DNA from: Podarcis erhardii
Lineage: Eukaryota
DNA: 64,000 bases
Direction: 5' to 3' (one strand)
Assembly: GCA_964252035.1 (NCBI GenBank)
Contig: OZ176200.1
Position 1 is the stretch's first letter. Every line of letters begins with the position of its first letter. Of the stretch, positions 1 through 64,000 are shown one piece after another. The translations under genes and the position numbers were made by a program. The notes beneath the pieces are model-generated. The model saw nothing but the letters and a program-made list of their open reading frames with translations. It was not told the origin of the DNA and searched no databases.

Positions 1-810
1 AATGTCCTTTGAAAAGGAATTGCTTCTATAATTAAAATAGATGCCAAGGATGGGTGAAAAGGCTAGAGGCAGCTTCAAGGTGGAACCCAGAACAGGGCAA
101 TACAGTATCCCCCCTCTCACCCACAGTCCTCCTTATGTGGTCATGTGAGTAGCAGGAAAGGAGGAGGGAGCTGGTATTCAGGGATTGTTCTGGATCCGCA
201 TACCCTCCAATATTCTGCAGATGAAAACAGGAAGATTTCTCACCGCCCCCCCCCCAACTGAACCTCATTTGTGTCTCCCCCTCAAGCATTTCCTAACAGA
301 AGAAGGGCAAGTGCCACCACAACTACAACAACAGGACACAGCACACACACCTTCTACTGTCCTGAGAAAACTCCTTAAACCCAATTTTGTGTTATTCTTT
401 GCTAGATTTACAAAAAGAAACACACACACACCAATACATACATTTTAGAAAGGGGCAAGATTAGATGCGGGCGCACAAAGCACTTAATAAGCGTTCAACT
501 CCCCCTTTCTTTCCGCCCCGGGCAGCCCTGCCCTCTGCCTGCCCCTCAGAGCTGGCGCGTCACTAGGGGCTGGGCCTCGGTGGCCACAGCCTCTCATCCT
601 CCTCACCTTCTCTTCAGCAGCCACTGTGAGTTACCCAGGGAGGAGGCTGGTAGTGGCAACCATGGAGAGGCCACGGAGAGGCAATGGGGTGCTCCTTTAC
701 GGCCACAGCCGCTGGCATCGCTTGGGACAAGTGCCAACTCATTCTCCTCCCCAAGCTCAACAGCAGTTGCACTGGCAGGGAAAATGGGGACATTCAGGGA
801 TCAAATCAGC

Positions 811-860
811 AGCCCTGTTTAGGGAAGTTTTTAATGTCTGATGTTTTATCATTTTTTAAA

Positions 861-902
<42 letters not shown>

Positions 903-1005
903 CATTAATTCTGTTGGGAGCCACCCAGAGTGGCTGGGAAAACCCAGCCAGATGGATGGGGTATAAATAATAAACTATATTATTATTAATAATAATAATC
1001 ATAAT
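811..1005 (+). mobile_element. L2 LINE 3' tail with internal (TAT)n expansion
   Basis: ccctgtttagggaagtttttaatg...gagccacccagagtggctggg...ccagatggatggggtataaataataaa matches the tail of the L2 copy at about 17990-18118. Confidence 0.75.
861..902. repeat. (TAT)n microsatellite, about 14 units
   Basis: Direct reading. Confidence 0.95.
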
Positions 1006-2300
1006 TCCAGGACTGTCCCTGGAAAATCAGGCCATTTGGACGGTATGGATCCCTCTCTCCTAAATTGGCCAGAAGACAAGCCTGAGGCTGACTTTTGACT
1101 ACCATTTCCTTAAGAATAAGAACTGTATACCTCCCTTCACCTGTAAATCTCGGCGGTTCACCACATAAAAATGCAAGATAAAAAAAACCACAAAATACAT
1201 AGTAAAATAAAGAGTTAAAACAAAATGAATGAAGGTCATGATTTTACCTACCTTCCACCTGACATCACATATGATGATGGGAAGGGGCAAGTGGGTGTGG
1301 TTTGGGAAAAACCCAAATGAATTAGGCCCACGGAGTGGATATTCCCGAACTCTGGGCTAGATGGACTAATAGTCTGAATTAGTATAAGGCAACTTCCTAT
1401 ATTCCTATAAGTTGCTATGTATTAAGTTTCCAAGAGGCAAAAAATATTATTTGCATGCCTAAATTTCATTCGCAGGTGAATCACCTTTGCCTTGACCAAG
1501 AGTGGATTTCAACGTAGCCCTAAATGGCCTTCGATCACAGCATGTTGAATCAGACCCTGTTGCAAAGCACAACTTGAATGTTCTCCCGCAACCTCAGTAC
1601 CCAGTCTGTAAAATGGAATTACAGCAACTGCTATTGGAGCATTTGCCAGCACCGTTGTAAGAACAGGCAAAGAAGATTTACAAGCACTTTGCGCATTTAT
1701 ATCACACAGGTGCTTATGTATTAGGTGAAATCTGCTGCGCTTAAATTACTGAGCCTCCATAAGGGGAAGGGCGTGAGTCTCTCCCAAGTCCTAGCCTCCC
1801 CCTGCTGTTCCCACCTGCCTTTTTTATGCCATCTTCAGAATAAAAGGCAACATGTTGCACAAGCCTGTGGTTCCTTTGAAAACATTTGACTCCAGAGGAG
1901 GACATCTGGGATAAATGAATTGTAAATGCTGCCATTAATTATTCATCTTAAAAACTAAAGCAAATGTCACAAGAAAATAATAATAGGAGTCAAACTGCAG
2001 GTCACAGTTGTTTTCAGTATTTCTGTAGACATGTTTGACTCCAGTTAGGCATTAGAGTATCAAATCAATCAATTTATTTTCCCCCCAGTATAAACCAAAA
2101 CCACCAAAACAAAAGAAACCCAAATTAAATAGATCTCAGATTTATAATTTTCTGATCGAGTTATTAGTAAAGACAACCAGTTCAGTAAAGCTGCTCACCT
2201 TCTGTTTCATCTTTTTAAGAGAGATGTCAGGGAGAAATGCCAGCCTTTAAGCCTAACCCATTGAAGTTATGATTTTTATCTTTGGGTGAGATCCTGTACT

Positions 2301-2970
2301 CAGTGGCGTAGCGTGGGGGGTGCAGGGGGGGCCGGCCGCACCGGGCGCAACATCTGGGGGTTAGGGTTAGGGGGCGCAAATCCACGGGCATAGGCGCCTA
2401 CTCCATGGGGCCTGAGGGGGCCCGAGCCCCCTCAAAAATTCGTTTGGGGGGGCTCTGCCCCCCCAATAATTTAAGAAAATTATTAGTTATATTATGCTTT
2501 GTAAAATCACAAAATTATGTTGGTATTTTTTATTTTCCTTGTTTGACGATAGTTACCTTTTAAAATACATTCAGTAATGAGTTAAAACAAAGCCACTCCC
2601 GATCTAGAGAGGGGGTGGGGTTGCGGGCTCTCGACCCATCAACAATCTCGCGGGGCTGGCGTCAGCCCCGCGAGAAGCGGGGATTCCCCCTAGCTCATTA
2701 ATATTCACAGCCCACGGCGGCAGCCAATCGGCTGCCGCAAAGGGCGGGCCCTCACAGGTTCACTTAAGGTCGGGGCAGCCTGGGGCTCGCCCCTTTCGTT
2801 CCCCCAGCAGCAGCGGTTTGGAGGTCTTGGGCCCCCCCAATATTTTTTATAAGTCGGTATGGGCCCCCGCCCCCCCAATATTTTTTATAAGTCGGCGCCC
2901 CTGTCCACGGGTTAGGGGGCGCAAATTACTTGCCTTGCCCCGGGTGCTGACAACCCACGCTACGCCACTG
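2301..2970. mobile_element. hAT-type MITE (outer element of a nest)
   Basis: 17-bp perfect terminal inverted repeat (TIR) cagtggcgtagcgtggg / cccacgctacgccactg. Perfect 8-bp TSD cctgtact (2293-2300, 2971-2978). Confidence 0.9.
2389..2903. mobile_element. hAT-type MITE nested inside the 2301-2970 element
   Basis: Imperfect TIR cataggcgcc / ggcgcccctg. Perfect 8-bp TSD tccacggg (2381-2388, 2904-2911). CpG-rich interior with a subterminal tandem duplication at about 2828-2897. Confidence 0.85.
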
Positions 2971-5900
2971 CCTGTACTTACTTACCTAGAATCCACCTCA
3001 TTGAAGCAGCAGTGACACTCAGAAACTGGGAGAGCAATGCAGCCCTACCCATGCCACCCCACCAGTCACTACTAACTATAGCAATGGTACCCCCCAACCC
3101 TTTTAAAAGCAAAGGTTTTTGTGCTTTGGGAGAGATGTGTTAGCCTGTAATACAGGCACTCCTGAAAAATAATTTCATGTGGCTAGAACACATCAGAGGA
3201 TCGCCCTCTGCCTTCTCTAATGGTTCCCAATCTAGACCTCTTTGCACACGGGAATAGGCTGTTGGTTTGCTTCTGTATCTGAGGATTTTCACTTGTGAAA
3301 ATATGATGATCTCTCTCATCTTTGGCTTGGTCTGAAACGTTTTCCTTCAGCTGACAGTGCTGGAGCAGAGTATATTATTTAGGGAGTCGCAGGGTGTACG
3401 TATGTACTAGCAAAATGGTGGCATTCGCCACCAAAGCAAGTAAATCATGTTTCTCAGCTCAGTGACTTATGCTTAGTGGTGAAGAGGGCCTATACTAAGA
3501 CCAACTTTGAGAAAACAGGACCTATACGCTCCAATTGTGACTACAGACAGATCTCTGCTTTAAAATGTGAGCTGTTTTGTGAATAAACATTTTTTCTTTT
3601 ACTGTTTATGTGTTAAAAGTATAATAGCAACATAGGTATCAGTGAAGATATATACACTACATCTTTAACATTTGTTTTGAAAGACTGACAAATTATTCTG
3701 TGCAAGCAAACATAGTAGAAAATTGAATTGTGTGTTGGGCTTCCCTTCTGGTGTTTTGGCTACTTACGATCTTCTACTCTTCTCCTGTGACCTCATGAAG
3801 AGGACACCCACACATTGTAATAATTGCTGTTTTTACCCCCATTTTATAATGCTGTTATACTGTTTTATTGTTTCAGTTATGGTGTTCCATTGTTTCTTTG
3901 TTATTTCATGCATACCCTTAGAGACTTTTAAATATTAAGTTGCTTAGAAATGTTTTGAAATCTATAAATAGAAAATAAATTGGGGTGGGAAGAAGCTTCA
4001 TTTTGTTAAACTGGTGATTTGTGGAAAGCTGCATTCAGTAAAATCTGTGATACCCAAATGCTAGTGAGGATGAAAACGGGTCATTGCATCTTTCGTTGCT
4101 ATATTTCCAAAGGGAATATATATTTATCATTTCCTGCTGATCCTGGAAAGTCTTTTAGTACTTGAATCATCTCAGTTATGGCCCTTCTATAGTCCAATTG
4201 ACTCCTGCTTCAACTTTGTATTTTTGTAAAGCCCCCTGCCCCACTCCTTCCAATCAGAGATCTGTTTTATTAGCCTGTTTTGTGCTTGCTTAGTACTAAG
4301 CTGTATTTTAAAACTTTCTGTATTGTTGATTTCAGCTGCATTTTTTGCATTAGTTTAAGCTGTTTCGCAGCTTTATTTGTTGGGGGGAAACAAAGAGATT
4401 ATTTCAGTTTAAAGCTGTATTTTCCTTTTGATGTGCATCTTGTGACATGTCTGTTTTCAAATTGATAGAAAAACAAATGAGTGAATCTACATGACTGCTG
4501 CCTTAATTCATTTGGTTTTTGCTATGGGTTTTTGTTTTACTTTGGCTTACTCCCACCCACCCCCAAAATGTTTTCCCAACTACATAATTTATTTTCAGAT
4601 ATATTATTACCTCTGTGAAGGAAATATTGGAAGTTTATTTTGTTGTTCTTATATCTCCAGCAAATAAAGTAAAAAGAAAAGTGAGATACTCTTGCATAAC
4701 AGTTAGTACCGGTACTTTATATACTTAATATTGCTACCACACTGAAACTATTGGATTGATCGTGATGATGGTTAGCAGTCTTGGCACATAGCCATGATAT
4801 ACCCATTGGTCAGTTTTGCTTTCTTCTCTAACTTACAAAACTAGAATTCATAGAAAACAATACATAGGGACATAGCTGCGGTGTATTGTTCAATTTTGGA
4901 TTAGGTCTATTGCCAGATTTTAGGAATTTTGAAGAATAAATAAAGATTAAGAAATAAAGAAATGATTTGTTGCTTGATTTACTGGTCTATTAAAGAAGAA
5001 AAAAGTTCCTCACTTTTAGAGGACACTTGGTTTATTTCCACTTATTTATTAAATTTATATCCTACCCTTCCTGCAAAAGGAACAGCAGGTACCGCATTAG
5101 AAGCATTTACTTATGTGCAAGTATAAAGGGAGAATGACTTTTCTAAGATGGAGCCTGTCCTCTACAGGCTTCATATGCTGTTGTATTTTAAACAGCTCAG
5201 CAAATCTACCAGTCAGTTAATCGGGGCACCTTTTTAGTCAATGAATTTAATCTGTTAATGTAGCAAATTAACTCACTCAATGTTGTCATGCTATTTAAGT
5301 GCTCTTTTCCTCAGTTCTTTTCCTGCTTGTGGGCAAACACAACACCATGTAACTTTCCTGTATCCTCCTGACCGACATTTGCCCCAAGCCGGACCATTGT
5401 GTGTCTTTGGATGGAGCTGCCATATTGAGGATTTCCCGTTTTCTTATGCGGAGAAGGAAACTCTGAGCACACACAACTCCATGTGCATGGAGTTGCTTCC
5501 TCCAAAGTGAAGAATAGGAAATTTCTTGTGGACAGGACAGTCCTATATACATAGCCTGGACACCTGAAGCAAATTGTTCCATATATCTTATCTCCATTGT
5601 CCCAAGAGTAACTCGTGTCTGTGTGTATAAATCTTTAGATCTTTAAATTAAGATTTCAAAAGACAGAATTAAATGCTTTGTCTGTCATGCTTTATAACTG
5701 CTAATTAAAGGTGGTAGCGAAGTAACATGCCATCCAGCCTTCAAAGCTCTTGTCTTAGCACAAGCCTTCTTGTTTTCTTGTATGCATTTCTTGTTTGTTC
5801 ATTTGATATTATCCATTCTTTTCTTCTCGTATCACTTTAGGGATTAAAAAGAGTGGAAATGAGTCATCTCAATATTTCCGCAGCCTCATTTTCACTCTTT

Positions 5901-8900
5901 TCTTTTCATTGTGCCTTTTTTCTTTCTTTCTCTGACCTTCTCCCACGTAATTAATACTAATTAATTAATTAATTAATGTCTGGAAGTGCAGTTTAGTATA
6001 CCAGGCGTCAAATAGAGCTAAATAGATAAGAGTTTGTACCAGAAAGGGCATGTGGGAAAGACAGCAGAGGAAATGGTATATTCCATTGGACCAGCTTGGG
6101 GATTTAAAAGCGAGACAAGTTTCAAAAAATGGGATTCAGAAATCCATGGCCAGGGGTGATGGGGCTCAATAAGGAGGCATGGCCATTTCTATAACTGTTG
6201 CTTGTGCCAGACTAAAGGTGAGACCCAGTGGGTCCTGCGCTAGCCCTGAGCCCTGTGTCAAAATGTTCCATTTCAGGGTTTTCCGCAGGTTGGTACCAGT
6301 GGCATCACTGCCGACACTACCTTCAGCCTACTAGTTTGGCAGGCATGATAGGGCTCACCTTTTTGGTGGGACTTCCCTGCCAATGGCAGAGTTCTTCCAA
6401 TGGTGATGGCCAGGATGGGGTACACTTGCACTCCATTCAACTCCTCCCTCCACATCGAGGGTTTGGATTATCCTATTATTTATTTTATTTAGAGCCTCTC
6501 TAGTCCACTCTTCATTAAAAATAATCCCAGCATAGGGTACAATGTGCAAAACAAATACTTAATGAAAAAGCAGATTTCACAAAATCAGTATGATATTAAA
6601 GCTTATCATTGCAAACCACAAATCAACAAGTCAGGGCAAGCTGCTGAACTTCAGAACTAGTTCAGCTAAATACTGATAGGTGTGTGTGTGTGGTTTTTAA
6701 TTGGCACCCCAAAGTCTCATGGGTTGGTGCCAGTCAAATCTGTGAGAGGTGGGCATAACACAATAGGTTACATCACTCTATCCATCCTTGTACTTTCTAT
6801 TATTTTATATAGACAAACTCTGTCTCACTTATACAGTCACAAGCTGTGAGTCCTAATTTGGATCAGAATCTCCACATCACCTCCACTTCATTGAAAAGGT
6901 GAGAGAAATCCATTCTTTCACCACCCTCACTGTTTATGACAGGTTTACTAAGGGGTGCTATGGAGTGATTAATTAGTGTTAAGTTAACTCAAGTGTGAAC
7001 ACTTAAGAAGTGGCTATAATACATGTACAGCAAACATGATGAAACACATTTAACAATAGTACTAAGCATTCATACTGCATTTTAGAAGAGCTTTAATGTT
7101 TTTGGTGCTTCCTAAAAATATTCTTGTTCAGACGAGCCTATACAGATGCTTAGAAAGTTGAGGTAATTTTAATCGGCTTTAGAACTTTAACTTTTGTATG
7201 TTTTAAAGTAGGGTTGTAATTTGTTTGTTTGTTTTATTGTCTTGTCTTTTTGTAAACCACTTTGAGGTTTCTTACAATCAAGCAATGTATAAATTGTGTG
7301 AAATAAATTAAAGAAGGAAGACTTATGGTTTCCAAAAAGGGTAATTTTTCCTAAAGTTGTGACCAATTTTCAGGGCACATTCTAAGCATTCTGATTAAGA
7401 GACACACCTAAGGTATTTTTTTGAGGGAAACTAAAACTTGTGATAAAACTTGTGAACTTTTTCCAGAGGAATTGGATCTGCATATCTTTTCCAAACTTGG
7501 AAATTAGTGTAGCTGTCTTCTATCAGAAGCTTTTATTGTGTCCATTTCGGTAGAGGCTTCCCATACAGTTTTCCCTTTCTCTGGGTTCAGACAGCTGCCC
7601 ATTCGCACCACCTTCGTTTTCAGGCTTAAATTAATAAATGTGAGCCATAATGATCTGCGGCCTTAAAAACCCCTCATTGCCTTCTCCTCCTCCAGTTAGT
7701 TGTTCATATGAGGTACTGACATATCATACCTGGTTGAACAGCTAACTGGCCTTGCGAGTGTGGAGGAACTTATGAAGAGCTAATAATAAAGACCCATCTG
7801 ACCAGCACTGCTATGGGGAAAATTTGCCTTCCTCCCATCAAAACCTACTGCCTTCTCCTTTCATTGTAGTCTCCCCTGACCTGCAACTCCTGTTGTTTTT
7901 TCTTTTGCTGACATGCTGCCACTGTGAGCAGAGATCGTGAACATTTAACTCATGACCACATATAAAAAGTTATTTCCTATTGGTACCCAGAAATTAATTC
8001 CTTCTGAACTGCCAACTGAAAAAATACTCATAACATCTACTTCTGGCATGCCAGATGTTTTTAAGAGCAAAAGAAAAGCAAAAGCACATCAGGCATTAAA
8101 ATGGCTAATGTGGTATCTTAGGTATTATTCCCTGGGCTGTGGAGTCAAGAATGTATTTTTATTTTTCTATTTTTTATTATTAATTTTCAAGAAACAGGAT
8201 ATAAGCATAAGCATGACATTATCCAATGGCCAGGTCAGTAAGTATTTTGTATAAAATTTATAATATTTTGTTCATTCATATTCAAAATCAGATTTTCAAA
8301 TGGTGTCTATGGTCTAATTGCCTGAAACTACCGAATGTGAGATAGACTAATAGCCAATTCACATCACACCCCTCCATTCTTTCCATGATCTATGGAAGTA
8401 TGTGAATGAAAGTTTTATCAAGTAGGCTACCATCCACAGTCCTTACACTGAACTGGGTACCTTAAAAATCTGTATAGAAGCAACGTTAGCTATGCTCCAA
8501 AGATTCAAGTGTATTTAGAGTGATGTAGAGATTGAGACACCAGCCTTGATTGTTTTTGTCACTGGTATGAAGTGCTCTACTAACATGAGCAATGTAACAC
8601 CTGAAATGGAAATTTGTCCACCTAACCCACGGTGGGTTTTTAGCGAACTTCTATTGAAGTTCTAAATGTACATTCACATGGGCTAGCTCTGCCGTTAGAC
8701 AGAGTGAGATGGCTGTCTTAGGCAGTGGAGATATGCTGTTTAGGTGTTAGCGGACAGACCCGTGCTGCACCCCATTAGCTAGACTGCACCCCTAAGATAA
8801 TGTGGAGAACACTGTCCCATCACCAGTTCAGATGGCTTTTGTACATGGAGCTGTGGAGCAGGGGGAAGAGGAGCTTGCTCTTTTTTCTCAGGCGGTAAAA

Positions 8901-11900
8901 TTTCTTGGGCCAGCCCTGACTTTCACAGATTTTTTACAGGTAGAAATCATTAGCTCTTGGTTTATATGTTACATTGCTCCCACTAATGCTAGTTGATGCC
9001 AGTAATAGAACAACTAAAAGCTGCAACTGAAAGAACAACAATCATCAAAGACACCATACCTCTTTGTTTGTAAACTGTTACAGTTGTGGTGTTTCTGGTG
9101 ACAGAACTCTGTAACAAAGAGGGATTCGCCTTTTTGGACTGAGGCTGTCAGTATTAATGTCCTGGATTCTTAAAAACTGAAAAAAAACAGGATGGGATTC
9201 ACCCTGTGAACCTCATCTGTGGAAACCTTGCTTGCGCAGTGGGGATTTCCTCCCTCTCCTCACCCCTTCCATGTCCCCACAAACCTGAAATTGGCCCTGG
9301 GGGTGGGTTTGGGAGCACCCCCAAGAAACAGGGCAAGCTTTCTGTTTGGCAAGCTGAAATGCTTGCACAGGATCGAATTCAACCCTTAGCTTTCTTGAGT
9401 TCTGGCACCTATTACTGCAGAAAGTTTCTCTGAGGAGTTTGCTGAGTCATGCTTAAAAGTCAAATAATTGGACGGCAGTGACACATCTTGTTTAGAAGAA
9501 GAGGAAGTATGAAAAAGCACTTTTGAATTATAAAGTGTTAATGCATTCCTAATTGCACTAGAGTTCTTCTTAAGATGCCCTGTGAATCAGATTTTCCCTG
9601 TTATTACAGCAGGGTAGTACATTTGGTGAGCTTGAAAAGAGAATGTATAACTGGTGCAGGTTTTCCCAAAACAAGACCTGACTAAATAAGAGGGTGGGTA
9701 CAAAAGCAGCCACAGATTCAGGGAGAAAACTGAAGCGCCTCCTTAATGTTTTTTGAAAGTATGGAATTATAGATGAGTTTTCATTAAAAAATTGTTTAGT
9801 GAAGTGTTGAAAGATGCTTTGAATTGCTCCCACCTCCAGCCATCATCTTCCTTCTGTTGGCCTCTTGAGTAAAAGCGAATGTGGTCATTCCTGTTGCTTC
9901 TAACACTTTATAGCTTATGCATTTGGTTAAGTCTCTGGACCAAAGTAGATGAGATGTTTAGAGATTCTGAATGGAAAAACTCTCTTCCCCCCAGCATCAC
10001 TCACTTGGTCCAGTTGGGAGCCCTTTGAATCTGCTTTAAATTAAAAGATGGGGAGACCTGCTCTGAATTGATAGTAAACCTTTTCAACCTCCCACTGATA
10101 AATTTTGAGTGTGAAGGAAGCAGCCATTGGTTATGCATGGTATGTGCCCATCCAACCTAACCTGTTCACAGTCTCATTAAATTGGAGTATTTCAGGATTT
10201 AGATAGCCTGCAATTCTATCAGTGCACTCCCATTAGCACTTTGTATTGTTGTGTATGTAACATTACCCCAGTATAGCTATGGAAATACCCTATTTTAAGC
10301 TGCCTATGTGGTACAGCTTTTAAGATTCATCTATTACTTCCATTGAGTGCAATAGGGCCACATGAGCTTACATTCTAGCATTTCATTCAGATCTGTGTAT
10401 AATACAGTACCTAGTCCACTTGCCCATGCTCTTCCTTTCATCCTCAGAAGCGTGTGTCTTCAGCTACTGTAGCAAATCCGTCCAACCCTCCTGTGAATCA
10501 GTGGGAGGCAGAAGAATAGAGTCACATGGCAATTTTCAACATTGAAACACTTAACTGTGGCATGTCAGCTGTCACATGGTTTTCCCTTTGCTAGCAGAAG
10601 CCAATAGGTGCTTCAAATACCTGTGAAGCACTGGAGAATGAATGGGTCATAATGTAGATTTAATTGCAATTGCAGTCCTTTTCTTGTTGCTGCTGAAAAG
10701 CCGCAGGCCAAGGACTGTGGGCCAAATTGTTCATTTGCAATGCAGACATTCATATTAATCCAGGCAAGGCGATATGAGGGGGTGCTGCTTCAAAAAGTGT
10801 TAGAAGGATTTCTGAACATCTCCTGTCCTATGTAAACAAAGTATGAAAATACAAGGTGATCAGTAATGCTGTTGACAATTCCCAAGGAGGCCAGCAGCAT
10901 TTACTTTAAGTGCCAGTATACATCAAGGCAAAATCAGGATTATTTACTAAATTCTATCAAGCAGTGCAAACATGTAGGTAAATGCTTGAAGTTTTATTTT
11001 CTCTCCTAAATGGCACCAATCTTCATATGTGACTGTCCCTTGGGAGGTAACTGAAGAAAGGCAACATTACTTGTGACTGAGCAGGTTCCTTTATGCTCTG
11101 GCTTTCTTTAAAATATTTTTGAAATCTTAGAACACAGAGTTCTTCCCAGCTTCCTTCATACAGAGAGGCAAAGCTATATAATTGTGTTAGGAGTTTTGTT
11201 CGCAACAAATCAAAAATAATCATAGTGCTGCTGCTTTGCAAGACATTTTTGCTCTCTTAAATTGCATTAGCTTGGTAATTTGTAGAAATACCTCCTGTAC
11301 CTGTCCTAACTGATTTATGATGTGGTTTTATCCAGTCTCTGGGTTGAACACAGCCTGTATTTTTATTCTATTAGCATGTACCCACTTACAGCTAAATAAT
11401 TTGTGTTATTGTTTGTTCAGATTTTATTCCTCCTGTGTCCCTCATACTCAGGGTGCATTATGACACAGGCACACACCCCCCACACACAGAAGACTACATT
11501 AATTCAAATGTTACAGTAAGATTAAAAACTATAAAACAAAAATAGTGTCATGTAACATTTATTATATTTATGATGATAAAATTCTCTAGATGCCATACAA
11601 ATAACAAGAGAATAAAGACATTACAACCAAACTACACTGCAGTGAAAACAGAATAAATGTAAGGGAGAAAGTAAGCTGAAAAGCAATATCCCATTCTCCT
11701 CAGTCTTGCTCCTACCATTATTTTGAAATACTTATCAATTGCCTTATTATTAAAAACCCTCAAAGCAGTGTATGCAGTAAAATTATTGGTAAAATATCAT
11801 TGCTCTTTAGGTGAGCTAAGGTGAGCTGCTTTTCAAATCCAGAAAGAATGGTGAAGGCTCTCTTGCCTTCTCTCAGGACAATTTAAGTCTGTGGCTTTTG

Positions 11901-12131
11901 GTAATTTCTAAATTGGCAAGCTATGGTTTGCAGTTGGATGGCTCACAGCTTAACTATGGTTTGAACCTTGCCCACAGTAGGGCATGCTCAAGACAACGAG
12001 GTTAACATCAAGAGTGGTGTGGTGTGGCAAGATAGCTGGTCTGTCTGAGGTAGTGAGATGGGGCTCCTTCCTACTGCTAACAAATCTTTGCAATGATTTG
12101 TTGTTTTGAGGAGGGAACTGGCAGGGGAAGA

Positions 12132-12276
12132 ATAGAATCATAGAATTGTAGATCTGGAAGGACCATGATGGTCACCTAGTCCAACACTCTACAAAGCAGG
12201 AATCTTTCTGCCCCATGTGGGTCTTGAACCTATGACCCTGAGATTATGAATCTCATGCGCTACCAACTGATGTGCC
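12132..12276 (-). mobile_element. tRNA-derived SINE with CR1-type 3' tail
   Basis: Reverse complement has a tRNA-like head (tcagttggtagcgcatgag...ggttcaagacc) fused to ggtccttccagatctacaattctatgattctat, a CR1-type terminus. Confidence 0.75.
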
Positions 12277-12448
12277 ATTGGGGGTTGTAATCATTTCTTG
12301 CATGCACTTCTAATATGTTGGTGGGTTGTTGTTTTTTTAGACTTTGCAAAGAATAATTGATTTGTAGCTGTGGAGAATCAAAGCCTGAAGAAAAAATCTT
12401 TTAAAATGTTGTGTTAATATAAAAATATGATTTTTAAAAAAGGTAATA

Positions 12449-12781
12449 GGTAAAGGTAAAGGGACCGCTGACCATTAAGTCCAGTCGTGGATGACTCTGG
12501 GGTTGCGGCGCTCATCTCGCTTTATTGGCCGAGGGAGCCGGCGTACAGCTTCCGCGTCATGTGGCCAGCATGACTAAGCCACTTCTGGTGAACCAGAGCA
12601 GTGCGCGGAAACGCTGTTTACCTTCCTGCCAGAGCGGTACCTATTTATCTACTTGCACTTTGATGTGCTTTTAAACTGCTAGGTTGGCAGGAGCAAGGAC
12701 CGAACAACGGAACCGCCGACCTTCTGATTGGCAAGCCCTAGGCTCTGTGGTATAGAGTGACCACAGCGCCACCTGCGTCCC
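12449..12781 (-). mobile_element. Sauria SINE (Squam1 type)
   Basis: (GGTAAA)n tail on the + strand, recognisable body, tRNA-like head ending ccacagcgccacctgcgtccc. A-rich flanking duplication ...aaggtaata. Confidence 0.9.
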
Positions 12782-15269
12782 TTTAAAAAGAAAAAAGAAA
12801 AAGGTAATACCTGTGTGTAAACAACAGTAACAGTGAGAGTGAAAAGATCACCTCTAGCTGAATCCTAACTGCTACTTCACGGGGCCTCTAACTGCCAGCT
12901 GCTACAAGGCACCTGTTCAAAGAATTTAGGATTCAGTATGACCTGTCAGCTTATCGAAAAACTCGAAAGGTCATTGCCAGGTTAGATTTTGGGGATTGCA
13001 GATTCTTGTAGGGTGGAATTCAACATTTCATTTTTCCAGTAGTTCTGTCTGCACAAGTATTCATCCTTGCCAGATGGGACAATCCTCCCTTCTCCCCTGA
13101 ACCCTGTTCTCCACCCAGCCGCCCAAGCCAATTTCAGAAACACAGAGGGCAGAGACGGAGGGAAATCTATGTTGCACAAGCAGGAAGTCCTTCAGCTGAC
13201 GTGGTTGGTTAGGTGAATCCCATCTGTAATTAGTATTCAGCCATTAGCAGAACTGCTACTCCAATTTTTCACTGAAAGTAACTGTGACAAAGAGGCAAAT
13301 AAAGCTTTTGAAACCAACAGGCCCCATTTCTGAGCTTTATTGCATGCCCAGTCACTATGAGTGGGTATCAGTGACGCAAGAACATTGCTTTCCCTATCGC
13401 TGCCTATTTTGTAGATTCTCTCTTTTAAGCTATGATCACACAGTGCTGTTTACATTCCCTGTGGGAGCTCCTCTTGCTTAATTTGCTGCCCTAAATGGGA
13501 AAGCTTTTATGTAAAGCTTAATTGGATGCGTGTTTTAGAAATGGTACAAGAAGAGGTTAAATGGATGTTGCAGGAAATGCAGGTAAATTGGCCTGGTTGC
13601 TGGCGGTTGTTTTATCCTGCAACATTTTTCAAAACCAGCTGTTCCGGAACCAGGAATGAGGAGCCATCCCCTTCCACAGCAGAATAAGGTAGTGTCAAGA
13701 GAATAGCATTTCATATGCAAAATGTACTTTGAACCTGTTTGAAAAAAATCCCATGCACGTGGTTTGATTTCAGATTCCTAATACTGGTGTATCTTTGCTG
13801 GTAACACTGGCCTCTTAGCACATTTCCCAGCGCTTGAAGGAAGCTCCCTTGTGGATTCTATCTCTCTCAGTCTCAGTCTCCTTCCTAGGCTGGGTACTTA
13901 GCATTGATTGCTTTGGCTTTATATGGCATTCTCAGATTCACAGCCTAATCAAGTATTCATAAATATTGGTTTTCTCCATGAATTTTACATTTTGAATGGG
14001 ATCCAGTTTCTGCCATCTCTTAGGCAATGATATAATGAAGCCTCCATGAATTTGCAAACATGCAACGTGACAATTTAGTATCTTATAATGAAGGATATAA
14101 TGATCAAGGATTTTTGTGTTTGCGTTGGACTGATCAAATACCAACCTTCAGTTCTGTGAGCTCAAGAGAATGCATAGACTACCACCAACAAAAACTGTTC
14201 CATAAAATAACATTTATGAGAATTTAATCTCTCTTTGGGGTGGGAGGTTAAGCACAATAACGCCTTTTAATGTGAGAATTTTGGAGGTAGCTGGGGTGGG
14301 GGGAGAACCAGCTTTGTTGCTCCAGTGTGGAGTTTTCAAGTATTGATTTATTTTTTCAAAGTAAGCTGTTACAAGCTTTACCCTTGTAAAATTTATGGTG
14401 CAAGTTTTCAACATTGTAAACCACTCTGATGGGGCATAAGCAAAAACATATTTATTTATTATTTTACCTGTGGTTGTAATTAGATTAGAACAATTCAAGA
14501 GTAGCAATTTGTTGTCTGTCTGCGAAGACGTCCTAAACAATCCATTCTGTGCGTTTGATTGTGTTTGCACTAAACTGTTATTACTATGATTATGATTGGG
14601 GCTGCTTTGTGCTAGATTTTATATGGATGTGTGTCTCACTCCCAGCAGGATCCTTTAAAATTGTATACAAGAAAAATACTTCATTATTCTCTCTTCTCCC
14701 CACTAACTGGATACAAGGCAGTGCCTACTGTCAGTCGGTTGAAAAGACACAATAAGCATTCTGATTGGTACAATTAGCTTTTCTCTATTTTACACATTGC
14801 CGTCACTTGGCTACTGAATTTGAGACTGTGTAAAAACATCAGCATACATACACAGAGTTCCTGTCGGAACAACTAGTCTGCAAATAACAAATAATTACTA
14901 TGCTGTCCTTATTCTGAAAGTATGTGTAAAATCTGCATTAAGTAGTTGAAAGGTAATTTGCTTTTTAAGATGTTAGTTCAAATGACTGGAAGGAAAGACG
15001 AAGGAGTACTAAAGAGCAAGAAATGTGTGTAATGTCTCTTGACTCGTAACTGAAATATGGGTGTGTTACTCTATGCTTTATTTAGAACGCACAGATGATT
15101 GACATGAATAGCTGTATCCTTCATGTTGCCTGTGGCAGCATTACTGTGAAGAGATTAAGTAGGCCTTTAGGTAAGAATTGTAATCTAATGGAAAAAAGAA
15201 CTGGAAAATGACAGGGTGTTTTTTTTTAAAAAAGGGGGGGGGGCTCCACTATCAGTTCTCTACTCTGTA

Positions 15270-15511
15270 CAGTGGTACCTCGGGTTAAGTACTTAATTCG
15301 TTCTGGAGGTCCGTTCTTAACCTGAAACTGTTCTTAACCTGAGGCACCACTTTAGCTAATTGGGCCTCCTGCTGCCGGCGTGCCACTGGAGCACGATTTC
15401 TGTTCTCATCCTGAAGCAAAGTTCTTAACCCAAGGTAATATTTCTGAGTTAACAGAGTCTGTAATCTGAAGCGTATGTAACCTGAAGCGTGTGTAACCTG
15501 AGGTACCACTG
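15270..15511. mobile_element. Tc1/mariner-type MITE, 242 bp
   Basis: TIR cagtggtacctc(g/a)ggtta with TA dinucleotide on both sides. Same family and length as 53379-53620. Confidence 0.9.
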
Positions 15512-16279
15512 TATTAGTATAGTCAGTTCTTACTTATCATATAAAATGGTTGGAGAGCATAGTGTTCTCTGCATGATATTCTTGGATATAAAATGCAAAG
15601 TTTATTTTCCTGGAAGACTTCCTGTCTACTTAGATTGTGGGCCCTCGCTGCACTATACAGTATATTTAAAAGATTGTCAATCCCTTTTATCAGTTGTTAC
15701 TTCCTCCAAAGAATCCTGGGAATTGTAGTTTGTTAAGGGTGCGGAAAATCATTGGAAGACCTATCTTGTCCTTACATAGCTGCAATTGGTAGAGTTCCCT
15801 GGGAAGGATTTATAAACCACTTATGAGTTTTCCTCAGACTAGAATGTTGCTTCCTTGTGACCATATAGGACCAGAGCAGAGCAGCAAGTTAAAATGGACC
15901 CTGTTCCTTGTTTTGCAATTGACCAGCTTCATTGTTTTAATTACCGTACTACTTTTAACAGCCTGATTCAAAGTTCCATGTGTGCTTCCATAGTCATTAG
16001 GAAATGTTCTGTCCATTTTAATTATTGTTAGCAATCTGCAAAACCAGTCTCTAAAAGCAATATACTTTTAGAGACAGATTAAACCTAGGCATTTCTACTT
16101 GGAAGTAAATCCCATTGTGTTCAATAGTGCTTACTCCCTATGCCTGCTGCCCTTTCGAAATTGCAGAGTTCTGGATTAACATAACTAAGAATTGCAATTA
16201 CAGATAGGTAGCCGTGTTGGTCTGCCATAGTCAAAACAAAACAAATTCCTTCCAGTAGCACCTTAAAGACCAACTAAGT

Positions 16280-16330
16280 CAGTTCTTGGTATGAGCTTTC
16301 GTGTGCATGCACACTTCTTCAGATACACTG
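16280..16330 (-). ncRNA. Mirror copy of the hammerhead motif (antisense to SYT9)
   Basis: Reverse complement of 17101-17151 in the left arm. Confidence 0.7.
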
Positions 16331-17100
16331 AAACAGAAGTTTCCAGACCCTTCTGTATAGTGAGAAGGTGGGGAGGGGTATTACTCAGAAGGGTGGTGGG
16401 AATGGGTGATTGGCAGATAGCTGTGATGAGCCTGTTGACGACTCTTAACGACTGCAATAGGTCTTACAGGAAAAAGCAAGGGGTGAAAAGGTGAAAAATG
16501 TCTTTGTCATGTATAATGAGATAAGAATCCAAGGTCTTTGTTCAGACCAGGTTTCTCCATGGTTTTAAGTTTGGTGATAAGTTGTAATTCAGCAGCTTCT
16601 CTTTCCAGTCTATTTCTGAAATTCCTTTGTAGTAAAACAGCTACTTTGAGATCTTGTATAGAATGTCCTGGGAGATTGAACATAAATAAATAAATCGGAC
16701 ATAAATCGGACATCAGGAATCACAAGACAGAGAAACCAGTAGGAGAACACTTCAATCTCCCAGGACATTCTATACAAGATCTCAAAGTAGCTGTTTTACT
16801 ACAAAGGAATTTCAGAAATAGACTGGAAAGAGAAGCTGCTGAATTACAACTTATCACCAAACTTAAAACCATGGAGAAACCTGGTCTGAACAAAGACCTT
16901 GGATTCCTATCTCATTATACATGACAAAGACATTTTTCACCTTCTCACCCCTTGCTTTTTCCTGTAAGACCTATTGCAGTCGTTAAGAGTCGTCAACAGG
17001 CTCATCACAGCTATCTGCCAATCACCCATTCCCACCACCCTTCTGAGTAATACCCCTCCCCACCTTCTCACTATATAGAAGGGTCTGGAAACTTCTGTTT

Positions 17101-17151
17101 CAGTGTATCTGAAGAAGTGTGCATGCACACGAAAGCTCATACCAAGAACTG
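17101..17151 (+). ncRNA. Minimal type I hammerhead ribozyme motif in the Penelope pseudo-LTR
   Basis: Stem I CAGT-GTAT / ATAC-caaga-ACTG; core CTGAAGA (17109-17115) plus one extra A; stem II GTGTG-CATG-CACAC; GAAA; palindromic AGCT mini stem III; predicted cleavage after TC at 17138. Activity is untested. Confidence 0.72.
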
Positions 17152-17240
17152 ACTTAGTTGGTCTTTAAGGTGCTACTGGAAGGAATTTGTTTTGTTAAGA
17201 ATTGCAAATTAGTGATGGATCAGTGTCTTCTTGTTGTATA

Positions 17241-17333
17241 AACAAAATAAAAAAATTCCTTCCAGTAGCACCTTAAAGACCAACTAAGTTAGTTCTAGGT
17301 ATGAGCTTTCGTGTGCATGCACACTTCTTCAGA
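17241..17333 (-). mobile_element. 93-bp Penelope pseudo-LTR fragment inserted separately
   Basis: Nearly identical to the pLTR of the adjacent element. Perfect 13-bp TSD ttcttgttgtata (17228-17240, 17334-17346). Confidence 0.85.
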
Positions 17334-17507
17334 TTCTTGTTGTATAGTAAAGGTGCCTATAGCTGCAATCCTATAGACCCACTTGCCTGGAAGAATCTGA
17401 CAGAAGTTTATAACCTATTCAATTATTTTAAGAATCCTGCATTGTTTTGTTTTGTTGCAAGGTGAGAAGCAATAGGGTGCAATGGGATAATATCATGCAT
17501 TAATCCT

Positions 17508-18118
17508 GGCTGAGACCCTACCTGCTCGCAGACTGTCTCGCCAGAGTGGTGCATGCTCTGGTTATTTCCCACTTAGACTACTGCAATGCGCTCTATGTGG
17601 GCTACCTTTGAAGGTGACCTGGAAACTACAACTAATCCACAATGTGGCAGCTAGAATGGTGACTGGGATTGGCCACCAGAACCATATAACACCAGTCCTA
17701 AAGGATCTTCACTGGCTCCCAGTACGTTTCTGAGCACAATTCAAATTGTTGGTGCTGACATTTAAAGCCCTAAATGTCCTCAGTCCTGTATACCCATAGG
17801 AGCGTCTCCACCCTTATCACTCAGCCCGGACACTGAGGTTCAGCTCCAAGGGCCTTCTGCTGGTTCCCTCGCTACGAGAAGTGAAGTTACAGTCAGAGGG
17901 CCTTCTCGGTAGTGGCACCCTCCCTGTGGAATGCCCTCTCTTCAGATGTCATAAACAACTATCTGACTTTTAGAAGACATCTGAAAGCAACCCTGTTTAG
18001 AGAAGTTTTTAAGGATTGATGTTTTTATTATGTTTTTAGATATGTTATAAGCCTCCCAGAGTGGCTGGGAAAGCCCACCCAGATGGGCGGGGTATAAATA
18101 ATAAAATTATTATTATTC
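17508..18118 (+). mobile_element. 5'-truncated L2 LINE (ORF2 C-terminal remnant and tail)
   Basis: Reads ...VHALVISHLDYCNALYVGLPLKVTWKLQLIHNVAARMVTG...HITPVLKDLHWLPVRF, typical of L2, and ends gggcggggtataaataataaaattattattatt. Confidence 0.88.
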
Positions 18119-18820
18119 CATCACCCTTTTTAGTAGAAAAGATGCTATGTGAATAAAGAAGTCAGATCATGAATAAGTAATAAAAAGTATTCCCATTGCT
18201 GTAGTTCATGGTAACCTATCAAATTTTATATTCTAGCCCTAGTGAGGATTAAAGGCTTCTTGCCTTTTTCATGCAAAAGTGGATAGATTTCAGAGTGCCC
18301 TTTCTCTTTCAGTGGGTTGGCACAGGAAGCTCATTTTACATTTTCTGACATTTGCATCTTTTCATACTTCAAGGGGATAAAGGTCCCTTCTTACAGAAAT
18401 CTCTGCAGAGGTCTGTATCTTTTCTTTTTGTAAAGGGTACTTAATATTTCTATAGTAAATTCAATAACATTTTGAATCCAAGCAGAATGGGAGGTGAACA
18501 GCAGGTGCAGAGAAATGTCCAGCATGAATGCATTTGCTGTTTTCAAACAAGCGGCTTCCTTCTTGGCGTAAACTCAATAGCAACTCAGCAATCTGCAGAC
18601 ATCCTTTTTTGGCTCATAAAGTGGGAAACTTGAAACATGGTACTTAGCTGTACAGAAAAATATTAGTGTTTTATTCTGAGCTATAGTATTAATGCTGGAC
18701 TGTGTACTTTCTGCAGTATAGCACTCCAGGTTCGGAGAAAATTATCCAAAATAACCATAATTACACAGGTGTGTGCTGCCCATGGTCTGTTTGTCCCAGG
18801 ATCCGCTGTGAAATTATTAA

Positions 18821-18982
18821 ATAGAGCACATAATCTGCATGCAGAAAATCCCAGATTCGGTCCCAGTTTTTCCAGGGATGGCTGGAAAAGTTGTCTGGAG
18901 TTCTGCTGCCAGGGAGTGTAGGCAGTACTGAGCCAGAGGAAACAGTGGTCGACTTGATATAAGCCAGCTGCTTATATTCCTA
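18821..18982 (+). mobile_element. Old tRNA-derived SINE
   Basis: Degenerate tRNA-like head (tagagcac...tgcatgcagaaaatcccagattcg) and tail ...gatataagccagctgcttatattcct. A similar tail fragment lies at about 1350-1408. Confidence 0.55.
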
Positions 18983-19724
18983 TTATTTGGGGCAAAGAAT
19001 GGAGGGTATGTGGATTGGTGGACTTTAACGGCATGTTCCAGGAAATAGGAGGCAGTGTAAGGTAAGGTTAAAAAAAGCTGAGAATGCCTTTGAAAATTTA
19101 CTTCCTGGCCATGAGAAATGTTACTTGCTTCTCATCTGGCTTCTTCCACTAGGTATTGCCGATGTGTTAGTTTTCTGTATCCGTGAAGCAAGGTAAGCGG
19201 AATTTTGTGCTATATATCCAATTCCACATGTGTTGCAATCCCACAGATGCACTTGCTGTTGGCTATACAGTACTTCTCTTCCCCCTCACCCCCATTACAA
19301 CTAGCTTGCTGCAGTGCAATGTGGAAAGTTTATGAGGGCTGCTTCCCAAATGACTTGCTGCTCTTATCCATGCCTTTCCCATGCGGTTCACTGTTTACTT
19401 AGAGTTTGCTTATGTGTGTGTGAAAATTGTCCCGTTCATAGTTAATGTAGGTAGGCCAGAATTGTGTGGGATTGCTGTCTTGCTAAAGGGAAAGGGGCTC
19501 TTTTTCAAGGCAATAAAAGAAACACCAAGTTGATCCTTTATCAGGGGGTTATTTGCTATGCAAGAATAGAAAGCAAAGCATTAAAGAGACGAGACCTCAT
19601 CGCCCTTTGAGTTGCTGGAAAAGCTCCTCCAGAACAGCAAAACAGTCTCTCACTCTGTCTGTCTGTAGCTGGCACTGGGATCTCCCGTTAAGCAAGAGCA
19701 TTACTGGGCTTTATCCTATTTTTA

Positions 19725-19885
19725 ATGCGCAATGGGAGGAGTGCAGAAAGAACCGCCATGGTGCATCTGCAGCAGCACAACCGGATGCCTTCATCTGCCC
19801 CAGCTGCAACAAAACATGTCTCTGCAGCCACAGCAGGCGCTGCAACCTGCAAAGGCACTCTCCCCCAAGGCAGATGGATACCAAC
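19725..19885 (+). mobile_element. RTE-clade LINE 3' fragment
   Basis: Encodes ...AFICPSCNKTCL-[deletion]-SHSRRC, the terminal zinc-finger-like motif of RTE ORFs. Homologous to the - strand copy split at about 24170-24255 / 25139-25240. Confidence 0.65.
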
Positions 19886-22020
19886 TCTGAGGATCTCATC
19901 AAATTTTTCCACTCTCCTAACTGGTGGCTTCAAATGACTGGCAGGTCACCAAGAGTTATGGCTGTCCAGTGCCTTATCTTATCCTTGGTGTTTTGTAGTG
20001 CTAATTATATTGCCAGTAGAAGGTAGGAATGCCAAGGTGCATTGAATCCGCTCACTTGGGGTATTGCGCGGGGGGGGGGGGGAGCATAAGTGTGACAAAC
20101 AGGCAGCCGGTTCTTGTATACATAAAAGAGCTAAGGGAATGTAACGCATCTTTGTAGTTCAGATTTCTCCTTTCTCTGTTTGTGTGTGTATTTCTAAGTT
20201 GTCTGCCACTTCAATGTTTAATGCTATTTAGTAACTCTTTAGTGCTCTCTCTCCTTTCTGCTTTGCATTCCCTCCTTTGGGAAAGACAACAACGGATGAC
20301 AATGGGGCTGTGCTCCTTAAATGTGTTTTCTGAAAACGTGGAAGCATTTAAAGTTTAAACTACTGCTTTTACTCTTCCTTATGGGGAGGCATAAGGAGCC
20401 TGAATGCTATAAATTGGACCTCTGGGGATGCTCACACTCTTAGATCTTAAGCAGGTAGGGCTGGGGAAAAAGGAGTTTGATTTCACACAGATACATATAA
20501 AAATGCAGTCAGTAAAAATATGTTTTCTTCCTGACAGTAGTATGACCTAGTATTGTTGAAAACCTCCTTAAACACAGCAGAGAGACTGCAATCTCCTGGG
20601 AAAGTAAGGTCACTGGTTTGAAGCAGTGCATGAACCACATCTGCTGACCTTGATGTACCACCATAGAAAATGAGAAAAGCAAAGGGAGGGGGAGGAAAGC
20701 TTTGATAGGCCATCTCAGCCTTCGCGGAGATGGTCTGCTGGTAACAGTCACAAGGTAACTATGCCACACCAGTTTCCAAGGAGATAGGACAAATACCTTG
20801 ATATGGTGAAGATTAGAATTTCCAGGCATTACGATAGTAGAATTATATGCCCCCTCTCCTCTGCCTTAATATTTAGAATCTCCTGTATGATATAAAGGAG
20901 ATTCTGATTATCTGCAAGAATAAGTGGGACACATAGCCCCCAAAATTTGTGTTTACTGTCAATGTAGCTGAGCTGTGGCCTTTACAGCTGTTGTGGTGCT
21001 GGTGCACTATTGTGATTCTTTTGAAAAGTGAGCTTGTAAGAAAAAAAATCGCCTTTACCTTGAAGATTAACAAAGGCCTGAAAACTGTACAATTCCATTG
21101 AAGCTTCTGTACATTTGGGCAGCCGGGGTCTGTTGCAAGGAGGTGCAAGTTCCTGACTCCAGGCCAAGAAATAACAGCCTGCAGGAATATATTTAGGCCT
21201 AGATAAATAGGTTCAGAGGAGCTGAGCTGCACCAAGGAAGATGTAGTGAGGTTGAGGGTAAATCACAAGTGTAAGTAATATGAAGGCGGCTCCATAGGAA
21301 TAGAGTATTTTAACGCTGGAGAGACAACTGCTTGGAACACTCCTTACCTGAGGCAGCTCTACTCCAAGGATGCTGCAAGGGACTTAATAGCTATGAATAG
21401 TGAAAGGAATAGGTGTGAATCATATACTCAGTAATCAAAGGGATTGCTTGCAAACCATTGCCTTGTCAGCAGCACCATTTAGTCATAGTAAATTGTGTGT
21501 GTGTAACTATGAAACACATCAGCTTAAAAGAAATAACAGGAATAAAAAAAGGAATGTGCTGAAAAAGCAAAGCATTTCATTCTACTCATCCGTTAGTGTC
21601 TCCTAAATGCATGACTACAAATATATCCTCAAGAGATCAGTGGCGTCCAGTGAAAGTTTTCATAGGGGACAGTTAGGGCCACAGGCACCAGCTTGTGAGG
21701 GCGATTCAGGGAGGGTGATATCCTGATATCCCATGTTTGGGCACCGTGCCTCCCTCCCAAATCTGGGCAGAAGCTCCCTGGGCTTTGGGAAGTAGGCACC
21801 AGGGCTTTGACAAGATGCTGGAGCCCTTCTGCCTCATTCCCAAAGCCAGGTGGGCTTTGGGAAGGTGGCCAGAGGGCTCTTGCACCCCACCAGAGCATCA
21901 CACCTCCCTCCCTAAGCTGGGCAGGAGCTTCCTGGACTTTGGGAAGGAGGCACCAGGATTTAATAGTCTAATTTACTGAGAATATTTGGGAGACCAGCCT
22001 AGTCCCCCTAGTTCATTGAT

Positions 22021-22022
<2 letters not shown>

Positions 22023-22054
<32 letters not shown>
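22023..22054. repeat. (CA)n microsatellite, about 16 units
   Basis: Direct reading. Confidence 0.95.
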
Positions 22055-22057
<3 letters not shown>

Positions 22058-22365
22058 CTTCTTGATTTGCTCACTTTCTGTAGGTGGGGAGCTTGCATCT
22101 TTTGTTGTTTGCTTGAGTTGTGCGTTCTTTTCCTTCTAATGTTAACTGCCTCGTGAACCATTTCTGATAGAGGGGCAGAAAATAAAAATAAACAAATGAA
22201 ATAGTGAGTCGTTTTGCAAAGTTTCTTGTAGGGCATCCTTACTACACTTTGACTGTCTCTTCACTGCTGCCGGAACCCCATTGGTGTAGAACTCCTATTG
22301 CTGGGGTCACAGTTTCCTAGCAGTCAGTGAGAGGAGATTACTTTTCCTTCTTCCTCAATCTAGAA

Positions 22366-22501
22366 CAGGCATAGGCAACCTCGGCCCGGCAGATGTTTTG
22401 GGACTACAATTCTCATCATCCCTGACCACTAGTCCTGTTAGCTAGGGATCATGGGAGTTGTAGTCCCAAAACATCTGGTGGGCCGAGGTTGCCTATGCCT
22501 G
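22366..22501. mobile_element. Short palindromic hAT (Charlie-like) MITE
   Basis: Long TIR caggcataggcaacctcggccc / gggccgaggttgcctatgcctg. TSD atctagaa / ctctagaa (7/8), matching the nTCTAGAn preference. Confidence 0.88.
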
Positions 22502-23785
22502 CTCTAGAAGCTAGCAATTCCATTGCAGTAGTTGTCCCTTCTCAGAAATTGCCTTCCACACCTATAGCTAAACGTAGTAGGGGTTCAGGGGGTACTTGAG
22601 GATATGCAGCACCCGCACCTCTTTTTGTTGTTGTTAAAAAGTGTGGCATTTACTGTAAAAACTTCATGGTATCTACTGGCACCTATTTTTCTAGAAAAAA
22701 AGCACTGGCTAAACATATAGATGCAGGAAGGAGGCCACGCCTCCTGGCCCCACCTGCAACATCACACCTCTTGAGCCCTAGGTATCTGTGAAGAAAGGAA
22801 GATGCTTTCAACAGTACATATGAAGACTTGCCCATTACAGACATCACACACCATGCCTAGATGTCATGGGGGAAGAGAGCACATCATCAGGGATGGGGCT
22901 AGGAATGAGGCTGTGGTTGTATAAATCTCCCAAGCACGGGGCATTGCGTGAAAAGAGCAGTCTCATTTCCCACACAGTTTTGTGATTTTATTTTTAATCG
23001 TTCTTTAGCAGCTGAGCAGCCTTCCTCTGTCCCACATGGCCGTTAGTAGCTCTCCTGTAACCCTTTAAAAATACCTGCAAGGCTCTCTTTCTCTCCCCAC
23101 CCGCACCCCACTGCTGCCTTTCCCCAAGTAGCGCTTCACTGTTTGTGAATGTTTTCTGTATATTTGGTGCAGCACATATTTAAGAAGCTTTGCAAAAATC
23201 TCCGTAAATGGCTGTTTCTTTTAGCCTCTTTCTGTTGTTTCTCTCTGTAGTAACCCAGATGTGTCAGCATGGCTACAAGATAAGATAATAGTAGGATTTT
23301 GTGAAAGGTGAGCAAATTGCCTATTCTGTCAGTTCCCTGTGACTTAGAACACCCCAGGAAAACAGGTGAGCCATTTGGAGGCTTCCAGGTTAAAGAACAA
23401 TTTGAAAGAGGGATGGTTGTTACCCAAAATTATAGACTGTGGGTTGTTATAGCCATCGGGTTTTTGGAAACATGGAAATACTCTTGACTTCCACTTACCA
23501 TGTACAATACAAAAGGCCTTTCTTCTTTCTGTTGCCGCTTAGTCACCAACAAGGATTGTTGTACTGCCTTGGGAGGTCCCTGCTAAAATTTATTTGAGGG
23601 CCTTGTGAATGAGTACCCAAATAAAAGCCTGACATTATTATCCACAAAAGGGTAAATCGTCCTGCATGACAAAAAGCACCTGCCCTCTTGCAGCTGTTTT
23701 GAAAAGAGAAACAGCTACTTTTCACAATTTCAGCAACATCTTCTATGTTAATCACGTACATTCTTTGAAGGCTGTGTGATGTTCT

Positions 23786-23813
<28 letters not shown>
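23786..23813. repeat. (TG)n microsatellite, about 14 units
   Basis: Direct reading. Confidence 0.95.
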
Positions 23814-23817
<4 letters not shown>

Positions 23818-23820
23818 AAC

Positions 23821-24057
23821 TGTTAGGTTGTGGGCGAACATAGCAGATGACACAGCGATTTCTCCAGAGCAGCTCTTTATTTGGACAGAACTGAACAGCA
23901 AACAGCTCAGCCGGCCTGCTTTTATAGGCAGCCGGCTGTCAACATTGTAGCAACAACAACCCAGGGTTTCCCGCCTAAAATAACTGACGTGGACCTGAGT
24001 GAAAACTATCTACAGTATCCCCCTGCTGGCCCAGGGTGAGAACTTCAGTACACAACA
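23821..24057 (-). mobile_element. Solo LTR (237 bp), probably Gypsy type
   Basis: TGTT...AACA termini, flanks taaac / tacac (4/5), and on the - strand TATAAAAG (about 23920-23927) upstream of AATAAA (about 23876-23881). Confidence 0.7.
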
Positions 24058-24169
24058 TACACCGTGAGACACTCACACACGAAACAAAAAGGGAAACAGG
24101 CTTTTTATTATTTCATTTATGTAAAATCTTGATACCTTGTCTTACCATCCATTAGGCTCCAAGAGGTGT

Positions 24170-25240
24170 CCGAATGCCAGTTGGCATCCATCTGTCTCAA
24201 GAGACAATGGAGGAATGAGCCTTTGGGAGTGAAGTCAAACCGTCGGAGCCTGCTGGGCATAACATTATGTTTGAGGATTGGGAAAGGTTGTGGACCACTG
24301 GGCTGAACTTCACCGCATGTAATGCTCTGAAGGAAAATGTTATGAAAATGATATATAGATGGTACATGACCCCAGTTAAACTTGCCAAAATATACCATTC
24401 GTCTGATAATAAATGTTGGAAATGTAAAGAAAATGAAGGAACATTCTTTCACCTCTGGTGGACATGCCCTAAGGTGAAGGTCTTCTGGGAAATGATATAT
24501 AATGAGCTGAAAAAGGTATTTAAGTATACCTTCACAAAGAAACCAGAGGCCTTTCTTCTGGGCATTGTCGGCCAGAAGGTGTTAAAGAAGGATCGAACAT
24601 TTTTCATGTATGCAACAACGGCAGCAAGGATTCTTATCGCAAAAAACTGGAAAACTCAAGATCTACCCACACTGGAAGAGTGGCAGATGCAGCTGATGGA
24701 CTATATGCAACTGGCCGAGATGACCGGCAGAATCCGTGATCTGGGAGAAGAGAAGTTGGAGGAAGACTGGGAGAAATTCAAGATGTATTTACAAAAACAT
24801 TGTAATTTGGTTGAATGTTAAGAAGGATGCTAGATTATAAAAAATTGGCCACCACTAAACTAGATTTAAATTTGATGATAAGTGAGACTAAAGAAAATAT
24901 AAAACTTTTTGGAAGAAGCGCTAGATTATATGTGTGAGTGGACATGAGATTGTAAACAAGTTGATAATTTGTTTTGAAAAATTTTTTTAACGATGTAAAT
25001 GGGAGCGGGAGACGTGAGGGAGCCCAAAGAAGTGATGAAATTGTTGTGAAAGAAGTAAGATTGTTTATTATGTTTTATATTTAAAAACCTTAATAAATAT
25101 TTATATATATATATAAAAAAAACCGTCGGAGCCTGCTGTGGCTGTAGAGACCAGTACGGAAGAGACATGTTTTGTTGCAGCTGGGGCAGATGAAGGCTTT
25201 TAATTGTGCTGCTGCAGATGTACCATGATGGCAGTATGAA
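24170..25240 (-). mobile_element. RTE LINE 3' fragment split by the L1 insertion (RTE sequence at about 24170-24255 and 25139-25240)
   Basis: Joining both sides across the TSD restores a sequence homologous to the reverse complement of 19760-19880. Confidence 0.75.
24256..25119 (+). mobile_element. 5'-truncated L1 LINE with an open ORF2 C-terminus
   Basis: ORF 24267-24821 contains WYMTPVKLAKIY...KCWKCKENEGTFFHLWWTC (CCHC knuckle of ORF2p). 3' UTR, AATAAA at 25092-25097, A tail, and a perfect 19-bp TSD aaaccgtcggagcctgctg (24237-24255, 25120-25138). Confidence 0.92.
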
Positions 25241-25332
25241 ACAGATCAACTGTAAACCGTGTTAAAAACAAGCAGTGCACGGCAGAAGCTTTTATTCTGT
25301 TTGTTTTCCTGCTGTAACAATGTTCTTTCTCC

Positions 25333-25635
25333 CAGGGGCAGAGCTAGGTGCCCTGGCACCTGGAGTGGCACACATGCCGTGCACCCAGGGGTGGGGCGAT
25401 CCGCCCACAGGGCCGATTGGCGTGGCTGCACGATCCTCCCCAGGGGCCGACCTCAGTGTGGCGCCGCGATCCTCCCCTACAGCGAGCCAGAGGAAGAGGG
25501 AGAGCTGCAGCTTTGCCGCTCGCTGCTTTGCCGCTCACCGGGCTTGGGGGAGTCCCAGGTTGGGGGGGCATGCCAAATGTCAACCCCTTCAGGATGACAC
25601 CCGGTGGCACCCTGCACCCCCTTCCTACACCCCTG
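25333..25635. mobile_element. GC-rich hAT-type MITE
   Basis: CAGGGG...CCCCTG termini and TSD ctttctcc / ctctctcc (7/8). Confidence 0.65.
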
Positions 25636-26080
25636 CTCTCTCCAGGTATTACATTTGTGCAGGGAGAACGAGGTGTGTGTGCAAAGGGGCCTGCAGAATA
25701 GGAGAGAGGAGGAGGAAGTGTGGAAATAGTGGAGCAGGGGAGACAGAGACAGATGTTGGAGCAGGGAGACAGATGACATAAAGCAGAGGCTTTAGGTTTT
25801 CTTGAAGTCTGGATGATAAATCAACGTGTCTTGTAAAACAGCATTTGGTGAGCATCACAAAGTCCTGTGCTAGTTTGATGATATGTCTTTTTTTCTTGAG
25901 TGGAGAGTTGGGAAGGAAAACAGTACCAAATTTTTTACCTACACAGCAGCTTCTATGCACAAAGAAAATTGTTTATTTATTAAATTGGTATACCGCCCTT
26001 CACCCAAGGTTTATTTCTGTTAAAGCCTCTGATTTTTCCTTCCAGTGTTGACATGTGTTTATTTTCCTTCTTCTTTTCAG

Positions 26081-26426
26081 ATATCACAGTGAGTTTACTG
26101 TCCTTAGTTGTCACAGCATGTGGACTTGCTTTGTTTGGGGTGTCTCTGTTTGTGTCCTGGAAGCTGTGTTGGGTTCCTTGGCGAGAACGTGGCCTGCCTG
26201 GAAACAAAGACAAGCAGGAGTCCCTGAACTATACAGACACAGAGACCAATGACCACGAGTATAGCGAGGATTACTTGGGACAACCTACCACCTACCCCGA
26301 CTCTTCCATGAAGATTAGCCACACGTCCCCTGACATCCCTTTGGACGCTAAGGCAGGGACCAAGGAAAACTGTGTGCATAATGTCCGGATGCATCGACAG
26401 ATCACGGAGCCAACTCCTTCTGCACG
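26081..26426 (+). CDS. SYT9: Synaptotagmin-9 coding exon (exon 2 equivalent): transmembrane helix and cytoplasmic linker
   Basis: Acceptor ttcttttcag|AT at 26080/26081 and donor CG|gtcagt at 26426/26427. Encodes (D)ITVSLLSLVVTACGLALFGVSLFVSWKLCWVPWRERG...MKISHTSPDIPL...RQITEPTPSA(R), recognised as SYT9. 346 nt, phase 1 to phase 2, in frame with the next exon. Confidence 0.96.
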
Positions 26427-27350
26427 GTCAGTAGCTCCAGTAAGGAACAGAGTTGCCCCCAAAGTAAAAAAGCTTTACTGTGCCAAAAAGTATCCCTTAC
26501 CTAACAGGCTCCTTAGTCACCAAGGACTGCACAGGTGGAGGTTTGTGTTTGCTTTATCAAGTGCAGGAGCAGGATTCTTGATGGGGAAGGAAGAAGGCAT
26601 CAGAGACTAATTTAGAGATAGCATTCCTGATCATGGGAGAGATGGGCAACCAATGCATCCCCTTGCCTTCATTCACCAGTTCCCATGAGCCTGAGAGGGG
26701 CCTTGTGAATAAAAGTACACTCTAAATACTTTTGAGTAAAGGCCTGGTTGTAATCGAGACAAAGGAGCCAGCAAACCGGTGTGGCTGGAGGATCAAACAT
26801 AAAAGGCCAGAGGAAAGGGGAAGCCAAGGAAGAAAGGACCACTACAGTTTACTCTATTCAGAATGGGAATTAGGAGAAGGAACCAAGGGGATCACTTCAT
26901 TTTCTCCAACTGCCTGAGGCTTGCCTGGCCACCTTCCTCACACTGGGTCACAAATCAGCATCCTGTGTGAAGCAAGGGAGGCAGAGTCTCTTGGGTACCC
27001 CTTGACACTTTGTGGCTGTGTGTTGGTCTGCATCATTATAGCTAGTGCTTCAGAAGATGGAAAATATCCCAAAGGATTGCAAATCAGTAAATTGTCCACA
27101 CTATGTCATCCCATTTATTACTGCTTGGTACCTCCTCTTCCTCCTTTTTACAAAAAAAGGGAGGGTAAATGCATTTCAGGGTGTTTTCATAATGTGGGTC
27201 AAAGTCATGTAATTTCAGTACAATTTTAGAACTCGTGAAATCATCCATCACACCTTTCTTCCTTGTATACAGTTTTGGCTACAACTTGGGACTCAGCGAT
27301 ACAGCTGCAAATAAAACATTTTAGGTGTGTTTTAAGTGCAATACACAAGG

Positions 27351-27369
27351 TGACACTAGATGGCGATGA
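27351..27369 (+). promoter_or_regulatory. Candidate CTCF site
   Basis: acACTAGATGGCGat resembles the CTCF core CCASYAGRKGGCRS. Sequence match only. Confidence 0.5.
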
Positions 27370-29371
27370 TGAGCCTTTTGGAAAATTCAATGTACTGTAT
27401 TTTTAAAAACGCTTTTAAAAGTAGCATTTTCAGAACAGTTTTTATATGTGTGTAGATTCCACCTTGATCTGAAAAGTGTCATAGATGTTTGGTTTGAGAA
27501 ATCTATACAAACATTCTGACTCACCTGTTAGTTGTAAGCTTTTATACCATCATTATTTATGTTATTTTACCTGTATCAAAAAAATCCTATTCTCAATAAT
27601 AATAATAAAAAAAGCTGAGCATGCTGACTAAGCACTTGCCCCAAATAACAGGAACAGTTCAGGAACAGTTAAGCTTTTAGTAATATTGCAGAGAATTAGC
27701 GAGTCAGACTTGAATGGATGTACTTTTGCAAATGTTGCCGTAGCAGCTGGACGTTTGCAGGCAACGTATAGAAAGAGCCCCCCACATTTTTTGCTGTTTT
27801 ATGAGCTAGACGTAATTGCCAGGTTGTTGAAAACCTATAGTAACTGAAGGGCTGCCTCAATTTAATCTTGCAAAGTATGTTCATTTTCACTTACCTCTGC
27901 AGCTGTGGGTGCTGATATAGCCCTGCAAAGAATTCAACAAAAATAGAACAGGTTAACAAAACACTTGCGAGAGTTTGAAATAGGAAGTGCTAGGTATTAG
28001 CCACAGCTTTGGTGGAGTGGGTGGGAGGTGAAATCACCAAGGGGGAAGACTGACTGAACAAAACTGCATGAAGAGGAGTGTATGTAAAATATGGGAGAGC
28101 TAATGATGGTGTGGTAGAGTCAACATAAAAAAGTGCTGAACTGTATCAGATCTATGGCTAACCCAGTGCAGCTCAGTCTTGTTGACTGTGTCCAACCACC
28201 TCACAAGCGAGACATGATGAAGATAGCTTTCCTCTGCAGTTTGCCCCATCATCTGGTAAACAAAGGTATATTATCTCTCCAAACACATGGGGTGAAATTC
28301 CACATTGTGGTGATACGCATGATCTGCAAAAGCATTTTAGCTTGTGGGATGGAATGACCTCCCTCTCCTCCCTGGCACACTGTTTGGGGGTTTTTTTCCT
28401 GACCTCCCTCCTGAGCCAGTTTTAAGGGGCAGATAGGGAGAGGAGAAGGGGAATCCCAATTGTGCAAGCAGACGTTCTTGCACAGGGCTTCTGCCAATGG
28501 GGCACCTTAGGCGGTCATTTTTTTATTATCATAATGAATAGTAATTATTACACTCATCTACCATAAACTTGTCCCCGCCTTTCGAAAGCTATTAGTATCG
28601 TGGCTATACCACATCTTATGGTAATGAAAACCATAAGGTGCATTGAGTAGATAAATGCGTACCTGTTTATATTGCTGTGCACAGTAGTACCTTGGTACTT
28701 GAACAGCTTAGCTCCCAAACAAATCGGCTCCCACGCCTTGATATTTTAATGGTTTTGGGAGTCAAATGGACTCCTGGAACGGATTAAGTTCGAGAGCCAA
28801 GGTACCTCGGGGAGTAGCAAGGCACTTTTGACCTCTGGCGAGATTTAGAACAGATGAATGACCTATATAGGTGGAGCAACTGGAAGAACAGAACACAGCA
28901 GCAGCAGGGCATGAGATCCCATAGTCAGAAACTGAGTGTGAAAGCTGTGGTATCCACATAAATTGTTGAAGGGATCAAGGATGAATTAGATTAATATTTT
29001 GATCGAGAGGCAATGTAAAATTTGCTTCCAGCTAGGTTAACAGTGAGAGGAACCATCAAGGGATAGTGGAAATTTCAAAGGGGGGAAAGCACCACCAACC
29101 TCTTACCTGTTGCCCAGGTGATGCAGGTGATTGGAAAGAGAGGATGCAGTCAAGTTAGAAGCATGATTGGTAAGAAGTCCACAATGACTGATACAAGTTG
29201 CATGGATGAGTGGTGTGGTAGAGAAACTATATCAAAAACGTTCTTAATTGTCCAAAATCATGATTTCAGCTTTCATTTTTTTTAATTATATATTTTTTAT
29301 TTCCTTTAACACTGTAGAGATGCTGTAATCCCACCTGTCTAATCCAGTCTGTTTTGTTGTTTTTATTCAAG

Positions 29372-29918
29372 GCATAATTCATTTCGAAGGCAGCTCAATC
29401 TCTCAAACCCAGACTTCAACATCCAGCAGATCCAAAAGCAGGAGCAGCTGACAGGGATTGGGCGCATCAAGCCAGAGCTGTATAAACAAAGATCGGTGGA
29501 CACAGATGATGGGAGGAGGAACAATAGCAAATCTTGTGGGAAGCTCAACTTTATTGTGAAATACGATTGTGACTTGGAGCAACTGATAGTGAAGATTCAC
29601 AAAGCTGTCAACTTGCCAGCAAAGGACTTCTCTGGGACTTCAGACCCCTATGTCAAGATCTACTTACTTCCAGATAGGAAAACAAAACACCAGACTAAAG
29701 TGCATAGAAAGACCCTAAACCCAGTGTTTGATGAAGTTTTTTTATTTCCTGTTCCTTACAATGATTTGAGCACGAGGAAACTCCACTTCTCTGTATATGA
29801 CTTTGACCGATTCTCCAGGCATGACTTGATTGGCCAAGTGATAGTGGATAATTTTTTAGAGTTGTCAGACTTTCCCAGGGAGTGTAATCTTTGGAAGGAT
29901 ATTGAATATGTCACCAAT
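29372..29918 (+). CDS. SYT9: Synaptotagmin-9 exon 3: linker and complete C2A domain
   Basis: Acceptor ttttattcaag|G and donor AAT|gtaagt. Encodes [39 protein letters not shown]...[49 protein letters not shown]...[13 protein letters not shown]...KDIEYVTN. The five Ca2+-coordinating Asp positions are present. 547 nt. Confidence 0.97.
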
Positions 29919-30829
29919 GTAAGTATGACCCCCTCTTTTTATTTTGAGATTTTATTTTCTGCCTCTTTGCATTGTTGTCCAGCTTATCTGCTGTCAAAGT
30001 GGTTGATTTGTGATGAAAGTCACCCCTTATTGTATCTACCTGAAACTGACTTAGTCCAAAGACTACATTCTATATGGAGGAATTACTGTGGTGTTATATA
30101 AAAGCGTGTGCCTTTCCCCTGAATTTCATGCTTAAATATTATTTTCCTTGCTAATTTGATTTTCCATTTGCTTATATGATTTATCACAGAGAATTGATAA
30201 CTTTTTAGAGATTGGTAGGCTCGTGTGTTCTGTTCTGATAAAAATTATTGCCTTACATTTTCCAGCTAGAATTCCAGTTACATTCCCAACCCCCATTGCT
30301 TTCCAAGAGGCATTCTTGATTCTGTAAGTGCAGTTTGATAGATACATGTCCATAATCTTTGGACAGCTCTGAAGACTTCACCAACCTAGGAGACTTTTTT
30401 CCTTGCAGGAAACTGCGCAGCAGAGCAGCAATGCTGATCCTAATAAATTGTATTTAGGGATAAGGGAGAAATTTGATTCAGTTCGCATTTAAAGGTGAAC
30501 CTACGTAATTTGCTCTCTCCTAAACAATAGGTGAACTGAAGCACAGTCACTGCGTTTTAAACTCTCCTTGGGAGCATGGAGATTGGAACATGATGAGCTC
30601 CTCCCTTTAAAATTTACCACTACAGCACTGGAGAACCACATATTTGTCTCTTGACCGTGGAGTTGTAGAAAAATACAATATTTATTCATTATTACTTACT
30701 TCAACAGTTTATGTACTGCTTAACACCGTAGTCTTAAACTTTGCCCAATAGCGTTTTGGCAGCTGGTGCAAACTTTTAAACCCTGGCGTTATATGCTGGT
30801 AGTATTCTGACCCCACCAGCAGTCAAGCC

Positions 30830-30967
30830 CAGGCTTCCTCAAACTCGGCCTTCCAGATGTTTTGAGACTACAATTCCCATCATCCCTGACCACTGGTCCT
30901 GCTAGCTAGGATCATGGGAGTTGTAGGCCAAAAACATCTTCTAGAGGGCCGAGTTTGAGGAAGCCTG
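30830..30967. mobile_element. Short palindromic hAT MITE, related to 22366-22501
   Basis: TIR caggcttcctcaaactcggcc / ggccgagtttgaggaagcctg and TSD gtcaagcc / gtctagcc (7/8). Confidence 0.88.
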
Positions 30968-31275
30968 GTCTAGCCACAGCATTTTGTGAGGCTTTCATCT
31001 ACTGTACTCTCCATATAGTTTTCCTCTCCTCTCTTTACAAAGTATTGCACCAGCAGCTGTCTCATGAGGTTATTCACAAACAAGGGGAAGGAAAACATTT
31101 TAGGATAACATTGAAGCTCTGCCATCCTCAGCTGTTGAAGGTCTTCTGCTTCCTTGCTGCCCCTCATGCATGGAACTGTCATCATAATTCCACTTTTCCT
31201 ACTTTCTGTCCTCGAAACCTACCTTTTCTGTGAAGCTGGGGAAGCCCGGCCAGATGGGCGGGGTATAAGTAATGA

Positions 31276-31276
<1 letters not shown>

Positions 31277-31312
<36 letters not shown>
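31277..31312. repeat. (TTG)12 microsatellite at an L2 tail
   Basis: Directly follows gctggggaagcccggccagatgggcggggtataagtaat, an L2 terminus. Confidence 0.9.
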
Positions 31313-31314
<2 letters not shown>

Positions 31315-33071
31315 ATTTACAAGCATCTATTCCTACTGTTCTTAAGCCTAAGGGAGCAATCTTAACCTCCCAAACCTCTGGTAAGACTATATGGAACAGT
31401 GTTGCCACCACTGCATACAGCGGTCAGGGCGGAAGCTTGATTGGGGGCGGTATTTTTATGACAGCAAACAGGCAGCAATCCATAGGCAATTACCCAGTCA
31501 TTAAGCAAAGATTCGGTAGCCATAATGTACAAAGTTAACTTCGCATTAAATGAAATGATGCACTATATACTTACTAGATGAGAGACTTCTGGTTTCAAAG
31601 CATCAATCTGTTTCTCTCTTAAAATCCATGGCACTAATTCCACAATAGAAATAGTTATGGACCCTAAATTTTGAAACCTATAATCTCAGAAGGCCTTAAA
31701 TATTCCTAACAGGCAAACATTTCTTCTTAACAGTTAAGGGGCGGTTAACAATTTCACCAGCAGCAAAAACAACAAAACCAGATCCTTGCTGGTGAAAGCT
31801 GTATCATTGGATGCTACTGTGTCCATTTTATTTATTGTTTTATTTATTAAATTTATATACCACCCTTCATCAGAGTATCTCAGGGCAGTTCACAGAATAA
31901 AATACAAGATAAAAACCACAAGTAAATAATTTAACAAAAGCAACAAAACTGGTTTCACAAATCAGAAAGTAGTTAATTTCCTCCAAGACACTATAATCTT
32001 ATGAAGTCCACACATTTTTATCTGGATACTTTTCAGGCTAACAGCAGAGCATCCGAATTAGTTACATGCAGAGCAGAATTTTAGCACATCTGTACATTCC
32101 ATACACATTCTTCATTTTGTTGTTCAGATGGAAATTGGTTGAAAGTGATTTAACTTCGGATACACTGCCATTGATCTATTATGTGGACCCTGGTTTGTAC
32201 AAATTGATCAAGGGATTCTGGTATTTATTTTGATTGTGGGACATGGCCCCCCCCAAGTGCAAATGAGTCTCCGCAGGAGCCATAACCCAACTAGAAACTT
32301 CCTTGATGAAAAACTCAAGATTAACGACGTTTTTACAGCACACTGTTTTCAAATTAAGATATTACAGCTTTATAGTCTTTGAATATTTGCAGTGTGATTC
32401 AGGCACTAAAGTTATGGACAGCTAACAATATAAACCAAGAACTCTTGCATATTTTAGTTATCGTTTCCCTACGTTTCCCTGAGGTTGTTCTCAAACACTG
32501 TAAATGCAACCTCAACTCCTTGTTCTGTACCCTCCAAAGCAGCATAAAATTCATTCTATCAAATATGTGGAATCTTGCCAGAGCTCATGAACCTTTCAAC
32601 TGAGCTGTGTGATAAGGAAAACAGAACTGATTTATTATAGAAGACAGAAAACAAAACACATTTTGACCATACTCCACTCTAAATCTTGGCTGTTTCAAAC
32701 TTCAAAAGGAAATGTATTTTATGTATTTTGACCCAAAATATATTTACCATATAACCAACGGCATTTTACTTCTGCTTTGGGACTGGTGTTGGCATTATTT
32801 GGGTCAACACTATCCAAGGGATTATTATCCATTTAAACATCTCCCCCCCCCCCAAACCCTAGTCACCAGAAGGCAATGTAAATAGGCAAGTCTTGTCCTA
32901 CCATGAAAAACTGAGGAGTTCCCATGACGAGTTAGGCCCCCACTTCAATGTTTATATGATCTCACCATGGAGATTAGATGGATTATTGCAATGCCCACAG
33001 GAAAAGACCGGCCACCCTGAGCCATTGTTACCCCCCAAAAAGGGGACCCTTTCAAGAGCAGCCCAATAATA

Positions 33072-33420
33072 GGTAAAGGTAAAGGGACCCCTGATCATTC
33101 GGTCCAGTCTTGGACGACTCCGGGGTTGTGGCGCTCATCTTGCTTTATTGGCTGAGGGAGCCAGCGTACAGCTTCCGGGTAATGTGGCCAGCATGACTAA
33201 GCCGCTTCTAGCAAACCAGAGCAGCACACGGAAACGCCGTTTATCTTCCCGCTGGAGCGGTATCTATTTATCTACTTGCACTTTGACGCGCTTTCGAACT
33301 GCTAGGTTGGCAGGAGCAGGACCAAACAACAGGAGCTCACCCCGTCACGGGGATTCGAACCGCCGACCTTCTGATCAGCAAGCCCTAGGCTCTGGGTTTA
33401 ACCCACAGCGCCACCCGCGT
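33072..33420 (-). mobile_element. Sauria SINE (Squam1 type)
   Basis: Same tail, body and head as 12449-12781. Confidence 0.9.
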
Positions 33421-34574
33421 GGCCTCCAGCAAATAGCGCAGATAACTCTTGGAAGGTGTATGGTGCAGTTTTACTGCTGAAGCTAATCCAGCTTCACCCT
33501 AAATGCTCCCCAGAAGCAGAGCCTGCCTGGGAGCTGTATGTACACTCTCCTGATCTCCTTAGAGGACAAACAGGTATCTAGGTGTAATTAATTAAACATA
33601 GTAAGCATGTCAAGGTAATCATAATCACAGAAACATATTGGATTATCATTGTAATCAAACATTGGCAAAATCTTGAGTATAATTTTTTCCAGTTTATGTT
33701 TAGAATAAGTCCAGATGGAAGGACAAACCAGGATGCAGGGCCAAGGAGGAGTTTAGGAAATACAGCTGAATATGGGCGAGCTGATTTGAATCACTGATGA
33801 AAATTGGTTTCTTCTCTTGCTGATTTGAAAATGTACTTGGTTTAAATCAAGCTACCCTACTCAGGAGCAGCAACAAAAACCTGCATGGAATTAATAGCTT
33901 CTAGTTCCACAGCATTATACCCTTATCCCTCTTCCGATCAAAGTAAAAGTTTCCTACATTGTCTGCAGCAGATTATTATATCATTTCAAAGATTGCTCTA
34001 ATTCGAGACAATATCGTAATGTTGTCTGTGATTGCAAAAGATTATACCTAGAAGAAGAATCTGTCATTTCTCAGTGTATCTGCTCTCATAAGCTGATAAT
34101 GAGGAGGAAAACCAGTCTAACAAAAAAGAAAAGAAAAACCAGGAAAGATAACAGTCCTTTCAATTCTGAGGTGCTCTGCTTCTTAAGACATTTTATTTAT
34201 TTATTTTGTAGCTGAGAGCATGTATTTGATGCAGCACAAAACAGGTACAGCAATCACTGAAAACTTGAAACATATCATTGACTAATCCAGCAGGCTGATC
34301 TACAAGCCATATGTGCGCTGAGATTTCTGAGTGGCTCCTGCCCTGAAATAGTTTCCCAGGACAAGCTGCACTCAGTTTCATAGGGAAGTCATTTATCCAG
34401 CGATGCTTTGTGGGGAGGAGAGGAGCAATTTCTTCTGCTAAAAGAAATAAAGGGGGAAACACGAGAAGGAAATGCATTCAGGCCCCTTGCAATTACCTAA
34501 CTTGATTCTTTAATAATAAAAAAATGCATTATGTCACAGTCTTCTGACAAGCTCCTTCTCCTGTAGGACAGTTT

Positions 34575-36145
34575 TGTGAATTCAAATCTCCAGGGCCCGA
34601 TGAGCTGCACCCAAGAGTATTAAAGGAGCTTTCAGGTGTAATCACAGAGCCTCTCTATAATCTATAATCTTTTAGAATTGTTGGAGAACAAGTGAGGTCC
34701 TTGCAGACTGGAGGCAGGCAAATGCTGACCTCATCTTCAAAAAAGACCCAGATAACAACTGACTGGTGAGCTTTACACTGATACCAGAAAAGGTCCTATA
34801 AAAGATCATTAAACAGTTGATATGTGAGCACTTAGAAAACGATACTGTGATTACAAGTCATCTCATTTCTTTCTTTTTGAAAGAAAGCTTAGTGGATCAG
34901 GGAAATACAGCAGATGTAGTGTATCTGGATTTCGGTAGGACTTTGGACAAAGTTCCCCATGATATTCCTGTAAAAGGTGGGATAGACAAGGGAACTGTCA
35001 GGTGGATTTGTAGCTGGTGGGCTGACTGAACCCAAAGGGTGTTCACTAATAATTCCTTGCCATTCTGTAAAAAAATGACAAATGGGGCGCCACAGGGTTC
35101 TGTCCTGGGCCCATTGTTGTTGACATATTATAAATGACTTGGATGAAAGAATTGAGGGTTGTTCATCAAATATGCAGATGACATAAAACTGGGAGGGTAA
35201 CTACTGGCGCAGAAGACAGAATCGGGATTCAAGATGACCTTAACAGATTGGAGAACAGGGCCAAAACTAACAAAATGAATCTCAGTAGGGACAAAATATA
35301 TAAGAAATAGATCTACACTAAATTATAGAGTAGCAGTGAGTAGAGCTACATATATACAGAGCTACATACATGCAAGAATGAATTTCAATGGGGACAAGTG
35401 TAAGTTTCTATACTTAGGCAAGAGTAACCAGCTGCACAAATATGAGGGACACCTGGCTTACCAGTAGTACATGTAAAAAGGATCTAGGGGTTTTAGTAGA
35501 CCACAAGCTTAACATGAGTCAGCAGTGTGATGCGGGGGGGGGGGGGAGCTAATTCTATTCTAGCCTGCCTCAACAGAAGTAAAGTGTCCAGATCAAGGGA
35601 AGTAATAGTACTCCTCTATTCTGCCTTGGTCAGACCACACCTGAAGTATTGTGTCTAGTTCTGGGTGCCACAATTTAAGAAGGATAATGACAAGCTGAAA
35701 CATGTGCAGAAGAGGGCAGCCAAGATTATCGAAGATCTTGGAAACCAAGCCTTAGGAGAAATGGTTGAAGGAATTTGGTGTGTTTAGCCTGGAAAAGAGG
35801 AGACCGAGAAGCAATACAATAGCCATCTTCAAATATCTTAAGGGCTGCCACATGGGTGATGGATCAAGCTTGTTTTCTCCTGCTCCAGAGGATAGTACCC
35901 GAACCAGTGGCTTCAAGATACAAGAAAGGAGGTTCCAATTAAATATCAGGAAGAACTTTCTGATGGTAGGAGCTATTCAACAATGAACAGATTCTCTCAG
36001 AAGGTGGTAGACTCTCCTTCCTTGCAGGTTTTTAAGCAGAGGTTGGATGGCCATCTGTCATGGATGCTTTAGTTGAGATTCCTGAATTGCAGGGGGTTGA
36101 CTAGATGATGTTCAAGGTCCTTTCTAACTACAATTCTATGATACA
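34575..36145 (+). mobile_element. Degenerate 5'-truncated CR1 LINE
   Basis: RT-region remnants (GPDELHPRVLKEL; YLDF...DKVPH; GAPQGSVLGP; YADDIKL) with frameshifts, ending ggtcctttctaactacaattctatgat. Confidence 0.9.
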
Positions 36146-37230
36146 ATTATTTCTCTGCAAGAATTTTTGGAATCCCCAAAGGGAAATACGGGATTAATGC
36201 ATGTAACCTAAAACCTGCAATGCAAAGAAATCATGGGAATGTAATCCACTTTGTGTGTTTTTGCACCATTTCCATTCTGCACATGAAGCTGTCCATAGAT
36301 CACTATGCACTAAACTTTGCTGAATATGTGTCCTTGCCTCACTTTTCTGAGATGGCATGAACAGTTGGCAAGAGCAGTGTGAGGGCTGGCTGGAGGCTGT
36401 CCTCAGACCAATAATCAAGTGTCACATATGACATTTATTAATACTTTCAAGTTGCATCATTTTACCTATCTATATGGCCAGAGCAACCTTTTTCAATCCA
36501 TCCTGGCTGGGACTGATGGCAGCTGCAACTGGAGGGCTCCAGGTGGGTGGACTAGAGCCTCAGGAGTAGGTAGAAAAATCTGTCATATAGATGGCTTGCA
36601 GGGGTGGAAAGAAAGACATCTGGTTTTGGCATTCCTTCTTTAATCAAGTATGCAAGGAAGGTTAAACAAGGTCTTGGCCCTGTAGGTCTTGTGCAGATAA
36701 AAAAGTGTTGAGAGTCAAGAGATGTAAATTTCACAAGGGGGGGGGGACCGTAACCACAGAGAGAGAGAAAGGAATATAATTGCTCTTCACGCTCTGCACA
36801 GAAGAAACACTTTCTGTAGCACCTCGGCTGCTTCTCTGCACTATCAGCTCCCCCCGCACACACACCAACTTGTTTTACATTGTGCGATAATTCACATTTT
36901 CCAAGCCACCTTTCCAATTCTGGTTCCCTTTTCTTTTTAGAAACTGACAGGTTTTAAAAATATGTTATGCTAGTTCCTGTTAAGTTGGAATTAAGTAATT
37001 TGTGCCTGGAGACAGGCGACAGCTTTCTCAAAAGGTTGAAGGTGCGCTAAGCAAAGCATCAGGTCTCTCTGGTGCACACACCCAACGGAGCTGACAATAG
37101 GATTTATTGTATGGTTCAAGGAATCCAGCTGGTGCCAGCTGTTTTGGAATAGAGCTCACATTATCCCCAGCCAGCACAATCAGAAGGTGGCCAAAGATGG
37201 TCCTTCAAAACTCTTGAAGAAAAAAACACC

Positions 37231-37892
37231 AGTATATAGATGGTATATTACACCAGTAAAAATGGCCAAAATGTATAGAACAGAATTGAAGACCTGTTGG
37301 AGATGTAAAGAAAAGGAAGGTACCTTTTACCATATGTGGTGGGAATGTAGACATATTAAAAAGTTATGGGAAATGATATACAATGAATTGAAAAAAAAAT
37401 GTTTAAAATAACATTTGTAAAAAAGCCAGAAGCCTTTTTGATAGGTATTTTAGATCAAGAATTACCAAAATTAGAAGCCTGGAGAAATGCCAACAAAAGA
37501 ACAATGGCAAGAAAAATTGGTGAACTACGCAGAGTTAGCGAAGTTAACAGACAAATTACATGAAAAAGATAACAGTGACTTCAAAAAGGAATGGGAGCTA
37601 TTTACAGTCTACTTGCAGAAACAACAAAAATAAATGGACTCATTGGCAGGATTTGAATAAACTTTCACAATTTTATTGAGTTTAAACATAGAGGACAATA
37701 TTGCAACAACACCTAATAGTATATATACATGCAGAATATAACAATGTAACAAACCAGAAGGGGAAGTTGAGGGAAGTCGGGTGGGGAGGGAGAAGACTGT
37801 AAATGTAACGCTAAGGTAGGATTGGATATTGATATGTGATATATGGAATTTGCAATTATAAAACCGCAATAAAATTTTATTTTTTTAAAAAA
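37231..37892 (+). mobile_element. Degenerate 5'-truncated L1 (ORF2 C-terminus and 3' UTR)
   Basis: YRWYITPVKMAKMY...TCWRCKEKEGTFYHMWWEC, homologous to the 24256 copy but from a different lineage and disrupted. AATAAA and A tail present. Confidence 0.88.
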
Positions 37893-39046
37893 ACAACCCA
37901 AAACCTATCTGATAAGCATTGTGTGTATGTACCACTATTCTATCCAACCATTATGCCTCTATGTCATTTAGCTGTTTGGGGCATGAATCAGGCAGTTTTC
38001 GCAAGCTGGAAAAAAGTGTTTTATGCTCCCCCTTTGTCACATTCCTAAGTTCGTGTGGGATGCTGATGGCAAGTGAAAACCTGGGAATGCAAAAGCCTGA
38101 TTTGTGTGATTTTTCTTTCTTCTGAGATGGGAATCATTGTTTGAATTGTGTAGCTTCATGTGAAGGTGACTACATGGAGTAGGAAGAGAAAGGAGGAAAA
38201 CTTGAGGTGGACCCCGAAGTATGCTTTATTGAACCCAAAGCTGTTCAAATATAAATTGTTCTTCAGGAGCACAACCAAATCCCTTGGTCTTGAAATTCTT
38301 TTGCAAAATACATGGTGTGCCCATGTCTCATACTAGCTATATGCATGACTGAGGGAAGAAATGTATATTCTGTGCTGGAAGATAAGAGGTCTTGATGCTG
38401 GCCAGTCATTTTGACTTGACACTTTTAAACCCCCTTAGAGAGAGGCTTAGCAGTAGTAGGCTGCAGGGCTCTAAACTTAAGGAACTAGAGTCAGTCATGG
38501 CTTCCCTGTAAAAAAACACCAAAAAAAAAAAAAAACCACACATGGAAAATGCAGCTTGTTAAGGGTACTGAAAGTACTGTTATATCATTTTATAGTATGC
38601 TACCTGCACAGATTGGTTGTGTGCCATCCAGCCTTCACACCAATTAGTGACCTGGGTCTGGATTCTGGACTCAGTCTGGAGGAACATTTGAATTAAATGA
38701 ATGGAATTAGGTGCATTAAAAATGGCATCTGGAGCCAACCATCTAGGCTGGATGGTAGGAAGAAAAGAGAATCTAATTTAGTGTTTCAACACACACATTT
38801 TTTTTTTTTTTTAGATTTTATTGGGGGGTACTATTGCTGCAGTTTTGTGTAAGCACAGTAAAATTCTCTTTTTAAAGAGAAGCTTGCTCTTTTTTTCTAA
38901 AGTACGTATTCATAAAAAATAATGTTATGAAATTCTCCAACTGAAGTGGCATTTGGGGCATAATAGAACCATGGAATAATAAAGGTGTGTAATTGGAAGA
39001 TTCTGCCCATCCTTAATGGCACACGTTGGGACTATATTCCTAGTCT

Positions 39047-40704
39047 TTTTTTTTTTTTTTTTAATAATATTTATTAAGAGTTTCCAATTATAACAATATA
39101 AAAAAAACAAAACATCCAAATTTAAGATCTTATTTTCCGTAACATCTTTCCAGGACTTCCCCTCCCCTCCCCCTCTTATATTCCAATTCTTACAAATAAA
39201 TTCAGCAATTTATTATCCCAAATTTTAACCTTATTATCATTAACCCAATTTAAAAATATTTTCCCATCTCCTAAGATCGACCTATTCCCTTCCGCGCGTT
39301 CCCCCCTTTAATATACATAATAGATTAAAATATAATAAAATAAAATATGATTTTGCAGCCTTTGGATTCCAAATTTCCCTCCCCCTTTTCCTGGTTGCGT
39401 TCCCCATATTGATCAACATCTGATGTCTTCCTGGAGCTCCCACATTTATTTAAACCATAGTCCTTTACCAGTCTTCTTTAATTTTAAATGTCCAATCTTG
39501 GAAGGAGTCTATCTCAAAAAGGCCCATTTTTTCCATCCAGATTTTTATATACTTGGGAGTAAAACTGCAATTTTATTTCTTAAACCTTTCAAATCTGGAT
39601 GTCCCAAATGTTCCCACTTCCAACTTTGTCCAATTCTTATTATTCTTGTTGTTCTTGTTAATCTCTCTCCTCTTTCTTTTCCTGTTTTCCTGCACAAATG
39701 TTCTAATTCCAAAAGCTTCTAAATTCCACTGCAGAGGCTCTGTTATTCAGGAACGAAACATGATGCCAAGTCCCTTCCATTTTTCAATAGATAAGTCTAT
39801 TGTCTACTTTAGTGTGTAAACCTCTGTAGCCAAAATAATGTTCCATTTCTGCAGTTTCCCAGGAGATAAAAAGTTCTGTCAAATTCGATGCCAACAACTT
39901 GTAATATCCCTCGGCTCCTCTAGGTGGATTGTAGTAACTCAGTTCCCTTCCAGATCACGTCCACCAGTCAAAGTAACTTATTATTCCTTGTTTTAAACAT
40001 TTTGTATCCAATTTGTAACAAATATAACCGGCAAAGTCCTCGTAACAAAGTTCTCATTATTGTTCTTCTGCTTTGACAGCTCTTTGACAGCTGTCAAAAC
40101 CTCTCCTTGTCTTCTCCCGGCGCTCTAACTAAAACGCTCCCAGGTTCCGGGGGGGGGGGGTTGCTTTTTGAATAAATTCCACTTTTCTCCTCCAGCTCAA
40201 TCTTATAATTTTCCATCGCGAAATTTCATAACTTTATCAAAATAAGGTTGCGCTCAATCTTAGATGTTAAGTCCTTTACTTTAGCTCCTCTACAACAGGG
40301 GGGGGCCTGACTTCCTTTTTATGCCTCCCCCGCTCGTTCCGAATTCTTTAAAAATTTCTCACCTTTTTTAATCCAAGTTCCGATTACTCACGGGTTATGC
40401 TTTTAAGTCCAAATTTCCAATGGAAGAAGTCAGCGCTCTCCGTCGAATGGCATGCGGCTTCGCTCGGCAGGGGAAGCGGAGGACTCAAAGCACCACCCGT
40501 TCCGTAGCCTTTAAAAAGGCTCCTTCGCGGGTCGGGGGGGGCTCAAAAGGTGCCAGCCGAGTCACCATGTGCATGGGTTTTAGCGCCCATGGTTTTTGAG
40601 GGTCCCCGCGTCGCCGGCGTGGCAGGACCCAGCCCCTACCGAGCAGGCTCCCTCCGGAGCTCGGAGGGAGTCCGCCATTCGGCGATGGCGCCAACCCGGA
40701 AGTC
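39047..40704 (-). mobile_element. Non-autonomous L1-like poly(A) retroelement with intact 5' end
   Basis: Poly(T) at 39047-39062 preceded on the - strand by AATAAA (39070-39075), CpG-rich 5' end, perfect 15-bp TSD ctatattcctagtct (39032-39046, 40705-40719), and no long - strand ORF. Confidence 0.75.
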
Positions 40705-43147
40705 CTATATTCCTAGTCTGGGCTTCATGCAATAACATTTGCAACCTGCAAACTTGTGGTAGAGCAGATCACATGGAATGTCCCCACCCCAGTCCAGCAG
40801 GTGGTTGCTGGAGTCAGACATGTTCATCCTTATTCTCTCCAGGTCAGCACCAATGTCATTTCTCTTCAGTGTTTCTGCCATCACAGCCGCATCGCCACTT
40901 TTGCAGTCTCCTCTACATTTCTGTTAGCATCCTCCAAATCACTTTGAAGTTGAGAAACAGTAGTTTCCATCTTCTTCTTTTGTGTGGCCTCAAGAAGCTA
41001 CCCTCCTGTTTTATCTTTCTGCCACAGCTGCTCATGTTTGGCCTGCTTGAGATTAGCTTTACACTCAACCATAGGGTTGCCAGATTTCAAAAAGTAAAAC
41101 CCAGGACACCCTGGAAGTTATTGAGCTTTTTTTATATACACACACCCGAAATGTTGGTTCCTCACACTTTTGCTTCTGCAGCCCCCTGAGGCAGGAGACT
41201 CAATAGGAAAGAGAGAGATTCTAAAATTCAACACATCCCTTCCATTCACAGAAGGCTCCACTGGAACAAAGAGCCTTCCGTGAGTGGAGGAAAACTATTG
41301 GATAAAACTCCTTATTTATTTAAACCTTTTAAAACCACATCTCATTGCAATTGCCCTCATAAAGCAGTGTGCAAATTAATTGCACAATAAGCATAACTCT
41401 TGGCACTGAAATATTTTTCCCAGTTAACTGCAATGTTTCTGTTACATTCAAAACATTTTAGTTTTAAGAAAATCTGCAAGTACAGCAGCCAACGCTTGAA
41501 ATCTTGGTTCTCTGGAATCTTTCCCTAGAATGAGATTATATAAACTTTGTCCTTTTTATATTGGCCAAGCCTTGGAATTGCCTCCAAGCAATTTTATACA
41601 TGCTAGTTTACTGTCAAAATGCACAGTATCCCTGATGGAGCGTTTTTTGGGTGGGGGGGGGAGCAGACCTTTATCTCACTTTTGTTTAGTTTTTTAAACA
41701 AGTCAGAGAATATCCCCATCTGTTTCTTTGCAGATGAAACTATAGAGTCTTTCATTAGCCCTGAGAATTCATCTCTCAAAAAATCCCAGTGTTGTTGATG
41801 CTGGTTAAATTCATGAAGTCTAATGAGAATTTATTCGTCCCCCTGAATTGCACATACTGTTCTTGTTTGAAATGCCTCAGGCTATTTTTAGCCTTTAAAA
41901 TGCAAGATATCAGAACCATAGATCACCCTCGATTGAACAGGGTTTGATCCCTCTCCACCCCCACCCTGATTTTTTTAGGATTTCATGTCTCTGGTGTATG
42001 CAGCCTGTGGTCTTCTAGTTTTTTGGGTTTTTTTAATATAGTTTTTTTTCTTCTTCTTTTGGAAGCTGTCTCTCTTGAGAACATAACTGGGTTATATTGG
42101 AGACATATAATTTAATATTAGATTAAATTACATCAGATTCAGTGACGCCTGCAACACCGGTTAGATTCCCCAAACAATTCTGGGAAATGATTCCCCAAAT
42201 TTCATGGGAAAAGAAGAGAACTAGAACGTCACATTTGCCTCATGCACATTAGCTCAAAATAGTAAAGAGAGGGAGAAAAAGCAATATTTTGCAGGGTCAT
42301 GTAAAACATCTACTTAAAGTATTACAAGCTCTTTCAAGCACCAATGCCATGGATTACACATTCAAGTTAAAATCTAGTGTACTTGCTTGTGACCAATAAC
42401 CACCTTGATTTTTCATATTTTCCCTCTCCTTACATTTTATCTTTAATAGGTGGCCAGTTTCTTAAAATCTGCTTCTTGCTGTGACTCCACATTGTGTGCA
42501 TTGAGTATGAATCAAAACCACGTTGCAGAGGCGTGCATGTGAATAGTGTTACCTTGTGAGCAGGTCTCATCTTGCAGGCCTTTCCCATTTTCAAAATGCT
42601 GTCAGCGACTCCCATCCCAGGAAAGTCTAAAGATAAGGGCAGATTTCTTACCGTCCTTTTTTTATTCACAGAGAGAGGCTATAGAATCCGGCCTCTTGGA
42701 TAATGGTGTTGTCCCGAGTGAATCTCCAGCCCCCGTCTCTCCCACTTCCTCATTCATCACTTCCTCATTCATCACCTCTATGGGTGCTGCTACGTGCCCT
42801 CTGTCTTTGAGCTCTTTGTTCTCCTACTTTCAAGGCTCTCTGGGTTCTGGGAGAGGGGAGTCTGGAATGCTTTCTAATGACGTCTCTGCCAGGTGTTGCT
42901 CTGGCTCTCCTATGATTTCCCAACTTTCCCCCTCATCTGCCTCTGAGCTGTGACCTCCCTCAGACCCCTGTTGTAAATCTATACTGTTTTCCTCTTCCTC
43001 CTCCCTGGAAGGGTCAGGCTGAGGAGGTGATCTTCACCATTCTTCCTCTGCCCAGTTCCTGACACCCATTGAGACACCCTTTGGCAGGTCATAAAATCCA
43101 ATGGAAAGTCTTATATAAATTAGGTGGCTCACATATCCTCACTGTTC

Positions 43148-43305
43148 CATAGAATACCATAGAATTGTATCGAGTTGGAAGGGACCCTGAGGATCATCTA
43201 ATCTAACCCCCTGCAATGCAGGAAAATGCAGCTGTCCATTACTGGGATCGAACCTACAACCGTGACATTGTCGGCACCATGCTCTCATCAGCTGAGCTAT
43301 GCAGC
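43148..43305 (-). mobile_element. tRNA-derived SINE with CR1-type tail
   Basis: catagaat...catagaattgt...ttggaagggaccctgaggatcatct tail, with a tRNA-like head (gggatcgaacc...gctgagctat). Confidence 0.7.
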
Positions 43306-45349
43306 TTCACCCACATTTGCAAAGATGTCTTGTGGAAGCCATAAATAGATAACTCTGCCTGGCCGGGGCAGGGGCACATAATTAATCAAAAAACGTCTTT
43401 CTCTTTCTTCCCTTCCTCACAATGAACTTCTTTTAGAGAATGGAGCATACAGAATGCTAATTACATTTTATTTAAACAAGCCATAGCTTTGCTTATACAA
43501 ACTTAGTTTTGTTTTACTGCTGCTCCTCTCATACTTTTGTTGTTTGATGAGCAGTGTGATCAAACAAACTATGGTTAGCCAATGGTTCAGAATTCACATG
43601 CAACAAACAGCAAGCCAAAGTTAAAACTAGCATGGTTCATAAGGCAACAACAAACCATGGCTTCAGATTGTGTGTTGCTGGCAGTAAAGAAGTCAAGACC
43701 AGGGTTTACATATCTCACTAAGCCATGGTTTAATAAACAATGGTTTAGCCTTATTCACAAGCGAGACCTCTATGGTTTCCACAGAGATACTGCTGAAAAT
43801 AGCTTATGTGGGTGAATTGTACTCATTCCACTTTTAATATGGAGGCCTACTTGCCACATGAATTCTCTGTCCCTCCCAGGAGCCGCTCACTATGAGGAGC
43901 AGGAGTTAGTTTTTCTGTTTTTCTTGGAACTTGAAGGAGAGTCCTTGTTCCTTTGAAAGAATGGAAGGACAGTCTAAAGTAACCCAAAGGGAGGGCTTTG
44001 TAATTTGAAATATCTCCATCTTCTAAGAAAAGAAAAAAACTTTCTTGAAGCATCTTGGTATATATTTCTTGTTTTTCATCATTGGGCTGGTGCAACGGTC
44101 TTGTTTTTGTGTAGGAAAATTGCATTTGTATTGTTACAGTATTTGAAATCTTTGTAGGAAATTCCCTCCTAGACAAATGGCAGGCATAACTTGTCACCAT
44201 CACGAGTGCTTAATCATCCAAGGCCCTTTTATCAGAGAGAAAATGAATCAATCTGGAAAAGAGCTGGATGTTAGGTATTGACAGCTTAATTAAAATTATA
44301 ATAGAGAAAGATACCAAAATGGTTGTTAGAATTTCCCTTTGCCAGTCTATTACATATGTTTTCCTAACCACACTTTGCATTCAGAAGCATAAGTAGAATC
44401 CAGACTTTAATAATAATCTTAGAGGCTGTTTTTTGTCTGAAAGAACCAAAGTTTCAAAACTTTATGCTGATTTCCCTAAGGTGCTCAAATTGCTGGCTCC
44501 TCTAGAGGTAACTAATAGCAGTCCTAGGCATGTCTACCCAGAAGTAAGTCCAAATAAAATCAATGATATTTGCACCCAGCTAAGTATGAATGTTGTATTT
44601 AACAGTGAACTACTAATGAGGTTTCTGTGATAGTTCTCACAACACTGTAGTCAACAGGTACTTACAAAATGGCACATTACTAGATATCTAGTAAGTATAT
44701 GCTTCAACAGTTGAAAAGAATTGAGATTTTATATCAGGTTGAAAAGGAAAGGGATAGCAACCCACCTCATTTCAAGATTTATGCATTTTAACTGTGTGTA
44801 GAGGCTGTATTGCTATCACTGGTATGACATGGTGAATAAATACTTCTTTGCTGTTTATCAGACTACTGCACAAATCTGAAAAAATAAAAGGTTTCCATTG
44901 GTGTATTGGAAATTGTCCATTGGGCAGGATGATCTGCTACACAAAAATGGCACAAAAATGGATGTAACATTTTACAAGAAATTCCATTGTACACGCAGAC
45001 ACATTCACTTGATATTAAGATGACTGTTTTTAATGCCTTCAGCAATAAATAATTGTGCTTTGGGGATATAAGTGTGAACCTATCATAAACCCATTGGTTA
45101 AGACTGGTACATTTCAGTTTTCTTTTCTAGCTTTTCATTTGATATGTAACAAAGATGAAAAACTGCTAATGGTGGAGATAGTCCAGATATTGCTGGCAAA
45201 AGATACCGAAATGTAGAAATACGAAACTACATCTGTTAGGGTGTTGTGGAAATAGATAAGGCATCACAATTCACACAATCAGTTCTCACCTGGGACTCAG
45301 CTTCATTGGCAAAGAAAAGGTGCTTTATATGTGTTGTTTGTGACACTAG

Positions 45350-45368
45350 TGACACCAGATGGCGCTTT
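45350..45368 (+). promoter_or_regulatory. Candidate CTCF site
   Basis: aCACCAGATGGCGCT is a near-consensus CTCF core in unique-looking DNA. Confidence 0.6.
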
Positions 45369-46075
45369 GGAGTTCCGTTTGTGCCAACCCGATTTATTAT
45401 ACAAAGTTTAAAACACGTTTAACTGAAATGCTTCTTTGATGTGTGTGGATCCAGGCCTGCTTGAAGCACCTGAAGTGTGTTTTGTGATGCACTTGATTGT
45501 ACGGTCTGCCTTTTTTTTTTAAGCTGCAATGTTGGGCTCATAAACTTTCCTTATTATTATTTCTGATGTGAAAACAACATTTACATGGAAGTAAGTTTGG
45601 GCCGTGCCAGATTTTTTGGAGGTTTGTTTTTCAGTTCAAACATTGATGAGGCATCAGTAATGTGGGAAATTTCCCACCTGAATTGATTTCCCACCAAATC
45701 ATTTGTAGTCCTTAGTGTGGAGTAATGGGGGGAAATAAGATACTTTGCTGGTTTCAACTAATTCAGTGTGCTAGTGGAAGCCAGAACAAGCACTCCCAAA
45801 TGCATAGGGGGGTTTCTCTCCCCCCCCCCCCAATCCGCAAATCCACTATGGAAGGGTGGGAGAACCCCAAAACAGCACGGTGAGGCGGGGAGATCGTTAT
45901 GACTGGCAAATAAAAAGGCTTGTGCTGAGAGAATGATTATATCAGTGGTACCCACTGCCTTTTCGAAAACGTGAAAAGGTTTGGAAAAAATGTGAAGACC
46001 ATTCATCCCAGCTTCAAGTAAATGCTGTTGCTTCACTGGAGCCGAGGGCAGGTTCTTAAAATACTCGTGTGGATA

Positions 46076-46445
46076 AAAATAAAGGTAAAGGACCCCTGAC
46101 AGTTAAGTCCAGTCGCGAACGACTCTGGGGTTGCGGCGCTCATCTCGCTTTACTGGCCAAGGGAGCTGACGTTTGTCCGCAGACAGTTTTTCCGTGTCAT
46201 GTGGCCGGCATGACTAAGCCGCTTCTGGCGAAACCAGAGCATCACATGGAAACGCTGTTTACCTTCCCGCCAGAGTGGTACCTATTTATCTACTTGCACT
46301 TTGACGTGCTTTTGAACTGCTAGGTAGGCAGGAGCTGGGACTGAGCAACGGGAGCTCACCCCATCGCAGGGATTCGAACCACTGACCTTCCGATCGGCAA
46401 GCCCTAGGCTCAGTGGTTTAGACCACAGCACCACTCACATCCCAG
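46076..46445 (-). mobile_element. Sauria SINE (variant subfamily)
   Basis: Perfect 14-bp TSD tactcgtgtggata (46062-46075, 46446-46459). Variant tail gacagttaagtccagtcgcgaac. Confidence 0.92.
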
Positions 46446-48520
46446 TACTCGTGTGGATACCCAGGTACAAAGCACACATGTACAGCTGCTGTGTCTTCAT
46501 GTGCATATGTTTTACTCAGAAGGACTGGGATGATAATAATAGAAGTGGGTGGTTCATATTTGAGGTGTCACCTGTCATTTTGTATTTAGACTGTCACACT
46601 GAAGCACAGAGCAACTGGCCCTTTTTAAGGGTACTTGGATTATACTTCAAACGTTTTTAATAACATAACTTAAAAGCTACTTTTATGTGCATTTTCTTAG
46701 GGAAAGTATTGCTGGATTCAGAACCCCCTGACCTAGTAGATCTGGAAGCCAGAGGCTTTGAATATAGTGTTGCTTGAAGCCTCCTGCTTTAAGGATACAC
46801 CTTGTTGTAAAAGAAGTTCCTTTAAATATGAGCGTGGTCTCATCCCTGAAACTTGTTTTTAATATTGAGATTTGGTCTTTGTAAAATAGGGAAGGCAAGA
46901 GAGTCTCTGAGCTAGACCAGATTAAAGGGAATGGTTTTCTAGCCGGAGGGGATGGCTTTAAGGCAGTCCATTAGTTGCCGTAATTAACAGCTGCAGTTTA
47001 TCCCAGAAAATCACCAGTCCTTAGATCACATCTAAAATTGGCATCTTTGTTGCATTTTTTCCTCCTTCTCAGGGCTCCTGTGCTTTATTAACATCTGCAT
47101 AAAGGATAAAAACTCAGTAGGTGGAGGTTTTCCATTCTACATTTCCATTCTGACAAAAAAACAACATTGTCCTGTTTAATATCTGGTTACCATAAAAGGC
47201 ATAGGGAAGTTGCTAAGGGGAGAATATGTGTCTTAAGAATGAGTATTCTTAATCATAGGCACCTTAAATTTTTCTTTATTTATTAAATTTGGATCCAGGA
47301 AATCTGCCATTACATACACTGTACAGAAATGCTGTCTCATTCAGCCAATGGCCACATTTGAACATCTGAGCCATCGTTTAGGGTGTTGTGAATGAATGTG
47401 GCCTCCCCTTGGGCTTGCACCCACACCCACAACCTCCTTGTCTGCTTACACATCCAAGAGAAAAGGAGTTCAGAAGCTTTCACTTTCAGTTCACCATGTC
47501 ATCCCAACTGAGGACTATGGTTAAAATTAACCATAGTTAATTTTAACAAGCCAGCTGCTGAAACCACAGTTTAAGTTGGGCTGTTGTTGTTAATTAAGCA
47601 GGTGGAGGCTTGGCATGTCCGTATCGTGCTAGGCCATTGTTTTAACATGATGCCTGACTACAGCCTGTACTTTTGGACCTACATAAACCTCTTTAATAGC
47701 AGTTGGATGATCTTTAACTACTCCCCTCATTTTCATCATTACAAGACATCTGATTTTGTTGTTGCACAAGAAGGTTTTGCACTTAGCAGACACATAGGCC
47801 ATTGCAGTCATTCATGATATGAACCCTCTGAGAGTTTTAGCAAAGTTTTATATTAAATGTCATCAACTGTATTGCTAGGTGAATGTTTCTTTTCACTGAG
47901 TATTTCTAGATTACAGGTATAATCTCTTTCACTATTTTGATTGATTATATATTTAAGCACAGACATTTCCTTACAGAATTCAGAACCTGCAACGGCTAAG
48001 GCAGTGTCTACTTCATTTCCCACTAGACAAATATTTGATCAGAGTAGAGTCATAGTGACAATTAATTGATGGCCATTCCAAATTCATTATTAGGCAAATG
48101 AAGCTGTTCCTTTTGCACAATGGTGTTTTTTTTGCTCACGCTCCCTATGCACCCTTGTGCCTTCTCCAAACCCACTCTGGAAGGTTGAGGGGAAAGGTCA
48201 GAACAGATTGGGGGGCAGGTAGAGGAGATGGAGGCAATGTAGCATTGCACTGCCAGAAATCCTGCATAAGAGAACTGCTTTGTTGGGTACTTCCCAAAGT
48301 GTTTAGCTTTGCTTTCTAAATTAGATCACTCTCTTTATGGCACTTATAAAAAAATCAAGGCAAACTACCTCATCCAAATTGCCCTATTTTTCTCAAACCA
48401 TTCCCCCCCCCCTTTAAAATCCACATCATTGTGCAGTGTGTCTTCATACTGGAGTTGGTACCCTCAATGGCATGACACTGTATTTTTTTGGTGCCTTATT
48501 TATTTTATTGCCTTTTTAAT

Positions 48521-48521
48521 T

Positions 48522-48572
<51 letters not shown>

Positions 48573-48574
48573 TT
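48521..48574. repeat. (TTTA)n microsatellite, about 13 units
   Basis: Direct reading. Adjacent to a LINE-tail-like remnant also seen at about 7250-7310. Confidence 0.93.
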
Positions 48575-49215
48575 TTAAAATGCTTTGAGGCATTTTCTAC
48601 AATCAAGAGGTATATCAATTTCATGAAATTAAGTGACGAGGAACCAGGATGTAGAAGCTGTTATGTTTCAGTAGTAATAAGCTAAGAGTAGGCTTACGTT
48701 TCTGCGCTCTGCCTCTCATCTAGTTAAGCTGGTTAGTCCAATAAAAGGTAACTCTGTTTCTGTTCAGATTTCAATTTTCTACTACCTGTTAATGCTTCAG
48801 ACTGTTGATTACATTTTAGTATCATTCTGGTAGGCTTCTCAAATATATCCACAACCTTTAGCCTAGTAACCCAAACCATCCGCTGAGTATCATTGCTAAT
48901 GTAATAGTCTCTTTAATTCTAAATGCTCTGTTTCAGAATACTGAAATGTTTTCTCTGTAGGCCATTGAAGCCTATTACGGAAAAGTAAACGAAGTCCTGA
49001 ATGAAATTGTGTGACTGTGATTAAGAGCGTGTTATTTTAAGGCGAGCGCTGCCGATAAAATGAATGTGACATTTTATTATGTGTATAGTGTCATGAAAGC
49101 TTTGTCGCGGAGTGCTTTGTATAGGCTTTTGTTTTAGCGCTAATGCTTTCCCCCTTCTCCACACAGATTAAGTACCTGAAGTACAAGTAGGAAACCATTT
49201 TGTTACAAGCAGCCT

Positions 49216-49539
49216 CAGTGGAGGCTGGTCCATTTAGTGTGAATGGGGCAATGGGGCGCACCAACCAAAAGGGCTTTTAGGGAATCCAGCTTAGCCTGAG
49301 GAAGGCGAGAGGATTGCTGGCATGTATCTCAGTTTGCCCTCAACCCCTTATTTCCAAACAGAGCAGAGGTTGGCACTGCTTGCCAGCTTCCTTCTCCTGG
49401 GCCTCAGCTTTGCCCTTGTAGAACTGAGTGGGGAGGAGGGGAGAGTGGGGACAAAACTAGAACTGGCTGTCTTTGCCTGTCAGGGGCTCTTGATCCACCT
49501 GGATCCCTACCAGTCCCCAATGGGCACCAGCCACCACTG
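49216..49539. mobile_element. Old hAT-like MITE
   Basis: TIR cagtggaggctggt / accagccaccactg (13/14). No clear TSD. Confidence 0.55.
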
Positions 49540-51900
49540 CCATTTATTTTACACACGAGTAAATGGCCTCAAAATGACTGTCTTAGTTAAGGATGGTAGC
49601 CTACCAGCATGGTGCCTGGTAGCATTCAATATTATGTTGCAGTCACGTGTTCAGGGATCCCAGAGATTTGCAAAGCTGCAATGTAACATGTGATCACAAC
49701 ACCTTTAAAAACAATCACATTTCAATCTGTCTTGCATTCATCTAAATAGATTTACCATTGGGGTATTTTTGAAGAGAGTTCTGCACTTACAAACACCTTA
49801 TGAGCTCTTCAAAGCCGTTCCTTTACTAAATTTGGAATTTTTTTTCTTTTTAAGTCATAAAAGCCTACCTTATGTAAGCCTAATAATGCTTACAAAAGTT
49901 TCTTGTACAGCTTGGTAAGGATCTCTCTTAGCACTTGCTTCTGCCGCCTCTCTCGCCATCAGTACTGCCTAAGCATTGAACTTCTATCCCTTTCAATATG
50001 ATCTGATTAGAAGCAGACTCTCATAGACAGTGCAGGAAATGAGTAGGCTGGCTTGTTCACTGCAGCTGGTAACACAGGAGAGGCTCTTGCTAAGGAAAGC
50101 CAAACTTACTTCTAATGTTTCATTCAGGTATAGCAACATCACTGTGCCAGTATAGCTTCTCCTTCGCCTCCCTTTGCCGGTCCATTAGATGGGAGTTAGT
50201 CAAGACTGACTGTTCTCTCTCCCCCACCCGCCCTTTCCTCTCTCTGAGAATTACGAGATAATTTTGTTCCTGTGTTCATTCATTTTTTAATTAAGTTGTT
50301 AAGAGACACAGGGTTTTGGGTGGCCATATGAACTCAGGCTACAGCAGAGGCCTGTGCACTTGTCCGTCTCCTTTTTCAGTGTGGATAATTGAGACGTGCT
50401 GAGTGGAATAATCTTTAATTTATTAAGATTTCACAATTCATATGCCATCTAGGACACAGGGGAGACTTAAATTTTCTCCCTGGTGCTGGTGATGAAAGGA
50501 GAAGGTGCTGCCAAAAGAGCTGCACCAGTGTAAGATTTCAAGCGACCAGATACTCTTGCTGTTTGTTTATAGCACCCAGTGAAGTCATCCTGCTCCCATA
50601 AGAACGTTCACTTAAACAGCAGAATTCCTGCAGCCCCCCAGGCTCGCCAAATGTGTTCTGGGGATCGCCCCAGGTTTCCAGAGTGGATTTGCAGAGAAGC
50701 ATGGGAGACATACCTCTTGAATTGTCTGTATATAAATCCATAACTCATGTCTTAATGGAGATGAGACTCAAAAGATGTGAATTCTTGGTTGGTGAAAGTC
50801 CTACACTCAAAGACCTTTGAGCATTGTCTTACAGTCAGGAGCAATGAAGGCAGAGGGAAGCAGATCCTCCGCACCCCTTCTTGCTTCCATGCTTCTTCCT
50901 ATGCTTATTTTAGTTCAGCTATTCATTGAAGGTTGGTTATATCTAAAATCATTCTTAGGCTGGCTTGTGCCCAGCATGTACTGAAGCCTGACAATCTAAT
51001 TGGAAATGAGAAGGTGCAAAATAATAAAGATTGCATCTTTATTAATTTTTCCCCACCACAGTAAATTGCCATGATCCCTTTGGTCCACTATTTCCCAGCA
51101 TTTTTTCCAAACAGCTCAGCATGTGGTACTTGTGCTACACAGTCGCTTTGGGCTATATGAAAAACACACAGTGTGATTTATCAAATTTGCTGATGTTTGT
51201 CACATCATTCTTTTGTATTTCAGTTTTATTAAAGTTTGCCAGGAGCTGTAATAGATGCGAGCAGTGCAGGCCAAACAGTGGGTAATCCTCTAAGGATTCA
51301 ATCCGAGCCTCTGTTTGATTTGTAAAGCTGGCTTTTGAGCATAGGTGCACCACATGTTCTCCAAACCGACAACATATTGCCTGTGGCAAAATTTGAATTG
51401 TACATCTGAAGCAGTACTGAGCCCCTGTGTTTATCACTGCCATGGTGTTTCAACGTCTTATATTTTTTAAGGCTCTGAGGCAGAGATTCAAACCATGAGT
51501 TTGATTTCTCCTTTTAGCCCTTCTTTTATGCTTTTCTGGTCATGGGTTTTATTTTCATTTTAGATAGCTTCAGCGATGAAGGGAGTTTTGTCTGGAACAC
51601 TGTGCATTAAGTTGTCCAGGTTGCCCTAAGTTGCGCTAACAGAGGCAGACACCGTGACATTGGAATTCAGGCACACCAAACGAGTCAAGTTCACACTTAC
51701 TAAGAAAGTGTTTCCACAGAAGACTCTAGCATAAGAACATAAGAAGAACCTGCTGAATCAGACCAATGGTCCATCTATTCCACCATCCTGTTCTCACAGT
51801 AGTCCTCCTGATGCCTGTGGGAAACTTGCAAAGTGGACATAAGCGCAACTCAGCCCACCTGCCACTCCCAGCGACCGGTACTCAGGGGCATACTGCCTAT

Positions 51901-52760
51901 TGATAGGACTTTAAAATTATTGATTGGTCTAGAGCTGCATAGGAGTGATAGCATACAAACAGCCAGAGACTCCCCAAACCTGTGGGTGAGTGGAATAGGG
52001 GACACATCACCTGGACCACTAGCTGACAGACGAGTGTAGTGTTTTATTATTTAGCAAGAAAATAAATAAATGATGAACATCCTTCTCATCCAGAAAGAGT
52101 TTAAACACTTACAAGTAGAAGAAGACATTTGTCACCTCTGGAGATGGGAATTCAACCTCACAGCAGGTAGCTGTGGGTTCTCCTCCTTGCTCTTGTCAAC
52201 TTCTCTTCTTCTACTTCTCAGATCATGACATTAAATTCTCTTCTTCTACTTCTCAGATCATGACATTAAATTTCAATCTCTGATTGGTTAGGGACATCTA
52301 AATGGGCATCGCCCCTTTCCTGGAGGGGTGTGTGTTAATAATTAATTCAATTTTTGCAACAAAAAAACAAAACCCCTGACTGTTCCTCGTTTTCTGTCCT
52401 ACTGCCTTGTTGATTCATCTCTGACCTCCGGACATCTCCTGGTTTCCCCCTAAAAATAGGTACTTATTCTGAATAGTGTCCCCTGATGGGCTGACATTTA
52501 TCCTGTTATCCTTAACATCTTTTATCCTTAACATCTGTACCCCAACGTACTAGATGATGATGATTGATTAAATTCATTAGTCACCTTTTTTGCCACAGCA
52601 GTGCAAAGCGACTGAACAATATTTTAAGCAAAAACACCAGCATTAAAACCAGCATTATATTTCCCCCTCTTGAAATCCTTTTCCTATGTATAAGATACTG
52701 TCAGCACATGTTTATATACTGAAACGTGTTTTCGCCAAAATGGTAAATCTAAAACTCCCA
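51901..52760 (-). mobile_element. About 860-bp LTR-like insertion in the CR1
   Basis: Breaks CR1 collinearity; TG...CA ends, - strand AATAAA (about 52041) and CCAAT (about 52282). TSD is not clear. Confidence 0.45.
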
Positions 52761-53378
52761 GCACACTGTCAGTGGAGGTAGAGCAGAGCCATCACAGCTA
52801 GTAGCTGTTGAGAGCCAGGTCCTCCATAAATTTGTATAATCCTCTTAAAGCCAGCCATGTTGGTGGCCCTCATTGCCTGCTGAGGGAGCAAGTTCCATAG
52901 TTGTTGCCTGAAGAAGAAGCTCTTTATCTGTCCTGACTCTTCTGACATTCAGCTTCATTGGATGTGCCTGAGTTCTAGTGTTATTGGGGGGGGGGAGAGA
53001 AAACTTTAATTTATCCACTTTAAGCACACCATAGATACCCCTCTATCTTATCTCCTCTTATTCACCTTTTTTCCTAATCTGAAAATCCTCGAATATTGTA
53101 ACCTTCTCTCCTTGGGGAGTTGTTCAAGCCCCTTGGTCATTCTGGTTGCTCTTTTCTGAACCTTTTCCAACTCTACGATATGCTCTTTGAGGCAAGGCAA
53201 CTGTACACCGTATTCCAAATGCAGAATTATAATATTGTCAGTTTTATTTTCAGTTCCTTTCCTAATTACAGCTATTGCACACTGGGTTGGCATCTTCATC
53301 AAGCTATCTGCTATTACCTTGAAGGTCTCATTCCTCTTCACTTACCACCAGATCAGAACCCCATGTGAAATTAAGATA

Positions 53379-53620
53379 CAGTGGTACCTCGGGTTAAGTA
53401 CTTAATTCGTTCCGGAGGTCTGTTCTTAACCTGAAACTGTTCTTAGCCTGAAGCACCACTTTAGCTAATGGGGCCTCCCGCTGCCGCCGCGCTGCCAGAG
53501 CACGATTTCTGTTCTCATCCTGAAGCAAAGTTCTTAACCCGAGGTACTACTTATGGGTTAGCGGAGTCTGTAACCTGAAACATATGTAACCTGAAGCATA
53601 TGTAACCCGAGGTACCACTG
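53379..53620. mobile_element. Tc1/mariner-type MITE, 242 bp
   Basis: TIR cagtggtacctcgggtta / taacccgaggtaccactg with TA flanks. Confidence 0.92.
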
Positions 53621-54195
53621 TACTTTTTTTTACCCCTACATGCATCACTCTACCCTGTTTACATTGAACTGCACTTGCCATTTTACCACCAATTCATTCA
53701 GTTTTGGAGGGGTCCTTTTGGAGTTACTCAAACTCTCTTTTTGTTTTAATGACACTGAACAATTTTGTATCATCAGCAAACGGGGCCACTTCACAGCACA
53801 CCCCAAAATCTATATCATTTATGAACTAATTAAAAACACAGGTCCCAGTACCAATTTCTTGGGGAACTCCATGCTTGCATTTCTCTCCATTTGCATTCAC
53901 TTATTCCTCTCTGCTTACTGCTGCTTAACCCATTTCTGATCCACAAGACAAGCTTTCCTCTTATTCCATGACTGCTAAGCTTACTCAGTCTTTAGTGAGG
54001 TACTTTGCTGAAAGCTGTTTGAAAGTCGAAGTATGTCATTTGGCTCAACTCAAGCTATATGCTTGTTGACACTCTCAAATACCTAATAGATTTGTGAAAC
54101 AAGATTTGGCCTTGCAGAAGTCATGCTGACTCTACTTCAGCAAGTCTTGTTCTTCTAATGCTTGGTTATTTTTTATCTTTAACAATACCATCCTA

Positions 54196-54555
54196 AGGTA
54201 AAGGTAAAGGGACCCCATTAGGTCCAGTCGTGACCGACTCTGGGGTTGCGCACTCATCTCGCTCTATAGGCCGAGGGAGCTGGTGTTTGTCCGCAGACAG
54301 CTTCCGGGTCATGTGGCCAGCATGACTAAGCTGCTTCTGGCGAACCAGAGCAGCACACGGAAATGCCGTTTACCTTCCCGCCGGAGCGGTACCTATTTAT
54401 CTACTTGCACTTTGATGTGCTTTCGAACTGCTAGGTTGGCAGGAGCTGGGACCGAGCAATGGGAGCTCACCCCGTCGCGGGGATTCAAACCGCCGACCCT
54501 CTGATCGGCAAGTCCTAGGCTCTGTGGTTTAACCCACAGCGCCACCCACGTCCCT
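54196..54555 (-). mobile_element. Sauria SINE (Squam1 type)
   Basis: Perfect 12-bp TSD aataccatccta (54184-54195, 54556-54567). Confidence 0.92.
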
Positions 54556-56133
54556 AATACCATCCTACGTCAATACTAAACCTTGATCACCAGAGGGTCA
54601 CCATTATCCTCATTGTAACAGGCATTTCTGATGGAGAAGTTTACACTGATGAGTGAGTCTGATCTTATCATAGCATATGTAATTCTAAAAGGATTGTGTT
54701 CTTACCTTGCTTTCGTTACAGAAATAATGCAAAATAAATGCAACTGCTGTTAATGAAAATATAAGCTTTGGAGACAAATTACATGAAATCCTAAATAAAG
54801 ATTTAAGTATTGAAATTGAAGAGGCAGGCCTTTCAAATTTTCCACTCTAGTTAATATGATTTCTTCAGGTAAATTAGCTTGAAGCGTTAAGAACATCCCT
54901 GTTTTACTACAAATCATTATTTCAATTTGATGCAAAATGTCATGGAGATTTCTAGTTTCAAGATCACATATTAATATGACTCAGTGGAAATGTACACAGT
55001 AAGCTTTGTGCTTTCTGGTGTTTTCAAATTCAATTATAATCAAACAGCCCTAAAAAGAGACTTCTTTCCTAGTGTAGATTTTTATTACCAAATGGGAAAG
55101 ATTCTTATGATTCAAAGAATACAAACGTGAAATTTTACTTAAAATAAAATGTTTCCTAGTGTTAGTAGGGCAGTCTTTCCTCTCGGTTTGCATATCTGCT
55201 TGGCAGGAGTAATAGGGGCACAGATAATAATGACTTGCTTCTAGCAGGCAGCTATGCTTACAGGAAGTGAGGGATGAAATGTGAGAAACCTGAGGAACTT
55301 CCTGCAAGGCCTCAGGAACTCTTGAAATGGTTCAGAGCAACCTTCTCCAACCTTGTTCCCTCGCGTGGTGAATCATTTTCATTGTGCAATTATTTGGCTG
55401 AATGCCACCCAGTACCTCACAAAATATTGCCTCTGAAGGTGAAGATTTTGTTTAACTGTACTTCATACCATCCTTTATACTAATAATTAATCCTTCCCGG
55501 GTGGCTCCTTCTGTAGCCAAAAGCACAAGCCATACACAAGAGCAAGGTACAGAAATGCAGAAAAACTTGAGAAAACAAATTAGGAAGGTAAACACAGAGA
55601 AAGCCCAGCGAGGACATAGCATGCTCAATGGCCATGGAATGTTGCCTGGCTTTGAGGAAAAAACAATGTACATATCACATCTGTTTAAAAATAATGGCTG
55701 GAATGTATTACGGCAGTAACAACACAAACATTTGAATGTATGACAGCATCAGAAAAGTGACGTACAGAAGTAGTTCGCTGCTGACTGCTAAATTCTGATA
55801 TGGATCTACACAGAGGGAAAAAACCCCCCGCTATAAATAAGTCAGAAATTAATTCGTTATAACAAAAGAAAAAAGTTATGTAAAAATTGCATAGAAATTT
55901 TATTTTGCTCTCTTGCGCTTTCTGGTGTAGCATGTTTATAATACATCCAAAGCTTTTTTCTTTTTCTTTTTTCACTAATGTAGCTGAGTCCCCAGAGTGA
56001 AAAGTGGGCACAAACATTGTCCTTGCTTTAGATCCATATTATATCATGGCAAACATAAATTTATTTGGGATATTTTAACTGATGCAGAGAGACATTTTCA
56101 ATACTGTTCCAAATGTATTTTATTGTCTTACAG

Positions 56134-56254
56134 GACAAAGTGGATCTTGGCGAGTTGATGTTTTCACTTTGCTATCTTCCAACTGCTGGTAGACTAACTA
56201 TTACTATAATAAAAGCTAGAAATTTGAAGGCCATGGACATAACAGGAGCATCAG
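56134..56254 (+). CDS. SYT9: Synaptotagmin-9 exon 4: start of C2B
   Basis: Acceptor gtcttacag|GAC and donor TCAG|gtagga. Encodes [40 protein letters not shown]. 121 nt, phase 0 to 1. Too short for the ORF track. Confidence 0.96.
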
Positions 56255-57155
56255 GTAGGAATGTTTTTTCATTCCAATTTTAATGTACTATTTAGAAAGT
56301 AATCATACAAGTTTAGCATATGACCGTCCTAGCATACTCTTTCCTTTGAGTACTATAAATGCAGTAGTTTGTTAGAGGGGGGAAGTACACTTGGTCCTGA
56401 ACCATTTCATCAGTATTTTTCTGTACTGAGGTAGTGAAATATCCCAGAGGCACATTCCTTACAAAAATGTGCAAGGATCCTCTTTTAAAACATTGTCAGC
56501 AGTACTTTTTTACACAATTAATCAAAAGTATAGCCAGGCATCAGGGATAAAATAACTCTGCAGAGTAGAAATACATCCCAAAACGACCTGAAATTGCAGG
56601 TAAGACACACAATCCACCCATTACCAAACTACATGGCTGTTTTAATTGGGGTAGAAAAACCACCCCAGTTTATTTCCAATGCTTCTTGCAAGCATATGAG
56701 TTGGAGGGGCCACACACTGTCATCATATGTACTGAAGAAGGGCAAAACTGTGATTCTGCCATCCACTTTGCACCATGATACGGTGGTCAACAGAGTACAG
56801 AAAAACTAGACATCATCATGCAGTACAGTGCCACTACAGGTTTTGACTATCTCATTGTGGGTGTGGCATATTTTATTGCATATTTCTAGTCCTTTAACAA
56901 ATTCTGTATTTCAAATCAACCCTAGTTTTTAAATGGAGATCCTATTGGGGTATAAATCTTCTCCCACAAATGAATAGTGTCATCTAAGACACAACGGAGA
57001 GCGAGGTTATTAACTGTAGAACATTACTTTTATTTAAAATACAGATGACAAGATTATAAGGAAAAGGTATCAGAGAAACAAATTTGCTGCGTTATTGCTT
57101 TAAACTTGTGATTATTTTGAAATAAACCAGTATGCTTGTTATGTCCTTCACACAG

Positions 57156-57327
57156 ATCCCTACGTGAAGGTTTCACTAATGTGTGAAGGGAGACGATTGA
57201 AGAAGAGGAAGACTTCCACTAAGCGGAACACCCTTAATCCTGTTTATAATGAAGCCATAGTCTTTGATGTCCCTCCAGAAAACATTGACCAAATTAACTT
57301 GTTTATAGCCGTTATGGATTATGACCG
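57156..57327 (+). CDS. SYT9: Synaptotagmin-9 exon 5: C2B with polybasic patch
   Basis: Acceptor ccttcacacag|AT and donor CG|gtgaga. Encodes (D)[56 protein letters not shown](R). 172 nt. Confidence 0.96.
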
Positions 57328-57537
57328 GTGAGATATCTGGACATCTCTTCAGACTAGTGACCTGATTGAATCGAATGACAGTAGTTGGTTTTGTCTTCTC
57401 ACTGAGACCTCTTTAAACTGCCAGAGAGGAGAAAGAAGATCTCCCTTTGACAAAAGAGCTGGGGATGAATGAATGGCAGCAGGGAAATGGATTTGGGTGG
57501 AAATGGATTAGAATGAGTGATGGACAGAGAGTGTAGG

Positions 57538-57881
57538 CAGTGCTGGATTTACATATAAGCTAAACAAGCTATAGCTTAGGGCCCCACTTTCTTGAGGGCC
57601 CCCCCAAAAAATTAAAGGGGAAAAAAACCTGGATGTACATTTACAAAATATAATATACTTCTTCTTAATTGTATTTCAGTTCAACAATTACTTTGATAAA
57701 ATACATATTTTGTTATGTGCAAATGGCTTTAGATACCTATTAGGGCCATAAATTACCATATAGCATATATTCAACACAAAAAACTGTGACAATTTGTTTG
57801 TTGACAAAGGACAGCTGGACATATAAAGGGCACCATTACCTTCAGTAGCTTAGGGCCTCATCAAACCTAAATCCGGCCATG
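57538..57881. mobile_element. hAT-type MITE
   Basis: Perfect 8-bp TSD agtgtagg (57530-57537, 57882-57889) and imperfect TIR cagtgctggattta / taaatccggccatg. Confidence 0.85.
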
Positions 57882-58787
57882 AGTGTAGGTTGGGAAAAGA
57901 CAGTGTGGCTGTGAGAGTTAGAGAGAACAAAGAAGATATGGGATGAGGGAGATGTTAAATTATATATTTAAAAGAATTAGGATAGTTTAAGATAGCCATG
58001 CTAAGTCGGGAAACTGGAACTATTCAGATTCTGTATATAAAGACTGCTTGTTCTGCATGTTATGTTCCTTAATTCACATCTGGGTGGATTCTCAGATAAA
58101 TATGTTTCACCCCATGCATTTGGTGTATGTGTAACTTGAGGTAACATAAGCCAGTAGGTGATAGCAGCAGGTATTTTGAGAGAGATCTGGACTCAGTAGA
58201 GCAGCTGTGGAACTGACTTTAGTGACCATTTGGAGGCAGACCCTGGTGAGGGACTGCCGGGAGTGTCACACTCCCCAACTCCTCCTTTAATGGAGTGCTT
58301 AAAAATATTGGAGATTCGGACCAGTTAAGAGAGGTGATAGCCTAAGAACTTGTACACATCATAGGCTGTACTCTGGATCTGCTCATTGGTGAGATTTCCA
58401 AGGCTTTATGACCTGGAAAATCAGTTAACATTGGGCAAGTCTTCTTTCTCCTCCTTTGCCTCAGTTTGTGTGTGCTTTTTGCCTCATGTGATGGGGAACC
58501 TTCCTGGTAGGCTGGAGGTATGATATCTTAAATGGTGCCTCCAGGCTAGGGATACACCAGAACCCAGTATAGATCTAGGTGCAGTAGCAAGGGAGAGGTG
58601 TACACTAGCACACACATAACATTCCTTTCTGGCTTCACCCAACAGAAGCTGCTTTGGTGGGTCCACACTGCCAACATGTTCCTTAGAATTAGTGAAAATG
58701 TTGAGAGTATGAACAGTAAATGGGACTTTAAAAATGTCATTATGCCTTTACATGGGGCTTGCAGTTGTCTCCGCCTGCTCTAATTTA

Positions 58788-59017
58788 TAACAAAACAAAT
58801 TCCTTCCAGTAGCACCTTAAAGACCAATTAAGTCAGTTCTTGGTATGAGCTTTCGTGTGCATGCACACTTCTTCAGATAACAGATAACTTCTTCAGATAA
58901 GTGTGCATGCACACGAAAGCTCATACCAAGAACTGACTTAGTTGGTCTTTAAGGTGCTACTGGAAGGAATTTGTTTTGTTTTGACTATGGCAGACCAACA
59001 CGGCTACCTATCTGTAA
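58788..59017. mobile_element. 230-bp inverted mini Penelope element (pLTR only)
   Basis: Arms 58789-58869 and 58900-58980 (80/81 complementary), same family as 16198. Perfect 13-bp TSD ctgctctaattta (58775-58787, 59018-59030). Confidence 0.9.
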
Positions 59018-59433
59018 CTGCTCTAATTTAGATACAAGAAGTAAACTTCCATTCCCTGAAGACCAAAATACACATGCCGCTAAATAGGTATATGCCTCTC
59101 ACGTGAAGGTTTTTTAAAAAAACAACAACAACTATAAATTGCATCAGCTAAGGGAGGTTGATAATTAATGGGATCAGAACAAACAGGGGTGTGGGTGTGT
59201 TTATTTAACTCTTTCCTCCCCTGCTATGGAGTGAGGAATTTTCTGTGCAAATTTCCTCTTCATGCTTGCTCAGATCCCATTAGCATTAAGTGCAAAAGGA
59301 TACATTTAAAGTCATGTCAACTTTAGTCCTTAGATGTGTTTCCAAATGCTCACCCTTGCTCAGAGAGGGTTTGAATTACACGGTTCCTGGATGTGAAATT
59401 TTAAGAAATAAATATTATTGAACCTTTTCACAG

Positions 59434-59563
59434 TGTAGGTCACAATGAGGTCATTGGAGTCTGTCAAGTAGGCAACGATGCGGAAAGCCTTGGGCGAGAC
59501 CACTGGAACGAAATGCTCTCCTACCCTCGGAAGCCCATCGCTCACTGGCATTTGCTTGCAGAG
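59434..59563 (+). CDS. SYT9: Synaptotagmin-9 exon 6: end of C2B with WHxL motif
   Basis: Acceptor cttttcacag|T and donor GAG|gtaaga. Encodes [43 protein letters not shown]. 130 nt ending in phase 0; no stop, so a further exon is required. Confidence 0.95.
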
Positions 59564-61667
59564 GTAAGACTCCTTCGCCTGACACACTGCCTTTTCTATT
59601 ATGCTAGAAGCTCTTAAAATGACCCTAGAGCTGGAGAAAACACCTTTCCCCCCCTCTTCAAACAAGAATCCATTTGCTTAGACTAAATCCTTTTAAGACA
59701 CATCGGAATCCGGAAGCTTAAAGCAAGACTGATGTAAAGATCAAGCGAAATCTGATCCCAAGAGATTTTATTTTTAGTGCAATGTGAAAATACTTCCAAC
59801 TTAAAGGTAAATCCATATATCATGCATATGTGGATTTTTATAATATCTAAAACCTTGGGTACATACACCAGTACATCCTTGTGTACTGGATTACGTCTGT
59901 CTTTTACAGATGGTGGTGTCCACTGGATTACACATATGAAGAAACTACTAACAGGGCTTATGGTTATGTTTATATACAAGACAGAAATAATGATTTATTA
60001 TCTGGTAATAATGTAAGTCCACACCAGTGTCCAGAGGGCTCTCAAATTATGTTGGAATTAAAAATGTCCTCAGAGTTCAGGACATGCAGTCGAAAGCTCT
60101 CCTCAAGTTACAATTAGATTCCTCTGTTTCTTTTGTCTTCATTTAGGGCCCTATTCCACAGAAATGTTATGCGGGCCTTCTGCGCATGGATGGCTGCCGA
60201 AGAGGCTTCCTCACTCTTTTAACCTATTCAGCAGAAATTTGGCATTCCTGTTGAACCCTTTCTTAGCCATTTTCTCAGGGGCCATTCCGCAGAGTGTCCA
60301 AAGGGGTAAAGACATCCCTTCAATTCCATTATTTAACCCTCACCTGCTTTCCCAACCCCAGAATACATTAATCCCAAACCACAAGATGCAAAACTTCTGT
60401 TTGTTAGATGGAAATGTACTTTTGTTTCTGAAGCTTTCTGTAGTTTTGATTCTAACATAGATACCCATGTCTATCTGTAACACCCATATTGTCATCTATA
60501 CTCCTTAAATGAATTGCATTGTTAGTCGTGTTGTTTCAATCCACATAATGCATTTTTTGAGATGCATGGAAAATAAAACATTTTATTATGATAAGTATTG
60601 TCATAGGTGGAAAAAAATGGAATTCCTTTGTTTTACATACCTAACCCCACTTTATATACCTAACCCCATTAGGTCAGTGGTCAAACTATTAGTAGACAGT
60701 TTTTGTTTTCATAATGTATGGATTACAATACAATAGTGATACGGAAGTTCCAGTAAGTTGTGTGTCATATCCCTTTTAACCATCAGTGGCAACTGCCCCC
60801 ACAAAACCGAGAGAGCAGTACTGTGCCTTTGTGATTGACTGCACCATAGATTTAAAATATAACACAGGGGCTTACTACGCTACCCAAAACCAAAAGAGAA
60901 CGTGTCTCAAGGTTCTGAAGAAATATATAATTGTGTGTTTGTGTGTCTTATTAATTTTAAAATGTAGTTGTACAGTAGGAAAAAATAAGGGGGGAAATCA
61001 TTAAAGTACAAGTGAACAAAGACAGACCTCATATCATTTTTTCTGTAGAACAAGATAGATAGATGAGGTATAAGACCAGGATGCAGAATTCAGAAGAAAA
61101 ACAGGAACCTTCACTGACTCTTTCCAAAAATCAGGATCATGTGGAGCAGAGGGCTGGAACCCTTTGGAGGTGGAATTGCTAAAAGTCAGAAATGGAAACC
61201 ACACATTTGCAAACATGTCCGGTGTCGCTTGGCCTTTGGGCACATTTCAGAACAGCCCAACGTGTTTTGGCCAATGACTGTTTAAAGGTCTTCTTCAAGG
61301 GCTACAAAAACATAATAATACACCACATGAATAAAAAATGGAGTGTATATTGAAGCTAGAGACTTTGGTGCCACGTGGGCTTAAAGAAGTATTGGATTTC
61401 CTTCCACACTTGGAGACATGCCCCTGGGGTTGTTGTTTTTTTTGCACTGTCATGTTTAGAAATGAAAGTCCTTGATATTTTTATCACAAATTAACAACAC
61501 CTGTGTGTGATTCATTAGAAAATACGTCATTTGCTGCCTTCAGACAACAATTCCAGTTGCCAGTTAATGTGAGCAGAGATATGGGCAGGCCATTTGTCAA
61601 TTTAAGTAAGTATACATAGGCTCATACGCAATTTGTATATGTTCTTACAGCCCCTGAAGAAGTCGTG

Positions 61668-61806
61668 ACTTGTTGTGCGAAACCTATGGCCCTCCAGGTG
61701 TTACTGAACCAGAACTCCCATCAGCCCCGGCAAGCACGGGCAATGGCTAGGCATGATGGGGGTTGTAGTTCAACAGCATCTGGAAGGCCAAAGGTTCTCC
61801 ATACCT
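61668..61806. mobile_element. Old palindromic MITE related to the 22366/30830 family
   Basis: ggccctccaggtgttactgaac...ctcccatc / gatgggggttgtagttcaacagcatctggaaggcc inverted architecture. Confidence 0.6.
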
Positions 61807-64000
61807 TTGTAGGCCGAAAACACTTTGGGCTGTTGCGAAAATAAAATCCATACATTTTTTCAACGTCTTGAGAAACACTCTCTTTTGGTTTTGGGTTCAT
61901 TTTGGATTCTCTCCACTTTTTGCATTTCTTTTTCACTACAGTACAACAAAACTACAAGCTACTCCCACCCATAGCATTTTGAGAATTTGGGTCTTGTGTA
62001 ATGAGTCATGCACTGAGTAGTTTTGACAATTGGAAACCAACCAAGTACAATTAAAGGAACAAATATAAGAGTTAGATTAAAAAGAATAGATAACAATATT
62101 AGGCCTATTCTAGTGATTTAAAAACATTTGGTGAGAATGCCTGTGGACTTTACTCTTCTCCAGGCACACGTTCAAATTGAAAGCAAATAAAGTAGGTTTG
62201 TGGTACGGCCAGACTTGTTGATTTTATGACATGGTAGTCTTTTAGCAAGTTTTGCTATTTAGATTACAATTTGTTTGGCCTAATTCAAATTTGTTATATT
62301 TGCTTTGCAGCTCTGATCCTAAATGGTTTGAAAAATCTGAGCCCCCGGTCATCTCCCTTTGGGGAAGGCCGAATAAACTGTAGTCCAATTAGCAAATCTT
62401 GGAGAGAGACTTTCAACACAGCAGCAACACCTCATCTGGAGAAAAACAAACAAACAAACCACTAAAGCACTTTTTACATGGTATGCGGAGATTGTTATAA
62501 ACCAAAATGTGAAATGACTATGACACCCTTAATGGAAAATACGTAGACCAATACATCTTTGTTACCTTTCTTGAGGGTGAGGAGTTGGGTATTTTTGTCA
62601 ATCTGAAAAGCCAGTGCATAGAATGTTCGATATTAATAATGGGCATCACTAAGTAAAAAAGAAAAATCAAAAATACAATTGTAAGCCGCAGTCATTCTGC
62701 TATCAGGAGCACTGTCTACTAATTAAAAAACTTAGATGAAACATTTATATTCTGTTTGTGAATCCATATTAAGTTGTCAAATAACTGTTCCAAGTTTGTA
62801 GAATAAATCATTTCCATAACTATCACTTAATCTTGTCCTGCTAACCATATATACTTCAAGTTGGCATCTGCAATGTATTATTATTTAAATCTTGCATAGT
62901 AATATAATAGAATTCGGATTTTGGGGTTGGGTTCAATTCGGCCTTCCTTTTCAGATTGGACCAAAACAGTTCTGGGATGTTGGGGATCTAGGGATCTGTA
63001 TGTTTCTTGCTTTCTGGCATGGGTATAACTGTGCATGCTCACAAAAGCATCTAAGTCTGAAACATGAATTACTCCAAGCCTTTCCTATCACCTACTGTTG
63101 CCTTGTTTTCTTTGGTAAAAATGCCAACAGCAGAAGAGTTAGTAGCTCTTTCCTAGCCCACTACCTTCCTGATGGTATCATGAGGATTTCCACACAGCAC
63201 ACGTGAAGCCGCATACTCCAAATTAGTACATTTTAATGAAGCCCCTTCTAAAACAGGAATAGTTAAGAACAATAAAAGCAGTAAGATTTGCAAATTAATT
63301 TTACTCCCATCATTTCCTCTAGCTATATATTTTTTCCTGATAAGAGAAGAAAATAATGGCAATTATAGAAAATTCATAGTTTCCAATATGATACTGGACA
63401 AGGTTCAAAGTTCTTGCATGCACAGAATGAGGACTGATCACAGAATGGGACTTTCCCCCTTCTCCTCACCCCCATGGACCTCCTAAATTTGCTCTGGAGG
63501 ATTGAGGAACCTCCAGAACAATATTAGGGCACAGGGGAGGAGATGGGGGGCAGTCCCACTGTGTGAGCTGGCCTCATTCCCCACATGTCTACCCCACTTA
63601 GCACCACCTTGAATTCCACCCATTGGATGGAATTAGACATCTATGCAATTGGTTCCTTTTACAGCAGGCCATATGAAATACAGAAACTGTAATGGATTAT
63701 GCTGAAATGCATTGCAATTTAAAGCAAACTAAAGGAGCATTTTTTGTTATGCCATATTCAGGCGCAGTATCTAGGATCATAAGTCACAGATACATTTTTT
63801 AAAAGATGAATTCATGCATCATGTAGCCCCCTCATAGCCCTCAAGTACAGAACAGACTATATCCATCCTGTGACAGTTTCACATATATGGAATGGGTCTG
63901 TGTATCATTTACGTATAGGTGTTTGCTTTTTTTTAAGGGAACCCTAATAAATATACATGTGCTTACAAGGTAGTCTGATGGCTTCTTTCTTTCTTTTTTA

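What the first reader, a model, noticed from the sequence alone, without database searches (positions are those of the whole stretch)
16198..17207. Near-perfect 962-bp palindrome (446-bp arms, 70-nt spacer) made by one Penelope insertion
Seen: 16235-16680 and 16751-17196 are reverse complements without indels. I found only two substitutions, visible as RPFC/RPFY and GVKR/GVRR in the mirrored ORFs. A single 11-12 bp direct repeat flanks the whole unit, so it looks like one recent event. Inference: in SYT9 pre-mRNA it should fold into about 450 bp of dsRNA (an ADAR or Dicer substrate), and in DNA it is a potential cruciform or fragile site. It may be polymorphic.
Basis: partly seen in the sequence, partly recalled or inferred. 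Interest (0 to 1): 0.7.

Follow-up and report, generated by a model that had tools for sequence, protein, structure and literature searches.

The report
Penelope retroelement head-to-head insertion palindrome
The near-perfect 1-kb palindrome is real, but it is the standard product of one Penelope-like retrotransposon integration, in which two truncated copies are laid down head-to-head; it is lineage-specific, and any effect on the host synaptotagmin gene is untested.

Summary
Arms 16235-16680 and 16751-17196 are 446-nt reverse complements with no indels and a 70-nt spacer. A 12-bp target-site duplication (TAAGAATTGCAA) flanks the unit. There are three mismatches, not two.

Each arm is the 3' end of a Penelope-like element (PLE), with 3' ends outward and truncated 5' ends meeting in the middle. 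The real coding remnant (76 aa) matches the C-termini of reverse transcriptase + GIY-YIG proteins.

Each arm carries PLE sequence that the other lacks, so neither is a copy of the other:
- the left arm has a 37-nt 3' "tail";
- the right arm has about 55 nt more ORF.

The two outer ends fall on the same two discrete termini used by three other PLE ends in the window. This matches published PLE anatomy and the in-vitro finding that an Anolis PLE protein nicks and extends both target strands from two adjacent start sites.

Whole-genome contigs of two related taxa, with flanks about 0.8-1.0% diverged, show an exact empty site. The insertion is therefore lineage-specific.

dsRNA, ADAR/Dicer and cruciform effects remain untested, because the RNA run laid had no reads on the unique flanks. 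The scan has noted similar PLE palindromes elsewhere in this genome. Ordinary; low interest.

The parts
16186..16197 (.). Left copy of the 12-bp target-site duplication TAAGAATTGCAA
   Evidence: single copy in the empty-site contigs of organisms B and C
16198..16234 (-). 37-nt PLE 3' 'tail', present only on the left copy (ends ...CTATCTGTAA in element orientation)
   Evidence: identical to the tail on the right arm of the second pair (58981-59017); the optional one-sided 30-40 bp tail is described in PMC8557442, PMC3846280 and PMC11167929
16235..16680 (-). Left arm: 5'-truncated 3' part of a Penelope-like element, sense on the - strand
16510..16680 (-). Mirror coding remnant (C-terminal 57 codons of the GIY-YIG endonuclease region); stop codon at 16507-16509
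16681..16695 (.). About 15 nt of A/T-rich (TAAA)n-like filler at the head-to-head joint. The boundary is uncertain by a few nt because it resembles the native AATAAA just upstream.
   Evidence: loose-end consensus of other family copies before 16696 (table 7)
16696..16750 (+). About 55 nt of PLE ORF present only in the right copy; this makes up most of the 'spacer'
   Evidence: continuous frame; homologues align from query residue 2
16751..17196 (+). Right arm: 5'-truncated 3' part of the same PLE family, sense on the + strand. It ends at ...TTTGTTTTGTT without a tail.
16694..16924 (+). True coding remnant of the right copy (76 codons plus TGA stop): C-terminal end of the PLE RT/GIY-YIG polyprotein
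   Evidence: best E 6.5e-29; matches at the C-termini of 600-880 aa proteins; those proteins carry RVT_1 and GIY-YIG
17105..17142 (+). Minimal hammerhead-like motif: helix I GUAU/AUAC, CUGAAGA, bulged A plus GUGUG-CAUG-CACAC helix II, GAAA, palindromic AGCU. The predicted cut is after C17138. Its mirror image lies at 16289-16326 on the - strand.
   Evidence: Read and compared with the min-HHR description in PMC4209133; no Rfam hammerhead hit at E<=1
17196..17207 (.). Right copy of the target-site duplication

Best explanation
This is a single integration of a Penelope-like retroelement (PLE) into an AT-rich site in a synaptotagmin intron. The PLE endonuclease made a staggered break. Each of the two 12-nt 3' overhangs then primed reverse transcription of PLE RNA. 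The top strand started at the distal start site, giving the left copy with its 37-nt tail. The bottom strand started at the proximal start site, giving the right copy ending at ...TTTGTTTTGTT. The two cDNAs grew towards each other and stopped after 483 and about 501 nt. They were joined head-to-head through about 15 nt of A/T-rich filler, and fill-in of the overhangs produced the 12-bp TSD. The 446-bp palindrome is simply the part the two truncated copies share. Shown: the anatomy, PLE identity, one TSD, private sequence in each arm, the two discrete termini, the empty site in related taxa, and recurrence of the architecture. Inferred: the order of events and the joining step. Taken from the literature: in-vitro extension of both strands and the two RT start sites.
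For: (1) Arms, spacer and TSD. (2) PLE identity: the 76-aa remnant hits the C-termini of RVT_1 + GIY-YIG proteins. (3) Both outer ends are element 3' ends facing outward, and one TSD brackets the unit. (4) The left copy has a 37-nt tail absent from the right copy, and the right copy has about 55 nt of ORF absent from the left. Neither arm can therefore be a DNA copy of the other. (5) All five PLE 3' ends in the window stop at one of two positions 37 nt apart. Three stop at ...TTTGTTTTGTT and two at ...CTATCTGTAA. [quoted passage not shown] (6) The same architecture, with one tailed arm and a 13-bp TSD, occurs at 58788-59017. Many shorter head-to-head joints (for example 16326->17105 and 16328->17120) appear in contigs of three genomes (table 5). 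(7) Contigs of organisms B and C run 15713-16185, then 32 nt, then 17334-17537. That is exactly one TSD copy plus the 20 nt between the two insertions, i.e. an empty site, at single-copy depth (table 8). (8) Published descriptions: an inverted 5'-truncated copy next to the element, a tail at one end only, a TSD around the whole unit, and head-to-head as the commonest arrangement (PMC8557442; PMC3846280).
Against: No read or contig spanning the inner joint or a whole arm was seen; unitigs break in the repeat. The interior length therefore rests on the assembly alone. Extension of both strands has only been shown in vitro, for a different PLE family whose termini lie inside the ORF start (PMC11167929). 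How two same-sense cDNAs are joined is unknown. PMC3846280 favoured a self-priming model for head-to-head repeats.
Confidence: 0.85

Rival explanations
1. Snap-back or self-priming: one cDNA was made, its 3' end folded back on itself (or RT jumped to an antisense transcript), and the second arm was copied from the first.
For: Head-to-head PLE repeats were interpreted this way in PMC3846280. Most of the spacer is contiguous with one arm, as a fold-back loop would be.
Against: Each arm has PLE sequence the other lacks: the tail at 16198-16234 versus the ORF stretch at 16696-16750. The tail-less outer end coincides exactly with the terminus of a solo insertion and of another pair. That points to an initiation site, not a run-off end.
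Confidence: 0.07
2. Assembly artefact: a chimeric fold-back long read or a mis-join created a palindrome that does not exist in the genome.
For: PLE tandem/inverted structures are known to trouble assemblies (PMC8557442). I could not obtain a read spanning the arms.
Against: The structure is not symmetrical. The arms have different outer ends, there are 3 mismatches, and the spacer is asymmetric. The unique flanks are collinear with the empty allele of two other taxa, and the TSD is exact. Each flank abuts an outward-facing PLE 3' end, which by itself requires two inverted copies. Organism A, whose flank is identical, has its contig ending at 16188, about 10 nt short of the element boundary at 16198; this is compatible with a filled site but does not prove it.
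Confidence: 0.04
3. Two independent PLE insertions that happened to land back-to-back in opposite orientation.
For: PLEs home to their own copies (PMC11167929). A third, independent PLE fragment did insert only 31 bp away, at 17241-17333.
Against: There are no inner TSDs, and one 12-bp TSD brackets both copies. Both are absent together in B and C. The identical architecture recurs elsewhere. The arms differ by only 0.67%.
Confidence: 0.03

Closest known systems
Canonical EN+ Penelope-like element insertions (Penelope/Poseidon-type) with an inverted 5'-truncated copy and a one-sided 30-40 bp tail (Arkhipova et al. 2013, PMC3846280; Craig et al. 2021, PMC8557442)
   Same: Head-to-head inverted copies, a TSD around the whole unit, a tail on one arm only (37 nt), a hammerhead-like motif near the 3' end, a GIY-YIG C-terminal ORF remnant, and an AT-rich target.
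   Different: There is no full-length ORF or direct pLTR between the inverted parts: both copies are short 3' fragments of about 0.5 kb. The arms at 446 bp are longer than the typical inverted pLTR of about 200 bp, and longer than the roughly 90-bp mini-pairs common in this genome.
PAc, the Anolis carolinensis PLE characterised in vitro (Frangieh et al. 2024, PMC11167929)
   Same: Two discrete 3' termini separated by the tail; products consistent with nicking and extension of both target strands; preference for an AT-rich target.
   Different: In PAc the RT start sites lie 111-118 bp inside the ORF start and the hammerhead overlaps the start codon. Here the termini lie about 270-310 nt downstream of the ORF stop, with no ORF start visible, so it is a different PLE family. 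I did not compare sequences with PAc.
L1 twin priming (inversion with 5' truncation)
   Same: Both 3'-OH ends of a staggered target break prime reverse transcription, and the two cDNAs are joined in inverted orientation within one TSD.
   Different: In twin priming the second primer anneals internally, so the two segments are different, adjacent parts of one RNA and there is one poly(A) end. Here both segments are the same 3' part, each beginning at a specific PLE start site, and this is what creates a palindrome.
Intronic inverted-repeat dsRNA substrates (inverted Alu pairs for ADAR; Penelope inverted repeats giving siRNAs in Drosophila, PMC3681739)
   Same: If transcribed within the host pre-mRNA, the unit folds into a 446-bp near-perfect stem (predicted -870 kcal/mol).
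   Different: No expression, editing or small-RNA evidence exists for this locus.

Membership tests
Penelope-like element (EN+, canonical domain order) | Single ORF with a reverse transcriptase followed by a C-terminal GIY-YIG endonuclease | tested here: met
   Only the last 76 codons survive (16694-16921). They match the extreme C-termini of 600-880 aa proteins (E down to 6.5e-29) that carry RVT_1 and, in several cases, GIY-YIG just upstream of or overlapping the match. Pfam on the fragment alone found nothing.
Penelope-like element (EN+, canonical domain order) | Complex insertion architecture: an inverted 5'-truncated copy adjacent to the element, with a TSD flanking the whole unit | tested here: met
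   description in PMC8557442 and PMC3846280
Penelope-like element (EN+, canonical domain order) | Optional 30-40 bp tail at only one end of the insertion unit | tested here: met
   A 37-nt tail on the left arm only. The same tail occurs on one arm of the second pair. Tail-less ends share one exact terminus.
Penelope-like element (EN+, canonical domain order) | Hammerhead ribozyme motif in the terminal repeat | tested here: inconclusive
   The core CUGAAGA...GAAA, helices I and II and a palindromic AGCU are visible at 17105-17142 and fit the min-HHR description (PMC4209133). No Rfam hammerhead model matched at E<=1, and cleavage was not tested.
L1-type twin-priming inversion | The inverted and direct segments are different contiguous parts of one RNA; a poly(A) tail sits at one end | tested here: not met
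   Both arms are the same 446 nt of the element's 3' part, and there is no poly(A).
Fold-back duplication or fold-back assembly artefact | One arm is a complete copy of the other; symmetry extends to the ends or into flanking DNA | tested here: not met
   Each arm has private element sequence. Pairing stops at the element ends. The flanks are unrelated to each other and collinear with the empty site in other taxa.
Functional dsRNA locus (ADAR-edited or Dicer-processed intronic hairpin) | Transcription through both arms, with clustered A-to-G changes or 21-23 nt duplex small RNAs assignable to this copy | tested here: inconclusive
   RNA run X23 had depth 0 on every unique-flank bin, so all reads on the arms come from other copies. 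The A>G/T>C excess is the same in the DNA runs.

The most novel reading that the evidence does not exclude
The 'one tailed arm, one tail-less arm' pattern, seen in both pairs in this window, may not be chance. It may reflect a concerted, polar double target-primed reverse transcription by a PLE dimer in which the two target strands use different RT start sites. Natural pairs such as this one would then be in-vivo evidence for the both-strand extension so far seen only in vitro. They would also contradict the in-vitro report of no start-site difference between strands.
Probability: 0.25. Interest if true: 0.4.

Novelty: new member of a known kind. Interest (0 to 1): 0.2.

Why it matters
Its main value is as a clean worked example. 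It is a young PLE insertion with an exact empty site in sister taxa. Its two arms each keep private sequence and end on the two known termini. This supports independent priming on both target strands rather than fold-back copying. For the host, a 446-bp near-perfect intronic hairpin in a neuronal synaptotagmin gene is a plausible ADAR/Dicer substrate and a possible presence/absence marker among close relatives. Such hairpins are evidently numerous in this genome, and nothing suggests this one is special.

Tried and rejected
- **Rfam scan of 15000-19000 at E<=1.** It gave only plant and animal miRNA-precursor models far below their gathering scores (MIR774 42.8 vs 80; MIR7502 40 vs 71). These are generic hits to the hairpin centre and to the second small inverted repeat. 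There was no hammerhead hit.
- **Pfam on the 76-aa remnant.** It found nothing. The ESM Atlas gave only unnamed short clusters and one weak GIY-YIG lead. The all-against-all HMMER search was therefore needed.
I rejected them as coding. They lie opposite the element's 3' untranslated region.
- **Search for exon 1 of the host gene upstream of 16 kb.** I found no convincing N-terminal exon and only weak CpG enrichment near 2.5 kb. "Intron 1" therefore remains an inference.
- **RNA evidence.** The run offered (organism H) has no reads on the unique flanks. It also differs from the window at fixed mirrored positions (16342/17089 and 16348/17083), so its reads come from other copies and probably another species. 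Editing could not be assessed.
- **Direct read support for the inner joint.** It could not be extracted, because Logan unitigs break in the repeat and only one read-laying run was allowed.
- **Paralogue identity.** The PDB comparison places the C2A exon nearest synaptotagmin-3. This does not discriminate between SYT9 and its close paralogues.

Full report
**1. Observation**

The region reads as described. The repeat finder reports one inverted pair, 16235-16680 and 16751-17196. Each arm is 446 nt, with 70 nt between them.

A base-by-base comparison finds no indels and three mismatches: 16355/17076, 16487/16944 and 16524/16907. All three are transitions and none lies in a CpG. The third lies outside the ORFs it used as a guide.

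Complementarity stops sharply at both the inner and outer ends. The direct repeat is TAAGAATTGCAA at 16186-16197 and 17196-17207. One T at 17196 could belong to either the element or the target.

**2. What the arms are**

The "mirrored ORFs" (RPFC/RPFY, GVKR/GVRR) exist, but they are antisense to the element. The real frame is on the + strand in the right copy: 76 codons at 16694-16921, ending in a stop at 16922-16924. The left copy carries the last 57 of these codons on the - strand.

Pfam does not recognise the fragment alone, and the ESM Atlas gives only a weak GIY-YIG lead. A full HMMER search finds 342 relatives:
- The best E-value is 6.5e-29.
- The longer hits (600-880 aa) match at their extreme C-termini.
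- Those proteins carry RVT_1, and several carry GIY-YIG just upstream of or overlapping the matched stretch.

That is the domain order of canonical endonuclease-positive Penelope-like elements (PLEs). Both arms are therefore 5'-truncated 3' parts of a PLE. The right copy is sense on the + strand and the left copy is sense on the - strand. Their 3' ends face outward and their truncated 5' ends meet in the middle, i.e. head-to-head.

**3. Asymmetries that decide the mechanism**

The left copy continues 37 nt beyond the palindrome (16198-16234), ending ...CTATCTGTAA in element orientation. The right copy stops at ...TTTGTTTTGTT.

Conversely, the right copy continues about 55 nt further into the ORF (16696-16750) than the left copy. 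The remaining roughly 15 nt of the "spacer" (16681-16695) is A/T-rich (TAAA)n-like filler. Other family copies read differently upstream of 16696 (table 7).

Each arm thus holds element sequence the other lacks, so neither can be a DNA copy of the other.

The window holds three further PLE 3' ends:
- A solo 93-bp fragment at 17241-17333 (-), with its own 13-bp TSD TTCTTGTTGTATA.
- A second head-to-head pair at 58788-59017, with the 13-bp TSD CTGCTCTAATTTA (two ends).

All five ends stop at one of the same two positions, 37 nt apart. In both pairs exactly one arm carries the tail.

**4. Comparison with the literature**

- Craig et al. [quoted passage not shown] - Arkhipova et al. 2013 (PMC3846280): the unit is flanked by a TSD, an optional 31-bp tail sits on one inverted repeat, and head-to-head is the most frequent arrangement.
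- Frangieh et al. [quoted passage not shown] It initiates reverse transcription at two adjacent internal sites, and the tail is the sequence between them.

The locus fits this point by point. The geometry also fits. With the TSD retained on the top strand at the left and on the bottom strand at the right, both 12-nt 3' overhangs are placed to prime cDNA synthesis toward each other.

I therefore read the palindrome as the overlap of two independently primed, truncated cDNAs from one integration event. The joining step and the order of events are inferred.

**5. Independent DNA**

Contigs of three whole-genome runs were laid on 15400-18000.

| Organism | Result | Flank differences from the window |
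|---|---|---|
| B and C | One contig at single-copy depth covers 15713-16185, then 32 letters, then 17334-17537 | B 7/914; C 9/902 |
| A | Contig ends at 16188, about 10 nt short of the element boundary at 16198; compatible with a filled site, but not proof | 0/713 |

- The 32 letters in B and C are exactly one TSD copy (12) plus the 20 nt that separate the palindrome from the neighbouring solo insertion. This is an empty site for both insertions.
- Arm divergence of 3/446 (0.67%) is a little below flank divergence of about 0.8-1.0%. This is consistent with insertion after the split. The count is small, and gene conversion or RT errors could distort it.

Table 5 also lists many contigs joining left-arm positions 16276-16328 directly to right-arm positions 17101-17126, in all three genomes. 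These are shorter head-to-head pairs at other loci. The architecture is therefore routine for this family.

No contig spans the inner joint or a whole arm, so the interior length rests on the assembly. The inverted arrangement itself is required by the two outward-facing ends and the shared TSD.

**6. Host context and proposed consequences**

On the + strand the window encodes:
- a synaptotagmin TM exon near 26.1 kb;
- a C2A exon at about 29.4-29.9 kb (Pfam C2, 3.4e-30);
- C2B exons at 56.1-59.6 kb.

The nearest solved structure is synaptotagmin-3, so the exact paralogue was not resolved. From memory, the exon peptides resemble SYT9. I did not find exon 1, so "intron 1" is likely but inferred.

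Transcribed on the + strand, the unit is predicted to fold into an almost uninterrupted 446-bp stem (-870 kcal/mol). In Drosophila, rearranged Penelope copies with long inverted repeats are a reported source of siRNAs (PMC3681739).

For this locus nothing could be tested. The only raw RNA run available (organism H) has zero depth on all unique-flank bins. It differs from the window at fixed mirrored sites, so its reads come from other copies. The transition excess on the arms is the same in the DNA runs.

Cruciform formation or fragility is also untested. From general knowledge, a 70-nt spacer weakens hairpin or cruciform extrusion compared with spacer-less palindromes.

**7. Verdict**

However, the structure is the textbook product of PLE integration, present many times in this and related genomes. 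The scan has also noted it elsewhere in this genome (s1-238301, s1-225642, s1-220697) and at 58.8 kb in this window (s1-238327). It is a new, young, lineage-specific member of a known kind. Functional claims remain open.

Noticed in passing
window 17228-17346: An independent solo PLE 3' fragment (17241-17333, - strand, 93 bp, tail-less) has its own 13-bp TSD TTCTTGTTGTATA. It lies only 31 bp from the palindrome's right TSD and forms a second 86-nt inverted repeat with the right arm. It too is absent from organisms B and C. Two PLE hits within about 30 bp in one lineage suggest homing next to an existing copy, as proposed for PAc.
   Followed up: partly
window 58775-59030: A second head-to-head PLE pair has arms of about 90 nt, a 13-bp TSD CTGCTCTAATTTA and a tail on the right arm only. 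Its joint is complex: a 12-nt CTTCTTCAGATA segment is repeated around an 8-nt filler, next to the palindromic helix-II sequence GTGTGCATGCACAC. Identical or similar short joints recur in many contigs of three genomes. Either RT often stops or switches at that palindrome, or the mini-pair itself propagates.
   Followed up: partly
window 16194-16203 and 59012-59021: On the tailed side of both pairs, the target sequence abutting the tail is GCA(A/G) next to TTACAG. Many family contigs carry G at the position equivalent to 16197 (table 3). This could be microhomology between the target 3' end and RNA downstream of the distal start site, or a slightly longer tail.
   Followed up: no
proteins P0001 and P0005: The closest database relatives of the PLE C-terminal fragment are gene models combining an N-terminal CARD domain with a GIY-YIG fragment. 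These are probably PLE fragments exonised or mis-annotated into a CARD gene in some related genome.
   Followed up: no
window 15400-15570 and 17488-18000: Other very high-copy repeats flank the locus, with contig depths 10^5-10^7 and abundant RNA reads in organism H (table 2). A 16-nt x3 tandem lies at 15454-15501. I did not identify them.
   Followed up: no
window 16183-16356 and 17053-17313: In the RNA run of organism H, depth is about 100-165x on the terminal roughly 150 nt of the PLE (the hammerhead region) and 2-40x on the interior. This echoes the uneven PLE RNA coverage reported for Anolis (PMC11167929).
   Followed up: no
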